Shown here piece by piece: positions 1-64,000 of a stretch of DNA of 64,000 nt. The position numbers and the translations under genes were made by a program. The stretch's first letter is position 1, and each line of letters opens with the position of its first letter. Under the pieces are notes generated by a model. That model did no database searches and was not told the DNA's origin. It saw only the letters and a program-made list of their open reading frames with translations. The stretch comes from Myxococcota bacterium (GTDB lineage Bacteria > Myxococcota_A > UBA9160 > SMWR01). The stretch is from NCBI GenBank assembly GCA_035258825.1, contig DATFWW010000025.1, positions 17,805-81,804 of the forward strand, written 5' to 3'.

Positions 1-62
1 TCGAGGTCGATTCCGAAGCGCCGCCTGCGGCACCGGCGCGTTCTCGCATCTCCGACGCCGAG

Positions 63-1523
63 GTGCTCGACCGGTTCCGCCCGCTGTTCCACCCGCGTGG
101 GATCATCGTGGCCGGCGCGTCGACGCACCCGGGCAAGTTCGGCTTCGTGACGCTCCACAACCTGCGCCGCTTCGGCTATGCGGGCGAGATCTTCCCCGTG
201 AACCGCGATGGCGAGGCGGTGCTCGGCCAGCCGAGCTTCCGCACCATCGACGAGATCCCGCACGGCGCCGCCGACCTCGTGTTCGTCTGCACGCCGAACC
301 AGGCCAACGTGGAGCTCCTGCGCGCGTGCGCGAAGAAGGGCGTGCGCGCGGCGTTCGTCGCGAGCGGCGGCTACGGCGAGGCCGGCGAGGCCGGCCGCGC
401 GCTCGAACGCGAGCTCGTTTCGGTGGCTAACGCGCTCGGCATCGCGCTCGCGGGTCCGAACGGGCAGGGCGTGATCTCGACGCCCGTCTCGATGTGCGCG
501 CAGATCGTCGCGCCGTACCCGCCGCCGGGCCGGATTTCGGTGGCGAGCCAGAGCGGCAACCTGGTCTCGTCGTTCCTGAACTACGCGGTCGCCTCGGGCG
601 TGGGGATCAGCAAGGCGATCTCGTGCGGCAACTCCGCGCAGACCACGCTGGCCGACTACCTCGACTACTTCGGCGCCGACCCGGAGACCGCGGTGGCGCT
701 CGCCTATCTCGAGGGCGTCGCCGACGGCGCACATTTCATCGACGCGCTGCGCGCGTTCACGGCGCGCAAGCCGCTCGTGCTCGTGAAGGGCGGCGTGGCC
801 GCCGAGGGCAAGCGCGCGGCTGCGAGCCACACGGGCTCGCTCGCGAGCGACGACCGCGTGTTCGATGGCATCTGCCGGCAGTGGGGCGCGCTGCGCGCGC
901 CCACGGTGGAGGAGGCCTACGAGTGGGCGGCGACCTTTGCCACCCAGCCGCTGCCGCGCGGCCGGCACGTCGTGGTGTTCACTACGGCCGGCGGCTGGGG
1001 CGTGCTCGCTGCCGACGCCTGTGCGGCGGCGGGGCTCGAACTGATCGCGCTGCCCGAGCCGGTGCGCGAGCGCGTCGACGCGCTGGTGCCGGCCCGCTGG
1101 AGCAGGAACAACCCGATCGACCTCGCGGGCGGCGAGACGCGCGACACGATCCCCGAGCTGCTCGACGTCGTGTGCGGCCACCCGGACGTCGACGCGGTGA
1201 TCCACCTCGGGATCGGCATCCAGGCCGCCAGCGCGAACGTGCTCAAGAGCGGCGAGTTCTACCCCGGGTACGGGCTCGATCGGATCGTCGCCTTCCACGA
1301 GCGCCAGGACCGCCGCTACGCACAGGCTGCACGCGAGGCTTCGGAGCGCCACGGCAAACCCGTGCTCACGGCCACCGAGCTCGTGAACTGCGACCGCCAC
1401 TACGGCAACAGCGGGCCGCTCGGCGTCCGCGAAGAGGGGCGTCTCTGCTATGCGAGCGCCCACCGCGCCGTGCGCGCGCTCCGGGCGCTGGTCGACTACG
1501 CGGAGTACCGCGGCGGCCGATAG
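63..1523 (+). CDS. NDP-forming acyl-CoA (acetate--CoA) ligase family protein, CoA-binding plus ligase-CoA domains
   Basis: The N-terminus 'FHPRGIIVAGASTHPGKFG' is a CoA-binding Rossmann motif, followed by 'GPNGQGVIS' and 'SQSGN' succinyl-CoA-ligase-like motifs. The frame stays open to the window start, so the true start may lie upstream. Confidence 0.75.
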   Translation: MLDRFRPLFHPRGIIVAGASTHPGKFGFVTLHNLRRFGYAGEIFPVNRDGEAVLGQPSFRTIDEIPHGAADLVFVCTPNQANVELLRACAKKGVRAAFVASGGYGEAGEAGRALERELVSVANALGIALAGPNGQGVISTPVSMCAQIVAPYPPPGRISVASQSGNLVSSFLNYAVASGVGISKAISCGNSAQTTLADYLDYFGADPETAVALAYLEGVADGAHFIDALRAFTARKPLVLVKGGVAAEGKRAAASHTGSLASDDRVFDGICRQWGALRAPTVEEAYEWAATFATQPLPRGRHVVVFTTAGGWGVLAADACAAAGLELIALPEPVRERVDALVPARWSRNNPIDLAGGETRDTIPELLDVVCGHPDVDAVIHLGIGIQAASANVLKSGEFYPGYGLDRIVAFHERQDRRYAQAAREASERHGKPVLTATELVNCDRHYGNSGPLGVREEGRLCYASAHRAVRALRALVDYAEYRGGR

Positions 1524-1624
1524 GAGCAAAGCCCTCAACCCGGTGAACCGGGACGCCGCTCCCAGGGTCTGTCACAGAGGCGGTAGCCTCTGCCGCAGCG
1601 CGCAACAGGTCCCGGAGCCCTTGG

Positions 1625-2803
1625 ATGCAGAACCAGAAGACGATCGGCCTCTTCGCCGTGGCCGCGGTCGCGCTGCTGGCGCTCGGGGCGACCTGGCTCT
1701 GGCGCGGGCGGGATCCCGGAGCGTTCGTGACGGCGCCCGCCGCGCGCGTCGACCTCGTGCGGGCGATCTCGGCGACCGGCGCGGTAAACCCGGTGGTCAT
1801 CGTCCAGGTCGGGACCTACGTATCCGGCCCGATCACCGAAATCAACTGCGACTTCAACACCGAGGTCGCGGCGGGCCAGCGCTGCGCCCTGATCGACCAG
1901 CGGCCCTATCGCGTCGCGCTCGACCAGGCGCGCGCCAACCTCGAAGCAGCCGAGGCGCAGCTGGTCAAGGACCGCGCGAGCCTCGACTACACGCGGCGGG
2001 TCCACGAGAGCAACCGGGGGATGGTCGAGACCGGCGCCGTCTCCCGGCGCGAGGCCGACAACGACCTGTCCAACTACGAGCAGGCACAGGCCCAGGTGAA
2101 GCTCGACGAGGCCACGATCGCGCAGCGCAAGGCGGCGCTCGACGCCGCCCAGGTGAACCTCGACTACACCGAGATCGTCTCGCCCGTGGACGGGATCGTG
2201 GTCGCGCGCAACGTGGACGTGGGACAGACCGTGGCCGCGAGCTTCCAGACGCCCACGCTGTTCCTGATCGCGCGCGATCTCACCAAGATGCAGGTGGACG
2301 CGAGCGTGTCGGAGTCGGACGTCGGCGGCGTGAAGGTCGGCCAGCGCGCGGAGTTCACGGTCGAGGCGTTTCCGGCAAGGACCTTCGCCGGGCAGGTCGC
2401 GCAGATCCGCCAGGCGCCGATCACGGTCCAGAACGTGGTGACCTACGACGTGGTGATCGGTGTCGACAACGGCGACCTCGCGCTGCTCCCGGGCATGACC
2501 GCGAACGTGCGCGTCGTGACCGACGAGCGCGACGGCGCGCTCGCGGTGCCGCTCCAGGCGCTGCGCTTCGACCCGCGCGGGGCCGCCGGCGATCACCCTT
2601 CCGCGCAGTCCGGGGCGAAGCAGGTGTGGGTGATGCGCGACTCGGAGCCGGTCGCCGTGGCGGTGCAGGTGGGAATCGACGACGGCACCTCGGTGGAGAT
2701 CACCGGCGGCGACCTCCAGGCCGGAGATCGGGTGCTGGTGGACCGCGCGGGCCAGCGCGGTCGCAGCGGCGAGCCGCGCCGCTCCCCGTTCGCGGCGTTC
2801 TGA
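1625..2803 (+). CDS. macA: HlyD/MacA-type efflux periplasmic adaptor subunit
   Basis: It has an N-terminal TM anchor, a long coiled-coil ('ANLEAAEAQLVKDRASLDY ... AQRKAALDAAQVNLDYTEIVSPVDG') and a beta-barrel tail. It lies 8 nt upstream of macB. Confidence 0.85.
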   Translation: MQNQKTIGLFAVAAVALLALGATWLWRGRDPGAFVTAPAARVDLVRAISATGAVNPVVIVQVGTYVSGPITEINCDFNTEVAAGQRCALIDQRPYRVALDQARANLEAAEAQLVKDRASLDYTRRVHESNRGMVETGAVSRREADNDLSNYEQAQAQVKLDEATIAQRKAALDAAQVNLDYTEIVSPVDGIVVARNVDVGQTVAASFQTPTLFLIARDLTKMQVDASVSESDVGGVKVGQRAEFTVEAFPARTFAGQVAQIRQAPITVQNVVTYDVVIGVDNGDLALLPGMTANVRVVTDERDGALAVPLQALRFDPRGAAGDHPSAQSGAKQVWVMRDSEPVAVAVQVGIDDGTSVEITGGDLQAGDRVLVDRAGQRGRSGEPRRSPFAAF

Positions 2804-2811
2804 GCCGGACC

Positions 2812-4881
<2,070 letters not shown>

Positions 4882-4909
4882 CTCCGCTGTGCGCCATCCG
4901 GAGGTCCCC

Positions 4910-5395
4910 ATGCGTCGCCCCGTCCCGCGCGCCAACACCGCAAAGCAATCGCTCGTACCGATCCTGCTGCTCGCACTCGGCTGTGCGTCGCACCCCACCG
5001 CAGAGGGCAAAGGCATGCCGCTCGCTCCCTGTCCCGACAAGCCCAACTGCGTCTCGAGCCTCGCGCCCGACGAGGGCCACCGCGTGGCGCCATTCTCGAT
5101 CTCGCGGGGCGACAAGGGGTGGGCCGCGGTGCGCGATGCCGTGGCGGCGATGCCGCGCACGACCATCGTCGAGGAGCGCCCGGGCTACCTGCACGCCGAA
5201 TGCCGCAGCCGGATCTTCCGCTTCGTCGACGATCTCGAGCTCGAGCGCAGCAGAGCCGGCGACCGCGTCGACGTGCGATCGGCCTCGCGCGTGGGCTACG
5301 GCGACTGGGGCGTGAACCGCGCGCGTGTCGAATCGCTGCGCGATGCGCTTGCGACGGCGGGCGTCGTGAAGAGCAGCGGCTCGGCCGCGCAATGA
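4910..5395 (+). CDS. DUF1499 family lipoprotein
   Basis: It has the lipobox 'LLLALGCAS' and the 'PDKPNCVSS ... GYLHAE..SRIFRFVDDLE ... SASRVGYGDWGVNRARVE' pattern typical of DUF1499. The ATG at 4910 is preceded by GGAGG, and a GTG at 4889 is an alternative start. Confidence 0.7.
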   Translation: MRRPVPRANTAKQSLVPILLLALGCASHPTAEGKGMPLAPCPDKPNCVSSLAPDEGHRVAPFSISRGDKGWAAVRDAVAAMPRTTIVEERPGYLHAECRSRIFRFVDDLELERSRAGDRVDVRSASRVGYGDWGVNRARVESLRDALATAGVVKSSGSAAQ

Positions 5396-5402
5396 GCTGA
5401 GT

Positions 5403-6509
5403 GTGGCCACTGTCGCGATCGAGTCGGCGCCGCGCGCCGCGCGCGGGGAGCCGGAGCGCCTGCCGACCGTGTTGTCGGCGGCACCCGCGCTGCCGTCCCA
5501 CTACCGCGACCAGGAAGCGCTGATCGACGCCGCGAAGCAGTACTGGGTCCACAATCCGTCTCTGCGCCGGCGGCTCGAGCAACTGTTCCGCAGCACCGGC
5601 GTCGAAGGCCGTCACCTCGCGCTGTCGATCGACGAGATGGCCGCGCTGCGGTCGTTCGAGGACGCCAACGGCGCGTACATCCGGTGCGCGGTCGACCTCG
5701 GCGCGCGCGCCGTCTCCGACGCGCTCGCTCGCGCGGGCCGTGCGCCGCGAGACGTCGATCACGTGTTCTTCGCGTCGGTGACCGGGATCGCCACGCCCTC
5801 GATCGACGCGCGGATCGCCAACCGGCTCGGGCTGCGCCGCGACGTGAAGCGCACGCCGATCTTCGGGCTCGGCTGCGTGGCGGGCGCGGCCGGTCTCGCG
5901 CGCGCGAGCGACTATCTGCGCGCCTATCCCGACGAGGTCGCGCTGCTGCTCACCGTCGAGCTGTGCAGTCTCACGCTCCAGCGCGACGACGACTCGATCC
6001 GCAACCTGATCGCGGGCGGCCTGTTCGGCGACGGCGCCGCCGCGGTCGTGCTCGGCGGCTCTGTGAGCGCGGGCGCGGGACCACAGGTGCTCGCCACGAG
6101 GTCGGTGCTGTTCCCGGACACCGAGCAGATGATGGGATGGGACGTCACCGACCGCGGCTTCCGCGTGGTGCTGTCCGCCGATGTCCCGAGCCTCGTGCGC
6201 GACCACCTGCGCGGCGAGGTCGACGACTTCCTCGCCGGCTGCGACCTCGAGCTCGCCGAGATCGAGAGCTTCGTGTGCCATCCGGGCGGCCCCAAGGTGC
6301 TGCGCGCGCTCGCCGAGGCACTCGAGCTTCCGGACGAGGCGCTCGCGATCACCTGGAAGAGCCTCGCGCGCGTGGGCAACGTCTCGAGCGCGTCGGTGCT
6401 GTTCGTGCTCGACGAGACGATGCGCCGGCGGCCGCGCCCGGGCAGCCTCGGGCTGCTGATCGGGATGGGCCCGGGCTTCTGCGCGGAGCTGGTGCTGCTC
6501 GCATGGTGA
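5403..6509 (+). CDS. Type III polyketide synthase (chalcone-synthase-like, alkylresorcinol/alkylpyrone synthase type)
   Basis: It contains 'GLGCVAGAAGL' (active-site Cys loop), 'GLFGDGAAAVVL', 'CHPGGPKVL' and 'GNVSSASVLFVL', the Cys-His-Asn catalytic context of type III PKS. Confidence 0.9.
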   Translation: MATVAIESAPRAARGEPERLPTVLSAAPALPSHYRDQEALIDAAKQYWVHNPSLRRRLEQLFRSTGVEGRHLALSIDEMAALRSFEDANGAYIRCAVDLGARAVSDALARAGRAPRDVDHVFFASVTGIATPSIDARIANRLGLRRDVKRTPIFGLGCVAGAAGLARASDYLRAYPDEVALLLTVELCSLTLQRDDDSIRNLIAGGLFGDGAAAVVLGGSVSAGAGPQVLATRSVLFPDTEQMMGWDVTDRGFRVVLSADVPSLVRDHLRGEVDDFLAGCDLELAEIESFVCHPGGPKVLRALAEALELPDEALAITWKSLARVGNVSSASVLFVLDETMRRRPRPGSLGLLIGMGPGFCAELVLLAW

Positions 6510-7075
6510 CGGCCTATCTCGCGCTGCTCGCAGCGGTCGGGCTCGAGCGCCTGTTCGAGATCGGGCTCTCGCGGCGCAACGCGCGCCGCGCGCTCGCGCG
6601 CGGCGGCATCGAGTGCGACGCGGGGCACTTCCGGGTGATGAAGGTGCTGCACCTCTCCTTCCTCGTCGCCTGCGGAGCGGAAGTCGTGCTGCTCGGGCGC
6701 GCGTTCCATCCCGCACTCGCGGCCGCGATGCTCGCCGCGGCCGCGCTCGCGCAGGCGCTGCGCTACTGGTCGATCTGGACGCTCGGCGAGCGCTGGAACG
6801 TGCGCGTGATCGTGGTGCCGGGCGAGCCCGTGGTCACGCGCGGCCCGTATCGATTCGTTCGCCATCCCAACTACGCCGCGGTTGCGATCGAGGGCGTGGC
6901 GCTGCCGATGATCCACACGGCGTGGCTCACGGCGATCTGCTTCACGCTCGCCAACGCCGCGCTGCTCGCGGTGCGGATCGGCTGCGAGGAGCGCGCGCTC
7001 GGGCGCCTCACCGACTATCGCGACGCGCTCGGTGACCGCGCGCGCTTCCTGCCGACCCCCGGCGCATGGCGCTAG
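6503..7075 (+). CDS. Isoprenylcysteine carboxyl methyltransferase (ICMT) family membrane methyltransferase
   Basis: It is a multi-TM protein with 'VVTRGPYRFVRHPNYAAVAIEGVALP'. Its start overlaps the PKS stop (ATGGTGA), the same arrangement as the BpsB/SrsB partners of bacterial type III PKS. Confidence 0.85.
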   Translation: MVTAYLALLAAVGLERLFEIGLSRRNARRALARGGIECDAGHFRVMKVLHLSFLVACGAEVVLLGRAFHPALAAAMLAAAALAQALRYWSIWTLGERWNVRVIVVPGEPVVTRGPYRFVRHPNYAAVAIEGVALPMIHTAWLTAICFTLANAALLAVRIGCEERALGRLTDYRDALGDRARFLPTPGAWR

Positions 7076-8193
7076 CGGAATCCGCGGATCTCGCGATCGC
7101 GGGCGCGGGACCGGTCGGCCTCGCCACGGCGATCTTCGCGGCGGACGCAGGGCTGCGCGCCGTGGTGCTCGAGCGCCGCCGCGGAGAGACGATCGACAAG
7201 GCGTGCGGCGAGGGGATCATGCCGCGCGGAGTCGCGCTCTTGCGCGAGCTCGGCGTCGACCTGCCCGGGCGGCCGTTCGAGGGTGTGCGCTTCCTCTCGC
7301 GCGGTGCGGTCGCCGAGGGCCGGTTTCCGGGCGAGCCCGGGCGCGGCGTGCGGCGGATCGCCCTCTCGCGCGCGCTCCGCGAGCGCGCACGCGCGCTCGG
7401 CGTCGAAATCGTCTCCGGATGTGCGGTGCGGGACTTCGGCGAGTCCGGGGACGGGATCCGGGTCGAGACCGACGCGGGTGCGCTGTCCGCGTCGTGGCTG
7501 ATCGGCGCGGACGGTCTGCACAGCGCCATCCGCCGCAAGAGCGGGCTCGAGCGGCGCGCGCGCACGCCGCTGCGCTACGGGATCCGCCGACACTTCCGCG
7601 TGGAGCCCTGGTCGGCACTCGTCGAGGTGCACTGGGCCGACGAGGCGGAGGCGTACGTCACGCCCGTCGCGCGCGACGAGGTCGGGATCGCCTGTCTCTG
7701 GCGCGGCGACGGCCGGCGATTCGACGATCTGCTGGAGCTGTTCCCGGCGCTGCGGGCGCGGCTGCGCTGCTCCGAGCCGACCAGCGACGTGTCCGGCGCC
7801 GGGCCGTTCGCGCTGCGCGCGCGCCGCTGCTACCGCGGCCGCGTAGCGCTGGTCGGCGATGCGGCCGGGTGTCTCGATCCGCTCACGGGCGAGGGGATCA
7901 CGGTGGGACTCTTGTCCGCGCGGTCGCTCGTCGCGGCGATCGCGAGCGGAGCGCCGCTGCGCGACTACGCGCTGCGCCGGCGCCGGCTGCTGGCGGTGCC
8001 GCGCGCGCTGACGGGCCTCTTGCTCGTCGCCGCGCATCGCCCGCGCATGCGACATGCGTTCGTGTCACTCGTCGCGCGGCACCCCGGGTTGTTCGACGGC
8101 CTCGTCGCGCTGAACGCGGGCGAGCCGCTGCGCGCTCCGCGCGCGCTGCGCGGCCCGCTGCCCGCCTCGGGCTCCGACCGGAGCGCGCGTTGA
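7066..8193 (+). CDS. FAD-dependent monooxygenase/oxidoreductase (geranylgeranyl-reductase-like, SrsC-like)
   Basis: It has the dinucleotide fold 'DLAIAGAGPVGLATAIFAADAGLRAVVLER', 'DKACGEG' and 'VALVGDAAGCLDPLTGEGI'. It overlaps the methyltransferase by 10 nt. Confidence 0.85.
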   Translation: MALAESADLAIAGAGPVGLATAIFAADAGLRAVVLERRRGETIDKACGEGIMPRGVALLRELGVDLPGRPFEGVRFLSRGAVAEGRFPGEPGRGVRRIALSRALRERARALGVEIVSGCAVRDFGESGDGIRVETDAGALSASWLIGADGLHSAIRRKSGLERRARTPLRYGIRRHFRVEPWSALVEVHWADEAEAYVTPVARDEVGIACLWRGDGRRFDDLLELFPALRARLRCSEPTSDVSGAGPFALRARRCYRGRVALVGDAAGCLDPLTGEGITVGLLSARSLVAAIASGAPLRDYALRRRRLLAVPRALTGLLLVAAHRPRMRHAFVSLVARHPGLFDGLVALNAGEPLRAPRALRGPLPASGSDRSAR

Positions 8194-8765
8194 ACCGCGG
8201 TGCGGTGTCGGCCGAGCTCGCGCGCCACGCGCGCGCCCATCCCGAAGACGCCGCCGCGGGCGCGCGTTTCGCGCGGTTGCTCGAGGACACGCGCGCGCCG
8301 TTCTCGCGCGACCAGTACTCACCCGGCCACATCACCTGCTCCGCCTGCGTGCTCGACGCCCAGGGCGCGCACGTGCTGCTCCTGCACCACGCGCGGCTCG
8401 GGCGCTGGCTCCAGCCGGGCGGCCACGCCGAGCCCGGCGACGCGACGCCGCTCGCGGGCGCGCTGCGCGAGCTGCGCGAGGAGTCCGGGCTCGCCGACCC
8501 CGCGCCGCTGTGCGGCGCGGAAGGCAGCGCGCTCGTCGACGTCGACGTGCACGAGATCCCCGCGCGCGGCGCCGAGCCGGCCCATCTGCACTTCGACCTG
8601 CGCTATGGCTTTGTCGCGGACGGCGGCGCAGCGCTGCGGCGGAGCGAAGAGTCCATCGCGCTGCGCTGGGTGCTGGTCGAGCGCCTCGCCGAGCTGGAGA
8701 CGGACGAGAGCGTCACGCGGCTGGTCGCGCGCGCGCTCGCGATGTTCCGCGGAGGCAGCCGATGA
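8190..8765 (+). CDS. NUDIX hydrolase
   Basis: The Nudix box is 'GGHAEPGDATPLAGALRELREESGL'. The TTG start overlaps the upstream stop, and a GTG at 8205 is an alternative start. Confidence 0.8.
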   Translation: MNRGAVSAELARHARAHPEDAAAGARFARLLEDTRAPFSRDQYSPGHITCSACVLDAQGAHVLLLHHARLGRWLQPGGHAEPGDATPLAGALRELREESGLADPAPLCGAEGSALVDVDVHEIPARGAEPAHLHFDLRYGFVADGGAALRRSEESIALRWVLVERLAELETDESVTRLVARALAMFRGGSR

Positions 8766-9361
8766 AGCGGTGCCACTGGGTCGGATCCGATCCGATCTAC
8801 GTCGAATACCACGACACCGAGTGGGGCGTGCCGCTGCACGACGACCGCAAGCTGTTCGAGTTCCTCGTGCTCGAAGGCGCGCAGGCGGGGCTCTCCTGGC
8901 TCACGATCCTGCGCAAGCGGGAGAGCTACCGCACCGCATTCGCGGGCTTCGATCCCGAGGCAGTCGCGCGGTTCAACCGGCGCAGCGTCGAGCGCCTGCT
9001 GCAGAACCCGGGCATCGTGCGCAACCGCCAGAAGGTGGAGGCGGCGATCGCGAACGCGCGCGCGTTCCTGGCCGTTCAGGAGGAGTTCGGATCGTTCGAT
9101 CGCTATGTCTGGCGTTTCGTGGATGAGGCTCCGCTCCAGGGCCACTGGAAGAGCACCCGCGACGTGCCCGCCAAGACGCCGGAATCGGCGGCGATGTCGA
9201 AGGACCTGATCGCGCGCGGGTTCAAGTTCGTCGGCCCGACGATCTGCTATGCGCACATGCAGGCCACCGGCATGGTCAACGACCACCAGCTCGACTGCTT
9301 CCGTTGCGCGCCCGTGCGCAAGCTGGCGACCGAGCGGGACGGATCGCGCCGGTCGCGCTGA
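8762..9361 (+). CDS. tag: DNA-3-methyladenine glycosylase I
   Basis: It carries the motifs 'YHDTEWGVP', 'LEGAQAGLSW' and 'FKFVGPTICYAHMQATGMVNDH'. The ATGA overlaps the Nudix stop. Confidence 0.9.
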   Translation: MKRCHWVGSDPIYVEYHDTEWGVPLHDDRKLFEFLVLEGAQAGLSWLTILRKRESYRTAFAGFDPEAVARFNRRSVERLLQNPGIVRNRQKVEAAIANARAFLAVQEEFGSFDRYVWRFVDEAPLQGHWKSTRDVPAKTPESAAMSKDLIARGFKFVGPTICYAHMQATGMVNDHQLDCFRCAPVRKLATERDGSRRSR

Positions 9362-9376
9362 TCCGCCCCGCGTTCG

Positions 9377-10837
9377 TCAACCGCGGATCTCCTTGACCGC
9401 CGCCTCCACGCGCGCGCCGTACTCGGCGTCGGCGCTGCGGAAGTGCGCGATCGAGCGCGAGACGATGTCGGCGCGCGACACCCTCGCGAGGCCGCTGGCG
9501 ATGCTCGCGACGAGCCGGACGCGCTCGTCCTCCTTCATCAGGCGATAGAGCATCCCGGCCTGTACGAAGTCGTCGTCGTCGGCGTGGCGGACGGGCGCGT
9601 GGCCGCCGGAGCTGCCCGCGACCGCGAGCCCCGCGTAGAGTGTCTGGTTCGTCTGCTTCGGGCCGTCGAACGAGTTGGGCTCGTAGTTCTTCGCGCGCGC
9701 GCCGTTGCGGTCGATCCGCATCGCGCCGTCGCGGCCGTAGTTGGTGGCGCCGCCCGCGACGCCGCGCGCGGCATTCACTGGGAGCTGGGTGTGATTGATG
9801 CCCAGGCGGTAGCGGTGGGCATCCCCGTACGCGAACAGGCGCCCCTGGAGCATCTTGTCCGGCGACGGCCCGACGCCCGGCACGAAGTGGCCCGGGTCGA
9901 ACGCCGACTGCTCGACCTCGGCGAAGAAGCTCTCGGGGTTGCGGTCGAGCACGAGCCTGCCGACCTCGACGAGGGGGTAATCGCCGTGCGGCCAGACCTT
10001 CGTGAGGTCGAACGGGTTGAAGCGGTAGGTCGCCGCGTCGGCCTCGGGCATCAGCTGCACCTTCAGCGTCCACGACGGGAACTCGCCGCGCTCGATCGCG
10101 GTGCGCAGGTCCTGCTGCTGATGCTGCGGGTTTGCGCCGCAGATTCGCGCGCTCTCCTCGTTCGAGAGGCAACGGATGCCCTGGTCGGTCTTGAAGTGGA
10201 ACTTCACCCAGTGGCGCTCTTCCCTCGCGTTCACCCACTGGAAGGTGTGCGATCCGAAGCCGTCCATGTGGCGATAGCTGGCCGGGATGCCGCGGTCGCC
10301 GAACAGCCAGGTGAACTGGTGGGTGGCCTCCGGGCTCCACGAGAAGAAGTCCCAGACGTTCTCGGGCTCCTGCTCGTTCGTGTACGGGTCGTATTTCTGG
10401 CTGTGGATGAAGTCCGGGAACTTGAGCGGGTCGCGGATGAAGAAGATCGGCGTGTTGTTGCCAGCGAGGTCCCAGTTGCCGTCCTCGGTGTAGAACTTGA
10501 GTGCGAACCCGCGCGGGTCACGCACGCTGTCGGGTGCTCCCTTCGAGCCTGCCACGGTCGAGAAGCGCGCGAACACGGGCGTGCGCTTGCCGACCTCGCT
10601 CATCATCCGCATGCGCGTGTAGCGCGCGGCCGCGGGGTTGGTGACGGTGAAGAGGCCGTGGGCGCCCGATCCGACCGCGTGCACGACGCGCTCGGGGATC
10701 CGCTCGCGGTTGAAGCGCGCGAGCTTCTCGATCAGGTGCTGGTCCTGGAGCAGCACGGGGCCGGACGGGCCGGCGGTCTGGGAGTTCTGATTGTCGGCGA
10801 CCGGGGCGCCGGATTCGGTGCGAAGTGTGCTCGCCAT
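9377..10837 (-). CDS. katA: Monofunctional heme catalase (small-subunit type)
   Basis: It contains '[20 protein letters not shown]', '[32 protein letters not shown]' and '[14 protein letters not shown]'. A strong AGGAGG lies upstream of the ATG. Confidence 0.95.
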
Positions 10838-10869
10838 GCGATTCCTCCTGTTTGCAAGTCAGAGGGTCG

Positions 10870-10929
10870 GCCCGGCACGCGATAAGTTCCAATGAATTTA
10901 TGTTCCCGGTTTGATAATCATTGCTTTGC
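10870..10929. promoter_or_regulatory. Divergent katA/oxyR promoter region with putative OxyR (LysR T-N11-A type) operator
   Basis: This is a locally AT-rich island in a GC-rich genome: 'GATAAGTTCCAATGAATTTATGTTCCCGGTTTGATAATCATTGC'. It has imperfect ATAAG..TTTAT dyad symmetry and the TGATAATCA palindrome, and it sits between divergent katA and oxyR. Confidence 0.4.
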
Positions 10930-11826
10930 ATGGTCCAGACCCCGACGCTGCGCCAGCTCGAGTACCTGGTCGCGATCGCCGACCTCGGCAGCTTCCACGG
11001 CGCCGCGCGCGCGTGCGGCGTGTCGCAGCCGGGACTGTCGGCCCAGATCCGGCAGCTCGAATCGCTGCTCGACCTGCCCCTGCTCGAGCGCGACCGGCGC
11101 CGCGTGCTGCTGACGCCCGCGGGCGCAGAGGTGGTGCGGCGCGCGCGGGCGGTGCTGGCCGAGGCGCGCGGCCTCGTCGAGACAGCGAGCGCGCTGCAGC
11201 GCCCGCTGAGTGGGGCGCTGCGGCTCGGCGTGATCCCGACGGTCGCGCCCTATCTGCTCCCGCGCGCGCTGCCGCGCGTGCGCCGCCGCCATCCGGAGCT
11301 GCGCCTCTGGCTGCGCGAGGCGCAGACGGGTGATCTCGTCGCCGCGCTCGAACGGGGCGAGCTCGACGTGCTGCTGCTCGCGCTCGAGGCGCCGCTCGGT
11401 GATCTCGCGACGCGCGCGCTGTTCCGCGACCCGTTCCACGTCGCGCTGCCGGCCCGTCACCGTCTCGCGCGGCGGCGCCGCCTGCGCGAGCGCGACCTCG
11501 CCGGCGAGCCGGTGCTCCTGCTCGATGACGGCCACTGCCTGCGCGCTCAGGCGCTCGCCGTGTGCCGCGAGGCGGGCGCCGACGAGCACGGCGACTTCCG
11601 CGCCACCAGCCTCGGCACGCTGATCGAGATGGTGTGCGGCGGCGCCGGCGTGACGCTCCTGCCCGAGCTCTCGCTGCGCAGCGAGGCGCGCCGCACGGGC
11701 CTCGCCGTGGTGCCGTTCGCCAGACCGGAGCCGCACCGTACGATCGGACTCGCGTGGCGGCCGAGCTCGGGCCGTGCTGCCGAGTTCGCGCTGCTCGCGG
11801 AGTCGATCGCGCCGCCGGCGGAATGA
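10930..11826 (+). CDS. oxyR: LysR-family peroxide-sensing regulator OxyR
   Basis: It has an N-terminal LysR HTH ('LRQLEYLVAIADLGSFHGAARACGVSQPGLSAQIRQLE'). The redox pair context 'DDGHCLRAQALAVCREAGADEHGDFRATSLGTLIEMV' matches OxyR Cys199/Cys208 spacing. The gene is divergent from the catalase gene. Confidence 0.9.
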   Translation: MVQTPTLRQLEYLVAIADLGSFHGAARACGVSQPGLSAQIRQLESLLDLPLLERDRRRVLLTPAGAEVVRRARAVLAEARGLVETASALQRPLSGALRLGVIPTVAPYLLPRALPRVRRRHPELRLWLREAQTGDLVAALERGELDVLLLALEAPLGDLATRALFRDPFHVALPARHRLARRRRLRERDLAGEPVLLLDDGHCLRAQALAVCREAGADEHGDFRATSLGTLIEMVCGGAGVTLLPELSLRSEARRTGLAVVPFARPEPHRTIGLAWRPSSGRAAEFALLAESIAPPAE

Positions 11827-11870
11827 GCGGCGGCTTGCCGGCCTCGCGCGAGATCGCGACCTTGTGCCCG

Positions 11871-13130
11871 ATGCCCCCCAGTCGCGCCGCCGCGTTGCTA
11901 GGGCTCGCCGCGTGTCTCGCCGGTTGTGCGGGAGTCGCGGAGCGCGTGCCCGGCATGCGCATGGGCGCGCAGGCGATCGGCGCGACCGAGGACGATCTGC
12001 ACTCCGCGCTCGGCGTCTGGGCGGTGAGCTTCGCCTCGCTCGTCGGCGTCACCGCCGATCAGATCCGCGCCGAGTCGCGCGACCGCGCCGTGCGCCGCAA
12101 CGCCGTACTGTGGCAGCTGCACATGATCCCGCTCGCGCGGCTGGCCGCGTTCCGTCCCGACGCCAAGACGGCCTACGTGGCGTCGCTCGCGCTGTCCGTC
12201 GCGCAGCGCGAGTACCTCACCACGGGCGAGGGCCGCGAGCTGTTCGGAGACCGGCAGTCGATCGCCGCAGATGCGGCGAGCCGCCTCGAGCAGGAGGTCG
12301 TCGATCTGGGGCGCGTCTTCCTGAGCGACCGGCAGCTGGCGCGCCTGCGCAAGCAAGTCGACGAGGTGATCACGCAGCACCCGATCGAGGGGACGTTCGC
12401 GTCGGAGGCCCTGATCCACGCCTTCGCAGACCCGAAGCAGCAACAGACCTTCTCGTGGGTCACGGACCTCCCGATGACTCCGTTCCGCGCGCTTTCGGGC
12501 GTGAGCGATACCGCGCAGGCGGTGCAGAACTTCAACGAGACCGCGCGCGAGTTCACCGCAGTGGTGAACCAGCTGCCACAGCAATCGCGCTGGCAGGCCG
12601 AGCTGCTGCTCTACGATGCCGAAGAGCTCGAGTCGGTGGAGCGCGCGCTCTCGGCCGCGGAGTCGGTCGCGGTGGGCGCGCAGGGCATCTCGGGCGCCGC
12701 CACGGCGCTCCCCGAGGAGCTCGGAGCCGAAATGGCAGCGCAGCTGCACGAGGCGAAGGCTGCGCTCGCGGAGCTCGACTCCGCGCTCGCGCGCGCGCAG
12801 GCGCTGGGCGAGCCGCTCTCCCGCGTGGCCGATCGCGTCGGCGAGGCGAGCGCGCAGTGGACGGCGCTGCTCGCGGAGATGCGCGCCGACGACCGCGCGG
12901 CCGGCGACAGCGGACGCCCCTTCGATGTGCGCGAGTACGAGTCGGCCGCGGTCCGGATCGCCGACGCGAGCCGCGGTCTCCGCGAGCTCGTGGCCGCGAT
13001 CAACGGCCTGGATGTGTCGGGCGCCGCCGCGATCTTGGACCGCGCGACCTGGCGCGCGGCGCTGCTGATCGTCGTCTTCTTCGCGGCGCTCGCGGCCTAC
13101 CGCGTGCTCGCCTCGCGGCTGCGCGACTAG
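11871..13130 (+). CDS. Hypothetical lipoprotein with alpha-helical body and C-terminal TM anchor
   Basis: It has the lipoprotein signal 'MPPSRAAALLGLAACLAGCAG' and the C-terminal hydrophobic helix 'WRAALLIVVFFAALAAYRVLA'. I recognised no family. Codon usage is coherent over 420 codons. Confidence 0.6.
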   Translation: MPPSRAAALLGLAACLAGCAGVAERVPGMRMGAQAIGATEDDLHSALGVWAVSFASLVGVTADQIRAESRDRAVRRNAVLWQLHMIPLARLAAFRPDAKTAYVASLALSVAQREYLTTGEGRELFGDRQSIAADAASRLEQEVVDLGRVFLSDRQLARLRKQVDEVITQHPIEGTFASEALIHAFADPKQQQTFSWVTDLPMTPFRALSGVSDTAQAVQNFNETAREFTAVVNQLPQQSRWQAELLLYDAEELESVERALSAAESVAVGAQGISGAATALPEELGAEMAAQLHEAKAALAELDSALARAQALGEPLSRVADRVGEASAQWTALLAEMRADDRAAGDSGRPFDVREYESAAVRIADASRGLRELVAAINGLDVSGAAAILDRATWRAALLIVVFFAALAAYRVLASRLRD

Positions 13131-13171
13131 CTCGTTCCGTACGGCGCACAGGCGGCGATGGCGAGCGCGGC

Positions 13172-13209
13172 GCTCACCGTGGTTCATCGTGAACCGCTCC
13201 CTGGTGAGC
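13172..13209. repeat. Nested inverted repeat (hairpin) between the lipoprotein gene and the GFA gene
   Basis: The outer arms are GCTCACC (13172-13178) / GGTGAGC (13203-13209) and the inner arms are GGTTCA (13181-13186) / TGAACC (13190-13195). There is no U-tract, so it may be a terminator-like or operator element. Confidence 0.4.
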
Positions 13210-13263
13210 GGACGGTGGAGCATGTCACAGGCGGTCGGCCTATCTTCGCGCTGGAGGCAGAGC

Positions 13264-14115
13264 ATGGCAGGTCTGCGCGGCGGATGTCTGTGCGGCGAAG
13301 TGGCGTACGAGGTCGAGGGCCCGCTCGAGCACGCGCATCACTGCCACTGCTCCTACTGCCGCAAGTTTCACGGCATACCCTGCGCCACCGGTGCACTCGC
13401 GCGCGGGCGGCGGTGGCTGCGCGGAGAGCAGAGCGCCGCGCGCTACGAGTCGTCGCCGGAGTTCTACCGCTGGTTCTGCGCGCGCTGTGGCTCGGCGTTG
13501 CCCGGCGATCCGTCCGCGGGGTTCAGCTTCATCCCGTACGGCACGCTCGACGGCGATCCGGTCGTGCGTCCCGGATTCCACATGTTCGCAGCGTCGAAGG
13601 CTCCCTGGTGGGAGATTCGCGACGGCCTGCCGGCGTTCGACGCGTTTCCGCCCGGCATCGACGCACCGGTCGGCGCCGATCTCCCGCTGCGCGACCCGCC
13701 CGGCGCTCCGCGCGGGAGCTGCCTGTGCGGTGCGGTCGCGTTCCGGATCGAGGGCGAGCCGATCCTGGCGCGCAGCTGCCACTGCGGGCGATGCCGCAAG
13801 GCGCGCGGCGGCGCGCACGCGACCAACATGCTGGTATCGATCGATGGCCTGCGCTTCACGCGCGGCGAGAGCGAGCTCGCGAGCTACAAGATCCCCGAGG
13901 CGAAGTTCTACACGCAGGTGTTCTGCCGGATCTGCGGTGCGAAGGCGCCGCGCGTCGATGCCGGCCGCGGCTTCGCGATCGTGCCGATGGGCGCGCTCGA
14001 CGACGATCCCGGAATCCGCCCGAACGAGCACATCTGGGTGGGCTCGAAGGCGCCCTGGCACGACATCCACGACGATCTGCCGCGCTTCGACGAGGGCCCT
14101 CCGCCGACCTCGTAG
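13264..14115 (+). CDS. Tandem GFA (glutathione-dependent formaldehyde-activating / CENP-V-like) zinc-domain protein
   Basis: There are two copies of the GFA Cys pattern. Copy 1 is 'GGCLCGEVAYEV...HCHCSYCRKFHG...FCARCGSAL'. Copy 2 is 'GSCLCGAVAFRI...SCHCGRCRKARG...FCRICGAKA'. Confidence 0.8.
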   Translation: MAGLRGGCLCGEVAYEVEGPLEHAHHCHCSYCRKFHGIPCATGALARGRRWLRGEQSAARYESSPEFYRWFCARCGSALPGDPSAGFSFIPYGTLDGDPVVRPGFHMFAASKAPWWEIRDGLPAFDAFPPGIDAPVGADLPLRDPPGAPRGSCLCGAVAFRIEGEPILARSCHCGRCRKARGGAHATNMLVSIDGLRFTRGESELASYKIPEAKFYTQVFCRICGAKAPRVDAGRGFAIVPMGALDDDPGIRPNEHIWVGSKAPWHDIHDDLPRFDEGPPPTS

Positions 14116-14159
14116 GGCGCCTACATTCCGGCGCGGTGCAGACCGCTGGCGACCCGCGC

Positions 14160-16259
14160 ATGGCGACCGCAGCGCCGCCGCCCGCGGTGGTCGCGGTGCT
14201 GCTCGCGATCGCGTGCGCCGCGCTGTACGCGGGCAGCCGCGGCGCGGAGTTCGTCGGCGCCGACTACCCCGAGATCGTCGAGAACGCGGCGGTCCGGTGG
14301 CACGAGGTTTCGCTCGAGCGCGTCGCGGCGGCGTTCGCGAGTGAGCACCCGGTCGTGCAGCTCTCGTATGGGCTGAACTACCGCTTCGGGCGCCTCGACG
14401 TGCACGGCTACCATGCCGTCGACACGGCGCTCCACGCCGCGAACGCGCTGCTCGTGTTCGCGCTCGGCGGCGCGCTGTTCCGGCGCGCGCGCCCGCGGAT
14501 CGCACTCTCCGACGAGGCGGTCCCGTGGGCCGCGTTCGCGGGCGCGGCGCTGTTCGCCGCTCATCCGCTCCAGGTCGAGGCCGTCACGTGGGTGGCGCAG
14601 CGCGGAGCGCTGCTCGCGGCGCTGTTCAGTCTCTCCGCGGTGCTGTGCTACCTGCGCGGCCGGGCGGTGGGATCGCGCGCGCGGGCGGCGTGGTGGGCTG
14701 CGGCCGGAGGGTGCTGGCTGCTCGCGATCGGCTCGCGCGAGGCCGCGGTGGCGCTCCCGGTGCTGATCGCGCTCTGCGAAGGACTGTTCGGCGGCGAGCT
14801 TCCGCGCGCGGCGATTCCGCGGCGGATCTCGGTTGCGCTCGGCGTGTGCGTCGCGGCCGCGCTGCTGTGGACCGCGGTGCGCAGGGCCGCCGCTCTCGCT
14901 CTCTACGAGAGCCTCGTGGTGCTGCCGCTGCCCGGCCGCCTGAGCCTCGTCCACGACGTGCAGGGTTCGCCGCTCGCGCTCGGTGCCGCGGTCGCGCTGC
15001 AGGTACTGCTGCTCGCCGCCGCGATCGCCGGCGTGCGCCGCTGGCGCGTGCTGTCCTTCGCGCTGCTCTGGTTCCTGATCGCGCACGCGGGCGAAGCGGT
15101 GTTCGCGGGGCCGCTCGCCGCGGAGCACCGCAACTACCTCGCGCTGGCCGGCCCCGCGATCGGCGCGGGTTATGCGCTGTTCGCATGGCTTCCGCGCCGC
15201 CTCGGGCTCTCCACCGCGCTCTCCGTGCTCGCGGCGGCGGCGCTCGGCATGGCGACCCACGCGCGCGGCGAGCTGTGGCAGAGCGCCGAAGCGCTCTGGG
15301 ACGACGCGGTGCGCAAGAGTCCGCGCGACGCGGAGGCGCGCCTCGAGCGCGGCGCGCTCTACGAGCAGGAGGGGCGCGGCGCCGACGCGCTCGTCGACTA
15401 CGAAGAGGCCGTTCGCCTGGCCCCGGCGTCGCCGCGCGCGCGCGCGCTTCTGGCCGCGGCGCTCGCGAGCCGCGGGCGTGCGCGCGAGGCGCTGCCGCAC
15501 GCGCGCGAGGCCGTCTCGCTCGATCCCGGGAGCGCCGCGGCGCAAGCGGAGCTTGGCCGGATCCTCGCGTCGCTCGGCGACCTCGAGCCGGCCGCCGCCG
15601 CGTTCACGCGCGCGCTCGAGCTCGGGAGCGGGCCCGGCCTCGAGCGCAGTCTCGGCGACACGCTCGTGCGTCTGGGCCGGTTCGAGGACGCGCTCCCGCA
15701 CTACCGCGCGGCGATCGCGCGCGACCCCGGCGACGACGACGCCCGTACGGGCGCAGGCGCGGCGCTCGTCGAGCTCGCGCGCGCGCGCGAGGCGCTCGAA
15801 TACCTCGAGCCGGCGGTCGAGAGCCAGCCCAACCCGCGCTACCTCGCGCATTTCGCGGATGCGCTCTGGGTGCTCGGCGACGCGGGCGGCGCGCTCGACG
15901 CCGTCACGATGGCGGTGCGCGTGGCGCCGTCGTGGCCCGGCGCAGCGAGCCGGCTCGCGTGGATGCTCGCGCTCGCACCCGACGCGGAGCGCCGTGATCC
16001 CGCGCGCGCGCTGCGGATCGCCGACGCCGCGCTGAAGCAGGCCGGCGCCCCGGACGCGAGTCTGCTCGATGCGCGCGCGGCCGCGCTCGCCGCGGTGGGG
16101 CGCTTCGCGGAAGCGCGTACCGACGCCGAGCGCGCGGCCGGACTCGCGCGCGACGCGGGCGCCGCCGCGCTCGCCGCGCAGATCGCAGCTCACGCCGAGC
16201 GTTATGCGAGGCGCGAGCCGTGGCGCGATCCGCCGCGGCCCTTCGACGCGAGCCCGTAG
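14160..16259 (+). CDS. Polytopic membrane protein with C-terminal TPR repeats (TMTC/DUF1736-like putative glycosyltransferase)
   Basis: The N-terminal ~400 aa are multi-TM and include 'AHPLQVEAVTWVAQRGALLAALFSLSAVLCY'. The C-terminal ~280 aa are repeated TPR units ('EARLERGALYEQEGRGADALVDYEEAVRLAP...'). Confidence 0.75.
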   Translation: MATAAPPPAVVAVLLAIACAALYAGSRGAEFVGADYPEIVENAAVRWHEVSLERVAAAFASEHPVVQLSYGLNYRFGRLDVHGYHAVDTALHAANALLVFALGGALFRRARPRIALSDEAVPWAAFAGAALFAAHPLQVEAVTWVAQRGALLAALFSLSAVLCYLRGRAVGSRARAAWWAAAGGCWLLAIGSREAAVALPVLIALCEGLFGGELPRAAIPRRISVALGVCVAAALLWTAVRRAAALALYESLVVLPLPGRLSLVHDVQGSPLALGAAVALQVLLLAAAIAGVRRWRVLSFALLWFLIAHAGEAVFAGPLAAEHRNYLALAGPAIGAGYALFAWLPRRLGLSTALSVLAAAALGMATHARGELWQSAEALWDDAVRKSPRDAEARLERGALYEQEGRGADALVDYEEAVRLAPASPRARALLAAALASRGRAREALPHAREAVSLDPGSAAAQAELGRILASLGDLEPAAAAFTRALELGSGPGLERSLGDTLVRLGRFEDALPHYRAAIARDPGDDDARTGAGAALVELARAREALEYLEPAVESQPNPRYLAHFADALWVLGDAGGALDAVTMAVRVAPSWPGAASRLAWMLALAPDAERRDPARALRIADAALKQAGAPDASLLDARAAALAAVGRFAEARTDAERAAGLARDAGAAALAAQIAAHAERYARREPWRDPPRPFDASP

Positions 16260-16279
16260 GCCGCGAGGGCCGATCGCGG

Positions 16280-17095
<816 letters not shown>

Positions 17096-17195
17096 GGCCT
17101 CAGCGTACCGCGGCGTGCTCGCATCGGGTCGGGCGCCGCAATCGAGCGGCAGGCGTCGGATCGCGTCGGGTCTCGATCGACGCGGAAGGAGGGGA

Positions 17196-17232
17196 TTGAC
17201 CAAGTATCTGGTCAACCTCTACGCTCCGCCAC
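17196..17232 (+). promoter_or_regulatory. vapBC promoter with overlapping palindromic operator
   Basis: The perfect dyad is TTGACCA (17196-17202) / TGGTCAA (17209-17215). TTGACC is -35-like, followed by an 18-nt spacer and TACGCT (17220-17225). The ATG at 17233 lies only 7 nt after the -10 element, so the mRNA is probably leaderless. Confidence 0.55.
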
Positions 17233-17559
17233 ATGGCGTCGGTCAACATCTACGAGGCGAAGACGCAGCTCTCGAAGCTGATCAAGCGGGTGCGGGCCGG
17301 TGAGGAAGTGATCATCGCGGATGCCGGGCGCCCCGTCGCCAAGCTCGTTCCCTTCGAGGGCTCGCGCCAGCCCCGCGTGCTCGGTGCAGACACGGGTGGC
17401 ATCTGGATCGCTGACGACGCCTTCGCACCCATCTCGCGCGAAGATCTCGCGGCGTGGGAGCAGGGTGGGGTCTTCCCGCGCCGGCGGACGGCGCGCAAGC
17501 AGCGCAGGTCGGCCAAGAAGAAACCCAAGCGGAATCAGCCCACGCGGCGGGCGAGATGA
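17233..17559 (+). CDS. vapB: Phd/YefM-type type II antitoxin (VapB-like) with polybasic C-terminal tail
   Basis: It opens with 'MASVNIYEAKTQLSKLIKRVRAGEEVIIADAGRPVAKLVP', the canonical Phd/YefM N-terminus. The stop overlaps the vapC start (ATGA). Confidence 0.8.
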   Translation: MASVNIYEAKTQLSKLIKRVRAGEEVIIADAGRPVAKLVPFEGSRQPRVLGADTGGIWIADDAFAPISREDLAAWEQGGVFPRRRTARKQRRSAKKKPKRNQPTRRAR

Positions 17560-17948
17560 TGCGTCTCCTGCTCGACAGCCACGTGTTCATCTGGATGCAC
17601 GCGAGCCCGGACCGGCTGTCCGCGCGCTCGCGCGCGGCGATCATCGACGCGGATAGCGATTTGTTCTTGTCCGTCGTCGTGCCGTGGGAGCTCGGGCTGA
17701 AGATTGCACGCAAGAAGCTCGCGTTGCCCGAGCCGCTCGCGGACTTCGTCCAATCGCGAACTCAGCGGTCCCGCATCGAAGTGCTCCCGGTACACCTCCG
17801 GCACACCGTGGCGGCGGTCGAGCTACCCGCACACCACGCCGACCCGTTCGACCGCATGCTGATCGCCCAGGCGCGTGTCGAAGATCTCACGCTGGTGACG
17901 GCCGATCCCTGGTTCTCGAGCTACGACGTCGGCGTCCTTTCGGCGTGA
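17556..17948 (+). CDS. vapC: PIN-domain ribonuclease toxin VapC
   Basis: It contains 'LLDSHVFIW' (first acidic residue), 'SVVVPWELGLK' and 'HHADPFDRMLIAQARVEDLTLVTADP' (PIN acidic quartet context). Confidence 0.9.
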   Translation: MMRLLLDSHVFIWMHASPDRLSARSRAAIIDADSDLFLSVVVPWELGLKIARKKLALPEPLADFVQSRTQRSRIEVLPVHLRHTVAAVELPAHHADPFDRMLIAQARVEDLTLVTADPWFSSYDVGVLSA

Positions 17949-18125
17949 TCCGGCGGCGGTGTACGCGGTAGTGCCGACGCCGTGCCGGCGGCTCAGCGCA
18001 TTGCGGCGTGTTCCCGATCGTACGCGGCCACCTCGGAGAGCCCGGCCTGATCGAGCAGCGCCGCGCGCTGCGCGTGGACCTGTGCGTCGGCGGGCGCTGC
18101 GGTGATCCGCTTCGAGAGCGCGCCG

Positions 18126-18335
18126 ATCGCGTCGCACCAGTTGGGCGACGTCGTTCCCTTCGCACTCAAAGACTCCTCGCAGCTGTTCCCTCCGGAGCCG
18201 ACGCCGCTCACGAGCGACGACTACACGCGTGACTACAACGAGGTCAAGGCGCTGGGAAGAGCGACGGACAGCTCCCGCACCCAGGAGCAGACCGATCTCG
18301 CTCGCTTCTATTTCTTGCGGCCGATCGCCGAATAG
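18126..18335 (+). pseudogene. Internal fragment of a PAP2 / vanadium-haloperoxidase-like phosphatase gene
   Basis: The translation 'VVPFALKDSSQLFPPEPTPLTSDDYTRDYNEVKALGRATDSSRTQEQTDLARFY' matches the conserved mid-section of this family. There is no N-terminal part and no catalytic PAP2 C-terminal motifs, and the fragment ends in a stop at 18335. Confidence 0.55.
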
Positions 18336-18427
18336 CCGCGCGGCGCGAACCGGCGCCGGGCAGCCTCCGAGAGTCGACCCGCACCCCGAGCCTTCACCGC
18401 GAGGCTGCCCGTGCGCTCGCCGCTCCC

Positions 18428-18462
18428 CTTGATCTCTGATAGCTGATCAGCTATCAACTGCC
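18428..18462 (+). promoter_or_regulatory. Promoter plus perfect 18-bp palindromic operator of the XRE/NTase operon
   Basis: The palindrome GATAGCTGATCAGCTATC lies at 18437-18454. TTGATC (18428-18433) is followed by a 17-nt spacer and TATCAA (18451-18456). The ATG at 18463 lies 6 nt after the -10 element, which predicts a leaderless transcript. Confidence 0.6.
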
Positions 18463-18789
18463 ATGCGTCGAAAACCGCCGCTGGGACGCCTGGTTCGAAC
18501 GGCGCGCGAGCGCGCGGGACTCACCCAGCGGGAGCTGGCCCGGCGCGCGTGCACCGCTCAGTCCGTGGTTGCCCGCATCGAGGGCGGCCAGACGGATCCG
18601 AGCTCGACCACGCTCGAGCGGCTGCTCGCCGCTGCGGGCTTCCAGCTGCGGGCCGAGCTCAGCCCGCTGCCCGCGCTGGACACGCACGTGCTCGACGACG
18701 TGCCGCGGATCCTCGCGCTCACGCCCGAGCAACGGCTCCTCGAGGTCCGCAACGTGAGCCGCTTCGCCGCGGCGGCGCGGCGTGTCTGA
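18463..18789 (+). CDS. XRE-family helix-turn-helix protein (putative antitoxin/repressor)
   Basis: It contains 'LVRTARERAGLTQRELARRACTAQSVVARIEGGQTDPSSTTLERLLAAAG', a typical XRE HTH. It overlaps the next gene by 8 nt. Confidence 0.85.
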   Translation: MRRKPPLGRLVRTARERAGLTQRELARRACTAQSVVARIEGGQTDPSSTTLERLLAAAGFQLRAELSPLPALDTHVLDDVPRILALTPEQRLLEVRNVSRFAAAARRV

Positions 18790-19291
18790 GCCGCGCCCGC
18801 TCGATCCCGAACTCCTCGTCATGGCGCTCGCCCGCCACGGCGTTCGTTATGTGCTGATCGGCGCGCTGGCCGCGCGGCTCCAGGGGTTTCCGAGGCTCAC
18901 GGCCGACGCCGACTTGACACCAGATCGCTCTCCCGAAAATCTGGTCGCACTCGCGAACGCGCTGAGACAGCTCGAGGCGCGCGTCTTCACCGAGAGCGTC
19001 CCGGAAGGGCTGCCCTTCGATTGCAGCGCGCAGACGCTCGCGCGCAGCGATCTGTGGAACCTCGTGACGTCGGCCGGTCGCGTCGACGTCGCCTTCCGCC
19101 CGTCCGGGACGGAGGGCTACGCGGATCTCGCCCGCGACGCAGTCCGCTTCGAGGTGTTCGGCGTCGAGCTGCTCGCAGCCAGCCTCGCCGACATCATCCG
19201 CTCGAAAGAGGCGGCCGATCGCCCGCAGGACCGGCAGGACGTTCTCCTCCTGCGCGAGATGCTCCGCCGGCAGCGCGCGACGAGGAGCTGA
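18782..19291 (+). CDS. Minimal nucleotidyltransferase-fold protein (putative toxin partner of the XRE protein)
   Basis: 'YVLIGALAARLQGFPRLTADADL' resembles the hG[GS]-x9-13-DxD NTase core, and the C-terminus is 'SLADIIRSKEAADRPQDRQDVLLL'. It is translationally coupled to the HTH gene. Confidence 0.6.
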   Translation: MSEPRPLDPELLVMALARHGVRYVLIGALAARLQGFPRLTADADLTPDRSPENLVALANALRQLEARVFTESVPEGLPFDCSAQTLARSDLWNLVTSAGRVDVAFRPSGTEGYADLARDAVRFEVFGVELLAASLADIIRSKEAADRPQDRQDVLLLREMLRRQRATRS

Positions 19292-19310
19292 GTTGCGGTT
19301 CGGCGCCATC

Positions 19311-19750
19311 TCATTGCGCACGCCCGGGGCGCGAGCGGACCAGAACCAGGCGGCCCGGAACGAACATGAATCCATTCTGCGAGATGATGTCGAGCGTGCC
19401 CGAATCGTTCGTGCGATAGACCACGGGGCTCCCGGCGCACGGTGACAGCGTGCGACACTGGTCCGGGACCACCAACCGGCCCGCGGAGTCGACATCGACG
19501 TCGATCACGCGCTGCAGCCCGGCGAACAGTGTCGTTTGCGCACCCGAACGCAGATCGATCCTCACGACGCGATCGATCCCACTCGGGTAGCCAGGTGAGC
19601 TCAGCGCGATGTAGGCCTCGGTTCCGCGGAGAGCGAAGTCGTAGAAGGAACCCTCCGTGGTCGAGGCCAGAGCGTCTGCTCTCCGGTCACCGACTATCAG
19701 ATCCCGATCACGCGCTGGGATACGGCGATCGGCGCGTGGTTCCACTCCGA
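19311..19750 (-). other. Orphan ORF fragment (possible C-terminal remnant of a beta-rich protein)
   Basis: The ORF ending at 19311 reads 'GTEAYIALSSPGYPSGIDRVVRIDLRSGAQTTLFAGLQRVIDVDVDSAGRLVVPD...'. There is no credible N-terminus, and the upstream part of the ORF is antisense to the TpsB remnant. Confidence 0.3.
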
Positions 19751-19761
19751 GGGCAGTGGTC

Positions 19762-20603
19762 GAGGAGCCGTTCGATGCGATCGACATCGACAGCCGGGAG
19801 CACACGGTCGGCCTCGAGATCACGCAGCCGATCTATCGCACGCCGCGCAGCCGCGTGGACCTCGGCCTCACGGGCGAGAAACGTCAGAGCCGGACCTATC
19901 TCTCCTCGGCGCGCGGTTCGCGTTCGAGGAGGGGACCGAGAACGGTCGCGTCGACGTCACGGTGCTGCGCGCGAGCCAGGACTGGCTCTACCGCGACCTG
20001 CGGCTGGTGGTGGCCGCGCGCTCGCTGTTCAGCTTCGGCATCGACGCGCTCGATGCGACGACGCACGGCTGCGCGTTCGATGCGGCCGGGATCTGCACAA
20101 TCAAGACCGCGCATAGCAGAGGGGTTCCCGACGCCCATTTCATCACCTGGCTCGGACAGTTCCAGCTCGTGCGCCGCTTCGATCCGTGGGGCGTCGAAGC
20201 GCTGCTGCGCGCCGATCTCCAGCTCGCCGCCGACCCGCTGTTCTCGCTCGAGCAGTACTCCGTGGGCGGCGAGCACACGGTGCGCGGTTATCGCGAGAAC
20301 CGGCTCGTGCGCGACAACGGGCTCACGTCGTCGCTCGAGGTGCGGGTCCCGGTGTGGGTCGACGCCGCTCATCAGGTCATCGTGCAGCTCGCCCCGTTCT
20401 GCGACGCGGGCCGCTCCTGGAACACCGAGCGCGACGAGCCGAGCCCGCGCACGCTCGCGAGCGTCGGCATCGGCCTGCGCACGACGTGGCGCCATCTCCA
20501 CGGCGAGCTGTTCGGGGGCCATCAGATCAAGGACGTCGACAAGCCCGACGACCGCGCGCTGCAGGACGAGGGGGTGCACTTCTCGCTGGTGGCGAGCTTC
20601 TGA
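19762..20603 (+). pseudogene. 5'-truncated, frameshifted ShlB/FhaC/HecB-type two-partner-secretion transporter (TpsB) remnant
   Basis: Frame A reads 'EEPFDAIDIDSREHTVGLEITQPIYRTPRSRVDLGLTGEKRQSRTYL'. The reading frame switches near 19897-19900. Frame B reads 'LLGARFAFEEGTENGRVDVTVLRASQDW...LEQYSVGGEHTVRGYRENRLVRDNG...LQDEGVHFSLVASF'. No POTRA domains or N-terminus are present. Confidence 0.7.
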
Positions 20604-20654
20604 TCCCACGGCGACGAGATTGCGGTGATCGCGGGGGAAGCCCCGCTGGCGTCA

Positions 20655-22565
<1,911 letters not shown>

Positions 22566-22651
22566 TCTCCACTAATCAAACGTCGATCCAAACATCGATT
22601 GTAGGGAGAAAATCCGCGACCGCTCGGGAAAATCGCGATCGCACTCCTCCC

Positions 22652-23956
22652 TCAACCGGCCGGAAGCGGCTCTTCGCTCTGCTCGCCGCTCGCGAGGTCG
22701 CGCACGAGCGCGACTCCGCGAGCGAGCTCCTCCGGCCCGATCAGGTAGATCCTTCGTGCACCCGCGCGATCGGCATCGGCGAGCGCGCGCTTGAGCTTCA
22801 TCGGCGCGAGCGCGAGCTCTACCGAGGTGCCGCCCGCGCGCAGGCGCTGCGCTACCCGGATCGCCGCGGGGCGTTCCGCCTCGGTGAACGGGAACACCAC
22901 GGCGTCGAGCACGCGAGGCAGCGCGGGCCGGACGCCCTCGTCGTCGAGCAGTGCCTCGATCACCGCGTCGCCGAAGCCGAAGCCCACCGCGGGCATCGCC
23001 GGGCCGCCGAGCGCTTCGAGCAGGCCGTCGTAGCGTCCGCCACCGCAGATCGCGCGCAGCTTGCGCCCGGTGTCGAACGCCTCGAACACGATCCCGGTGT
23101 AGTAGGCGAGACCGCGCACGATCGAGGCGTCGAACTCCACGCGGTCGGAAACACCGTAGGCGTCGAGCAGCTCGAACAGGCGCAGGAGGTCGGCGCGCGC
23201 GGTGGCGCCCGGTGGCAGCCCGGCCGCCGCGGTCTCGACGTCGCGCACCGCGAGCCAGGCCACCACGTCTCGCGCAGCCGCCGAGGAGAGGCGGATCGCT
23301 CCGCTCGGGTCGCAGAGCTGCTCCAGCACCGCGTCGGGTCCGATCTTGTCCAGCTTGTCGATCGCGACGCACAGCGCCGGGAACACCTCGGGCCGGCCGC
23401 GCAGTGCTCCCGCGCGCAGCGTCTCCTCGAGCAGCGCGCGGCTGCTGATCCCGACCCGCACCGCGCCGCGCGCGAGGCCGAGCCGGTCGACGAGCGCGAA
23501 CACGGCCGCGATCAGCTCGGCCTCCGCCGCCACGCCGGGCTCGCCCCAGATGTCCATGTTCCACTGGTAGTGCTCGCGGCGCCGCCCGCGCGTCATGCGC
23601 TCGTAGCGCCAGCACTGTGCGATCGCCGTCCAGCGCAGCGGGAGCCGCAGGCTGCCCGCGCGCGCCATCACCATGCGTGCGAGCGACGGCGTGAACTCGC
23701 CGCGCAGCGCATAGCGGCGCCCGTGCAGCTCGAAGTGGAACAGCTGGCCGCTGATCTCCTCGCCGGCCTTGCGCGTGAACAGCTCCTCGTACTCGAGCAC
23801 GGGCGCGTCGACTCCCTCGAAGCCGAACGCGCGCGCGACGGCGCGGAAGTGATCGAACAGCCAGTCGCGGAAGCGCAGATCCTCCGGATAGAAGTCGCGC
23901 GTTCCGCGCGGCGGCTGGAGGGGGGATCCGCTCTTCTCGCTCACGGCGCGTTCCAT
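22652..23956 (-). CDS. hisS: Histidine--tRNA ligase
   Basis: It contains 'PRGTRDFYPED' (motif 1 region), 'WRYERMTRGRRREHYQWNMD', 'GLAYYTGIVFE' and 'GGGRYDGL', plus a C-terminal anticodon-binding domain. The start is at the internal ATG (MERAVSEKS...). Confidence 0.9.
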   Translation of the reverse strand: MERAVSEKSGSPLQPPRGTRDFYPEDLRFRDWLFDHFRAVARAFGFEGVDAPVLEYEELFTRKAGEEISGQLFHFELHGRRYALRGEFTPSLARMVMARAGSLRLPLRWTAIAQCWRYERMTRGRRREHYQWNMDIWGEPGVAAEAELIAAVFALVDRLGLARGAVRVGISSRALLEETLRAGALRGRPEVFPALCVAIDKLDKIGPDAVLEQLCDPSGAIRLSSAAARDVVAWLAVRDVETAAAGLPPGATARADLLRLFELLDAYGVSDRVEFDASIVRGLAYYTGIVFEAFDTGRKLRAICGGGRYDGLLEALGGPAMPAVGFGFGDAVIEALLDDEGVRPALPRVLDAVVFPFTEAERPAAIRVAQRLRAGGTSVELALAPMKLKRALADADRAGARRIYLIGPEELARGVALVRDLASGEQSEEPLPAG

Positions 23957-24009
23957 ACCACAGGGCGGACCATTTGCTAGACAAGCGCGGCTCTCGCAGC
24001 GGAGGGACC

Positions 24010-25329
24010 ATGTCGATCCCCACATCGACCCGGAACGCGATCACACTGCTCGGGATCACGCTCGCGGCGTGTGCACTCTCGGGCTGCGGGCAGCGCGAAG
24101 AGCCGAAGCCGACCGCGCCGCCGGCGCCCGCTGCAACCGTGGCGCCCGCGGCGCGCGCGACGCCGGCCGACCTGCCGCGGGGTCTCGTGCTTTCGCTCGC
24201 GCAGTTCGTCACGAAGGAGGGCCAGTCGGTGCCGGGCCCGGCGCGGCTCGAGTTCCTCTACCGCAGCGGCGGCGTGTGGCGCACCACCTCGCTCGAGGAT
24301 CCGCAGAGCAACGTCTTCCACAAGGCGATGCTCTACCCGGCCGCGGACGGACCGCGCCTGCTCACGCTGGGCGGCACCGCTGCGATCGTAAAGGCCTGGA
24401 AGAAGGACGCGAGCGGTGCGCTCGAGGGGACCGTGCTCTGGCAGAAGGATTTCGGCGGCAAGTTCAGCCGCATGCGCGACGCCGAGATCGCCGACCTCTA
24501 CGGCGACGGCAAGCAGGACATCGCGGTGGCCACCCACGACCAGGGCGTGGTCGAGGTGCTGCGGCCCAGGGATGGCGGCTTCGAGCCCGTGGAGCTCGAC
24601 CGCCAGCGCGACATCATCGTGCATGAGATCGAGATCGGGGATCTCGACCACGACGGCGTGCCCGAGGTGTACGCCACGCCGAGCGAGCCGAACCGGCTCG
24701 AAGCGGGCGCCTCCCAGGCCGGCCACGTGGTGCGCTACGTGCCCGCGAAGAAGAAGGGTCGCGAGGTGGTGGCAGACCTGGGCGACCGCCACGCCAAGGA
24801 GATCCTCGTCGGCGACGTCGACGGCGACGGCACCGACGAGCTCTACGTCTCGGTCGAGGGCGTGCTCGACGCGGCCAAACAGCTCGTGCAGAAGGTGGAG
24901 ATCAGGCGCTACGACGCGGACACGCCGCCGAAGGGTGGCGCGGTGATCGCGACCATCGACGATCGGCTCTCGCGGTTCCTCACCGCTGGCGACGTCGACG
25001 GGGACGGCAAGAAGGAGCTGGTGGCGGCCGCGTTCAGCAGCGGGCTGTGGCTCTTGCGCCCGGGCGCCGACCCGAAGGGCGCCTGGAAGGTCGAGTCGAT
25101 CGACACCGACTCGGCCGGCTTCGAGCACGCCGCGATCCTGTGCGATCTCGACGGCGACGGCACGGACGAGCTCTACGTGGCCAGCGACAAGCACAAGCAG
25201 GTGCGGCGCTACACCTGGGACGGCCACAAGCTCGTCCGCGAGGTGATCTACGCGCGCCCGGACGACCGCCCCATCTTTACTTGGAACATCATGCCCATCC
25301 CGCGGGAACTGATCCCGTCGGGCGGCTGA
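24010..25329 (+). CDS. FG-GAP/VCBS-repeat lipoprotein
   Basis: It has the lipobox 'LAACALSGCG' and repeated 'DLYGDGKQDI', 'GDLDHDGVPEV', 'GDVDGDGTDEL', 'GDVDGDGKKEL' and 'CDLDGDGTDEL' calcium-binding FG-GAP loops. Confidence 0.8.
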   Translation: MSIPTSTRNAITLLGITLAACALSGCGQREEPKPTAPPAPAATVAPAARATPADLPRGLVLSLAQFVTKEGQSVPGPARLEFLYRSGGVWRTTSLEDPQSNVFHKAMLYPAADGPRLLTLGGTAAIVKAWKKDASGALEGTVLWQKDFGGKFSRMRDAEIADLYGDGKQDIAVATHDQGVVEVLRPRDGGFEPVELDRQRDIIVHEIEIGDLDHDGVPEVYATPSEPNRLEAGASQAGHVVRYVPAKKKGREVVADLGDRHAKEILVGDVDGDGTDELYVSVEGVLDAAKQLVQKVEIRRYDADTPPKGGAVIATIDDRLSRFLTAGDVDGDGKKELVAAAFSSGLWLLRPGADPKGAWKVESIDTDSAGFEHAAILCDLDGDGTDELYVASDKHKQVRRYTWDGHKLVREVIYARPDDRPIFTWNIMPIPRELIPSGG

Positions 25330-25512
25330 GGTCGCCTGCTGCGGGCTTCCGCGGCGGACCGCCGGCCTCAAGTTCTGCGCTGATCTCCCGACTCCTGGGT
25401 CGCCACTCATGGGGGGCCACTCCGGGGTCCCGGTTGTCAGAGTCGTATTGCCTGGGCTAATCCGGTGGGTCTCCGAATCCGGGCTTGATGGGGCCCCGGG
25501 GGGTGAGGTGAG

Positions 25513-28311
25513 ATGGCGAAGGCTCTGGTGATCACGGAGAAGCCGAGCGTCGCGCGCGATATCGCGGACGCACTCGGCGGCTTCCGTGAGGAAGAGGGCT
25601 ACTCCGAGCGCGAGGACATGATCGTGACCTTCGCGGTCGGGCACCTCTACGAGCTGCTCGCCCCCGAAGAGCTCGACGAGAAGTTCAAGCGCTGGACGCT
25701 CGACGTGCTGCCGATCCTGCCCGAGGAGTTCCGCTACAAGGTCAAGAAGGGCCAGGCCGACCGGATCCGCACGATCCAGCGCCTGCTGCGGCGCGACGAC
25801 GTCGATTCGATCGTGAACGCGTGCGACGCCGGCCGCGAGGGCGAGCTGATCTTCCGCGAGATCGTCGAGAACCTCGAGTCGCGCAAGCCCGTGCGGCGGC
25901 TGTGGCTCCAGTCGATGACCGACGACGCGATCCGCGCCGGGTTCCGGCAGCTGCGCCGCGGCGAGGAGCTCGAGGGCCTCGCCGACGCGGCCGCGTGCCG
26001 TGCCCAGTCGGACTGGCTGATCGGCATGAACGCCACGCGCGCGCTCACCAAGCGGCTAAAGAGCCGCAAGGAGAAGACGTCGTGGTCGGCCGGCCGCGTG
26101 CAGACGCCGACGCTCGCGATGCTCGTCGACAAGGAATTCGAGGTGCTCGCGCACGTGCCGCGGCCGTTCTGGCGCGTCACGGCGGCGTTCGAGCACGAGG
26201 GCAACCGCTACCAGGGCAGCTGGTTCGATCCCGCGTTCGACGCGGGCGACGACCCCGACCGCAAGGACGACCGCATCTTCGACGCCGCGCGCGCCGCCGC
26301 GATCGCGTCCGCGGTGGCCGGCGCGCCCGCGCTCGCGAGCGAGACGCGCAAGCCGTCGCGCGAGTCGGCGCCGCCGCTGTTCGACCTGACGAGCCTCCAG
26401 CGCGAGGCGAACCGGCGCTTCTCGTGGTCGGCGCGCCGCACGCTGTCGGCCGCGCAGCGCTGCTACGAGCGCCACAAGGTGCTCACGTATCCGCGCACGA
26501 GCAGCAAGTGCCTGCCCGAGGACTACCGCGAAACCGTCGCACAGACACTCGCCGCGTTCGCCGAGACCCGGCGCCGCGACGAGGGCTTCGCCGACCTCGC
26601 GGCCGCGGCCGTGCGGCTGCGCGAGAACGGGCTCGAGAACGAGGCGCGCATCTTCGACAACTCGGGCGTGACCGACCACTTCGCGATCGTGCCGACCGGC
26701 TCGATGCCGCGCGAGCCCCTCACGGGCGACGACAAGCGCCTGTTCGATCTCGTCGCGCGGCGCTTCCTCGGTGCGTTCCACCCGCCCGCGCAGTGGGAGC
26801 GCGTCGAGCGCGCGACGGTCGCGGCGGGGGAGAACTTTCGCACGCGCGCGCGCTCACTCGTGGTGCCGGGCTGGCGATCGGTGCTCGCCGACACCAGCGA
26901 CGAGGAGGAGACGCCGCTGCCCGCGCTGGTCGCGGGCGCCGAGGAGGCGAGTGGCGTCGCGGTGCGGGCGCTCGAGGCGAACAGCGAGGCCGAGGAGACC
27001 AGGCCGCCCGCGCGCATCACCGAGGCGCGGCTGCTCTCGCTGATGGAGAACGCGGGTCACCAGATCGACGACGAGGAGCTCGCCACCGTCCTGCACGAGA
27101 AGGGCATCGGCACACCCGCCACGCGCGCGGACATCATCGAGAACCTGATCGGGAAGGGCTACGTGGTGCGGATCGGCAAGGCGCTGCGTCCGACTGTGAA
27201 GGGCATCCGCATGATCGACACGCTGCGGCGGATCCACATCGATCGGCTGACCTCGCCCGAGCTGACCGGCGAGATCGAGTGGCACCTGCTCCAGGTCGAG
27301 CGCGGCGGGCGCACGCGCGGCGACTTCATGGGCGAGATCACCGACTACACGGTCGAGATCGTCGACCGCGCCAAGACCTTCGGTTACGACGAGCTCTACG
27401 ACCCGAACGAGACGTTCGGCAACTGCCCGAACTGCGGGCGGCCCGTGGTCGAGATGGCGTGGTTCTACCGATGCCGCGAAGAGCCCCCGCGCGATCCCGA
27501 CTGCCCGATGCGCTTCTGGAAGGACATCTCGGGCCGCTATCTCGACAAGCGCACGCTGCGCGCACTGATCGCGAACGGCACGAGCGGAGAGATCGACGGC
27601 TTCACCGCGCGCAGCGGGCGCACCTACCGCGGCGCGCTCACGATCGACACGGAGGCGTGGAAGGTCGAGGTGAAGTCGGCGGGCTGGAACGACGAGGCCT
27701 CGACCGACGTTCCCGAGTACGAGGTGGACCCGGAGCCGCTCGGCCGCTGCCCATTCGAAGAGGACTGCGCGATCGTCGAGTCGCCCACGCTGTTCGTGTG
27801 CGAGCGCAGGCTCAAGGAGTCCGAGCTCAGCAAGGAGGAGCGCAAGAAGCGCAAGGAGGACGGCGCGCCGCAGAGCTGCGGGCTCGTCCTGCCGCGCACC
27901 GTGTGCAAGCGCGAGATCACGCGCGAGGAGGCCGAGTTCTACCTGCGCACGGGCAAGACCGAGCTGCTCACCGACTTCACGTCGCGCTTCGGCCGCCCGT
28001 TCTCGGCCACGCTCGTGCTGAAGGACACCGGCCGCCACGGCTTCGAGTTCCCGCCGCGCAAGCGCGCCGGCGAGGACGAGAACGGCGCGGCCAACGGTGC
28101 CGACGCGTCGCCCGCAGAGACTCCGGCGCCGAAGAAGCGGGCGCGCGCCAAGAAGGCGCCGGCGAAGAAGGTCGCCGCCGAGGTGCCTGCCGCGGCCAAG
28201 GCCGCGCGCACGAAGGCGCCGCGCAAGAAGGCGTCGCCGAAGCCGCAAGTTTCGCGCGGCGAGCCGAAGACGGGCAAAGGCCACAAGGGGAAGGCTGCTG
28301 CGGAGGAGTGA
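25513..28311 (+). CDS. topB: DNA topoisomerase III with C-terminal zinc-ribbon modules and lysine/alanine-rich tail
   Basis: It has the Toprim 'ALVITEKPSVARDIA', 'NACDAGREGELIFREI', 'DWLIGMNATRALT' and the active-site Tyr context 'LTYPRTSSKCLPEDY'. It also carries Cys4-like motifs and a tail 'KKRARAKKAPAKKVAAE...'. Confidence 0.9.
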   Translation: MAKALVITEKPSVARDIADALGGFREEEGYSEREDMIVTFAVGHLYELLAPEELDEKFKRWTLDVLPILPEEFRYKVKKGQADRIRTIQRLLRRDDVDSIVNACDAGREGELIFREIVENLESRKPVRRLWLQSMTDDAIRAGFRQLRRGEELEGLADAAACRAQSDWLIGMNATRALTKRLKSRKEKTSWSAGRVQTPTLAMLVDKEFEVLAHVPRPFWRVTAAFEHEGNRYQGSWFDPAFDAGDDPDRKDDRIFDAARAAAIASAVAGAPALASETRKPSRESAPPLFDLTSLQREANRRFSWSARRTLSAAQRCYERHKVLTYPRTSSKCLPEDYRETVAQTLAAFAETRRRDEGFADLAAAAVRLRENGLENEARIFDNSGVTDHFAIVPTGSMPREPLTGDDKRLFDLVARRFLGAFHPPAQWERVERATVAAGENFRTRARSLVVPGWRSVLADTSDEEETPLPALVAGAEEASGVAVRALEANSEAEETRPPARITEARLLSLMENAGHQIDDEELATVLHEKGIGTPATRADIIENLIGKGYVVRIGKALRPTVKGIRMIDTLRRIHIDRLTSPELTGEIEWHLLQVERGGRTRGDFMGEITDYTVEIVDRAKTFGYDELYDPNETFGNCPNCGRPVVEMAWFYRCREEPPRDPDCPMRFWKDISGRYLDKRTLRALIANGTSGEIDGFTARSGRTYRGALTIDTEAWKVEVKSAGWNDEASTDVPEYEVDPEPLGRCPFEEDCAIVESPTLFVCERRLKESELSKEERKKRKEDGAPQSCGLVLPRTVCKREITREEAEFYLRTGKTELLTDFTSRFGRPFSATLVLKDTGRHGFEFPPRKRAGEDENGAANGADASPAETPAPKKRARAKKAPAKKVAAEVPAAAKAARTKAPRKKASPKPQVSRGEPKTGKGHKGKAAAEE

Positions 28312-28455
28312 GCGGGCGGGTCCGCCCCGAGCTTCGAGGATGGGAGCACAGGCTTCCGCGTCGCACCCGAGCCGCACGGCGACTGGATGCTGATCGCGGG
28401 CGGCGTCGCGCTGATCCTCTTCGCAAATCGGCGCCGGTCACCTCGCTCGCGCGTA

Positions 28456-28500
28456 GAGGGGTGACCCCGCGCCGGCCGAGGGGTATAAAGGTCGAGGGGT
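28456..28500 (+). repeat. Three direct GAGGGGT(A/G) repeats upstream of the giant outer-membrane protein gene
   Basis: GAGGGGT occurs at 28456-28462, 28478-28484 and 28494-28500, with spacings of 22 and 16 nt. TATAAA at 28484-28489 is embedded between repeats 2 and 3. A GGTCACC/GGTGACC inverted repeat (28436-28442 / 28460-28466) overlaps repeat 1. Confidence 0.45.
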
Positions 28501-28514
28501 AGAAACCCCCAGGA

Positions 28515-31500
28515 TTGGGCAGACGGGGCGGACGGGCGCTGGGGGGTGGCCCGATTGCAGCCGGTGCAGTCGTGACCGGGTCGACCGGCTTTGCGCCGCG
28601 GCGGGGCTCGCTCCGCGCCGCGTGGCTGGCGCTCGCGCTGATTCCGGTCGGCGCGCATAGCGCGCATGCCGTCGACGCACTCGACGGGCGCCTCGAGCTG
28701 CACGGCCACGTCGAGACGCAGGTGCGCGCGATCAGCGAGAAGTTCTCGCAGGAGCTCGATCTAGCGCAGTGGTACAACGTGCTCGACCTCGAGATCGACG
28801 CCCATGTGCTGCCGCAGGGCTGGGGCCCGATCAATGTGATGAGCGCGCACGTGCGCGCCGAGGGCCGCTACGACGCGATCTACTCCCACGGCTTCGGGAT
28901 CTTCCCGAGCATCAACACGTACGGAAACAATGCGCGCCGCCTGCCCCAGCGCCTGCGCGACGCCAAGGACCCCGACCTCGCGGGCGTGACGCCGGGTCCC
29001 GAGGGTCCCGCCGAGCGGATCCCGGACAAGCGGCCCGCGCCGTTCGCGCCGATCGGCGAGCGCCGCGGGATCCCCGACTACGACATCTTCTTCCGCCAGG
29101 CCGGCGGCGACGACGTGACCGGTACGGCGGACGACCCGGCTCGCTATGCGAACGCGAAGATCCTCGACTATCGCTATGCGCTTACCGACGTGCGCGGCCC
29201 CGCGGGCCCCGGTTCGACGCGCGTGCTGGGCCCGTGGCTGCCGAAGAACATCCTCGTCGCCGAAGCGCTCGGGCTCGACCGCGCGAACCCGCTGCGCGGG
29301 CGGATTCCCGCCACGGCGATCCCGTCGGGCTGGAACGGCGCGACGGGCGGCGCGTTCAACGATCCCTCCGCGGTGCGGTTCTTCGCGGGCGATCCCCAGC
29401 TCGCGGGCTTCTCCGCGGCGCAGCTCGCCGGCTTCTCGATCGACGCGCTCGACCCGAACGGCGCGGTCGCCACCGCGCTGTTCGCGCCCGACTCGGTGAT
29501 CAGCGAGTTGTCGCGCGGCAAGTGCGAGCGTGCGGGGATCGCGAACTGCACCGTCGGCACCACCTTCGCCGATCCCGACGGCGCCGGCACCTATACCGTG
29601 AGGGCGCTGAACCAGTTCCCGCCGCGGCCGCTCGCCGGTGCGGGCGATTTCTCGCTGGGCACCACCGTGGGCGGGCTCGCGGTGCCCGCCTTCGGCGGCG
29701 ATTTCTCCGGAATCGTGCCGTGCCTCGACCCCACCGACCCCGACCTCGGGGGGCGCCAGCGCGGGGAGGCCGGGCCGCTGCTGCTCGAGGAGAACAGCGG
29801 CTGCATCCCGGGCTCGTTCGACACCGTGAACCAGGGCGGTGTCACGCAGTACGGGTCGCGCGTCACCAGTCCGCAGAACATCCGCTTCGTCGGCGGCCGC
29901 GGCGAAGCGCCGTTCCGGCCCGCACCCGACCGCAGCAGCACCGCGGTCGGCAACGCCGCGCTGCTCGACGCGCAGGGCCTCTACCTGCCGAGCGTGGGCC
30001 TGCGCCACACGCTGCGATCGGGCGATCTCGATCCGCTGATGTTCAACGTCAGCGAGACGGACCGCGCGTGGAACCGCGGCGCGGCCCAGGAACGCACCAA
30101 GGAGCTGAAGGAGGCCTACCTCGACTTCGAGGCGATCGACCACCGGCTCTGGATGCGGGTCGGGCTCCAGAACATCGTCTGGGGCAAGACCGAGGTGTTC
30201 CGCGTCACCGACCAGTGGAACCCGCAGGACCTCGGACTCTCGTCGCTGCCGACGCTCGAGGAGTCGCGCATCGCGCTGTGGTCGGCGCGCGCGATCTATT
30301 CGCTCTACGACGTGGGCCCGCTGCAGGACGTGCGCCTCGAGGTCGCGGCCAACCTCGACAAGTTCGTGCCCGCCGATCTCGGTGCGTGCGGCGAGCCCTA
30401 CGCCGCCGACTCCGTGTGCTCGCTCACCTACGCGATCGCCACGCACTCCTACCTCGGCGTCGGAATCGCAGGCGTCGACCGGCCCGAGACCCCGTGGAAG
30501 GATCCCTCCGACCTCGAGATCGGCGGGCGGATCGAGTGGCGCTGGGACCGCTTCACCTTTGCGCTGACCGACTTCTGGGGGCACAGCGATCTCCCGTATG
30601 CGGACGCGATCTTCTTCTACGACCGAAGTGTCGACCCCGCGACCGGGCGCCCCGTGGTGGCGCGGCTGCCGGGCCAGGCGCTCGGCACGTGCGTCCACGG
30701 CGGGCAGATCGCGCCGGATCCCGTGAACAAGCCGACCCCGACCTCGCCCGGGATCGCCTACAGCACGTCGTTCGCGTCGCATCCCTACTCGGTCACGACC
30801 GCGCAGAAACCCTACGCGCTCTCGGGCGGCGGCACCGACTCGCTGCCGGACGGCTCTCCGCTCGACGGCACCACCGCGATCCGCGGCGGGATCGGCAGCG
30901 ATCCGGACTGCCTGCGCCCGGGCGGAGCGCCCGGGTTCGCGAACGCCTACACGCTCGATCCGCCCGCGCTCGTCGCGGCCACCAACGCGCTCCAGTTCCA
31001 GTCGTCGAACCAGCAGCTGTTCGCGTGGTCGTGTCTCGCCACGGTCGGGATCGCATCCGCGCTGGAGCCCAGCGCGTGCGCGTGGACGTTCTTCGCGAGC
31101 GGCGAGAACCTGCGCAGCGTGAACGTGCCGATCGGCGAGGCGTTCGCGACGATGTTCGCAGGCGATCCCGATGGCCCGACCACCGTCCGCAACATGCAGG
31201 TGGTGCACAACTTCCAGAAGGACGCGGCGCTCAACGGCCCGCTGATCGCGTTTCCGGTCGCGTCGCTGAACCGGCTCGCGAACAACCCGCAGGCTCCGTT
31301 CGACCGCAACGCCAACGGAGTCGTGGACAACGGCGCGGGCTGCGCCGACGACGATCCGTCGACGCCGTGCGATCTGGGCGGCTTCGACGGCTTCGACACG
31401 CGCACCGTGCGCGCGCGCTTCCCGGGTGCGCCCACGCTCGACAGCTCGCTCACCAACGAGCAGCGCGCGCTGCTCGGCTGCGGCCCGTTCTACGGCGTGC

Positions 31501-33260
31501 GCTGCGACAGCGCCGCGCGCGAAACCAATACGCTGCAGTTCCCGCAGTCGGGCCCGTTCGGCGGGCTCGACTTCATGAACATGGAGGCATCGGTGCTCGT
31601 GCAGTCGTGGCTCGGCGTCGAGGGCACGCTGCCCGGGCAAACGACCAGCGACAATCTGCCACAGCCCGGCACGATCGGGCCGCTCGGCGCCGCGCAGGAG
31701 ATCAGCCCGGGCACCGCGCTGCGCGCGAACGTGCCGTTCCTCGGCGGACCGGCCTGCACGCGCTTCGTTGCGAGCCAGGGCCTCGTGAAGCTGCCGGGGT
31801 GCCGCGGGATCGCGGCGATGTCGGTGGTGTACACCGATCCGAACGGGGTTCCCGGCGACGCGGACGACATCCCGACGCGCGTGCAGGTGCAGTTCGAGGC
31901 CGGCTATCTGCCCTCGATCGACGGCTGCATCGTCGGCGACGTGATCCGCCAGCGCGGCGGCGCGCCCGCGGTGCCCGTGGTGGCGATGGGCGCATCCGCG
32001 GAGCTCACGCGCGAGCTCGCGCTGTGCAGCGGGGCCACCACGCACCGCGCCGTGCCCGAAATGCTGATCGCGGGCTTCGACGCCAACCAGAACCCGATCC
32101 AGGTCGCCAACCCCGCCTGCGCGGCGCGCACCGCGCGCGGCGCGTCGATCGTCGAGAACGGCGCGACGCGGCGCGTGTTCATCTGCCGGGCAGAGGAGGT
32201 GACGCTCGCGGACCTGCCGCTGATCCACCCGACCGCGGGCTGCATCGACTCGCCCACCAACCCGCGCGGCGTGCCGAGCTGCTTCGAATGGGCCAACCGC
32301 GATCTCGTCGCGGAGCTGTTCGCGGGCACCGCGCAGCTGTTCCAGAACGAGCTCGCCGCGTTCTCCGACAACTTCCTCGCCTTCCTGGCGATCTCCTCGT
32401 GCGATCTGCGCTCGAAGGACCTCGACGGCAAGGACCACAATGCCGAGGGCGCACTCGCCGCCGACCCCGAGTGCTTCCTGCCCACCGCGCCGTACCAGCC
32501 CGGGCGCTGCTCGCTGTCCACGCCGCAGCTGTGCAAGAACGTGAAGAACTTCCTCGCCGCGGTCGGCGTCACGCGCAACACCGTGCGCGCGGCGGGCAAC
32601 GAGCGCTTCGGGCGCCGCACGTTCATCTGGCACAGCGGCGGCGAGGTGGTGCTGCGCTACGACCAGCACAACGTGCTCGGCTTCGCGACCGATTTCGCGG
32701 AGGACCATACCCAGACGAGCTGGGGGTTCGAGTTCACCTGGGTGGAGGGCGTCCCCTATTCGGATGCGGACGCGCTGAACGGGATCAGCAACACCGACGA
32801 GCTCAACTTCGCGGTGTCGGTCGACCGGCCGACCTTCATCCGCTTCGTCAACGCCGATCGCCCGGTGCTGTTCAACACGCAGTGGTTCGTGACCTACCTG
32901 TCGGACTACCGCCACGGCTTCACCGCGAACGGCCCGGTCAATGCGTTCTTCACGTTCGCGATGTCGACGGGCTACTACCAGGACCGCCTGATCCCACAGC
33001 TGCTCACGGTGTACGAGTTCGCGTCGCGATCGGGCGGCGTGCTGCCGTCGCTCGAGTACCGGTTTACCGACTCACTCTCGATCACGGGCGGCATGCTCTA
33101 CTTCTTCGGGCGCACCGAGCTGTCCGAGATGGCGGTGCGGGAGGTGTCGCCCGTGATCAACCGCGCGGGTCCCCACGCCTACCGCCAGCCGGTCGAGAAC
33201 GGCTTCTCCGGCATCCGAAAACGCGACGAGGTGTTCGTCAAGTTGCGCTGGACGTTCTAG
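28515..33260 (+). CDS. Giant (1581 aa) DUF1302-like outer-membrane beta-barrel protein with large Cys-rich insertions
   Basis: It has the signal peptide 'LRAAWLALALIPVGAHSAHA|VD' and the DUF1302-like core 'LKEAYLDFEAIDHRLWMRVGLQNIVWGKTEVFRVTDQWNPQDL'. The termini show alternating beta-strand patterns, and the C-terminus is the OMP signature 'VFVKLRWTF'. The start is ambiguous (TTG at 28515 or GVG-type GTG at 28572). Confidence 0.65.
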   Translation: MGRRGGRALGGGPIAAGAVVTGSTGFAPRRGSLRAAWLALALIPVGAHSAHAVDALDGRLELHGHVETQVRAISEKFSQELDLAQWYNVLDLEIDAHVLPQGWGPINVMSAHVRAEGRYDAIYSHGFGIFPSINTYGNNARRLPQRLRDAKDPDLAGVTPGPEGPAERIPDKRPAPFAPIGERRGIPDYDIFFRQAGGDDVTGTADDPARYANAKILDYRYALTDVRGPAGPGSTRVLGPWLPKNILVAEALGLDRANPLRGRIPATAIPSGWNGATGGAFNDPSAVRFFAGDPQLAGFSAAQLAGFSIDALDPNGAVATALFAPDSVISELSRGKCERAGIANCTVGTTFADPDGAGTYTVRALNQFPPRPLAGAGDFSLGTTVGGLAVPAFGGDFSGIVPCLDPTDPDLGGRQRGEAGPLLLEENSGCIPGSFDTVNQGGVTQYGSRVTSPQNIRFVGGRGEAPFRPAPDRSSTAVGNAALLDAQGLYLPSVGLRHTLRSGDLDPLMFNVSETDRAWNRGAAQERTKELKEAYLDFEAIDHRLWMRVGLQNIVWGKTEVFRVTDQWNPQDLGLSSLPTLEESRIALWSARAIYSLYDVGPLQDVRLEVAANLDKFVPADLGACGEPYAADSVCSLTYAIATHSYLGVGIAGVDRPETPWKDPSDLEIGGRIEWRWDRFTFALTDFWGHSDLPYADAIFFYDRSVDPATGRPVVARLPGQALGTCVHGGQIAPDPVNKPTPTSPGIAYSTSFASHPYSVTTAQKPYALSGGGTDSLPDGSPLDGTTAIRGGIGSDPDCLRPGGAPGFANAYTLDPPALVAATNALQFQSSNQQLFAWSCLATVGIASALEPSACAWTFFASGENLRSVNVPIGEAFATMFAGDPDGPTTVRNMQVVHNFQKDAALNGPLIAFPVASLNRLANNPQAPFDRNANGVVDNGAGCADDDPSTPCDLGGFDGFDTRTVRARFPGAPTLDSSLTNEQRALLGCGPFYGVRCDSAARETNTLQFPQSGPFGGLDFMNMEASVLVQSWLGVEGTLPGQTTSDNLPQPGTIGPLGAAQEISPGTALRANVPFLGGPACTRFVASQGLVKLPGCRGIAAMSVVYTDPNGVPGDADDIPTRVQVQFEAGYLPSIDGCIVGDVIRQRGGAPAVPVVAMGASAELTRELALCSGATTHRAVPEMLIAGFDANQNPIQVANPACAARTARGASIVENGATRRVFICRAEEVTLADLPLIHPTAGCIDSPTNPRGVPSCFEWANRDLVAELFAGTAQLFQNELAAFSDNFLAFLAISSCDLRSKDLDGKDHNAEGALAADPECFLPTAPYQPGRCSLSTPQLCKNVKNFLAAVGVTRNTVRAAGNERFGRRTFIWHSGGEVVLRYDQHNVLGFATDFAEDHTQTSWGFEFTWVEGVPYSDADALNGISNTDELNFAVSVDRPTFIRFVNADRPVLFNTQWFVTYLSDYRHGFTANGPVNAFFTFAMSTGYYQDRLIPQLLTVYEFASRSGGVLPSLEYRFTDSLSITGGMLYFFGRTELSEMAVREVSPVINRAGPHAYRQPVENGFSGIRKRDEVFVKLRWTF

Positions 33261-33763
33261 CGGGCCGTCGCATGGGCCCGCGCAATCGCCTGCTCGATCG
33301 CCGCGCGGATCAGCACGTCGTTGTCCTTCGAGATGAATCGGTGCACATAGCGCTCGAGGAAGAAGCGCATCACCGGGTTGAAGACGTGGTAGGTCTCCCG
33401 GAAGTGGATGCGCGTGCGTCCGCCGCCGAGGTCTTCGAGCCGGTGCCAGCCCTCCGCGCGCGACCAGAGCGGCTTGCCGACCGCCTCGTAGTGCGACGAG
33501 ACGTTGGGCACCACCTGCGTCACCCACTCCCACGACTGGCCGACGCCGCCCGAGAACAGGAAGCGCGGCACGCGGAAATAGCAGTGCCGGATCAGCCCGT
33601 CGCCGTGCTCGTCGCCCTCGTGGAGCACCTCGATCCGCACGTCGCGGTGCTCGATGATGCGCGGCTTGCCCGGCTCGGCGCGCTGGCGGACCGGCGGGTG
33701 CAGCGCGCGCCACACGAGCTCGGGCTTCGCGTCGATCTCGAACGAGAAGCTGTGGTCCTGCAT
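33257..33763 (-). CDS. SRPBCC (START/Bet v1-like) family protein
   Basis: This 168-aa protein has 'FSFEIDAKPELVWRALH...' and the beta-grip pattern typical of polyketide-cyclase/lipid-binding SRPBCC proteins. Only the last 168 codons of the long 33257..34429 ORF look coding. Confidence 0.7.
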   Translation of the reverse strand: MQDHSFSFEIDAKPELVWRALHPPVRQRAEPGKPRIIEHRDVRIEVLHEGDEHGDGLIRHCYFRVPRFLFSGGVGQSWEWVTQVVPNVSSHYEAVGKPLWSRAEGWHRLEDLGGGRTRIHFRETYHVFNPVMRFFLERYVHRFISKDNDVLIRAAIEQAIARAHATAR

Positions 33764-33813
33764 CGGGCGGGAGAGTAGTCCGGAAGTGCCGCGCGATCCG
33801 GTATCGTCGCGCC

Positions 33814-35196
33814 GTGGGATGCTGGGGGAGAAGCGCAGGTTGGGCGCTGGCCGCGTTCGTGCTGGCCGGCTGCTGGGGGCATCCGCGCGACCTGCGCGAT
33901 GCGGGCCGGCTCGGCCGCGTCGAGCTGGTCCGGCCCAAGGCGGAGGGGCCCCCGGACGACCTCGTCTACCTGTTCTCGGGAGTGGAGGGCGACTCCGCCG
34001 CGCTCCGGCGCACGGCGCGCAAGCTCGCCGAAGACAACTCCGCGGTGGTGGTGGTCGATCTCCCGTCGTACCTGCACGGGCTCGCCGCGAGCGACGACGG
34101 CTGCCACTACGTGATCGCGGAGCTCGAGGATCTCGGGCACCAGCTCGAGCGCGAGCTCGGCTTCCCCGTGTATCGCTCGCCCGTGCTCGCCGGCGTCGGC
34201 GCCGGGGGCACGCTTGCCTATGCGGCGCTCGCGCAGTCGCCTGCGGCGACGGTGGGCGGCGCAGTCGCGGTGGACCCCACGCCTTCCCTCCACACGCGCG
34301 TGGAGCTCTGCGAGGGACCCCCCGCGGCGGGAGCTCCCGCACACCCGGCGCGCGGGGGCGGGTTCGCCTACGGACCCGCGCCCGACCTGCCGGCCCGGCT
34401 GCGCATCGCGACCAGCGGTCCGCCGTCACCCGAGCTGCGCGCGATCGCGGCCGCGTCGCCGCGCGTCGAGCTCGTCGCCGCGGCGCCCGGCGACGTCGCC
34501 GCGAGGATCGCCGCCGCGCTCGATCCGCTGCTGGGCGGCGAGGGCGCGGAGGGCGACGTGGCGGGAACGCTGGAGGATCTGCCGCTGATCGACATCCCGG
34601 CCGTCAAGCCGCAGCGGCTAGTCGCGGTGATCTGGTCCGGCGACGGCGGCTGGCGCGACCTCGACAAGACGATCGGAGAGATCCTCGCCCAGCGCGGCGT
34701 GCCGGTCGTGGGGGTCGACTCGCTGCGTTATTTCTGGAGCAAGCGCGAGGCCGACCAGGTGGCGTCCGACCTCGCCCGGATCCTCGCGGCCGCGCGCGAG
34801 GCGTGGCACACACCCGACGCGCTCGTGATCGGCTACTCGTTCGGTGCGGACGTGTTGCCGTTCGCGATCAACCGGCTGCCCGCGTCCGAGCGCAGCCACG
34901 TAGTGCTGCTCTCGCTGCTCGGACTCGAGGCGAACGCGCCGTTCGAGATCGAGGTGACCGGGTGGCTCGGTGCCACGGACGAGGAGGCCCCGCTCGTGCT
35001 GCCCGAGCTCCTGCGCTTCGACCTCTCGCGACTGCAGTGCGTGTACGGCGAGGATGAGGACGATTCGCTCTGCCGCGCGCCCGAGCTCGCCGGCGCCGAG
35101 ATAGTGAAGTTCCCGGGCGGCCACCACTTCGACGAGGACTACGAGAAGGTCGCCGACGCGATCCTCCAGAGCGCGCAGCGCCGCGAGCGTCGTTGA
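33814..35196 (+). CDS. acvB: AcvB/VirJ-family protein (putative lysyl-phosphatidylglycerol hydrolase)
   Basis: It has the lipoprotein-like N-terminus 'AAFVLAGCWG'. The VirJ alpha/beta-hydrolase region reads 'LVAVIWSGDGGWRDLDKTIGEILAQRGVPVVGVDSLRYFWS...LVIGYSFGADVLPF', and an N-terminal degenerate copy is also present. Confidence 0.8.
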   Translation: MGCWGRSAGWALAAFVLAGCWGHPRDLRDAGRLGRVELVRPKAEGPPDDLVYLFSGVEGDSAALRRTARKLAEDNSAVVVVDLPSYLHGLAASDDGCHYVIAELEDLGHQLERELGFPVYRSPVLAGVGAGGTLAYAALAQSPAATVGGAVAVDPTPSLHTRVELCEGPPAAGAPAHPARGGGFAYGPAPDLPARLRIATSGPPSPELRAIAAASPRVELVAAAPGDVAARIAAALDPLLGGEGAEGDVAGTLEDLPLIDIPAVKPQRLVAVIWSGDGGWRDLDKTIGEILAQRGVPVVGVDSLRYFWSKREADQVASDLARILAAAREAWHTPDALVIGYSFGADVLPFAINRLPASERSHVVLLSLLGLEANAPFEIEVTGWLGATDEEAPLVLPELLRFDLSRLQCVYGEDEDDSLCRAPELAGAEIVKFPGGHHFDEDYEKVADAILQSAQRRERR

Positions 35197-35212
35197 GCGC
35201 GCCGCGGGCCTG

Positions 35213-37765
35213 CTATTTGGACACGATCCCCGTCACGCCGCCCGAGATCAGCGCGGCCACGTCGGTGAGCACGCCGGCCAGCGCGAAGCCGCCCGGCGCG
35301 GCGAGGTAGCGCGGCTCCCAGACCGGGTCGAACTTGTCCTTGAACGAGCGCAGTCCCTGGAAGTTGTAGAACTGCTCGCCGTGGGCGAACACGATCGCGC
35401 CGACGCGGCTCCACAGCGGGGCGAGCCGGTGCCGCTCGAGGCCAGCCAGCGGCGCCATGCCGAGATCGCACCAGCGATAGCCCTGCGTGCGGCCCCACTG
35501 GAGGATCTCGATGAACAGGAAGTCCATCACGCCGCTCGGCGCGTCGGTGGAATAGCGCATCAGGTCGACCGACAACTCGTTTCGCGGATCGGGCGCCCAG
35601 AGGTTCGCGAACGCGACGATGTGGTCCTCGTGGCGCACGATCGCGATCGGCGTGCGCGCGAGGTAGTCGGCCGCGAACGAGCCGAGCGAGAATCGCTTCT
35701 CGCGCGTGTTCTTGTCGCCGAGCCACTCGTCGGAGATCTCGCGTAAGCGCGGGATCAGCGGGGGCACCGCGGACGGCGGCACCACGTCGAGCGTGAGGCC
35801 CACGCGCTGGAGGCGGTTGTAGGTCGCGCGCAGGCCCTTGCGGCGCCCGCCCGAGAGCGAGAAATCGGTCAGCTGCACGCGAGCCGACTCGCCGAGCTTG
35901 CGCAGATCGAGGCCGAGATCGAGGTAGACGGGCAGATCGTCCGGGCGCACCTGGTAGAACGCGACCAGCCCGCCGTGCTGGTCGGCGAGCTCGAAGAACC
36001 GCCAGGCGAGCTCGCGCCGGACGTCGGGGGGGCCGACCGGGTCGCCCATCGAGATCCAGCTGCGGCGCTGGACGCCGTACATCACGAAGCCGGTGCCCGA
36101 CTCGTGCAGGAGCACGCGCTTGTCGCCGAGCAACGCGAGATGCGCGCAGGCGGCTGTCGAGGCGTCGACGATCTTCGCGATCGGCTCGAGCGCCACGGGT
36201 TCGGGCGGCGTCGCGGGCGGGCGCGCGGGCCGCAGCAGGCGCGCGAGTGCGAACGCGGAGAGCAGGAGGCTCCCGCCCGCGAGCGCGCGCAGCGAGCGCG
36301 GAGCGTCGCCCGTGAACTCGAACTCCCACCAGAGCTGATTGGAATACTCGACGTGCCGGTTCGCGAGCAGCACGACGTAGAGCGTGCCGAGCAGGATCCC
36401 CGCGATGCCCATCGTCCAGGCTGGCGTGAACGACTGGGCGAACAGCGAGCTGCGCCGGTAGAAGAAGCGGCGGCACGGCGCCAGCGCGAGGCCCATCACG
36501 AGCAGCACCAGCGCCTCCTCCCAGTCGAGGCCCTTGAGCAGCGAGAAGCCGGCGCCGCCGAACAGCAGCGCGAGTGTCAGCGCGTATCCGGCGTCCACGC
36601 GCTGCTGCACCGCGCGCGCGAGCAGCAGCAACCCGACGCCGATCACGCTGCCGAGGAAGTGCGAGACCTCGACGACCGGCTCGGGGAGCATGAGATGCAG
36701 CAGGGCGATGCGCGCCGGCATGGCCGGCGTCGAGCCCGACACGAGCAGCAGCGCGCCGGCCGCGAGCGTCGCGACGCTGAAGAAGCGCGGCACGATCTCC
36801 GGCAGCCACTGCCCGATCAGCGATCCCGCGCGCGCGAACACGCGCCTGCGCTGGAGCATCTCGAAGCCCGCGAACAGCGCGATCGCGAGTACGAACGGGA
36901 TCAGGTAGTAGACGCAGCGATAGGCGAGCGCGGTGCCCAGCACGACATCGGGCGTGTGCCACGGCGCCAGCAGCATCACCATCGCGGTCTCGAACACGCC
37001 GAGACCGGCCGGCACGTGGCTGACCAGTCCCGCCACCTGCGCGATCAGGAAGATCCCCATGAAGCGCGCAAAGCCGAGCTCGGTCCCGTGCGGAAGCAGC
37101 ACGTAGAACGCGGCGGCGGCGAGCGTCCAGTCCACCGCGGAGAGCACCGTCTGCGCCGCGCTGATCCGCGGGCCCGGGATCTCGATCGAGAGCTCTCCGA
37201 CGTCGAGGTCGCGCCGGCGGCCGACGAAGAAGATCCAGTAGGCGGCGGTCAGCAGCGCGAAGACGGCGCCGAGCGGGCGCGTAGTGGCGATTCCGTGCCA
37301 GGGGCCGGGCAGCGCGACGGGATCGGCGAGCAGCAGCAGCGCGCCGAGTGCGAAGAAGCCCAGCCACAGCGTCACGAAATTGAACGCGATCGCTCGGCCG
37401 AGCTCGGCGGGCGGAACGCCCCAGCTCGAGTACATGCGATAGCGCACCGCGCTGCCGCCGAGGAACGACAGCCCGACGTTGTGGCTGAAGACGTAGGCGA
37501 TGAACGAAGCCAACGCGATCCGCCGCAGCGCGAGCTGCCGCCCGATCCAGCGGAACGCCAGCAGGTCGTATCCGGTCAGCGCCACGTAGCCCGCGAACGT
37601 GAACCCCAGCGCGGCGGCCAGCTGGCGGGCGGGGATCGCGAGCAGGCGCCCGATCACGTCGGCCATGTGATAGGCCGCGAGCTCGCGGTGGAGGATCGCG
37701 ATCGTCGCGGCGAACAGCGCCAGGCCCACGATCGGAGCGATCGCGGCGAGCAAACGCTCCTTCAT
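35213..37765 (-). CDS. mprF: Bifunctional lysyl-phosphatidylglycerol flippase/synthase MprF (LpiA)
   Basis: This 850-aa protein has an N-terminal ~14-TM flippase domain. The C-terminal aminoacyl-PG synthase domain ends '...FYNFQGLRSFKDKFDPVWEPRYLAAPGG'. Confidence 0.9.
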   Translation of the reverse strand: MKERLLAAIAPIVGLALFAATIAILHRELAAYHMADVIGRLLAIPARQLAAALGFTFAGYVALTGYDLLAFRWIGRQLALRRIALASFIAYVFSHNVGLSFLGGSAVRYRMYSSWGVPPAELGRAIAFNFVTLWLGFFALGALLLLADPVALPGPWHGIATTRPLGAVFALLTAAYWIFFVGRRRDLDVGELSIEIPGPRISAAQTVLSAVDWTLAAAAFYVLLPHGTELGFARFMGIFLIAQVAGLVSHVPAGLGVFETAMVMLLAPWHTPDVVLGTALAYRCVYYLIPFVLAIALFAGFEMLQRRRVFARAGSLIGQWLPEIVPRFFSVATLAAGALLLVSGSTPAMPARIALLHLMLPEPVVEVSHFLGSVIGVGLLLLARAVQQRVDAGYALTLALLFGGAGFSLLKGLDWEEALVLLVMGLALAPCRRFFYRRSSLFAQSFTPAWTMGIAGILLGTLYVVLLANRHVEYSNQLWWEFEFTGDAPRSLRALAGGSLLLSAFALARLLRPARPPATPPEPVALEPIAKIVDASTAACAHLALLGDKRVLLHESGTGFVMYGVQRRSWISMGDPVGPPDVRRELAWRFFELADQHGGLVAFYQVRPDDLPVYLDLGLDLRKLGESARVQLTDFSLSGGRRKGLRATYNRLQRVGLTLDVVPPSAVPPLIPRLREISDEWLGDKNTREKRFSLGSFAADYLARTPIAIVRHEDHIVAFANLWAPDPRNELSVDLMRYSTDAPSGVMDFLFIEILQWGRTQGYRWCDLGMAPLAGLERHRLAPLWSRVGAIVFAHGEQFYNFQGLRSFKDKFDPVWEPRYLAAPGGFALAGVLTDVAALISGGVTGIVSK

Positions 37766-37830
37766 GCGAATCTCTCCGGTGCGGGCGGCTGGACGCCGCC
37801 GGACAACAAGTTTAGACGGGAGGAACCACC

Positions 37831-38418
37831 GTGCATGTTCTGTTCTGGATCGCGACGGGGATGGCGATCGGCGTCACAATCGGCGCCGCGTGGGGCAGCT
37901 GGGCCGCGGGGAGCCGCCGCGCGGCCGGGATCCCGGTGGTCGCTGGGCCGGGTGCCCCGGACCTCGACGCGCTGATCTCCGGGCTGGGCGAGCTCGAGCG
38001 CGGCGTGTTCGCCCGGCTGCTGCACCGCCAGCGCACCGTGCGCGACATCACGGCCGAGTTCGAGCGGCAGCTCACGTTCGGCGAGCGCCTCGCCGACCGG
38101 ATCGCGGCGTTCGGCGGGAGCTGGGGATTCATCACCACCTTCCTCGCGGCGCTGCTCGCCTGGATCGCCTACAACGCCGAACGCCCGGCGAGCTTCGATC
38201 CCTATCCGTTCATTCTGCTGAACCTCGTGCTCTCGTGCCTCGCGGCGCTTCAGGCGCCCGTGATCATGATGAGCCAGAACCGCATGGCGGCGAAGGACCG
38301 GCTCGACGCGCGCCACGACTACGAGGTCAATCTCAAGGCCGAGATCGAGATCATGCAGCTCCACTCCAAGATCGACGAGATCTCGCTGCGGATCGGCGCC
38401 GACACCTCCCTCACCTAG
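37831..38418 (+). CDS. DUF1003 membrane protein
   Basis: It contains 'FGGSWGFITTFLAALLAWIAYN...FDPYPFILLNLVLSCLAALQAPVIMMSQNRMAAKDRLDARHDYEVNLKAEIEI'. The GTG start has GGGAGG upstream. Confidence 0.8.
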   Translation: MHVLFWIATGMAIGVTIGAAWGSWAAGSRRAAGIPVVAGPGAPDLDALISGLGELERGVFARLLHRQRTVRDITAEFERQLTFGERLADRIAAFGGSWGFITTFLAALLAWIAYNAERPASFDPYPFILLNLVLSCLAALQAPVIMMSQNRMAAKDRLDARHDYEVNLKAEIEIMQLHSKIDEISLRIGADTSLT

Positions 38419-39872
38419 CGCGGTCGCTCGAGGAACGCCGAGGAGGTCCGGTAGCGCAGCTCGTCCTCCGCGATCGGGATCGACTGCGCGTCGAAGGATT
38501 CCCGGCGCCACGCGCTGCCGTCGCGCTCGTCGAAGAACACCTCCGCTGCCGGGTCGAATACCGAGGCCGGCTCGCCGCCGGGCCATGCGGGGTAGCCCGG
38601 CCGGTCGCCGCTCCAGCGGTGCAACAGGATGCCGACCCCGGCGCGGTGATCGCTGCGCCGCTCCGCGATCACGTAGAGCGGCTGCTGTGTCTGCGTGTCG
38701 ACATAGAGCGTGAGCCAATCGTAGTCGCGACCGGTCTCGCGCAGCGCACCCTGGATCGCGACGGCCTGCCGCACGTCCCAGCGGTCGTCCGCGAGCGAGA
38801 GGCCGCTCGGTCCGAAGTCGCGATCGGGGTCGGACGGGTAGCCGCCGCGCGCTGCATTCAGCGGCGCGATCACCTCCCGGACGCCCAGCACGCGCCAGAC
38901 GTAGGCGTTCGGGCGGATCTCCAACCCGGTGAAGCCGCGCGCGGCGTTCTCGGTGAGCGAGGCCGCCGCCCCCGCCGCGGCCACGCCGCCGGCGCCGATC
39001 ACGCCGCCCGGCGCGCGATGGCGCGGCAGATAGAGCCCGTCCACCCACGCGGTCGAGGCGCGCCGCACCTTGCGCAGCGCCGGTGTGAACACGAACACGT
39101 CATCGGGCAGCCCGAACCGCTGTGCCGCGGCGGCCGCGCGCGTCTGCTGCCACGCCACGCCGCGCGCGTCGGCGGGTTCGGCGAAGCGGCCGCCCGCCAC
39201 CCACGCGGCCGATCCGGCCGCGGGCGCGCCCGGGAGCGCGAGGTCGGCGCGGTGCGCGATCAGGTGCTGGAACCAGCTGCCCTGCGAGATCTCCTCGTCG
39301 CCCGCGCCCGCCCATTCGGTGATGCGGAAACGGGCGCTCGGGCCCGCGCCGCGATTTCGGAGCTCGGCATTCCAGGCCCAGCGCGCGCCCGCGTCGCTCC
39401 CCGCCCCGTCGATCGTCTCCGGGGGGAACGGCAGCCCCGCGGTGTAGCCGGTGAGGTTGCCGTCGGCGTCGAGTCGCGCGCGCCCCGCGAAGCGCTCGGT
39501 GGCGAGCCGATAGGCGCTCGGCACCGGATAGCGGCGGTGGCACGCGCCGATCGCCATGCGCATCTCCTCGTGGAAGAACGCGTCGCGATGGCGCCAGACC
39601 TCGGGGGGTAGCAACGCGGAGAGCCGCAGCAGGTCGGCGCGCGCGAGCACCATGCCCTCGGCAACGCGCTCCGCGGTCGAGCCCGGCGACGGCTCGCCGA
39701 ACGCCGGACACGCGTGCTCGGGGGGTAGCTCGCCGGCGAAACCGGAGGCGGTCACCGACCCGATGACGAGCGCGGCGAGCGAAGGCAAGACTCGTGAGCA
39801 GCGCGATCGCAGCACGCGCGAGCCCCCCTCCCGCGCCGATTCTATACCCTCCCGGCGAGGAGGCCCGCGCAT
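38415..39872 (-). CDS. DUF1329 family protein (LolA-like fold, usual partner of DUF1302)
   Basis: It contains 'GYTAGLPFP', 'WAWNAELRNRG', 'FTPALRKVRRAS', 'YVWRVLGVREVIAPLN' and 'RWDVRQAVAIQGAL...DYDWLTLYVDTQTQQPLYV'. These follow the order of conserved DUF1329 blocks. The start is uncertain (ATG at 39872 or GTG at 39815). Confidence 0.75.
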   Translation of the reverse strand: MRGPPRREGIESAREGGSRVLRSRCSRVLPSLAALVIGSVTASGFAGELPPEHACPAFGEPSPGSTAERVAEGMVLARADLLRLSALLPPEVWRHRDAFFHEEMRMAIGACHRRYPVPSAYRLATERFAGRARLDADGNLTGYTAGLPFPPETIDGAGSDAGARWAWNAELRNRGAGPSARFRITEWAGAGDEEISQGSWFQHLIAHRADLALPGAPAAGSAAWVAGGRFAEPADARGVAWQQTRAAAAAQRFGLPDDVFVFTPALRKVRRASTAWVDGLYLPRHRAPGGVIGAGGVAAAGAAASLTENAARGFTGLEIRPNAYVWRVLGVREVIAPLNAARGGYPSDPDRDFGPSGLSLADDRWDVRQAVAIQGALRETGRDYDWLTLYVDTQTQQPLYVIAERRSDHRAGVGILLHRWSGDRPGYPAWPGGEPASVFDPAAEVFFDERDGSAWRRESFDAQSIPIAEDELRYRTSSAFLERPR

Positions 39873-39873
39873 C

Positions 39874-40821
39874 GTGCGACGCTCCGTAGGGATCCCGCTC
39901 GCGCTCGGGATCGGCCTGGCGATCCTCGTGCTCCTGCTCGCGGTGGGCTGGCAGATCCTCGTGCTCGACGATCCCCGACCGATCACGCAGGGCCTGTCGA
40001 CGCGCGACTGGCTGATGCTGATCCTCGGCACCGTGTTCTTCGCGCTCGTGCTCGCGGGACTCGTCGCGCTCTCGACGTGGCTCGTCCGCGAGATGCGGCT
40101 GAACCAGCGCCAGCGCGCATTCCTCGACGCGGTCACCCACGAGATGCGCACACCGCTCGCGTCGCTGCGGCTGTACCTCGACACGCTCGGCCGCCACGAT
40201 CCCGAGCCCGAGCAGCGCCGGGCGTTCCTGGGCCGGATGCAGCGCGACGTCGATCGCCTCGATCATACCGTCGAGCAGGTGCTGCACGCGGCGCGCGCAG
40301 AAGAGCACCGCCGCGGAGCTCCGACCGAGCAGGTGATGCTCTTTCCGCTGCTCGACGAGTGCATCGAGGAGCTGCGCACGCGCCACGAGCTGCCCGCCTC
40401 GGCGGTGCAGCTCGAGGCGACTCCGCTCGCCGCGCTCGGAGCCCCGGCCGTGCGCGGCAACCGCGCCGAGCTCGCGGTGATCTTCCGCAACCTGCTCGAG
40501 AACGCCGCCAAGTATTCGGACGCCCCGGTCGAGATCCGCGTGCGCGTGTCACCCAAGGGCGACGACCGCGTCGACGTCGCGATCTCCGACCGCGGGATCG
40601 GCATTCCCGCCGGCGAGCTGCGCAAGATCTTCCAGCGCTTCTACCGCGCGGGACGCGACGTGCAGCGGACCGCGGTGGGGCTCGGGCTCGGGCTGTTCAT
40701 CGTGCGCAACCTCGTGCGCCGCCAGGGCGGCCGCGTCGTGGCGCGCAGCCAGGGCTCGGGCGCGGGCAGCCGGTTCGTGGTCACGCTGCGCGCGGCGTCG
40801 GTGGCACCGGAGGTCGCGTGA
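39874..40821 (+). CDS. Sensor histidine kinase with minimal extracytoplasmic loop (intramembrane-sensing type)
   Basis: Two TM helices are separated by only ~15 aa ('DDPRPITQGLSTRD'). They are followed by the H-box 'VTHEMRTPL', N-box 'NLLENAAKYS', 'DRGIGI' and 'GLGLGLFIV'. The start is uncertain. Confidence 0.85.
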   Translation: MRRSVGIPLALGIGLAILVLLLAVGWQILVLDDPRPITQGLSTRDWLMLILGTVFFALVLAGLVALSTWLVREMRLNQRQRAFLDAVTHEMRTPLASLRLYLDTLGRHDPEPEQRRAFLGRMQRDVDRLDHTVEQVLHAARAEEHRRGAPTEQVMLFPLLDECIEELRTRHELPASAVQLEATPLAALGAPAVRGNRAELAVIFRNLLENAAKYSDAPVEIRVRVSPKGDDRVDVAISDRGIGIPAGELRKIFQRFYRAGRDVQRTAVGLGLGLFIVRNLVRRQGGRVVARSQGSGAGSRFVVTLRAASVAPEVA

Positions 40822-41516
40822 CGCGGATCCTCGTCGTCGAGGACGAAGAGCACCTCGCCGAGGGCCTGCGCTTCAACCTCGAAGCCGAGGGCTACGAGGT
40901 GGCGATTGCTCCCGACGGGCTGCGCGCGGTGGATCTGCTCTCCGCGCGCGAGCGCCCGGTCGATCTCGTGATCCTCGACCTGATGCTGCCCGGACTCTCG
41001 GGCTTCGAAGTGCTGCGGCGCGCGCGCGCGTCGGGCGACTTCGTGCCGGTGCTGATCCTCACCGCCAAGGATGATTTCGAGGACCGCGTGCGCGGCCTCG
41101 AGGAAGGCGCAGACGACTATCTCGTGAAGCCGTTCCGGCTCGACGAGCTGCTCGCGCGCACGCGCGGGCTGTTGCGGCGGCGCCGCTGGGACGGTGTGGC
41201 CGACGGGGCACCGCCCGCGCCGGTCGTGATCGGCGCATCGATGCTGCACTTCGACCGCTTCGAACTCGCGACACCCGCGGGTGTGGTGAATCTCACGACG
41301 CGCGAGATGGGGCTGTTGCGCGCGCTGGTGGATCGCGGCGGCGAGGCGGTTACGCGCGGCGAGCTGCTAGAGAGCGTCTGGGGTCTGCGCCCGGACACGC
41401 GCACGCGCGTGGTGGACAGCTTCGTCGTGCGGCTGCGCCGCTACCTCGAGCCGGATCCGGCGCGCCCGCGCCACCTGCTGTCGGTGCGCGGGCGCGGGTA
41501 TCGATTGGTGCGCTGA
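40818..41516 (+). CDS. OmpR/PhoB-family response regulator
   Basis: The receiver has 'ILVVEDEE', 'DLVILDLMLPG' and 'DDYLVKPF'. The winged-helix output has 'LTTREMGLLRALV...VRGRGYRL'. The GTGA overlaps the kinase stop. Confidence 0.9.
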   Translation: MTRILVVEDEEHLAEGLRFNLEAEGYEVAIAPDGLRAVDLLSARERPVDLVILDLMLPGLSGFEVLRRARASGDFVPVLILTAKDDFEDRVRGLEEGADDYLVKPFRLDELLARTRGLLRRRRWDGVADGAPPAPVVIGASMLHFDRFELATPAGVVNLTTREMGLLRALVDRGGEAVTRGELLESVWGLRPDTRTRVVDSFVVRLRRYLEPDPARPRHLLSVRGRGYRLVR

Positions 41517-42347
41517 TTGCGCGAAGCCCCCCTTGAGCTGGGGCGGTCGATCGTGCGACTCTCACCGTCGGTGGGAGACGCGCTCACGTTCTTCGTCGAG
41601 CCGGTGCTCGAGAATGCGACGCTGGTCGCCGCGTTCGAGGGTTGGAACGACGCGGGCGAGTCCGCGACCGGCGCGGCGCGCTACGTGGCGGCGGCGATCC
41701 GCGCCGTTCCGCTCGGTGAGATCGACGGCGAGGAGTTCCTCGACTTCACCGTGCGCCGGCCGTGGGTGCGCGCCACCGCCGACGGCGCGCGCGCGATCGA
41801 GTGGCCCGTCACGCGCCTGTGCTATGGGGCGTGCGGTGAGCGCGAGCTGGTCGTCGCGATCGGCGTCGAGCCGCACCTGCGCTGGCGCGCCTACTGCGAC
41901 CTGTTCTGCGCGGTCGTGGCGCGCCTGCGCGTGAAACACGTCGTGCTGCTCGGCGCCTACGTCGCCGACGTCGTCTACTCGCGCCCGGTCGATGTCTCGG
42001 GATTCGCCAGCGAAGCGGATCGCCTCGCCGCGATCGGCGTCGCCCCGTCGCACTACGAGGGTCCGACCGGGATCATCGGCGTGCTCGGCGAGCGGCTGCG
42101 CTCCGACGGCGTCCCCGTGCTCTCGCTGTGGGCGGGGCTGCCCCACTACATCAGCGCGTCGCCGAACCCGCGCGGCGCGCTCGCGCTGGTCCAGAAGCTC
42201 GCGTCCGCGCTTCCGCTCGCGATCGACGAGGCGCCGCTGCGCGGCGAGGCCGCGGCGTTCGAGCAGAAGATCTCCGCGCTCGTGTCCGGCGACCCGGAGC
42301 TGACCGAGTACGTGCGGCTGCTCAAGAAGCGCGAATTTGCGCAGTAG
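41517..42347 (+). CDS. PAC2 (proteasome-assembly-chaperone-2-like) family protein
   Basis: It contains 'LVAAFEGWNDAGESATGAARYV', 'GVEPHLRW' and 'YEGPTGIIGVL', which are characteristic of bacterial PAC2-family proteins. A GTG at 41553 is an alternative start. Confidence 0.7.
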   Translation: MREAPLELGRSIVRLSPSVGDALTFFVEPVLENATLVAAFEGWNDAGESATGAARYVAAAIRAVPLGEIDGEEFLDFTVRRPWVRATADGARAIEWPVTRLCYGACGERELVVAIGVEPHLRWRAYCDLFCAVVARLRVKHVVLLGAYVADVVYSRPVDVSGFASEADRLAAIGVAPSHYEGPTGIIGVLGERLRSDGVPVLSLWAGLPHYISASPNPRGALALVQKLASALPLAIDEAPLRGEAAAFEQKISALVSGDPELTEYVRLLKKREFAQ

Positions 42348-42355
42348 GCGGTGGA

Positions 42356-42607
42356 CTACGTCAGCTCGATCGATTCGTCGATCAGCATCACGGGGATGCC
42401 GTCGTCGACCGGGTAGAGGATCCGGCCGTCCTGGCGGATCAGCCCCTCGGTGATCCGGGTCTTCACTGCCTCACCCCCGCGGTTGCGCAGGCGCCCCGCG
42501 TCGATCTCCGCGTTGACGCGCGCGAGCACGTCCGGCGCTGCGAGCGCAATCGGTTGCTTGGTCTCGGGACATACCAGGATCTCGAGCAGCTCTTGGCTCA
42601 CGGCCAT
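42356..42607 (-). CDS. Trm112/YcaR-family small protein
   Basis: This 83-aa protein has 'LLEILVCPETKQPI' and 'YPVDDGIPVMLIDESI'. Confidence 0.85.
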   Translation of the reverse strand: MAVSQELLEILVCPETKQPIALAAPDVLARVNAEIDAGRLRNRGGEAVKTRITEGLIRQDGRILYPVDDGIPVMLIDESIELT

Positions 42608-42830
42608 CGGATCTCCCTCCGCGCAACGGCCATCATAGCCGCGCGATTCGCCTTGACGCGACCCGGCTTACGGGATATCACACCGCGCGTTTCGGGGCGG
42701 CGCGTCGCTGCGACGTCCAGTCTTGCCCGTCTGCGCATCGTCGCCGCGGGCTCTCCCGTTCTCTCATCCCGTTCCAGTTCCCACATCGTTCCCAGATCGT
42801 TCGGTCGACCAGGAGTTCCGAACCCCCCGC

Positions 42831-43574
42831 ATGAGAGATCGCGCCCGTCCGTCGCTGCTCGCCGTGATCGCGCTCGCAGCCGTCGCGGCATGGATCGCGG
42901 CGGACCTCGGAGATGGGGCGAAAGCCACCGCGGAATCCACCACACCGGAGGCCGGTACACGCGTGGCCAGGAGCGTGTGCGAAGCGCACGAGCTGCGCGA
43001 GCTCCAGAAGAAGGATCCGGATCTCAAGGTCGATTTCGGGGAGTTCAAGGACGCGACGTGGCCGACTCGCGCCGCCTGTCTCTCGCACGCCGCGGCCGGC
43101 GATCCCGACGCCCCCGGCCCGCTGCAGCCGATCCAGTTCAGCCACAAGCACCACGCGGGGCTCTACCAGATCGACTGCCAGTACTGTCACTCGGGCACCG
43201 ATCGGTCTCCGTCCGCCGGCGTCCCCGCGACCGAGGTGTGCATGGGCTGCCACGCGCAGTTCCCGGCCAGCTACGACGAGCTCGAGGGGATCCGCACGCT
43301 CAAGGACCACTGGGCGAAGAAGCAGCCGATCGAGTGGGTGCAGATCCACCGCCTGCCCGAGTACGTGCAGTTCCAGCACCGCGCCCACGTGCGCGCGGGC
43401 TTCGCGTGCCAGGAATGCCACGGCAAGGTCGAGACCTACGACAAGCTGCCGCTCGTCGAGGAGACCGTGTGGTGGCCGTGGCTGCTGCCCGCGCACAAGC
43501 TCGAGATGGGCTGGTGCATCGATTGTCACCGGCGGAACAACGCCACACAGGACTGCGCCGCCTGCCATTATTAG
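42831..43574 (+). CDS. actA: Alternative complex III subunit ActA, pentaheme cytochrome c
   Basis: It has an N-terminal TM anchor and five CxxCH motifs: CQYCH, CMGCH, CQECH, CIDCH and CAACH. Confidence 0.85.
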   Translation: MRDRARPSLLAVIALAAVAAWIAADLGDGAKATAESTTPEAGTRVARSVCEAHELRELQKKDPDLKVDFGEFKDATWPTRAACLSHAAAGDPDAPGPLQPIQFSHKHHAGLYQIDCQYCHSGTDRSPSAGVPATEVCMGCHAQFPASYDELEGIRTLKDHWAKKQPIEWVQIHRLPEYVQFQHRAHVRAGFACQECHGKVETYDKLPLVEETVWWPWLLPAHKLEMGWCIDCHRRNNATQDCAACHY

Positions 43575-43610
43575 GCGAGATCGGCGCGCACGCGCCGGAG
43601 CTGGGAACGG

Positions 43611-46600
43611 ATGGCCGAACTCGATCGACGAGAATTCCTGAAGCTGGTCGGCACCAGCGCCGGCGCTGCCGCCGCGGTCGGCTGCTCGGACCTCCCCGAG
43701 AAGCTGATCCCCTACGTGGTGCAGCCCGAGGAGATCACGCCCGGCCTTCCGGTGATCTACGCGTCGACGTGTCAGGAATGCAGCGCGGGCTGCGGGGTGC
43801 ACGTGCGCACGCGCGAGGGCCGGCCGATCAAACTCGAGGGCAATCCCGAACACCCGATCAACCGCGGCAAGCTGTGTGCGCGCGGCCAGGCCGGCCTCGG
43901 ACGCACCTATCACCCGGACCGCTACCAGAGCGCGCTCGAGCGCGACGCGTCGGGCGCGCTCGCGCCGGTCGCGTGGGATCAGGCGATCGCGAGGCTCGGC
44001 GCCGCGGTCAGCGCGGCCGGGCGCCGCACCGCCGTGCTCACCTCGCCGCTCGGGCCGACGCTCTCCGGCCTGCTCGACAGCTGGCTCGCCGCGACGGGCG
44101 GCGGCATGCGCGTGGAGTACGAGCCGTTCGCACCCGAGGCGCTGCGCCACGCCGCCGAGGTGGTGTTCGGCGTCGCATCGGTGCCCGTATTCGATCTCTC
44201 GGATACCGACTTCGTGATCGACTTCGGCTCCGACTGTCTCTCCACGGGGCTCTCGCCGGTCGAGCACGCGCGCCAGCTCTCCGCCGCGCGAGATGCGGCG
44301 AAGGAATCCGCGCGCGCCGCGCGCCTCGTCTACGTGGGGCCGCGCCTCGACGAGACCGCGAGCCAATCCGACGAGTGGCTCGCGCCGAAGCCGGGCACCG
44401 AGGGAATCCTCGCGCTCGCGATCGCGCGCGCCGCGGTCGATGCGGCGACCGGACCGGACGGGGAGATCGGCGTGGCCGCGTCGGCGATCGCGCGCCAGCT
44501 CTCGGGCTTCGGTGCCGACGCGGTGGCCGCGCGCACGGAAGTACCCGCGGAGACGATCCGCAGGATCGGCGCGTCGCTCGCGAGAGCGCGGCGACCGGTC
44601 GCGCTGCCGCCGGGCGTGGCGCTGTCGAGCTCGCGCGCGACGTCCACCGCCGCCGCGGTGCTGTTCCTGAACGCCGCGATCGGTGCGGTCGGCCATACCG
44701 TGCAGGTTCCGCCGGCGCCGTCGCGCGCGCCGAGCTTCCGCGACACGACGCGCCTGATCGAGGCGATGAAGGCGGGCGACGTCGACGTGCTGATCGTGCA
44801 CGGCGCCAACCCCGTCCACACGCTGCCCTCCGCGAGCGGCTTCGCCGCGGCGCTCGGCAAGGTGAAGCTCGTCGTCTCGATCGCGTCGATGCCCGACGAG
44901 ACGTCGGCGCTCGCCCACCTCGTGCTGCCCGACCACACCACGGCGGAGAGCTGGGGCGACGCCGCCCCGCGCCCGGGCGTGCGCAGCATCGTCCAGCCGA
45001 CGCTGCGCCCGCTCTACGACACGCGCGCGTTCGGCGACACGCTGCTCGACACCGCGCGCGCGATCGGCGCAGCGGCCGCTGCGAACCTTCCGGCGGGCAG
45101 CTTCCGCAGCGCCGTCGAAGCGGCGTGGAAGGACACCAACTGGCGCGCGGCGCTCCAGCGCGGCGGCGTGTTCGACGGCGGCGCGTGGTCGTCGCCGGGC
45201 ATCGCCGAAGGCGTGGCCCGGCTCCAGTTCAAGGAGCCCGAGATCGCGGGCGACGGCGACTTCGTATTGCTCGCCGTGCCGTCGCCGATGCTCGGCGACG
45301 GGCGCGGCGCGAACCTCGGGCTGCTCCAGGAGACGCCCGACCCGATCACCAAGATCGCCTGGCAGTCGTGGGCCGAGATCAGCACGAAATCGGCGGATTC
45401 GCTGGGCGTGCGGCCGGGCGACGTGCTCGCGGTCGAGACGGCGAGCGGAAAGCTCGAGGTGCCGGTCTGGCCGCGCGGCGGCCTGCGCAACGACGTCGTT
45501 GCGATCGCGTTCGGGCAGGGCCACACGGTCGGCAGTTTCGCGGCGGCGACGCCCGACGAGTACTCGACCGGTCTGCGCGCGGGAGAGCGCCCGGCGCCGG
45601 GACCCGCGCGCGGCGTGAACGTCAACGCGATCCTGCCCGCGCAGAGCGACGAGTCGGGCGGCCGCGCGTTCCTGGTCGCGAAGGCGAAGGTCGGCAAGAC
45701 GGGTCGCTTCCAGCGCCTGCCCTACACGCAGGGCACCGACAACAAGCGCGGTCGTCTGCTCGGCGAGAGCATCTCGCTGGCGGCGCTCGCCGCAGGCGGC
45801 CCGAGTCCGTGGGCGCCGAACGAGACCCCGGGCCACGTACCGGGCGCGCTCGCCGCGGTACCCGCGGCTGCGGAGCACGGCGAGACGGGCGAGCGCCGCG
45901 CGGCGGCCGGCCACGGCGGAGAACACGAGATCCTGCGCGCCTACGACCCGGTGAACGACTCGGTCGCCGAGGATCCCTATCGCTGGGGCATGACGATCGA
46001 CGTCGACAAGTGCACGGGCTGCAGCGCGTGCATCGTCGCCTGCGCGGTCGAGAACAACATCCCCACCGTCGGCGAATCGCTGATCCTGCGCAACCGCACG
46101 ATGCAGTGGATCCGGATCGAGCGGTGGATCGGCGAGGGCGAGCCCGTGCTCGAGCCGGCCCGGCCCGACGTCGAGAGTCGCGAGCAGCTCGGCAACGTCG
46201 ACGTGCGCAACGCGCCAATGCTGTGCCAGCACTGCGGCGCTGCGCCCTGCGAGCCGGTGTGCCCGGTGTTCGCAACCTACCACTCGCCGTCGGGCCTGAA
46301 CGGCATGACCTACAACCGCTGCATCGGGACGCGCTACTGCTCCAACAACTGCCCGTACAAGGTCCGCCGCTTCAACTGGTTCGACTACCAGATCGAGCGC
46401 TGGCCCGATCCGATGGGCCTCGGCCTCAACCCGGACGTCACCGTGCGCGCGCAGGGCGTGATGGAGAAGTGCACGTTCTGCGTGCAGCGGATCCAGGCGG
46501 CGCGCCTCACCGCAAAGGGCGAGAAGCGCGCCGTGGCGGCGGGCGAGGTCCAGACCGCCTGCCAGCAGACCTGCCCGACCGGCGCGATCGTGTTCGACAA

Positions 46601-46742
46601 CCTGAAGCTCGCCGACAACAAGGCCGGCGCGGCCGCGAATGCCAACGCGGGCCGCACCTACCACGCGCTGCACCCGGTCAACACGCGCCCCGCGATCACC
46701 TACCTGGCGAAGGTCGCGCGCGAAGAGGGACACGAGGCATGA
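43611..46742 (+). CDS. actB: Alternative complex III subunit ActB (molybdopterin-oxidoreductase-like plus 4Fe-4S ferredoxin domains)
   Basis: It has the Tat signal 'DRREFLKLVGTSAGAAAA' and the N-terminal Cys cluster 'CQECSAGCGVHV...LCARG'. The C-terminus carries four ferredoxin motifs ('CTGCSACIVAC', 'CQHCGAAPCEPVCP', 'CIGTRYCSNNCP', 'CTFCVQRI...CQQTCP'). Confidence 0.9.
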   Translation: MAELDRREFLKLVGTSAGAAAAVGCSDLPEKLIPYVVQPEEITPGLPVIYASTCQECSAGCGVHVRTREGRPIKLEGNPEHPINRGKLCARGQAGLGRTYHPDRYQSALERDASGALAPVAWDQAIARLGAAVSAAGRRTAVLTSPLGPTLSGLLDSWLAATGGGMRVEYEPFAPEALRHAAEVVFGVASVPVFDLSDTDFVIDFGSDCLSTGLSPVEHARQLSAARDAAKESARAARLVYVGPRLDETASQSDEWLAPKPGTEGILALAIARAAVDAATGPDGEIGVAASAIARQLSGFGADAVAARTEVPAETIRRIGASLARARRPVALPPGVALSSSRATSTAAAVLFLNAAIGAVGHTVQVPPAPSRAPSFRDTTRLIEAMKAGDVDVLIVHGANPVHTLPSASGFAAALGKVKLVVSIASMPDETSALAHLVLPDHTTAESWGDAAPRPGVRSIVQPTLRPLYDTRAFGDTLLDTARAIGAAAAANLPAGSFRSAVEAAWKDTNWRAALQRGGVFDGGAWSSPGIAEGVARLQFKEPEIAGDGDFVLLAVPSPMLGDGRGANLGLLQETPDPITKIAWQSWAEISTKSADSLGVRPGDVLAVETASGKLEVPVWPRGGLRNDVVAIAFGQGHTVGSFAAATPDEYSTGLRAGERPAPGPARGVNVNAILPAQSDESGGRAFLVAKAKVGKTGRFQRLPYTQGTDNKRGRLLGESISLAALAAGGPSPWAPNETPGHVPGALAAVPAAAEHGETGERRAAAGHGGEHEILRAYDPVNDSVAEDPYRWGMTIDVDKCTGCSACIVACAVENNIPTVGESLILRNRTMQWIRIERWIGEGEPVLEPARPDVESREQLGNVDVRNAPMLCQHCGAAPCEPVCPVFATYHSPSGLNGMTYNRCIGTRYCSNNCPYKVRRFNWFDYQIERWPDPMGLGLNPDVTVRAQGVMEKCTFCVQRIQAARLTAKGEKRAVAAGEVQTACQQTCPTGAIVFDNLKLADNKAGAAANANAGRTYHALHPVNTRPAITYLAKVAREEGHEA

Positions 46743-48109
46743 CGCCGCCGCCCGCCGAATCGGTCGCCGCGATGATCCGCCCCGCGCCGGTGCGCGTGGA
46801 CTCGAAGGTCAATCGCGACCTCCTGCGCGTGATGGAGGGTGCGTCGGTCGGCTACTGGGTACTGCTGCACCTCGCGGTCGCCTTCATGCTCGCGGCGGGC
46901 GGCTGGTGGATCTACCAGGTCTATCGCGGGCTGGGGATCGTGGGTTACCGCCACCCCGTGTTCTGGGGCGCCTACATCGTAACTTTCGTGTTCTGGGTCG
47001 GCATCGCCCACGCGGGCACGCTGATCTCCGCGATCCTCTACCTGTTCCGCGCGAAGTGGCGCAACGCGATCAACCGCAGCGCCGAGGCGATGACGGTGTT
47101 CGCGGTGCTCACCGCGGCGCAGTTCCTCGGCATCCACGTCGGCCGCATCTGGAAGTCGTATTTCATCCTGCCGTACCCGAACCAGCGCGCGCTGTGGGTG
47201 AACTTCAAGAGCCCGCTCCTGTGGGACACGTTCGCGATCACCACCTACGCCACCACCTCGATCCTGTTCCTCTACATCGGCCTGGTCCCCGACCTCGCCA
47301 TCGCGCGCGACCGCTCCACGGGCTGGCGCCGCGTGCTCTACGCCGTGCTCTCGCTCGGGTGGCAGGGCACCTCGAAGCAGTGGAAGGCGCAGAATCGCGC
47401 CGTGCTCCACCTCTCCGGCCTCGCCACGCCGCTCGTGCTCTCGGTGCACAGCGTCGTGTCCTGGGACTTCGCGATGTCGATCGTGCCCACCTGGCACGCG
47501 ACGATCTTCGCGCCCTACTTCGTGGCCGGGGCGATCTTCTCGGGCTTCGCGATGGTGCTAACGATGATGATCCCGGTGCGCCGGATCTTCGGCCTCGAGG
47601 AGTACATCACCGACTACCACTTCGAGAACATGTCGCGGTTCCTGCTCTTGACCTCGCTGATCGTCGGCTACGCCTATCTCTCGGAGTATTTCATCGCGTG
47701 GTACGGCCACGTCGAACCCGAGTCCACCGAGTTCTGGATGCGCGCGTTCGGGCCGTACTGGATGTCGAGCTGGACGATGATCATCTGCAACGCGTTCGTG
47801 CCGCAGATCTTCTGGTTCAAGTGGGCGCGCACGCACGTGCCGACGGTGTTCATCGTGTCGGTGCTCGTCAACATCGGCATGTGGTTCGAGCGCTACGTGA
47901 TCATCGTCGGCGGACTCTCGCGCGAATACGACCCGGCCGCCTGGGGCGTCTACACGCCGTCCTGGGGCGAACTGCTGATCGTCGCGGGCAGCTTCGGGTT
48001 CTTCGCCCAGTTCTTCCTGATCTTCCTGAAGCTGTTCCCGGTGGTGGCCATCGCCGAGGTGAAGGAGATCGAGATCCACTCCAAGGCGCACGGCGAGGTG
48101 GGACACTGA
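46739..48109 (+). CDS. actC: Alternative complex III subunit ActC (NrfD/PsrC-like quinol-interacting membrane subunit)
   Basis: It is a polytopic membrane protein with 'FWGAYIVTFVFWVGIAHAGTLISAIL' and 'HATIFAPYFVAGAIFSGFAMV'. The ATGA overlaps actB. Only the last 456 codons of the 1993-codon open frame are coding. Confidence 0.9.
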   Translation: MTPPPAESVAAMIRPAPVRVDSKVNRDLLRVMEGASVGYWVLLHLAVAFMLAAGGWWIYQVYRGLGIVGYRHPVFWGAYIVTFVFWVGIAHAGTLISAILYLFRAKWRNAINRSAEAMTVFAVLTAAQFLGIHVGRIWKSYFILPYPNQRALWVNFKSPLLWDTFAITTYATTSILFLYIGLVPDLAIARDRSTGWRRVLYAVLSLGWQGTSKQWKAQNRAVLHLSGLATPLVLSVHSVVSWDFAMSIVPTWHATIFAPYFVAGAIFSGFAMVLTMMIPVRRIFGLEEYITDYHFENMSRFLLLTSLIVGYAYLSEYFIAWYGHVEPESTEFWMRAFGPYWMSSWTMIICNAFVPQIFWFKWARTHVPTVFIVSVLVNIGMWFERYVIIVGGLSREYDPAAWGVYTPSWGELLIVAGSFGFFAQFFLIFLKLFPVVAIAEVKEIEIHSKAHGEVGH

Positions 48110-48615
48110 TGCCGACGTTGCTGGGCGTCTTCGATCAGCCGGACCAGATCGCGGCGGCGGCGCGCCAGCTGCGCGCGCGCGGCTACGACGACCTCGAGAC
48201 CTACTCGCCCGCGCCCTTCCACGAGGTGGACGACGCGTTGATCGAGAAGCCGAGCAAGGTGCGCCTCTACACGTTGATCGGCGGGTTGACCGGAGTCGTC
48301 ACCGGGTATGCGATGACTGTGTGGATGGCGAACAACTGGCAGATCATGGTCGGCGGCAAGCCGTTCTCCTCGATCACGCCCTACACGATCATCGCGTTCG
48401 AGCTCACCATCCTGTTCGGCGTGCTGATGACGGTGCTCGGCGTGTTCGTGTTCGGGAAGCTGCCGAAGTTCAAGCTCGACCCGGCCTACAGCGCGCGCTT
48501 CTCGTCCGAGGAGTTCGGGCTCGCGGTGCGCTGCAAGGAGCGCGACGTCGCCGAGATCGACGGGCTCCTGCGCTCGCACCACGCGACGGAGGTCAGCCTT
48601 GTCACGCCCGACTGA
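48109..48615 (+). CDS. actD: Alternative complex III subunit ActD (DUF3341)
   Basis: It contains 'LLGVFDQPDQIAAAARQLRARGYDDLETYSPAPFHEV' plus two TM helices. Its start overlaps the actC stop. Confidence 0.8.
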   Translation: MPTLLGVFDQPDQIAAAARQLRARGYDDLETYSPAPFHEVDDALIEKPSKVRLYTLIGGLTGVVTGYAMTVWMANNWQIMVGGKPFSSITPYTIIAFELTILFGVLMTVLGVFVFGKLPKFKLDPAYSARFSSEEFGLAVRCKERDVAEIDGLLRSHHATEVSLVTPD

Positions 48616-49255
48616 TCTTCGCTCGGCTTCGCCTAGCTGCGCGCGCGCTCCGCGCGCTTGCCGTAGGGCCCTCCGTATCTCGCGCGGCTTCTTCGCGGGC
48701 ACGGCGCTGCTCCTGACGACCACGGTCGGCTGCTGGGAGCAGTGGTCGGACACCTGGTTCCCGCAGATGAAGCGCCAGAAGGCGGTGCAGGCGTTCGAAG
48801 AGGTCCGCTATGCCGGTCGCGTCGAGGGATTCTCACCCCCCGACGGAACGATCCCCGTCGGGAGCACGTTCCCGCCCGAGATGGATCCCAACGACAACGC
48901 CGCGCAGGACGCGCTCCAGAACCCGCACCCGATGTCGCTCGCTTCGCTCGAAAACGGCCGCACGCAGTTCAACCGCTACTGCGCCGCCTGCCATGGTGAG
49001 GGCGGCGCCGGCGACGGGCCGGTCAGCATGATGGGCAAGCTGCGCGGGCCGTTCGGCGGGGTGCTCGCGATCGCGGGGCCCGCGAGCATCGCGAAGATCC
49101 GCACCGATGGGCACATCTACTCCACGATCCGCTACGGGCGCCGCCGCATGCCGTCCTACCACCGGATCCCGTCCGACGACCGCTGGGACATCGTGAACTA
49201 CGTCCGGTACCTGAACGAGCCCGCAGGTCTCGCGGCCGGGGGGAGCGCGAAGTGA
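48599..49255 (+). CDS. actE: Alternative complex III subunit ActE, monoheme cytochrome c lipoprotein
   Basis: It has a lipobox-like 'LLLTTTVGCWEQ', a single 'CAACHGEGG' heme motif and the distal 'RRMPSY' Met ligand context. The TTG start is the only in-frame option. Confidence 0.75.
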   Translation: MSRPTDLRSASPSCARAPRACRRALRISRGFFAGTALLLTTTVGCWEQWSDTWFPQMKRQKAVQAFEEVRYAGRVEGFSPPDGTIPVGSTFPPEMDPNDNAAQDALQNPHPMSLASLENGRTQFNRYCAACHGEGGAGDGPVSMMGKLRGPFGGVLAIAGPASIAKIRTDGHIYSTIRYGRRRMPSYHRIPSDDRWDIVNYVRYLNEPAGLAAGGSAK

Positions 49256-50526
49256 GCACCAACTACGCCGCGAATCCCCGCGATCTTCCGCGCGGGCTCG
49301 TGTTCGCGTGCGTCATGCTGATCGGAATTGGCGTGATCGCGTTCGCCGCGGGGCTCATGCGCGACGAGGCCACCGCGTGGCGCGCGTTCCACGTGAACTT
49401 CCTCTACTACGGCAACATGTCGCTCGGCGCGCTGTGCCTCGCCTGCGCGCTCGTGATCATCGACGCGCGCTGGTCCGGGCCGGTCCGCCACGTCGCCGAG
49501 GCGCTCGGCTCGTGGGTGCCGATCTCGTTCGTGCTGTTCCTGGTCGGCAACCTGCTCGGCCGCGAGTCCATCCACACCAACTGGCTGCACGGCGCGCCGC
49601 ACGGCAAGGAGAGCTGGCTCACCTTCGGCCGCGTGTACACGAGCGACGCGATCGTGCTCGCCGTGGGAGCCGCGCTCACGCTCGTCTACCTGCGCACCTC
49701 GTTCCGCCCCGCGCTCGCGGGCGCCGCCGAGCGCGCGACGCTCGCGAAGGGCATGTTCGCGAGCTGGACCGCGAACTGGCGCGGTGACGACGAGGAGTGG
49801 CGCGCCTCGCGCGCGCGGCTGCGCGTGCTCGCCCCGATCATCTGTCTCGTCTACGCGTTCGGGAACACGCTCGTCGCGTTCGATCAGGTGATGGCGCTCA
49901 ACCCGACCTTCTTCTCGACGATCTTCGGCTGGTACTTCCTCTGGGGCGGCTTCCTGTCGGGCGTGTCGGCGACCGCGCTCGCGTGCGTTCTGCTGCGCGC
50001 AACGACGCCGGGCTGGGATGTCGAGGTGACGTCGAACCGGATGCACGACCTCGGCAAGATGATCTTCGCGTTCTCGATCTTCTGGATGTACCTGTTCTTC
50101 GCCCAGTACATCGTGATCTGGTACGGCAACCTCCCCGAGGAGACGCAGTTCTTCCAGGCGCGGCTAGGCCCGCAATTCCTCCAGGACAGCTGGAAGCTGA
50201 TCGACTGGAAGCTGCTCGACCTGCCCTACGTGAAGCTCTGCCTCGTGGCGTGGGTCGGCTGCTGGGTGACGCCGTTCTGGGTGCTGCTCGGCGAGCGCCC
50301 GAAGCGGACACCCGTGATCCTCGGGAGTGTCGCACTGACCTCCCTGCTCGGCTTCTGGCTCGAGCGCAACGCGCTGGTGTGGCCGGCGCTCGTGCCCGAG
50401 AACGGGGAAGCCTGGGCGGGCGCGACCCAGTTCGGCATCGCCCTGGGCTTCCTCGGCGCATACGTGCTGAACTTCTTGCTCTTCACGCGCGTGTTCCCGA
50501 CGCTGCCGCTGCCGAAGCGGTCATGA
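49252..50526 (+). CDS. actF: Alternative complex III subunit ActF (second NrfD-like membrane subunit)
   Basis: It is a polytopic membrane protein with 'FSIFWMYLFFAQYIVIWYGNLPEE'. The GTGA overlaps actE. Confidence 0.8.
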   Translation: MSTNYAANPRDLPRGLVFACVMLIGIGVIAFAAGLMRDEATAWRAFHVNFLYYGNMSLGALCLACALVIIDARWSGPVRHVAEALGSWVPISFVLFLVGNLLGRESIHTNWLHGAPHGKESWLTFGRVYTSDAIVLAVGAALTLVYLRTSFRPALAGAAERATLAKGMFASWTANWRGDDEEWRASRARLRVLAPIICLVYAFGNTLVAFDQVMALNPTFFSTIFGWYFLWGGFLSGVSATALACVLLRATTPGWDVEVTSNRMHDLGKMIFAFSIFWMYLFFAQYIVIWYGNLPEETQFFQARLGPQFLQDSWKLIDWKLLDLPYVKLCLVAWVGCWVTPFWVLLGERPKRTPVILGSVALTSLLGFWLERNALVWPALVPENGEAWAGATQFGIALGFLGAYVLNFLLFTRVFPTLPLPKRS

Positions 50527-50618
50527 CGAGTCCTCCACCGCACCCGGAAGCCAGAGCGCAAGCGCGAAGCGCCCCGCCCAGATTGCGAGCGCGAACGCCC
50601 GGCTGGTAGGCTCGTCGG

Positions 50619-52019
50619 GTGGAGAGCGTCACCTCCTCCTCCTCGAGCGCGCCGGCTACCTTCTCGCTGCGCGGGAAACCCCGGTCGATCGAGCTCGAGG
50701 CCGAGGGCATCCACCACCCGACCGGCGCGCGCTTCGGCGGGCCCCTCTACACCGCGTATCGCGACATCACCCACCTCGCCAGCTCGTCGCGCGCGATCTG
50801 GATCGGCACGCGGCGCTCCGTGTACGTGATTCCGCGGCGCGCATTCGTCGACCCGCACGGCCCCGAGCACCTGGTGCGCGCGCTGCTCGAGCATATCGCG
50901 CGCCAGCCCGGCGGCTCCGCGCAGCTGGCGCACATGGCCGAGATCGAGGAGACCGCGCGCGAAGTCCGGTCGCTGCGCGCCACCTGGGCGCTCGTGATCG
51001 CCTGCGCGGCGATCTACGCCGCGCAGCTGCTCGGCGGCGGCAACGTCTACACGGTCGGCTATTTCGCCGGCGGACTCGCCGCAGACGGCGATTGGTGGCG
51101 GATCGTCACGGGCAATCTGCTGCACGTGAACGCCGTCCACCTGATCCTCAATCTGCTCGGGTTGCTCGCCGTCGGATCGATCGTCGAGCGCGCGCTCGGC
51201 ACCGCCGCCACCGCGTGTGTGATGGCGGCCTCGGGACTCGGGGCCATGGCCGCCGCGTGGTGGAGCCCGCTTCCAGTCGTCGGCGTCTCGGGGATCGTGT
51301 TCGGCCTGCTCGCCGCCGCGCTGTGGATCGAGCTCTGCTTCGGCGGCGAGCTGCCCGCGTGGTGGCGCGTGCCGCGCCGCGCGCTGTTCGGCGCGACCGC
51401 GCTCTCCACGCTGATCTCGTTCCTGCCGTTCGTCGCCGGCGGTGCGCACGCGGGCGGATTCGCCGCAGGCGGGCTCGCTGCCGCCGCACTCGCGCCGCGC
51501 GGGCTTCGCCTCGACCCGAGCGGGATCGGATTGCGCACGGCGGCCGGCGTCAGCGCGGCGGTCGCGGCATTCGCGATCGCCGCGGCCGGATACGAGCTCC
51601 TGCGCGACGGAGAGTTCGCGGCGCGTTTCGCGGCCCGGCTCGCGCGTCTACCCGACGTCTCCGCGAACGAACTCAACAACCATGCCTGGACGATCGCCGT
51701 GGACGAGAGGTCGTCCCCGGCGCTGCTCGAAGCCGCGCTCGAGCTCGCCGAACGCGCCGCGGACGAGACACAGCACTCCGAGCCGTACATCCTCGACACG
51801 CTCGCCGAGGTGCACTTCCAGCTCGGACACCGCGTCGAGGCGGTCGCCGCGATCGACGAGGCGATCCAGCGCGCGCCGGGTGAGGACTACTACCGCGAGC
51901 AGCGGCGGCGCTTCCTCGGCGAGCGCGATCCGGAGGATCGCCCCGATTACGTGCCGCCCGAACAGCGGGAGTCGGAGCCGGAGCACGAGGCTCCGGACGA
52001 GGGCGGCCTCAGCGTCTAG
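50619..52019 (+). CDS. Rhomboid-family intramembrane serine protease with N-terminal cytoplasmic domain and C-terminal helical-repeat extension
   Basis: It contains 'WWRIVTGNLLHVNAVHLILNLL' (HxxxN), 'GVSGIVFGLL' (GxSG catalytic Ser) and 'GGAHAGGFAAG' (catalytic His). Confidence 0.85.
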   Translation: MESVTSSSSSAPATFSLRGKPRSIELEAEGIHHPTGARFGGPLYTAYRDITHLASSSRAIWIGTRRSVYVIPRRAFVDPHGPEHLVRALLEHIARQPGGSAQLAHMAEIEETAREVRSLRATWALVIACAAIYAAQLLGGGNVYTVGYFAGGLAADGDWWRIVTGNLLHVNAVHLILNLLGLLAVGSIVERALGTAATACVMAASGLGAMAAAWWSPLPVVGVSGIVFGLLAAALWIELCFGGELPAWWRVPRRALFGATALSTLISFLPFVAGGAHAGGFAAGGLAAAALAPRGLRLDPSGIGLRTAAGVSAAVAAFAIAAAGYELLRDGEFAARFAARLARLPDVSANELNNHAWTIAVDERSSPALLEAALELAERAADETQHSEPYILDTLAEVHFQLGHRVEAVAAIDEAIQRAPGEDYYREQRRRFLGERDPEDRPDYVPPEQRESEPEHEAPDEGGLSV

Positions 52020-52040
52020 GCCGACTGTGGCGATCTGGGT

Positions 52041-53006
52041 TCACGGCGTGAACTCGTCGCCGTCGTGCGCGACCGCCACCTTGCCGTCGAACTCTTCGTC
52101 GACGCGGCTCGTGATCTGGAGGTCGAGCACGGGGGGCTGGCGCATCCGGATCAGCGCGAGTGCGCCGACTCCGGCACGGCGCGCGATCGCGCCGGCCTGC
52201 GCGAAGTCGGTGTAGATCGCGGCTTCGCGCGCGAGGCGGTCCGGATCGACCGCGAGGCTCGTCGCCTCCGCCTCCTCGCGCGTCGGCACGTGATTGGCGT
52301 CGTGGAGCAGCAGGTTCGCGCCGCGCGCGAGCGCCTCGAGCGCGGCAGCGTCCCAGCCCGTCCCGCCGACCACCGCGCTGCGGCCGTTCGCCTCGATCCG
52401 CCACGCGAGCGCGGGCAGCGGGCCTCCACTGAGCGCGCCCGCTCGCAGGGCGAGGCCGCCGAGCGCCTCCTGCGCGCCGTCGCCGACCTCGCGCGCGTCG
52501 ATCGCAGGCGGCGTGGGGTCGTCGCCGAGCGCGCGCGATCGCGCGACGACGCCCGCGGAGATCTCCGCGACCACGTGCTGCGCGAGCGCCGCGGTGCCGG
52601 GCGGTCCCACCACGCGCACGGGTGCGCGGCGCCCCGCGAGCCAGGCCGCGGCCAGCAGGTCGTCGAGGCCGACGGTGTTCTCGGGCAGGAGACTCGTGAG
52701 CAGCACTGCGTCCGGCTGGCTCGGCGGGATCTTCGCCGCGCGCAGCGCCTCGGCCACGCCGCGCCCCGCGTCGACGAGCGCGACCTCGGATCCGACCGCG
52801 GCCGCGATCGAAGTGCCGCGCCGGTTGTGGTCCTCGGCCGCGCCCGCGGTGCCGAGCACCACGACCGTGAAGCGCTCGAACGAGCGCGGCGCCAGCGGCA
52901 GGAAGCCGGCCGTGACGCGGTCGAACTTCCACGCCGCGCACGTGAGCGCCCAGCTCATCGCGCCCACCGCCAGCGCGATCAACAGCCCGACGGCGCGGAT
53001 GTTCAC
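52041..53006 (-). CDS. Membrane-anchored MBL-fold (RNase Z-like) protein with degenerate metal-binding motif
   Basis: It has the N-terminal anchor 'VGLLIALAVGAMSWALTCAAW' and the MBL-like 'VVVLGTAGAAEDHNRRGTSIAA...ALVDAGRG'. The HxHxDH position reads 'LLTSLLPENTVGL'. The GTGA overlaps the purU stop. Confidence 0.6.
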   Translation of the reverse strand: MNIRAVGLLIALAVGAMSWALTCAAWKFDRVTAGFLPLAPRSFERFTVVVLGTAGAAEDHNRRGTSIAAAVGSEVALVDAGRGVAEALRAAKIPPSQPDAVLLTSLLPENTVGLDDLLAAAWLAGRRAPVRVVGPPGTAALAQHVVAEISAGVVARSRALGDDPTPPAIDAREVGDGAQEALGGLALRAGALSGGPLPALAWRIEANGRSAVVGGTGWDAAALEALARGANLLLHDANHVPTREEAEATSLAVDPDRLAREAAIYTDFAQAGAIARRAGVGALALIRMRQPPVLDLQITSRVDEEFDGKVAVAHDGDEFTP

Positions 53007-53872
53007 GAGAAGACGACCGTCTTGTTCCCGTACACGAGCACGCGGTCTTCGAGGTGCCAGCGCACGGCGCGCGAGAGCACGTTGCGCTCCACGTCGGCGC
53101 CCTTGCGCACGAGCTCGGCCGCCGTGTCGCGGTGCGAGGCGCGGATCACGTCCTGCTCGATGATCGGGCCCTCGTCGAGGTCCTTGGTGGCATAGTGGGC
53201 CGTGGCGCCGATCAGCTTGACGCCGCGTTCGTGCGCCTGTTGATAGGGGCGCCCGCCGCTGAACGCGGGCAGGAACGAGTGGTGGATGTTGATGATGCGA
53301 TGCGCGAATCGCTCGACGAACTCCGGCGAGAGGATCTGCATGTAGCGCGCGAGCACGACGAGATCGATCGCGTTCTCCTCGAGCAGCGCGATCTGCGCCG
53401 ACTCCTGGGCGGGCTTCGTGTCGGGCCGGACCGGGAATACGCGATAGGGCACGCCGAACTGCGCGGCGACGGGCGCCAGCTGCTCGTGGTTGGACACGAT
53501 CAGCGGGATGTCGCAGGCGAGCTCGCCCGAGCGGTGCCGCAGGAGCAGGTCGTAGAGGCAGTGATCCGTGCGCGAGACGAAGATCGCGACGCGCTTGCGC
53601 CGCGCGGAGTCGCACAGGCGCCAGGTCATTCGCAGCCTCGCGCCGACCTCCGCGATCGCGTTCTCGAGGGTCGTTTGGTCGGTGCGCAGCTCCGAGGCGT
53701 CGAAGTGGATGCGCTGGAAGAAGATCCCCGCGACGGCGTCGGTGTGCTGGTCGGCGTCGAGGATGTTCGCGCCGTGTCCGTAGAGCAGCTGGGCGAGCGC
53801 CGCGACGATGCCGCGCTGGTCGGGGCAGGACACGAGCAGCGTGGCAGTCGAGGACCTCGCGGGGGCCGACAT
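53003..53872 (-). CDS. purU: Formyltetrahydrofolate deformylase
   Basis: It has the N-terminal ACT domain 'LLVSCPDQRGIVAALAQLLYGHGANI'. The formyltransferase core has 'RVAIFVSRTDHCLYDLL', 'IINIHHSFLPAFSGGRPYQQA' and 'GATAHYATKDLDEGPII'. Confidence 0.95.
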   Translation of the reverse strand: MSAPARSSTATLLVSCPDQRGIVAALAQLLYGHGANILDADQHTDAVAGIFFQRIHFDASELRTDQTTLENAIAEVGARLRMTWRLCDSARRKRVAIFVSRTDHCLYDLLLRHRSGELACDIPLIVSNHEQLAPVAAQFGVPYRVFPVRPDTKPAQESAQIALLEENAIDLVVLARYMQILSPEFVERFAHRIINIHHSFLPAFSGGRPYQQAHERGVKLIGATAHYATKDLDEGPIIEQDVIRASHRDTAAELVRKGADVERNVLSRAVRWHLEDRVLVYGNKTVVFS

Positions 53873-53901
53873 GGCCGGTAGGGTCCGCGATCTCCCCAGG
53901 C

Positions 53902-53975
53902 AAAAAAAGGCCCCGAGAGCAGGCGCCGGGTGACCGGCTGCCTTCGGAGCGGCTACGGCATCCGCGCTCTCGGGG
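53902..53975 (-). terminator. Intrinsic-terminator-like hairpin plus U7 tract 30 nt upstream of the purU start
   Basis: On the minus strand, CCCCGAGAGC (53975-53966) pairs with GCUCUCGGGG (53920-53911). The helix encloses two small hairpins and is followed by CC and UUUUUUU (53908-53902). Confidence 0.6.
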
Positions 53976-54227
53976 CGGTGGCGCTGGGAACCTGCGTCCC
54001 CTTTGCCGAGACTGAATTCGGCTCGTGGCGCTAGGACGCCGCCACCTCACTCGCCGTAGTACTGCTTTGGTTCACCGAATCACCTCCGTCTCGGCGTGGG
54101 GTACATCCAGCGGGGCCCAGACCCCGCCTCCTGACCGGTTCCCAAGGTGGTCGCCGTTACCGCCCCTTCCGGCCGCCCCCCGCGGCCGACTTCGGCCGAG
54201 TGGGACTCGGGGACGAGTGAGGTCCCC
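53902..54227 (-). ncRNA. Candidate structured RNA: either a cis-regulatory leader of purU (riboswitch/attenuator-like) or a stand-alone rod-shaped sRNA. The class is not identified.
   Basis: This is a 415-nt gap with no credible ORF and locally reduced GC. Four nested long-range helices are visible by eye (coordinates in the corresponding finding). There is also a 12-bp complement between 54223-54212 and 54055-44. The closing helix shares CCCC (53975-53972) with the terminator stem. Confidence 0.4.
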
Positions 54228-54287
54228 TGCTGCGCAGCCTATCGGACGCGCGGAGCGATCACCACAGTCGCCACCGGTGATTTGGCA

Positions 54288-56249
54288 TCAGGGGAGCGTG
54301 TAGGCGATCACCGCGTCCCCGATCGGGGATCCGACCGCCGCGTGGCCGCCCGGCGCGACGACGAGGAACTGCTTGTGGCCGGGTCCTAGCTTGTAGGTGA
54401 TCGGGCCCGCGTGCAGGCCGGCGGGCAGCTCGAACGCGGCGATCCGCGCGCCCGTCCGGATGTCGTGCACGCGCAGCACGGGCTCGCGCGTGCCGCCGTG
54501 GAACACGAGGCCGCTCGCGGTGACGAGCGCAGGCCCGTAGCCAGAGGTGCCCGGATCGCCCTCGCGCGCACTCGTCGACGCGGTCCACGCGATCTCGCCG
54601 CGCGCGAGGTCCACCGCCACGAGCCGGCCCCAGGGCGGGCGGTTGCACGGAACGCCGTCCTTCCGGAACACCACGCGGCCGTGGATCGGGTGGACCCGGT
54701 AGCGGTCGCCCGTGCCGTGCCCCGTGAGCACCCACCAGAGATTGCGCAGCGAGGTGCCGCTGATCGGCCGCACGTCCGCACCCCCGCCCGTGGTGCGCTC
54801 GCCGACCTGTTCGAGCGTCACGATGTGGACGAGATTCTGAACGGGCACCACGAGCAGCCCGCGCGCGGGGTCGAAGCTCGCGCCCGACCAGTTCGCGCCG
54901 CCGCCCGTGAACGGGTAGACCACCGAGCCGCGCAGGCTCGGCGGCGTGAACAGCCCATCGTTGCGCAGCGTGGCCAGGCGCTGGCGGCACGCCGCGAGGT
55001 GATCGGGCGAGAGCGCGTAGAGATCGACGTCGTCGAGGCGCTGCGGCACCAGCGGCGGCGGTGCGGTCGGCACGGGCTGAGTCGGCCAGGCGTGTTCGCC
55101 GGGCACGTCGCTCGCGGGCACGGGCCGCTCCTCGACCGGGAACAGCGGCTTGCCGGTCGCGCGGTCGAGCACGAACACGAAGCCGTGTTTGGTCGCCTGC
55201 ACGACCGCCTCGACGCGCCTTCCCTCGCGCTCGACGGTCGCGAGCACGGGTGGCGCGGCGAGGTCGTAGTCCCAGAGATCGTGGTGGACGGTCTGGAAGT
55301 GCCAGATCGGGCGCCCGGTCGCCGCGTCGAGCGCGACGAGGGAATCGCTGTACAGATCTTCGCCCCGGCGGTCGCCGCCGTAGAAGTCGGGGCTCGGCGT
55401 CGAGACGGGCAGGAAGATCCAGCCGCGCGAGAGATCGGCGGTGATCGTCGACCACACGTTCGCGGCACCCGTGAGCGCGGTGCCGGTCTCCCAGGTCTCG
55501 AAGCCGGGCTCGCCCTCGTGCGGGATCGTGTGGAAGGTCCAGCGCAGCGCGCCCGTGCGCACGTCGAACCCGCGCACGTCGCCGGGCGGCGCGTCGGCGC
55601 GCAGCGTGTCGGCGATCGACGAGCCCACGGTGATCACGTCGCCTACCACCGTGCCGGGCGACGTGACGTTGTACTCGCGCGGGTCGTAGAGCGGCGCGAT
55701 CCCATCGAGCAGGTTCACGGTGCCCTGCGTGCCGAAATCGGCGCACGGCCGCCCGGTGGCCGCGTCGAGCGCGAACAGGCGCGCGTCGAGCGTGGCGAGG
55801 AACACACGAGCGGCACACGCGCCGTTCGCGTGCGGATCGCGCCAGTAGGCGACGCCGCGGCTGATCCACATGTTGGCGTAGATGCCGCCGCCCTCGAGGT
55901 TCGGATCGAACTTCCAGAGCTCGCGGCCGGTCTCGGGATCGAGCGCGATCACGCGGTTGCGCGGCGTCGTGAAGATCAGGCGGCCGTCGACGACGATCGG
56001 CGTCGACTCGAACGCGCTGCTGCGGTTGACGGCGGGCGGGAGCCACGAACGCCACGCATCGCCGTGGTGGTAGGTCCAGGCGACGCGCAGCGACGCCACG
56101 TTCTCCCAGGTGATGTCCGTGAGCGGCGAGTAGCGGCCGCCGCCGGGCCCCCCCTCGGTGTACGGCCAATCTGCGCTCTGCGGCGGATCTGCGCTCGCCG
56201 CGGCCGCGGCGACCGCGAGTCCTGCGAGCAACCAGCCCACGCCGCGCAT
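54288..56249 (-). CDS. Periplasmic PQQ-dependent (quinoprotein) dehydrogenase, glucose/quinate dehydrogenase-like beta-propeller
   Basis: It has the signal peptide 'WLLAGLAVAAAAASA'. It also contains 'STPIVVDGRLIFTTPRNRVIALDPETGRELW', 'LFALDAATGRP', 'ANVWSTITADLSRGWIFLPVSTPSPDFYGG', 'SLVALDAATGRPIWHFQTVHHDLWDYD' and 'GFVFVLDRATGKPLFP'. Confidence 0.9.
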   Translation of the reverse strand: MRGVGWLLAGLAVAAAAASADPPQSADWPYTEGGPGGGRYSPLTDITWENVASLRVAWTYHHGDAWRSWLPPAVNRSSAFESTPIVVDGRLIFTTPRNRVIALDPETGRELWKFDPNLEGGGIYANMWISRGVAYWRDPHANGACAARVFLATLDARLFALDAATGRPCADFGTQGTVNLLDGIAPLYDPREYNVTSPGTVVGDVITVGSSIADTLRADAPPGDVRGFDVRTGALRWTFHTIPHEGEPGFETWETGTALTGAANVWSTITADLSRGWIFLPVSTPSPDFYGGDRRGEDLYSDSLVALDAATGRPIWHFQTVHHDLWDYDLAAPPVLATVEREGRRVEAVVQATKHGFVFVLDRATGKPLFPVEERPVPASDVPGEHAWPTQPVPTAPPPLVPQRLDDVDLYALSPDHLAACRQRLATLRNDGLFTPPSLRGSVVYPFTGGGANWSGASFDPARGLLVVPVQNLVHIVTLEQVGERTTGGGADVRPISGTSLRNLWWVLTGHGTGDRYRVHPIHGRVVFRKDGVPCNRPPWGRLVAVDLARGEIAWTASTSAREGDPGTSGYGPALVTASGLVFHGGTREPVLRVHDIRTGARIAAFELPAGLHAGPITYKLGPGHKQFLVVAPGGHAAVGSPIGDAVIAYTLP

Positions 56250-56263
56250 CGCGAAAGAGTAGA

Positions 56264-57943
56264 ATGGCGCCCCGCATGCCCGCCTCCCACCCTGGTGATT
56301 TCCGTTCGCCTCCGGCTCGCTCTGCGCTGGACGGCACGTTCGCCTGCCGCGACGAGCTGACGCCGCTCGTCTTCCTCGAGCGCACCGTCCGCGTGTTCCC
56401 GGGCAAGACCGCGCTGGTCTACGGCGGCGTGCGCCGCACGTGGGCCGAGTTCGGCGAAGACGTCGGCCGCTTCGCGGGCGCGCTCGTGCGCGCCGGAGCT
56501 TCGCCGGGCGACCGCGTCGCGGTGCTCGCGCCGAACGTGCCGGCGCTGCTCGCGGCTCACTTCGCCGTGCTGCTCGTGCGCGGCGCGCTCGTGGCGATCA
56601 ACACGCGGCTCAACGAATCCGAGATCGGCTACATCCTCGACCACTCGGGCGCGAAGGTGGTGCTCGCCGACCCCGAGCTCGCACCGCGCGTCGCGGCCGC
56701 GCCCAGCCAGCTGCGCGCGCGGCCGCGGCTCGTGAACCTCGAGGATCCGGTCGCGGGCATCACCGAGCGCGTGCTCGACGGGCCGTCGTTCGCCGAGTTC
56801 GTCGAGGGCGCACCCGTGCTGCCGATTGCGGGCGGCGTCGACGACGAGAACCGGATCACCTCGATCAACTACACCTCGGGCACCACGGGCCGCCCGAAGG
56901 GCGTGATGTACACGCACCGCGGCGCCGCGATCAACGCGCTCGGCGAGGTGATCGTGCACGGTCTCGAGCGCGACTCGGTCTACCTCTGGACGCTGCCGAT
57001 GTTCCACTGCAACGGCTGGTGCTTTCCGTGGGCGGTCACCGCTGCGGGCGGCACGCACGTGATGCTGCGCGCGATCGATCCGGGCCGCGTGATCCGGCTG
57101 ATCCAGGCCGAGCGCGTCACCCACTTCAACGGCGCGCCGACCGTGCTGCTCATGCTCGCCGAGGCGCCCGAGGCGAAGGGCGTGCGCTTCGACCCGCAGG
57201 TCCGCGTCGCGACGGGCGGGTCGCCGCCCTCGCCGACACTGCTCGCGCGCGTGGAGGAGATGGGGATCCGCGTGACCCACCTCTACGGCCTCACCGAGAC
57301 CTACGGCCCGCACGTCTACTGCGAGCTGCAGCCCGGCTGGGAGCGCCTCGACGTGGAGCAGCGCGCCGCGGTGATGGCGCGCCAGGGCGTGCCCTATCAC
57401 GTGGCCACGCACGTGCGCGTGGTGGACGGCGAGCTGCGCGACGTTCCCGCCGACGCGCAGACGATGGGCGAAGTGGTGATGCGCGGCAACAACGTGATGG
57501 CGGGTTATTTCGAGGACGCGGAGGCCACCGCGAAGGCGTTCGAGGGCGGCTGGTTCCACTCGGGCGATCTCGGCGTGATGCACCCCGACGGCTACATCGA
57601 GCTGCGCGACCGCAAGAAGGACATCATCATCAGCGGCGGCGAGAACATCTCCACGATCGAGGTGGAGCACACGGTCGTGAAGCACCCGGCCGTGCTCGAG
57701 TGCGCGGTGGTGGCGATGCCGCACGAGAAGTGGGGCGAGGCGCCGAAGGCGTTCGTCGCGCTGCGCCCGGGTCATCGCGTGACCGAGGAGGAGCTGATCG
57801 CGTTCTGCCGTGAGCGTCTCGCGCACTTCAAGTGCCCGAAGGCGATCGAGTTCGGCGATCTGCCCAAGACCTCGACCGGCAAGATCCAGAAGTTCCGGCT
57901 GCGCGAGAAGGAGTGGGCCGGCCGCGCGAGCCGGATCCATTGA
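56264..57943 (+). CDS. AMP-forming acyl-CoA synthetase (medium-chain/aromatic acid:CoA ligase-like)
   Basis: It has the AMP-binding motif 'INYTSGTTGRPKGV', then 'YGLTETYGP', 'WFHSGDLG', 'RKKDIIISGGENI' and 'LPKTSTGKIQKFRLRE'. An ATG at 56276 is an alternative start. Confidence 0.9.
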   Translation: MAPRMPASHPGDFRSPPARSALDGTFACRDELTPLVFLERTVRVFPGKTALVYGGVRRTWAEFGEDVGRFAGALVRAGASPGDRVAVLAPNVPALLAAHFAVLLVRGALVAINTRLNESEIGYILDHSGAKVVLADPELAPRVAAAPSQLRARPRLVNLEDPVAGITERVLDGPSFAEFVEGAPVLPIAGGVDDENRITSINYTSGTTGRPKGVMYTHRGAAINALGEVIVHGLERDSVYLWTLPMFHCNGWCFPWAVTAAGGTHVMLRAIDPGRVIRLIQAERVTHFNGAPTVLLMLAEAPEAKGVRFDPQVRVATGGSPPSPTLLARVEEMGIRVTHLYGLTETYGPHVYCELQPGWERLDVEQRAAVMARQGVPYHVATHVRVVDGELRDVPADAQTMGEVVMRGNNVMAGYFEDAEATAKAFEGGWFHSGDLGVMHPDGYIELRDRKKDIIISGGENISTIEVEHTVVKHPAVLECAVVAMPHEKWGEAPKAFVALRPGHRVTEEELIAFCRERLAHFKCPKAIEFGDLPKTSTGKIQKFRLREKEWAGRASRIH

Positions 57944-58069
57944 GTCGGCGTGGCGGGTCGCCGAGCACGTCTCTGTGATCGGCCTGCTATGCGGTTGCGG
58001 AGCCGCGGGTGGCGGCCCAGGGCTATTTCTTTGCGCACGACCTGGGCGTCGGCGGATCCGCAGGCGGAC

Positions 58070-59242
58070 TCAGCGCATTGGCTGAGACCCGAGCCCGAGC
58101 TCGCCGTCGTCGCGCAGCCAGCGCGCAAGCGTCTTGCCGACCCGCTCTTGACCGGCCGCCGACCAGTGGCCGTCGACGGGCAGGAAGTCCTCGGGGTGGC
58201 TCGCGCGCGTGAACAGGGTCGCCTGGTCGAGGCAGCGCGACGCGGCGCAGTCGCTGCGCAGCGCCTCGCCGGCGCCCTCGGTCAGCACGTAGCGCACTGC
58301 GATCCCGCGCGCTGCCGCTTCGCGCTCGATCGCGCGCAGCAGCTCGCGGTGGTACCGCAGGCGGAACTCCGGGCTGCCCGCGAGCGCGCGCGCGATCTCC
58401 GCGGGCGCGAGGCTCGCGATCGGCCCGGTCGGGACCTCGCCGGGCGGGATCGCCTCTCGCGCAGCGGCGAGCCTTCCCACCCAGGTGAGCCACGCCCGCG
58501 CGAAGCGGATCCGCAGCCAGCGGAACGCGTGCGAGTGCTGGTAGAGCCAATCGCCCGCCGCCTCGGGCAGCGGGAGCGGCGGGAGGTCGAACAGCCCGCT
58601 GTTCAGGAAGCGCATCTCTCCGCGCGCGTTGATGAAGCGCCGCTTCGAGAGGCTCGCGATCGGCAGGCCGTCCGGGCCCAGGCGCAGCGTCGACCAGGCG
58701 AGCTCCTCGGTGTCGTTCCCGCAGATCGAGATCAGGATCAGGTCGGGCGCGAGCGCGAACCCGCGCTCGCGCAGGAAGATCAGGTGGTGATCGGTCGAAT
58801 AACCCGGCACGGCCGCGTCGATCACTTCGGTGCGCACGCCCGCGCCGCGCAGCTCCGCTTCGAGCACGGCCGGGAAAGCCTCGCGGTCCTCGACGCCCCA
58901 GCCGAACGCGAACGAGTCGCCGACCACGAGGATCCGCCGCACCCCGGCCGCCCTGGCTGGCGAAACGGGCGGGCCGCGAAAGCCCAGCGCGTTGACGTTC
59001 ACGTGCACGTCGAAGTCGTTCCAGGCGAAGCGGCCGCTCCAGTTCGGGCGCAGCTCGTGCGTGAGCGTAGGGCTCGGCCGATAGATGTCGAAGCGGTGCG
59101 CGCCCGCGTCGCCGCCCGAGGCGATGAGGCGCAGCACGACCTCGAAGGCGCCCGCCACGGCGGCGATGGCGCCGCAGGACAGCGCGAGCGACCCGAGCAC
59201 GGCCCGAAGGCGGGCCAGCGCGGCGGCGGCGCCCGGACGCAT
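58070..59242 (-). CDS. Membrane-anchored SGNH/GDSL-family hydrolase
   Basis: It has the N-terminal anchor 'LGSLALSCGAIAAVAGAFEVVL', block I 'ILVVGDSFAFGWG' and block III 'ISICGNDTEE'. Only the last 390 codons of the long ORF look coding. Confidence 0.75.
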   Translation of the reverse strand: MRPGAAAALARLRAVLGSLALSCGAIAAVAGAFEVVLRLIASGGDAGAHRFDIYRPSPTLTHELRPNWSGRFAWNDFDVHVNVNALGFRGPPVSPARAAGVRRILVVGDSFAFGWGVEDREAFPAVLEAELRGAGVRTEVIDAAVPGYSTDHHLIFLRERGFALAPDLILISICGNDTEELAWSTLRLGPDGLPIASLSKRRFINARGEMRFLNSGLFDLPPLPLPEAAGDWLYQHSHAFRWLRIRFARAWLTWVGRLAAAREAIPPGEVPTGPIASLAPAEIARALAGSPEFRLRYHRELLRAIEREAAARGIAVRYVLTEGAGEALRSDCAASRCLDQATLFTRASHPEDFLPVDGHWSAAGQERVGKTLARWLRDDGELGLGSQPMR

Positions 59243-59253
59243 CGGCGCGCCGC

Positions 59254-60111
59254 CTACTTCACCGCCAGCGGGTTGATCGGGGCGTCGAAAGCGCCCGCGG
59301 TCGGCACCGGAGGTGCCGCGAACAGGAACGCATAGCGCCCGTCGCTCGCGCAGGCCTCGGCCAGGCGGTCGAGGTGGAAGCCGGTGCCGAACCAGAGGCC
59401 CATGTCGCGCGCGGCGATCTGGTGCAGCGGAAGCTCGCAGTCGGGCGTCTCGGCCGGGCGCACCTCGACGCACGCCGTATCGGCGGCGACCGCGGCCACC
59501 TGGCGCTCGTAGAGCCAGCGCGCGCACCGCAGCGAGAGTCCGGGCGCCGGGCCGTCCGCATAACCGTCCCAGCCCTGCGTGAAGCAGCGCGAGAGCTGCC
59601 CCGTGCGCACGAGCAGGATGTCGCCCGTGTCGACCGTGACGCCGAACGCCTCTGCGCACGCGTCGAGGTCGGCGGGGGCGATGCGCGTGCCGTCGTCGAG
59701 CCACGGCTGGCCGATGAACCGCGCGAGGTCGAGCAGCACGCCGCGGCCCACCACGCCGTCGGCGAAGCGGTCGATCGACGCCGCGCGCGCGCCCGCGGCG
59801 GGCAGCTCCGCGGGATCCCGGTCGTTGTAGACGCGGCCGTCGCGCGCGACCTGCGCAATCGGCTCCCAACGGGCGCCGCGCGGCGCACCGCTGTCGCCGT
59901 GCTCCGCGCCGAATGGCAGTGCGCACGACACGACCAGCCCGCTCCGCACGAGGCTCGCCGCGGCCAGCACGCGCTCGCGCGTGATGAAGTTCAGCGTGCC
60001 GAGCTCGTCATCGCGGCCGAAGCGGCGCCAGTTCGAATAGCGCCGACCCCATTCGCGGACCGTGCGCGCGTCGAGGCGCTCGCCGCTTTCCGCGAACTCG
60101 GGCGCGCTCAC
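59254..60111 (-). CDS. Cyclase-family (kynurenine-formamidase-like fold) protein
   Basis: It contains 'WGRRYSNWRRFGRDDELGTLNFITRERVLAAASLVRSGLVVSCALPF', 'GRGVLLDLARF' and 'GDILLVRTGQ'. I could not find the canonical HxGTHxD metal motif. The GTGA overlaps the kdsB stop. Confidence 0.65.
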   Translation of the reverse strand: MSAPEFAESGERLDARTVREWGRRYSNWRRFGRDDELGTLNFITRERVLAAASLVRSGLVVSCALPFGAEHGDSGAPRGARWEPIAQVARDGRVYNDRDPAELPAAGARAASIDRFADGVVGRGVLLDLARFIGQPWLDDGTRIAPADLDACAEAFGVTVDTGDILLVRTGQLSRCFTQGWDGYADGPAPGLSLRCARWLYERQVAAVAADTACVEVRPAETPDCELPLHQIAARDMGLWFGTGFHLDRLAEACASDGRYAFLFAAPPVPTAGAFDAPINPLAVK

Positions 60112-60833
60112 CCGCGCCCCGCGAGTAGCGCTTCCACGCGTGCGACGTCCTCGGGCACGTCGACGGCGGCACTGGTCCAGCCCTCGATCACCGCGCAGCG
60201 GATCGGGTATCCGTGCTCGAGCGCGCGCAGCTGCTCGAGCCCTTCGGCGCGCTCGGCGGGCGTGGGCGCGAGCGCGGGGAAGCGCAGCAGGAAGTCGCGG
60301 CGGTAGGCGTAGAGGCCCACGTGCTGCCAGCAGCGCGGCTCGCCCACTCGCGGATACGGGATCGCGCTGCGCGAGAAGTAGAGCGCGCGGCCGCGGCGGT
60401 CGAGCACCACCTTCACGCGGTTCGGATCGCCGAGCGCGTCCGGCTCCGCCGCGTGCGCGAGCGTGGCCATCGGGGCCTCGGGATCCTCTCCGAGCGCCGC
60501 CACGACGGCGTCGATCGCGAAGCCCGCGATCAGCGGCTCGTCGCCCTGCACGTTCACCACCGCGTCGCAGTCCACGCGTGCGATGACCTCGGCGGCGCGG
60601 TCGGTACCGCTCTCGTGATCCGCGCGTGTGATCGCCACCTCGGCGCCGAAGCTCCGACACGCATCTGCGATCCGTTCGTCATCGGTGGCGACGATCACGC
60701 GCGCGAGCGATTTCGCGCTGCGCGCGCCGAGCCACACGCGTTGGATCATCGGCATCCCGGCGATCGGCGCGAGCGGTTTGCCGGGAAAGCGCGAGGCCCG
60801 ATAACGCGCGGGAATCACGCCCACCGCTCGCAT
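60108..60833 (-). CDS. kdsB: 3-deoxy-manno-octulosonate cytidylyltransferase (CMP-Kdo synthetase)
   Basis: It contains 'GVIPARYRASRFPGKPL', 'VATDDERI', 'HESGTDR', 'VVNVQGDEPLI' and 'HVGLYAYRRDFL'. Confidence 0.95.
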   Translation of the reverse strand: MRAVGVIPARYRASRFPGKPLAPIAGMPMIQRVWLGARSAKSLARVIVATDDERIADACRSFGAEVAITRADHESGTDRAAEVIARVDCDAVVNVQGDEPLIAGFAIDAVVAALGEDPEAPMATLAHAAEPDALGDPNRVKVVLDRRGRALYFSRSAIPYPRVGEPRCWQHVGLYAYRRDFLLRFPALAPTPAERAEGLEQLRALEHGYPIRCAVIEGWTSAAVDVPEDVARVEALLAGRG

Positions 60834-60870
60834 GACGCGATGCTAACCGAACGGTACATTTCACGCCGAC

Positions 60871-61794
60871 ATGAGCTCGTCTGCCCAGGAGCGCGGCCCC
60901 GTCGTCGCGGTTTCGTCGAACAAGGGCGGCGTCGGCAAGACGACCCTCGCGACCAACCTCGCGATCTACACGCGCGCGCTGCGCGAGGACCTTCCGGTCC
61001 TGATCGTGGGCCTCGACGATCAGGGCACGCTCGACCGGATGTTCGCGCTGCGCGACCTGCGCCCCGCCGACGGCAATCTCAAGCACGCGTGGGCAGAACG
61101 CAGTTTGGCGAGCGCGGCACAGCTCGGGCAGTACGGCGTGCACTTCGTGCCGTCGCCGCCCGACGTGGCGCTGCTCAAGGCGCGCGCGGCGGACCCGCGC
61201 ACGCTGACCCGGATCCTCGAGCACACCGCGTGGCCGGGCCTCGTGATCCTCGACACCAAGAGCGACCTCGAGACGCTGACCCAGAATGCCTACCACGCGG
61301 CCGACCGCATCCTGCTGCCGATCGCGGACTGGTCATCGCTCGAGGAGGCCGAGAAGATCTTCGCGCTGCTGGATCGCACCGGCGTCGGCAGGGCGCGCGC
61401 GCGAATCGTGTTCACGCTGGTCGACCGGCGCAGCCGGATCGGCGGCGACGGGCCGACTCTGTTCGGGCGCCTGCGCGACGAGGTTCGCCGGCGCGGCTGG
61501 GGCTACTACAAGACGGCGCTGTCGCGCAGCCCGCGCGTCGAGGCGCTCAACTCGGCCAACCGCACGCCGCTCTCGATCCTGCACCACGCGAAGGGCACCG
61601 AGGTGCACGCGCAGTTCCGCGAGCTCAGTCTCGAGGTGCTCGGCGATCTCGGGATCAGCGACCGGCTGGACCTCGCCTCCACACCCGTCGAAGCCGACCA
61701 GGTGCCCGATGAGCTCTGGGGCTCACCTGCGCGCGAGGTCGCGAGGAGCGCGGCGAGCGGCGCGGTTCGCTGGGTGGCGCGCTGGCGGCGATGA
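60871..61794 (+). CDS. Orphan ParA/MinD-family P-loop ATPase with ~60-aa C-terminal extension
   Basis: It has the deviant Walker A 'VSSNKGGVGKTTLATNLA' and 'LVILDTKSD'. No parB or parS-like partner is visible, and the tail is 'GAVRWVARWRR'. Confidence 0.8.
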   Translation: MSSSAQERGPVVAVSSNKGGVGKTTLATNLAIYTRALREDLPVLIVGLDDQGTLDRMFALRDLRPADGNLKHAWAERSLASAAQLGQYGVHFVPSPPDVALLKARAADPRTLTRILEHTAWPGLVILDTKSDLETLTQNAYHAADRILLPIADWSSLEEAEKIFALLDRTGVGRARARIVFTLVDRRSRIGGDGPTLFGRLRDEVRRRGWGYYKTALSRSPRVEALNSANRTPLSILHHAKGTEVHAQFRELSLEVLGDLGISDRLDLASTPVEADQVPDELWGSPAREVARSAASGAVRWVARWRR

Positions 61795-61931
61795 CCGCAA
61801 GCGGCCGAAGGCCGCGCGCAGCCCGCAAGGCCGCGCAGCGAGGCGAAGCCGAGCGAAGCGTGGGCACGCGCGGAAGAGTGTAGGCGAGCGAAGATCGAAC
61901 AGGTGGATCACTACCTGGCATTGGAGCATCC

Positions 61932-63161
<1,230 letters not shown>

Positions 63162-63230
63162 GCGGGCAGTAGGTCGGGTTGACTTCCCGCGCGCCATGTG
63201 CGAGATCGCTGACCGGGGGGATCGAATCGC

Positions 63231-64000
63231 GTGAGCGAGCCGGCGCGCCCCGAGAAGAGCCTCGAGCGGGAGATCCGCGCCTACCACTGGATCCGACTGC
63301 TCGCCGAGCTGTCGGGCCGCTTCGCGGGCACCGACCAGGAGGGCGAGGCGGCGCGCCGCGTGGAGTCGTGGCTGCGCGAGCTCGGCTTCGACGAGATTGG
63401 CTTCGCCTCGGTGCCATCGCGGCCGCGCGCGGGCTGGGTGTGGGCCGCGCACTTCCTGCTCGCGGCGGCCGGCTGCGGGGTGGGCGGCATCGCGGGGGCC
63501 GTGCTCGCGGGCGCCGCTGCGCTCTCGTTCCGGCGCGAGGCCGCGGGCGGCGCGCCGCTGCTCTCGCGCGTGTTCCCCGCGCGCGACTCGCAGAACGTGG
63601 CCGCGCGCGTGGGATCGATCCGGCCGCGCCGGCGCGTGGTGCTCACCGCGCCGCTCGACGCCGCGCCCGCGAGCGCACTATTCGCGGGCCGGCTCGCGAA
63701 GGCGAGCGCGTCTCCGCGCGCCGGCGAACCGCGCGGCCTCGCCGCACTCCCGGCGCGGCTGATCGACGCGGCCGCGATCGTGACCGCGGCATCCGCGCTC
63801 GGCGCGGACGGCGCGGTCGCGCTCGGCGCGCGCGGGGTCGCGGGTGTGGTGCTGGCGATCGGCGCGATGGCCGCGGTGCGCTGGGCCACCGCTTCCGGGT
63901 CGGCCGGTGCGAACGACGCGTCGGGCGTGGCCGCGATGCTCTCCGCAGCGGAGCAGCTCGCGGCGCAGCTCCCTCCCGACGTCGAGCTCTGGTGCGCCGC
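63231..64000 (+). CDS. M28-family metallopeptidase-like membrane protein (3' end beyond window)
   Basis: My own translation from the GTG at 63231 gives 'GTDQEGEAARRVESWLRELGFDEI', 'SQNVAARVGS...RRVVLTAPLDA' and 'GANDASGVAAMLSAAEQL'. The frame stays open to the window end, and the ORF is absent from the ORF track because it is unterminated. Confidence 0.6.
   Translation, partial: MSEPARPEKSLEREIRAYHWIRLLAELSGRFAGTDQEGEAARRVESWLRELGFDEIGFASVPSRPRAGWVWAAHFLLAAAGCGVGGIAGAVLAGAAALSFRREAAGGAPLLSRVFPARDSQNVAARVGSIRPRRRVVLTAPLDAAPASALFAGRLAKASASPRAGEPRGLAALPARLIDAAAIVTAASALGADGAVALGARGVAGVVLAIGAMAAVRWATASGSAGANDASGVAAMLSAAEQLAAQLPPDVELWCA

Follow-up and report, generated by a model that had tools for sequence, protein, structure and literature searches.

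The DUF1302/DUF1329 pair is a widespread envelope system with clear mutant phenotypes, for which we know of neither a mechanism nor a solved structure. In classical members, the DUF1302 protein is described as an 18-strand barrel predicted to form a complex with DUF1329, and the nearest solved folds are AlgE and OprD/Occ, at a TM of about 0.55 (PMC13499233). In Pseudomonas putida, DUF1302/DUF1329 is required for growth on fatty esters, and fitness data for growth with Tween 20 or with butyl stearate gave rise to the hypothesis of an esterase role for the classical pair (10.1101/2020.07.04.188060). Another example has been described in Castellaniella, where AmeA/AmeB belong to a monoterpene-associated efflux cluster and growth on monoterpenes requires AmeB (PMC6394551). 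In several bacteria, DUF1302 and DUF1329 genes are cofit with BNR and RND genes (10.1101/072470). The roles proposed in print differ, and include cell-wall component export, esterase and efflux (10.1101/2020.07.04.188060; PMC6394551; 10.1101/072470).

Here, a giant DUF1302 protein is described from a window of 64,000 nucleotides of Myxococcota DNA, the window being the whole stretch that was analysed. The mechanical ORF (28515..33260, plus strand) begins with TTG and encodes 1581 aa, a numbering kept for residue positions throughout, and the gene itself is placed at 28572..33260 on the same strand, with a GTG start and 1562 aa. This placement follows from the NCBI protein P0001, 'DUF1302 family protein [Myxococcota bacterium]', which is 100% identical to the window protein and 1562 aa long, so that its start lies 19 codons downstream of the TTG; the N-terminus 'MTG..' is common to close homologs, and GTG 28572 is the likely true start. 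The frame of the giant gene is the coding one, with GC3 at 0.85-0.96 in each 300-nt block along it and 111 homolog clusters that align end to end with the window protein. Two chance ORFs overlap it (28761..32915, minus; 28769..33778, plus), long chance ORFs arising in this window because its DNA is about 70% GC. Self-BLAST of the window protein showed no internal repeats.

The protein begins with a signal peptide, read from the sequence (residues 20-52, MTGSTGFAPRRGSLRAAWLALALIPVGAHSAHA; 28572..28670, plus), which ends in ..AHSAHA, would be cleaved before VD and keeps its n/h/c-region pattern in homologs; the C-terminal ..KLRWTF is likewise conserved. The sequence-only reading had taken these two features, together with an internal block that it recognised as the DUF1302 core, as signs of a DUF1302-like barrel, and each of them holds. 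That block is where PF06980 aligns in the Pfam search it had proposed (residues 525-599; E 2.6e-7; score 30.5 bits, gathering cutoff 23.2), although the match spans only 80 of the 541 profile positions (140-219). The core also matched the classical DUF1302 of Pseudomonas veronii by tblastn (30.6% identity, E 3e-10), and hhalign of the family alignment against this 631-aa protein gave a probability of 98.2% (E 4e-14); in this comparison, residues ~1332-1581 of the window protein, the C-terminal nine-strand half, pair with residues 351-631 of the classical one. The P. veronii reference carries a TGA stop in frame where a Trp is conserved, read here as W, and its gene spans the plasmid origin. 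An NCBIfam search with the window protein gave no match.

For the strand count, an AlphaFold2 (AF2) model was made of the homolog P0097 (1162 aa, shorter than the window protein and 43% identical to it), and it shows 3 + 6 + 9 = 18 long strands (pLDDT 73, pTM 0.81). In a Foldseek search of the PDB, the model had 17 significant matches (E <= 0.001), all of them outer-membrane barrels such as OmpC and FadL. When transferred to the window protein through an alignment of the two, the predicted strands are b1-b3 at residues 59-120 (59-74, 82-99 and 106-120; 28689..28874), b4-b9 with loops L3 and L4 and the DUF1302 core at 531-701 (30105..30617; placed by Pfam, tblastn and the model), and b10-b18 at 1376-1581, ending in RWTF (32640..33257; placed by hhalign and the model), all on the plus strand. 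Together with the conserved DUF1329 partner described below, this evidence identifies the window protein as a Sec-exported, BAM-type outer-membrane protein of the DUF1302 family, with a predicted 18-stranded beta-barrel.

The extra sequence lies in two loops of this barrel. By strand order, L2 covers residues 121-530 (410 aa) and L5 residues 702-1375 (674 aa), for a total of ~1,080 aa; the two blocks of insertion foreseen by the sequence-only reading are real, as opposed to their bounds (130-500 and 760-1340) and their size (about 900 aa), which needed correction. In L2, a proximal part (residues 121-261; 28875..29297, plus) is conserved in all barrel forms, also those of 1100-1200 aa, and is missing from most barrel-free relatives, and a distal part (residues 262-530; 29298..30104, plus), equivalent to family-HMM positions ~243-420, is present in barrel-free proteins and forms the first half of the module. 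The second and larger half, L5 (30618..32639, plus), corresponds to a stretch of about 20 residues in the classical protein. Modelled alone, residues 700-1378 gave a pLDDT of 80.5 and a pTM of 0.88, and L5 is confidently predicted to fold as an independent unit. The proposed Foldseek search with this model gave no match in either the PDB or BFVD (best PDB E 0.067, probability 0.08); the insertions had no match in Pfam, NCBIfam or PDB sequences, and a PDB sequence-profile search with the family alignment returned a chance match only (E 0.41). L2 and L5 appear as one ectodomain of about 1,000-1,080 residues without a recognisable fold. Conservation among close orthologs is 83-88% in the ectodomain and 83-93% in the barrel, and a hypervariable recognition head was rejected on this ground, L5 being as conserved as the barrel.

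Both insertions come after odd-numbered strands (b3 and b9), with the same parity whether counted from the N- or the C-terminus, and by this parity L2 and L5 share a side with the other long loops, while the short connections lie opposite. Given the strand order and the general rule that the termini of outer-membrane proteins are periplasmic, L2 and L5 are probably surface-exposed; loop placement, disulfide geometry and L2-L5 packing are all read from strand order and sequence. The sequence-only reading had left the module 'surface-exposed or periplasmic', and of these two the strand order favours the surface.

The window protein has exactly 26 cysteines, at residues 337, 345, 403, 430, 625, 635, 726, 799, 840, 855, 943, 952, 989, 997, 1081, 1096, 1138, 1171, 1202, 1224, 1243, 1256, 1296, 1320, 1332 and 1340, in agreement with the earlier hand count and with its placement between ~330 and ~1340; residues 1-336 and 1341-1581, which include the barrel-like termini, have none. 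All 26 lie in L2, L4 or L5: two pairs in distal L2 (337/345 and 403/430), one in L4 (625/635) and 20 cysteines in L5. Close cysteines are mostly spaced as C-x7-C, C-x8-C, C-x9-C, C-x12-C or C-x14-C, the first two as previously noted, the last three in place of a C-x13-C. Among 111 homologs, neighbouring cysteines are kept or lost jointly in six pairs (337/345, 403/430, 625/635, 840/855, 1296/1320 and 1332/1340; phi 0.93-1.0), and the cysteine count is even in 100 of the 111. This co-occurrence bears out the idea of a disulfide-stabilised module, and as many as 13 disulfides, each joining neighbouring cysteines, probably hold the ectodomain together.

What is new here is that distal L2 and L5 occur directly joined, without any barrel, in secreted proteins of related uncultured Myxococcota. 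Twenty-two such barrel-free proteins were found, three of them as complete genes inside contigs; they carry signal peptides and match the family HMM only at positions ~243-420 and ~622-1169. Since the two loops are joined there in the absence of a barrel, distal L2 and L5 amount to a single discontinuous module, which strengthens the earlier idea of a module inserted into a barrel. The barrel-free relatives have Asp-rich, TSP3-like repeats with weak MtsC matches (19-38 bits against an NCBIfam cutoff of 350), and some end in a tail that looks like a signal for sorting to the cell surface, in that a Cys-Gly motif is combined with a hydrophobic helix and a cluster of Arg; NCBIfam gave no match to the tails at E <= 1, and the PEP-CTERM matches in P0114 and P0116 fall at residues 166-194, ahead of the module. 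In a tree of L5, each free form adjoins a different barrel clade (P0129 with P0051, 67%; P0262 with P0105, 68%), free forms are 45% identical or less to free forms beyond their own clade, and yet the free forms have junction linkers of their own in common. Both P0129 and P0051 were recovered from one metagenome. The architecture is unusual, as the sequence-only reading had said, but its 'grafting' may have run in either direction, and the free proteins could have arisen from barrel-bearing ones.

The DUF1329 (LolA-like) partner gene lies at 38415..39872 on the minus strand (485 aa, with an N-terminal signal-like segment; PF07044, 78.5 bits; no NCBIfam match to the protein), convergent with the barrel gene. 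Four genes lie between the two (SRPBCC-like, virJ/acvB, mprF and DUF1003), and with this spacing and the convergent orientation they do not form one operon. Divergent from the DUF1329 gene is a histidine kinase gene (HisKA and HATPase_c; 39898..40821, plus), followed by an OmpR-type response regulator gene (Response_reg and Trans_reg_C; 40810..41516, plus), both identified by Pfam and with approximate starts. Of 49 related loci, 35 have a DUF1329 homolog on the opposite strand downstream of the barrel gene, 28 of them with a gap of <=250 nt, and relatives with as little as ~37% identity still show the order topA, giant DUF1302, convergent DUF1329, histidine kinase, response regulator; the kinase and regulator may be linked to the giant DUF1302 system, by synteny only. 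BNR and RND companions are usual with classical genes; among those window ORFs that were run against Pfam, none is a BNR (COG4447) or COG1033 RND gene, and in relatives none was seen up to about 10 kb from the giant gene. In some Pseudomonas, such genes are unlinked. In GTDB species genomes, the giant family counts 336 loci, nearly all from Myxococcota metagenome-assembled genomes and most arranged as the topA-to-response-regulator locus. Full-length homologs, whose frequency and annotation the sequence-only reading had seen as a possible weakness of its case, run to hundreds and none has an annotated function; giant DUF1302 proteins are a large, unstudied family.

The reading we favour, at a probability of about one half and argued by analogy, is that of a surface ectodomain on a DUF1302/DUF1329 conduit for hydrophobic cargo. 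As has been suggested for the classical pairs, the barrel and its LolA-like DUF1329 partner would pass a hydrophobic or amphipathic molecule between surface and periplasm, in one direction or the other, and the disulfide-rich ectodomain would act as a surface head that binds or presents the cargo of the conduit or the source of that cargo.

In an unlikely alternative, the protein would serve for recognition or adhesion at the cell surface, with TraA, the Cys-rich surface receptor of Myxococcus, as a loose parallel. The barrel would mainly be an anchor, with transport secondary or absent, and the ectodomain would bind to another cell, to a surface or to a barrel-free paralog, giving a matched receptor/ligand or homotypic pair. 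In its favour, the ectodomain is of great size and rich in disulfides, it is expected to point away from the cell, and its module recurs in secreted Asp-rich-repeat proteins with weak matches to the cell-cohesion protein MtsC, some of them with the sorting-signal-like tails mentioned above; these matches are, however, far under the cutoff and the tails are unrecognised by NCBIfam. The pattern of the L5 tree and of the junction linkers is as expected if free and barrel-borne copies are kept matched, and P0129 and P0051 share a metagenome, but a homolog search for free paralogs of the window L5 gave none above 40% identity, only fragments and distant free forms. Furthermore, the ectodomain is conserved like the barrel, as opposed to the usual hypervariability of recognition heads, and the strict conservation of the DUF1329 partner suggests that the barrel is more than an anchor. 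A related and decidedly unlikely proposition is that an undescribed ectodomain fold, borne on barrel loops or free, has its copies kept alike within each lineage by recombination; if so, free and barrel-borne forms would share a target or bind each other, and would make a matched surface pair around the DUF1302/LolA-like conduit.

It is improbable that the ectodomain works as an enzyme of the cell surface, such as an esterase, a lipase or another hydrolase, acting there on a substrate that is insoluble or hydrophobic and whose product the barrel and the DUF1329 protein would then take up. The esterase role hypothesised for the classical pair points this way, as do the invariant polar residues in the module motifs NEQRALLGCGPF.G.RCD, D..N.EAS, HP.AGC and DGC; however, no recognisable catalytic motif was found in the module, the Pfam, NCBIfam and PDB-sequence searches gave no match to the insertions, Foldseek of L5 matched no solved enzyme, and classical members are without the module, so that their proposed enzymatic role cannot reside there.

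It is highly improbable that the insertions instead face the periplasm or plug the barrel lumen. Disulfides would form as well in the periplasm, the orientation comes from the general rule on termini and from predicted strand counts alone, and proximal L2, being specific to barrel forms, could enter the lumen; against this, parity from both termini groups L2 and L5 with the long loops, an 18-strand lumen is too small for about 1,080 residues, and the tails of some barrel-free homologs resemble a cell-surface sorting signal, albeit one that HMMs do not recognise. That the ORF is an artefact, either an assembly chimera or two genes joined by a sequencing error, is effectively refuted: some database relatives do resemble hybrids or split genes (P0105 and P0111 have hybrid architectures, and fragments of 426-508 aa on long contigs, 84-89% identical to the window L5, suggest frameshifted gene calls), but the even GC3 over the whole ORF and the end-to-end homolog clusters exclude a chimera or fusion here, as do the identical independent record, ~100 collinear full-length homologs from many samples, the 336 loci and the conserved genomic context.

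The giant variant adds to the DUF1302/DUF1329 system a large and well-defined domain, probably at the surface, together with a conserved core-genome locus of uncultured Myxococcota, and offers a new handle on what the system binds. A folded domain of ~1,000 residues built from two separate barrel loops is unusual among bacterial outer-membrane proteins, and this module has no detectable relative among solved structures. Its barrel-free copies should be soluble and expressible, which would make the module approachable despite the uncultured host.

Among known systems, the MYXO-CTERM proteins of the Myxococcus TraA/MtsC type are comparable to the barrel-free relatives, as both are secreted and Cys-rich with TSP3-like Asp-rich repeats, and some barrel-free tails share the hydrophobic helix followed by an Arg cluster; the matches are nevertheless weak and confined to the repeat region, the tails go unrecognised by HMMs and there is no PA14 domain, while the window protein itself is without such features and ends in a barrel strand. 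Autotransporters, intimin/invasin and Helicobacter Hop/BabA are likewise barrels that show a large surface domain, often with disulfides, but these adhesins carry a terminal passenger on a 12-strand or small barrel, as opposed to two internal loops on 18 strands, and lack the LolA-like partner that is conserved with the giant protein; no autotransporter or intimin-type family of Pfam matches the window protein. As a working analogy, LptD/LptE also combines a large barrel, functional disulfides and a small partner, and delivers an amphipathic lipid to the surface, although LptD has 26 strands, an N-terminal periplasmic jellyroll, no extracellular domain and no homology, and LptE is a lipoprotein plug. 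AlgE and OprD/Occ are monomeric 18-strand barrels too, without a sequence relationship or a large folded ectodomain, and the top Foldseek matches of the P0097 model are general porins, FadL and TonB-dependent receptors instead of AlgE.

The closest systems are the classical pairs, for example AmeA/AmeB of Castellaniella defragrans, PP_0765/PP_0766 of Pseudomonas putida and Sama_1588/1589 of Shewanella amazonensis. The classical hosts are Pseudomonadota and the giant's an uncultured Myxococcota; the DUF1329 gene is co-directional in the classical systems and convergent in the giant one, and the adjacent regulator is LuxR-type in the former and a two-component system in the latter. The classical proteins considered here have 605-631 aa as compared to 1562 aa in the giant, which is indeed over twice the ~600-700 aa given as usual in the sequence-only reading, with about 1,000 more residues and 22 more cysteines in L2 and L5. 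Both share the PF06980 core, a homologous C-terminal barrel half, an 18-strand barrel (predicted for the giant), a signal peptide, a C-terminal aromatic residue and a DUF1329 LolA-like gene nearby, and the cysteine pair of L4 is common to the window protein and the classical P. veronii protein (GQCGQPNSILDAGC versus GACGEPYAADSVC).

The open reading frame at 28515..33260 on the forward strand translates into 1581 amino acids, as the sequence-only reading had it; it starts with TTG, and this version sets the residue numbers used here. An NCBI protein that is 100% identical to it (P0001, 'DUF1302 family protein [Myxococcota bacterium]') has 1562 amino acids, which implies a start at GTG 28572, 19 codons past the TTG, and its N-terminus is common to close homologs. 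Long ORFs occur by chance in the window because its DNA is ~70% GC, and two that overlap the gene, at 28761-32915 on the reverse strand (1384 aa) and 28769-33778 on the forward strand (1669 aa), were rejected as high-GC by-products; 28515..33260 is the true coding frame. The idea that the ORF is an artefact, either an assembly chimera or a fusion of two genes, is dismissed because GC3 is uniformly high (0.85-0.96 in each 300-nt block of the frame) and 111 homolog clusters align collinearly to the protein over its full length.

DUF1302 (PF06980) is the sole Pfam family on the window protein, scoring 30.5 bits (cutoff 23.2) over residues 525-599, while an NCBIfam scan of the protein gave no match. 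As the Pfam match spans only 80 of 541 profile positions, the remainder of the barrel was checked by other comparisons. A tblastn search of plasmids with residues 514-722 identified a classical 631-aa DUF1302 protein on a Pseudomonas veronii plasmid, where a gene of the LolA-like partner family DUF1329 follows immediately. When profiles were aligned, the C-terminal ~250 residues of the giant family matched residues 351-631 of this protein (probability 98.2%, E 4e-14), and the 674-aa loop L5 of the window protein stood where the classical protein has ~20 residues. A structure model was made of P0097, a complete family member of 1162 aa, from 48 sequences (the window protein is above 1200 aa), and this model (pLDDT 73, pTM 0.81) has three N-terminal, six central and nine C-terminal strands; the resulting 18 is also the strand number of classical DUF1302 (PMC13499233; bioRxiv 10.64898/2026.03.07.710327). 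Foldseek of the P0097 model against the PDB returned 17 matches at E <= 0.001, all outer-membrane barrels. The window protein is a DUF1302 barrel, as had been proposed from its sequence. The classical P. veronii gene (L006/L007, plasmid NZ_CP142043.1) spans the record origin, upstream of the annotated DUF1329 gene; it is missing from the annotation table, a TGA stands in frame in place of the conserved Trp of its 'IVWGK' motif, and it may be a pseudogene or carry a sequencing error.

Strand and loop positions were transferred from the P0097 model to the window protein, with strands b1-b3 at residues 59-120, loop L2 at 121-530, b4-b9 at 531-701, L5 at 702-1375 (674 aa) and b10-b18 at 1376-1580. 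The large insertions L2 and L5 come after odd-numbered strands, b3 and b9, and this parity is identical whether counted from the N-terminus or backwards from the C-terminal strand; by strand order, L2, L3, L4, L5 and L9 lie on one side and the short connections on the opposite side. In BAM-assembled barrels the termini are generally periplasmic, and because of this rule and the odd-strand parity L2 and L5 are predicted to be extracellular, rather than in the rival orientation with the insertions facing the periplasm.

When L5 was modelled alone (residues 700-1378, 50 sequences), a mixed structure with helical and beta-rich parts was obtained (pLDDT 80.5, pTM 0.88). Foldseek of this model gave no match in BFVD and none in the PDB, where the best E was 0.067 (probability 0.08), the giant-family profile had no match among PDB sequences, and no internal repeats were found in the window protein. 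Close orthologs conserve L5 as strongly as the barrel, and a hypervariable head was therefore rejected. The 26 cysteines, exactly the number counted by hand in the earlier reading, lie between residues 337 and 1340, with none in the termini, and every one is in a loop (four in L2, two in L4, 20 in L5). Because neighbouring cysteines are retained or lost jointly across the 111 homologs (337/345, 403/430, 625/635, 840/855, 1296/1320 and 1332/1340; phi 0.93-1.0), the pair 726/799 is invariant, and 100 of the 111 proteins have an even number past the signal peptide, the indirect evidence for up to 13 putative sequential disulfides is strong. The classical P. veronii protein also has the L4 pair.

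A search with an L5 profile of 1.84 billion representative proteins (E <= 0.001) gave 458 matches, comprising barrel forms, fragments and barrel-free proteins. In 22 retrieved proteins of ~760-1330 aa (P0113, P0117, P0129, P0262 and 18 others), only family-HMM positions ~243-420 (distal L2, residues 262-530) and ~622-1169 (L5) were matched, and every barrel segment is absent. These barrel-free proteins begin with a signal peptide followed by a 'QRTF.WH.G' motif, which in the giant protein stands after L5, immediately ahead of b10; a short linker joins distal L2 straight to L5, and Asp-rich repeats occur at the C-terminal end. Some tails consist of a Cys-Gly motif, a hydrophobic helix and an Arg cluster, and an HMM search of the C-terminal tails did not recognise them. 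No Pfam family was found on the barrel-free proteins, and three have weak NCBIfam MtsC matches far under the cutoff. Three barrel-free genes are complete and contig-internal. P0117 lies at locus L082, 7340-10612, P0129 at L083, 8001-11183, and P0262 at L087, 1566-5417. Since the joined pieces occur without a barrel, three of them as complete genes, distal L2 and L5 together constitute a single discontinuous, autonomous module, which supports the earlier idea of a module grafted onto a barrel. The barrel-free forms fit a location of the module outside the cytoplasm, probably at the surface. The only source-given name among them is that of P0257, 'PEP-CTERM sorting domain-containing protein', whose motif is upstream of the module; in P0114 and P0116 a PEP-CTERM motif at residues 166-194 is likewise N-terminal to the module, as though the calls had absorbed a small gene upstream. 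In L082, a 207-aa gene (6720-7343) overlaps the start of the module gene by 4 nt, and a DSBA-domain gene lies ~1.5 kb upstream.

Neighbour-joining and identity analysis of L5 in 146 proteins placed the barrel-free forms scattered across the tree, each beside a different barrel clade: P0129 by P0051 (67% L5 identity), P0116 by P0112 (72%), P0262 by P0105 (68%), P0136 by P0066 (64%) and P0260 by P0070 (69%). In a homolog search with the window L5, none of the free forms exceeded 40% identity to it. Free forms from different parts of the tree have linker types in common, at the junction of L2 and L5, that are absent in their barrel neighbours, and P0129 and P0051 come from one metagenome (ERZ23486753). 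Two proteins have reciprocal hybrid architectures: P0105 (L088, 1806-6626) has a barrel N-terminus, core and module followed by a free-type C-terminal tail, and in P0111 a free-type N-terminus and module precede strands b10-18. Each is either a true recombinant or a chimera of metagenome assembly. The whole pattern is most simply read as a sign that free and barrel-borne copies have undergone recombination or concerted evolution, though assembly chimeras or repeated independent excisions may also explain it.

Relatives with 66%, 49% and 47% identity share the gene order speA, hisS, an FG-GAP protein, topA, the giant DUF1302, a convergent DUF1329 gene, a histidine kinase, an OmpR-type regulator and PAC2, and the P0051 locus has the same order. 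The window agrees, except that four genes separate the barrel gene from the DUF1329 gene (38415-39872, reverse strand; Pfam 78.5 bits): an SRPBCC-like ORF (within 33257-38418, reverse), virJ/acvB for a VirJ/AcvB-type putative lipoprotein with a LAGC motif (33814-35196, forward), mprF for the lysyl-phosphatidylglycerol synthase MprF (35213-37765, reverse) and a DUF1003 protein gene (37816-38418, forward). In most relatives the barrel and DUF1329 genes are adjacent; in two closer ones, L008 (the closest) and L023, the gap is 2.7-4.7 kb. Of the 49 GTDB loci whose downstream sequence extends for 2.5 kb or more, 35 are followed by a DUF1329 homolog on the opposite strand, at a gap of <= 250 nt in 28 and 2-6.5 kb in seven. 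Loci lacking it include shorter paralogs such as P0099 (L004; 1201 aa, with a reduced ectodomain), which has no DUF1329 gene nearby, and further GTDB loci (L029, L047, L052, L057 and L062 among them) also lack a homolog, many of them having shorter matches. The giant DUF1302 locus is a vertically inherited core-genome locus and not a mobile island.

The family is large and unstudied. The 111 clusters of the first homolog search are for the most part 1400-1800 aa long but include a subgroup at 1100-1200 aa, and are named only 'hypothetical' or 'DUF1302 family protein', the labelled members being from Myxococcota MAGs. A GTDB scan with one genome per species gave 336 loci, the best 80 of which are nearly all from MAGs, mostly labelled Myxococcota or Deltaproteobacteria, and several genomes have 2-3 paralogs. 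No description of the giant forms was found in the papers covered that mention DUF1302. Shorter entries (P0266, P0267/P0190, P0271 and P0276; 426-508 aa, contigs of 6-120 kb), 84-89% identical to parts of the window L5, probably come from orthologous giant genes whose calls were split or frameshifted.

The architecture, disulfide pattern, partner gene and conserved synteny were all established computationally, and by likeness to classical DUF1302/DUF1329 pairs we infer that the barrel and its LolA-like DUF1329 partner would move a hydrophobic molecule between surface and periplasm, with the ectodomain possibly acting as a surface binding head for this conduit. In Pseudomonas putida, DUF1302/DUF1329 are required for growth on fatty esters (10.1101/2020.07.04.188060), while in Castellaniella the AmeA/AmeB pair is part of an efflux cluster associated with monoterpenes, on which growth requires AmeB (PMC6394551). 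DUF1302/DUF1329 are also cofit with BNR and RND genes, and a role in exporting an envelope component has been proposed for DUF1302/DUF1329 (10.1101/072470); the two proteins have been predicted to form a complex (ipTM 0.84; PMC13499233). Rival roles for the ectodomain are adhesion or recognition, and that of a surface enzyme. The first observation is confirmed and its interpretation, a DUF1302 barrel bearing a disulfide-rich module, is supported, the module also occurring barrel-free. Compared with classical DUF1302, the window protein has ~1,080 additional residues spread over two loops, most of which are a disulfide-stapled module of no detectable known fold, and although it belongs to DUF1302, it is a markedly new variant.

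Follow-up and report, generated by a model that had tools for sequence, protein, structure and literature searches.

The gap upstream of purU in a Myxococcota bacterium appears to hold an independent gene for a structured RNA of ~330 nt, with a 14-codon open reading frame (mini-ORF) at its core, a 3' portion akin to the actinobacterial small RNA Ms_IGR-5 and, as our best guess, a fold that is gated by translation; in this genome, purU would be reached by read-through or from a promoter overlapping the terminator. We put the probability of this combined reading at about 60%. The DNA analyzed, hereafter the window, is a 64,000-nucleotide stretch of one contig, and all features described below lie on its minus strand. 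The flanking genes named by the first-pass annotation, PQQ dehydrogenase and purU (formyltetrahydrofolate deformylase; 53003-53872), are confirmed, the purU product containing the Pfam domains ACT and Formyl_trans_N and scoring 393 bits against TIGR00655 (PurU; cutoff, 286). The lower G+C content that it reported for the gap is present as well (0.62-0.65 at 54000-54150 versus 0.70-0.79 around).

The segment running from 54264 to 53902 is a putative self-contained transcription unit comprising a promoter, an RNA of ~328 nt and an intrinsic terminator, and we predict from the sequence that it is an independent gene with its own sigma-70-type promoter and a Y-shaped terminator. A -35-like hexamer, TGGTGA (54259-54264), is located 17 nt upstream of a -10 hexamer, TAGGCT (54236-54241), which in turn lies at a fixed distance upstream of the first hairpin, P1. 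This pattern, TGGnnn-17-TAnnnT, is conserved across homologs: a TAnnnT -10 element is found at constant spacing from P1 in 78 of the 80 full-length copies (as TATAGT in the AT-richer Nitrospirota copies), and TGGnnn, TAGnnn and TTGnnn are the commonest patterns at the -35 position. The predicted transcript (53902-54229) extends from a start ~7 nt past the -10 hexamer, placed by promoter geometry, to the end of the U tract. The terminator (53911-53975) consists of a 10-bp closing stem, CCCCGAGAGC (53975-53966) with GCUCUCGGGG (53920-53911), an arm 1 (GCGG/CCGC with loop AUGCCGUAG and both-side changes in two pairs) and a variable arm 2, and is followed by a U7 tract (53902-53908); the stem and tract are as first annotated. 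The closing stem is 99% paired, with both-side changes in 8 of 10 pairs among 74 sequences (7 of 10 in a set of 46). A U-rich tail directly 3' of this stem in nearly all aligned lineages identifies the minus strand as the transcribed one, an assignment further supported by the occurrence of G-U yet no A-C variation in helix A and in the long-range contacts PK2 and PK3. A strict consensus scan detected neither a promoter nor a terminator at the element, given that its criteria (a 3-8-nt loop and a close match to TTGACA/TATAAT) miss a branched terminator and a promoter of this type.

A metagenome scan yielded at least ~95 homologous loci, with 80 distinct full-length copies; the nhmmer profile match in the window spans 54268-53901. 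Most homologs reside on Myxococcota-type contigs, and a divergent group was assigned to Nitrospirota by the neighbouring genes. A core pattern of the family with 19 specified bases had no matches in viral contigs. The unit is situated between an acyl-CoA synthetase gene and purU, in either orientation. The idea of an invertible element was rejected because orientation splits cleanly by purU identity, which fits a single ancestral inversion.

The RNA structure is established by comparative data only, inasmuch as the single-sequence fold is not better than chance (minimum free energy, -196 kcal/mol; z = -1.38; 7 of 100 shuffles fold equally well). The 13-helix model is 91.1% paired, compared with at most 48.6% in a slid-partner control, and 38 of its 79 pairs change on both sides, a number reached by none of 500 shuffles (22.4 +/- 2.2). 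Covariation is present in nine helices, bearing out the conserved, highly structured minus-strand RNA postulated in the first-pass annotation. The 5' domain opens with P1 (54209-54227), a GGGGA/UCCCC hairpin with the conserved loop CCUCACUCG and both-side changes in 4 of 5 pairs, followed by P2 (54175-54206), whose closing stem GUCCC/GGGGC changes on both sides in 3 of 5 pairs and whose variable apical part accommodates inserts of 0 to ~100 nt among homologs. Next come P3 (CCGG/CCGG), the weaker at 75% paired, and P4 (GGGGCGGU/ACCACCUU with loop AACGGCG; together 54135-54172), which contains a conserved internal mismatch and changes on both sides in 7 of 8 pairs; the domain ends with P5 (54110-54127), a GCGGGG/CCCCGC hairpin with the conserved loop UCUGGG (91% of cells paired; both-side changes in 5 of 6 pairs).

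Two long-range helices follow. The 5' strand of helix A, GCCGAGAC (54088-54095), pairs with GUCUCGGC (54012-54005); 83-90% of this helix is paired and both-side changes affect 3-5 of its pairs. In other lineages it extends over the Shine-Dalgarno sequence, pairing AAGGAGG with CCUUCUU. The 5' strand of helix B, GAUUCGG (54075-54081), which comprises the spacer and the first base of the start codon, pairs with CCGAAUU (54021-54015); both-side changes occur in 6 of 7 pairs, ~72% of cells are paired, and duplex prediction also returns this helix for most lineages. The 3' strands of both helices (CCGAAUU ... GUCUCGGC) thus occupy 54005-54021. P3, P4 and helix B appear less well paired because the variable regions were aligned with MAFFT. 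A further hairpin, P8 (GGGA/UCCC; 53986-54000), is 90-95% paired with little covariation. Two other pairings were rejected: GCGUCC/GGGACGC in place of P8 fails in three Nitrospirota copies (L183, L089 and L137), and CCCCGAGUC, which might also have paired with the terminator 3' strand, is constant while the terminator stem covaries.

Enclosed by the covarying helices A and B is the ribosome-binding site of the mini-ORF, a frame overlooked in the first-pass annotation, according to which the gap had no plausible ORF. The GGAGG-type Shine-Dalgarno sequence GGAGGUGA (54080-54087) precedes a GTG...TAG frame of 14 codons plus stop (VNQSSTTASEVAAS; 54031-54075). Its stop position is identical in 77 of 77 homologs (TAG in 44, TGA in 26, TAA in 7), a start was detected in 76 of the 77 (GTG in 48, TTG in 17, ATG in 11), and in 76 of the 77 the start is preceded, at 5-9 nt, by a GGAGG-type Shine-Dalgarno sequence, with the variant AAGGGGGU in L204. 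The sole length variant, found in six homologs, has one added codon, for a total of 15. Among 56 distinct sequences, internal stops were absent from frame 0, as against 13 in frame +1 and 56 in frame +2.

The 3' half of the mini-ORF is complementary to the P1 loop, to a hairpin loop inside the terminator junction and to a GCCACC strand beside the terminator, and on conservation alone we predict that these are long-range contacts. In PK1, the P1 loop UCACUC (54220-54215) would pair with GAGUGA of the ORF (54052-54047); 98% of cells are paired, with no covariation. This contact falls within the 12-nt complement reported previously between 54223-54212 and 54055-54044, which is present as 11 Watson-Crick pairs and one G-U pair, so that the long-range pseudoknot suggested at the time is retained, at the strength of conservation. 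In PK2 (98.8% paired), the loop GCCGUAG of a terminator arm (53959-53953) is complementary to CUACGGC (54059-54053), and in PK3 (99.4-99.6% paired), the GCCACC strand (53977-53982) is complementary to the codons GGUGGC (54046-54041), with variation confined to the GCCACC strand and compatible with wobble pairing (C-G to U-G, U-A to U-G). None of the three contacts displays compensatory changes because they are nearly invariant.

The 3' two-thirds of the RNA appear to be remotely homologous to Ms_IGR-5 (RF02471), as judged by comparison with the Rfam model rather than with its member sequences. Ten homologs match RF02471 at 19-35 bits, all short of the 45-bit gathering score; the window copy scores 19.0 bits (E = 0.03) and the best homolog, L183, 35.4 bits (E = 6.4e-5). 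The full model (positions 1-184) is collinear with the window, L089, L183, L196, L109, L193, L147, L098, L166 and L171, and the matched part is the 3' ~190 nt, consisting of the Shine-Dalgarno sequence, the mini-ORF, a spacer, a CACC box and a long-stem terminator. The strings in common are GGAGGUG, GUGAGGUGG, a stop in the same column, UUCCCnGC..CACC and CCCCGAG...CUCGGGG. The RF02471 consensus contains a Shine-Dalgarno sequence and an ORF that ends GAG GUG GCU GCC CGC UAG in the same frame and with the same stop, thus E-V-A-A-x-stop, with alanine codons that differ from those here. In the alignment, the terminator helix is matched, and in the window and in L196 a number of the pairs in helices 1 and 2 are non-canonical. 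Both RNAs are stand-alone sRNA units, but Ms_IGR-5 is actinobacterial, whereas the copies described here are on Myxococcota-type and Nitrospirota contigs; the ~135-nt 5' domain (P1-P5) lies outside the Rfam model; Rfam helix 1 (GGUGGU/GCUGCC) is not formed here, the ribosome-binding site being closed by helices A and B instead; and the ORF has 12 codons in the consensus versus 14 here. Ms_IGR-5 was first found in Mycobacterium smegmatis. Northern blotting has validated IGR-5, which carries an NAD cap (10.1101/2021.12.14.472595; PMC8780764), and its transcript appears to exceed its annotated length (PMC10454040). Eight actinobacterial purU loci contain no copy of the RNA, and hence no purU link to Ms_IGR-5 there.

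Several of these features could also be accommodated by a ribosome-mediated leader-peptide attenuator that acts in cis on the gene past the terminator, with translation of the ORF, or stalling on it, deciding whether the terminator forms; within the window's clade the attenuator would target purU, and in the clade of opposite orientation, acyl-CoA synthetase. We regard this as unlikely, albeit worth serious consideration. Leader-peptide transcription attenuators include trpL, thrL, pheL and hisL, and Sinorhizobium rnTrpL is a trans-acting attenuator sRNA with a 14-aa peptide, peTrpL. The RNA shares with them a short ORF with a strong Shine-Dalgarno sequence inside a structured RNA whose 3' end is an intrinsic terminator, as well as the capacity of the released RNA to be itself a product. 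Attenuation would also fit the complementarity of the ORF to the terminator-junction loop and to GCCACC beside the terminator stem, and the location of acyl-CoA synthetase downstream on the same strand in 16 loci. The distance from the end of the terminator to the purU start is 14-176 nt among members of the window's clade and 29 nt in the window itself; this leaves little promoter room in several loci, and at such distances read-through could matter locally for purU. However, the ORF has no run of regulatory codons and is unconstrained at codons 2-6; the search for an antiterminator gave none that covaries, the sole proposed competitor helix having failed; and the stop codon is 56 nt upstream of the terminator stem, so that a terminating ribosome cannot cover it. 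The acyl-CoA synthetase start is usually 120-300 nt past the terminator, a distance that could accommodate a separate promoter, and in the L004 clade and Nitrospirota the downstream genes are convergent or unrelated, such that the RNA, which has its own promoter throughout the family, often has no co-oriented gene to control. Finally, the ORF here does not belong to a 1:2/2:3/3:4 series of hairpins but is the point on which the long-range pairings converge.

It is also conceivable, though in our estimate rather improbable, that the locus is a small protein gene whose product is the 14-residue peptide (...TASEVAAS), the RNA structure serving solely to regulate or stabilise the mRNA. The conserved frame, start, stop and Shine-Dalgarno sequence are what such a gene would have, and the last seven residues are invariant across two phyla. 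Because the C-terminal TASEVAA is invariant and the Ms_IGR-5 consensus keeps E-V-A-A with other alanine codons, the peptide itself could be under selection. The pattern of substitution speaks against the peptide as the product: the consensus x5-TASEV(A/V)AS has a variable, unconstrained N-terminal half, whereas codons 7-13 show no variation at any of their positions, wobble included, across two phyla, which points to selection at the RNA level. The sole frequent change in the mini-ORF, GCG to GUG, is non-synonymous yet preserves pairing as G-U, and conservation and covariation extend over the ~285 of 330 nt that do not code. The dual-function sRNAs SgrS/SgrT, RNAIII/hld and SR1/SR1P are likewise stand-alone small RNA genes that carry a translated small ORF; the RNA described here has no sequence or structure relation to them, and its ORF lies in the structural core and is invariant in its nucleotides as well as in its codons.

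The first-pass annotation had favoured a metabolite-binding ON-riboswitch in a 5' leader specific to purU, with a one-carbon or purine ligand and a closing helix that competes with the terminator. This reading, already weakened by the synteny data, is now very improbable. It would be in keeping with the size, conservation and structure of the RNA, with the conserved loops of its 5' domain and with frequent purine and folate neighbours, namely purU, adenosine kinase in some Nitrospirota loci and the Rv0812 orthologue that adjoins Ms_IGR-5 in M. smegmatis. The proposed switch was a rod of four nested helices, and all four complementarities are present in the sequence, but only the inner two, CCGAGAC/GUCUCGG and GAUUCGG/CCGAAUU, covary. 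The outer two, GGGGCGGU/ACCGCCCC and UGGGAACC/GGUUCCCA, are 66.7% paired together (51% for the second), and 155 of 500 shuffles reach their observed number of pairs changing on both sides; the closing helix GGGGCGGU/ACCGCCCC has compensatory changes in 2 of 8 pairs, amounting to ~3 cells. Their strands belong instead to local hairpins, GGGGCGGU to P4 and GGUUCCC, the claimed partner of UGGGAACC, to P8, and competition between closing helix and terminator is accordingly left without comparative support. Synteny is equally at odds with a purU leader. The unit, with its own promoter, is transcribed away from purU in ~45 related loci, so that the orientation is reversed in most; on Nitrospirota contigs, purU is absent and the unit stands alone between unrelated, often convergent genes; and in L083, a purU that is 83% identical and has the same downstream genes lacks the unit.

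Comparison with known RNA families leads in the same direction. At gathering score, the element had no Rfam match in the window copy, nor in 13 distant and 15 additional loci. The riboswitch families ZTP/pfl, THF-I, THF-II, glycine and SAM/SAH had no match at gathering score in the whole window, and when the cutoff was relaxed to E <= 10 for 53850-54320 and the Nitrospirota copy, neither they nor any other Rfam riboswitch family matched, consistent with the failure of the first-pass annotation to assign a class. Nor is the element a 6S RNA: RF00013 has no match there even at E <= 10, whereas the same model picks out true 6S genes that lie beside the element as distinct genes in L137 (55.9 bits) and L147 (50.8 bits). 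A general adjacency to 6S was rejected, as these two loci are the only ones with such a neighbour. In the arrangement of 6S RNA and ygfA, a folate-enzyme gene comes directly after a gene for a non-coding RNA; the window's clade resembles it in that an RNA gene lies immediately upstream of, and is probably co-transcribed with, a one-carbon gene, with the difference that the RNA is not 6S. A literature search for the peptide and core strings, and for RNA motifs associated with purU, Myxococcota or Nitrospira, returned nothing relevant.

The possibility that the element is functionless, either the 3' UTR of the PQQ dehydrogenase gene or chance self-complementarity of G+C-rich DNA, would agree with the modest folding z-score but is already refuted by ~95 homologous loci with differing upstream genes, by the nine covarying helices and by the conserved promoter.

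Under the preferred reading of an independent, translation-gated RNA gene, ribosome loading would be confined to the time when the Shine-Dalgarno sequence and start codon are unpaired, most plausibly the part of transcription that precedes synthesis of the 3' strands of helices A and B. Translation of the 14 codons would have to melt the contacts PK1, PK2 and PK3, and RNA molecules that have been translated would finish in a different fold from those that have not; the conserved trait would then be the passage of the ribosome, not the N-terminal half of the peptide. This step of translation gating and alternative folds is purely something that we infer, and the analysis turned up neither an antiterminator nor a second conformer supported by covariation. 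In the window's clade, one ancestral inversion would have brought the end of the terminator to 29 nt before the purU start, and transcription of purU in the window probably requires terminator read-through or a promoter overlapping the terminator. A pseudoknotted RNA of ~350 nt with a short internal frame ending at a conserved stop is reminiscent of tmRNA; unlike tmRNA, the unit has no tRNA-like domain and its ORF has a canonical Shine-Dalgarno sequence and start codon, and ARAGORN found no tmRNA gene in 53700-54500, nor was there an Rfam tmRNA match. More tentatively, these RNAs could constitute an ancient class of stand-alone, ribosome-sensing RNAs in Myxococcota, Nitrospirota and Actinobacteria (as Ms_IGR-5), in which the fold is set by translation of a 14-codon frame in the tertiary core and reports translational or formyl-Met/one-carbon status to adjoining purine and folate genes or to a target in trans.

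For annotation, the gap upstream of purU is to be labeled as an sRNA gene rather than as a purU riboswitch or leader, and the family, with at least ~95 loci in two phyla, is one that no Rfam model annotates. The link to Ms_IGR-5 may help to explain an experimentally validated but functionally orphan mycobacterial sRNA, which gains a testable feature, a mini-ORF with a sequestered ribosome-binding site that is the hub of long-range pairings. The most conserved nucleotides are codons and strands of tertiary contacts at once, an uncommon RNA architecture, and if translation indeed gates the fold, this family would represent a new coupling of ribosome activity to RNA-based regulation.

The intergenic gap at 53873-54287 of the window (minus strand) is flanked by a PQQ-dependent dehydrogenase (54288-56249, minus strand), on the side away from purU, and by purU itself (53003-53872, minus strand; Pfam ACT and Formyl_trans_N, with TIGR00655 above cutoff). 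The complementarities listed in the first-pass annotation are all present at the coordinates given there, as are its 10-bp stem with the U7 tract behind it and the locally lower G+C content. Folded by itself, the gap sequence is no more stable than expected by chance (z = -1.38; equalled by 7 of 100 shuffles), and a simple consensus scan of the element detected neither a promoter nor a terminator.

Genome scanning using purU yielded a single homolog of the intergenic DNA (L004, encoded on the opposite strand from purU), and six further copies came from contigs with closer purU homologs, all in tandem with purU and with differing upstream genes (PQQ dehydrogenase, acyl-CoA synthetase, FGGY kinase). 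Metagenomes scanned for the invariant core CGGCGAGTGAGGTGGNGGCG returned at least 120 stretches; with an nhmmer profile, at least 97 matches, corresponding to about 95 loci besides the window, were found among the stretches listed, 80 of them distinct and full-length copies. The purU of the window matches, at 100% identity, a protein whose name refers to a Myxococcota metagenome-assembled genome (MAG), and the genes neighboring the most divergent RNA group share 86-97% identity with proteins whose names refer to Nitrospira and Nitrospirae MAGs, so that, judged by these names, the RNA family is distributed over at least two phyla. It was not found in the viral contigs searched.

In 78 of the 80 full-length copies, a TAnnnT hexamer is located at a fixed distance upstream of the first hairpin. 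The window carries the -10 hexamer TAGGCT at this conserved position (54241-54236, minus strand) and, 17 nt further upstream, a -35-like hexamer of the TGGnnn/TTGnnn type (54264-54259, minus strand); the -10 of the AT-richer Nitrospirota copies is TATAGT. Nearly every lineage ends in a three-way-junction terminator (53975-53911, minus strand) followed by a U-rich tail, with changes on both sides in 8 pairs of the 10-bp closing stem (7-8 of 10) and in 2 of the 4 pairs of arm 1 (GCGG/CCGC). Given these promoter and terminator features, and because the variation reads as G-U on this strand but as A-C on the opposite one, the transcribed strand is fixed, and the RNA is an independent transcription unit, having both a promoter and a terminator of its own, and is predicted to extend from about 54229 to 53902 (minus strand). 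In the Nitrospira-type locus L089 (6455-6500), tandem GTGAATAGTA repeats are inserted between the TATAGT -10 and hairpin P1, so the 5' end of that RNA may differ from those of other copies.

Orientation relative to purU is not constant. Among the matches listed, the RNA is in tandem with purU in about 27 loci, where purU is 72-100% identical to that of the window (leaving aside two short partial matches), and divergent from it in about 45, where purU is mostly 65-76% identical and starts mostly 19-150 nt from the promoter end of the RNA, with a few more distant. Off the other side of the RNA, most loci of both orientations have an acyl-CoA synthetase (NF006020) at a distance of about 170-310 nt; the two are direct neighbors in most relatives, and the window and L081 have a PQQ dehydrogenase inserted between them. 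The corresponding homolog in the window (about 56300-57943, plus strand) is 84% identical to the protein of the related locus L084. Because orientation splits cleanly by purU identity (the window versus L004, L096, L108, and about 40 others), the arrangement suggests that the whole ~370-nt unit (53902-54268) was inverted once in an ancestor, between acyl-CoA synthetase and purU. 3' of the RNA, the L004 clade has another hairpin and then a gene in convergent orientation. In some divergent loci, only 19-32 nt separate the -35 box from the purU start, so the promoters of the RNA and purU must overlap there. The Nitrospirota loci have no purU beside the RNA; their neighbors are FtsX/MacB, NlpC/P60, a convergent Macro-domain gene, or a convergent adenosine kinase gene. 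In L083, purU is 83% identical and the downstream genes are the same, with the RNA replaced by tandem repeats of ~24 nt (GCGGCCGTGGCTCCAAAGCCGCGAA; 2780-2960, upstream of purU).

Beyond purU, the window encodes a 310-aa protein with no Pfam family (52009-52941, minus strand; the L084 homolog is a weak Lactamase_B match) and, convergent to it, a rhomboid-family gene (50619-52019, plus strand); many relatives keep both in synteny with purU. The 310-aa-type gene of relatives has a 4-nt overlap with the purU stop; the translational coupling claimed for the window is not evident in the window itself, the first possible start being 61 nt past the purU stop.

Regional RNAalifold runs combined with explicit pair counts gave a structure model of ten helices and three long-range pairings. 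Changes on both sides were observed (all on the minus strand) in 4 of 5 pairs of P1 (54227-54209), 3 of 5 of P2 (54206-54175; apex variable), 7 of 8 of P4 within P3/P4 (54172-54135; P3 weaker), 5 of 6 of P5 (54127-54110), 3-5 pairs of helix A (54095-54088/54012-54005; 83-90% paired), and 6 of 7 of helix B (54081-54075/54021-54015), with slight covariation in P8 (54000-53986; 90-95% paired). Across 46 diverse sequences, the whole model is 91.1% paired, and 38 of its 79 pairs changed on both sides compared with 22.4 +/- 2.2 in shuffles, none of 500 reaching that number; when the partners were shifted by 1-3 columns, no more than 48.6% of cells paired. The RNA fold thus covaries. The two inner helices of the four-helix rod proposed in the first-pass annotation correspond to A and B and are confirmed; the two outer ones are unsupported (66.7% paired; 155 of 500 shuffles reached their number of both-side-change pairs). 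UGGGAACC/GGUUCCCA is 51% paired, and GGGGCGGU/ACCGCCCC pairs only where neither strand has changed. Since these helices fail and their strands belong to local hairpins (GGGGCGGU is the 5' strand of P4, and GGUUCCC the 3' strand of P8), the envisaged competition between closing helix and terminator is unsupported.

At its core, the RNA contains a conserved mini-ORF (GTG 54075 to TAG 54031, minus strand; peptide VNQSSTTASEVAAS). Its stop is at an identical position in all 77 aligned homologs (TAG 44, TGA 26, TAA 7; never TGG), and 76 have a GGAGG-type Shine-Dalgarno sequence with a start 5-9 nt downstream (GTG 48, TTG 17, ATG 11), the copy L204 having the variant AAGGGGGU followed by GTG. The frame comprises 14 codons, or 15 in 6 of the 77, this whole codon being the sole length variation; among 56 distinct ORF sequences, frame 0 is free of stops in every one, frame +1 is interrupted in 13, and frame +2 in all 56. 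Codons 2-6 vary freely, whereas codons 7-13 (ACG GCG AGU GAG GUG GCG GCG) do not vary at any of their three positions, with one exception, GCG to GUG, which alters the amino acid but keeps a G-U pair. This pattern indicates two separate constraints, one on ribosomes passing in a fixed frame and one, on the 3' half, at the RNA level. GAGUGA of the invariant stretch is complementary to UCACUC of the P1 loop (PK1, 98% of cells paired), CUACGGC to GCCGUAG of the terminator arm-1 loop (PK2, 98.8%), and GGUGGC to GCCACC directly 5' of the terminator (PK3, 99.6%). The variation is wobble-compatible only, with no compensatory change, also in PK1, the pseudoknot noticed at first reading; conservation thus supports the ORF as a putative hub of three long-range contacts. 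The ribosome-binding site of the conserved ORF is sequestered, enclosed by helices A and B; in other lineages AAGGAGG pairs directly with CCUUCUU.

During transcription, the Shine-Dalgarno sequence and start codon would emerge about 60-85 nt ahead of the 3' sequences that complete helices B and A, so that co-transcriptional ribosome loading would be possible; translation would have to unwind PK1-PK3, and the final fold would be set by whether it took place. Several motifs occur twice, which would allow alternative pairings: ACGGCG is present in both the P4 loop and the ORF, CGCCG/UGCCG in both helix A and the terminator loop, and CUGGG in the P5 loop and, in some lineages, also in P8; a second conformer could not be demonstrated. 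In the clade of the window, purU is probably expressed by read-through, as the terminator abuts it (29 nt). A role as purU leader is opposed by the reversed orientation, the purU-less Nitrospirota loci, and the RNA-less L083, and we consider a leader-peptide attenuator acting in cis unlikely. Less likely still is a plain small-protein gene, which would account for the fixed frame but not for the near-invariant third positions. The first-pass annotation correctly recognized a structured RNA, a terminator, and one pseudoknot, but assigned half of the helices wrongly, overlooked the ORF, and read too much into the adjacency to purU. Its metabolite riboswitch is highly improbable: the ZTP, THF, 6S, glycine, and SAM classes gave no match at the element even at E <= 10.

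No Rfam family reached its gathering score anywhere in the 64-kb window. The sole recurrent signal was RF02471, the actinobacterial sRNA Ms_IGR-5, whose full model (1-184) was matched by ten homologs, all on the Shine-Dalgarno-to-terminator segment. Their scores lie between 19.0 bits for the window and 35.4 bits for L183 (E = 6.4e-5 with 19.7 kb searched), each under the gathering score of 45. Both RNAs have GGAGGUG, GUGAGGUGG, the stop column, UUCCCnGC..CACC, and the CCCCGAG terminator stem; the ~135-nt 5' domain (P1-P5) is without counterpart in the Rfam model. As read from the Rfam consensus rather than from real sequences, Ms_IGR-5 has a Shine-Dalgarno sequence and a mini-ORF in the same frame (UUG AUU GAU UUA UGG ACA UGU GAG GUG GCU GCC CGC UAG) ending in EVAAR-stop. 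Remote homology is probable, if formally unproven. Segments with the Shine-Dalgarno sequence and ORF in L089 (6632-6711) and L183 (464-541) also gave weak, recurrent matches to the Caulobacter sRNA CC2171 (RF01867; about 20 bits versus a gathering score of 75), possibly by chance or as a further distant relative. A bona fide 6S RNA gene (RF00013) is convergent to the RNA in L137 (Nitrospirota-type; 1096-1274, plus strand; 55.9 bits; 3' ends 10 nt apart) and L147 (Myxococcota-type; 223-379, plus strand; 50.8 bits; 3' ends about 235 nt apart).

IGR-5, an uncharacterised sRNA that has been validated and carries an NAD cap, is encoded between MSMEG_5794 and MSMEG_5795 (10.1101/2021.12.14.472595); in Streptomyces avermitilis, too, it is observed as an sRNA unit (PMC8780764), and it reportedly appears longer than annotated (PMC10454040). 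MSMEG_5795 is orthologous to Rv0812, an aminodeoxychorismate lyase/D-amino-acid transaminase (PMC8105722), so that Ms_IGR-5 of Mycobacterium smegmatis, beside this folate and peptidoglycan enzyme, is a second such RNA adjoining a folate-pathway gene. The neighbors touch purine/folate metabolism repeatedly, if in a weak pattern (purU, adenosine kinase, the Rv0812 orthologue). The element is a real, conserved, and unusual RNA gene, which we interpret as a variant of a known but uncharacterised kind, an Ms_IGR-5-like sRNA.
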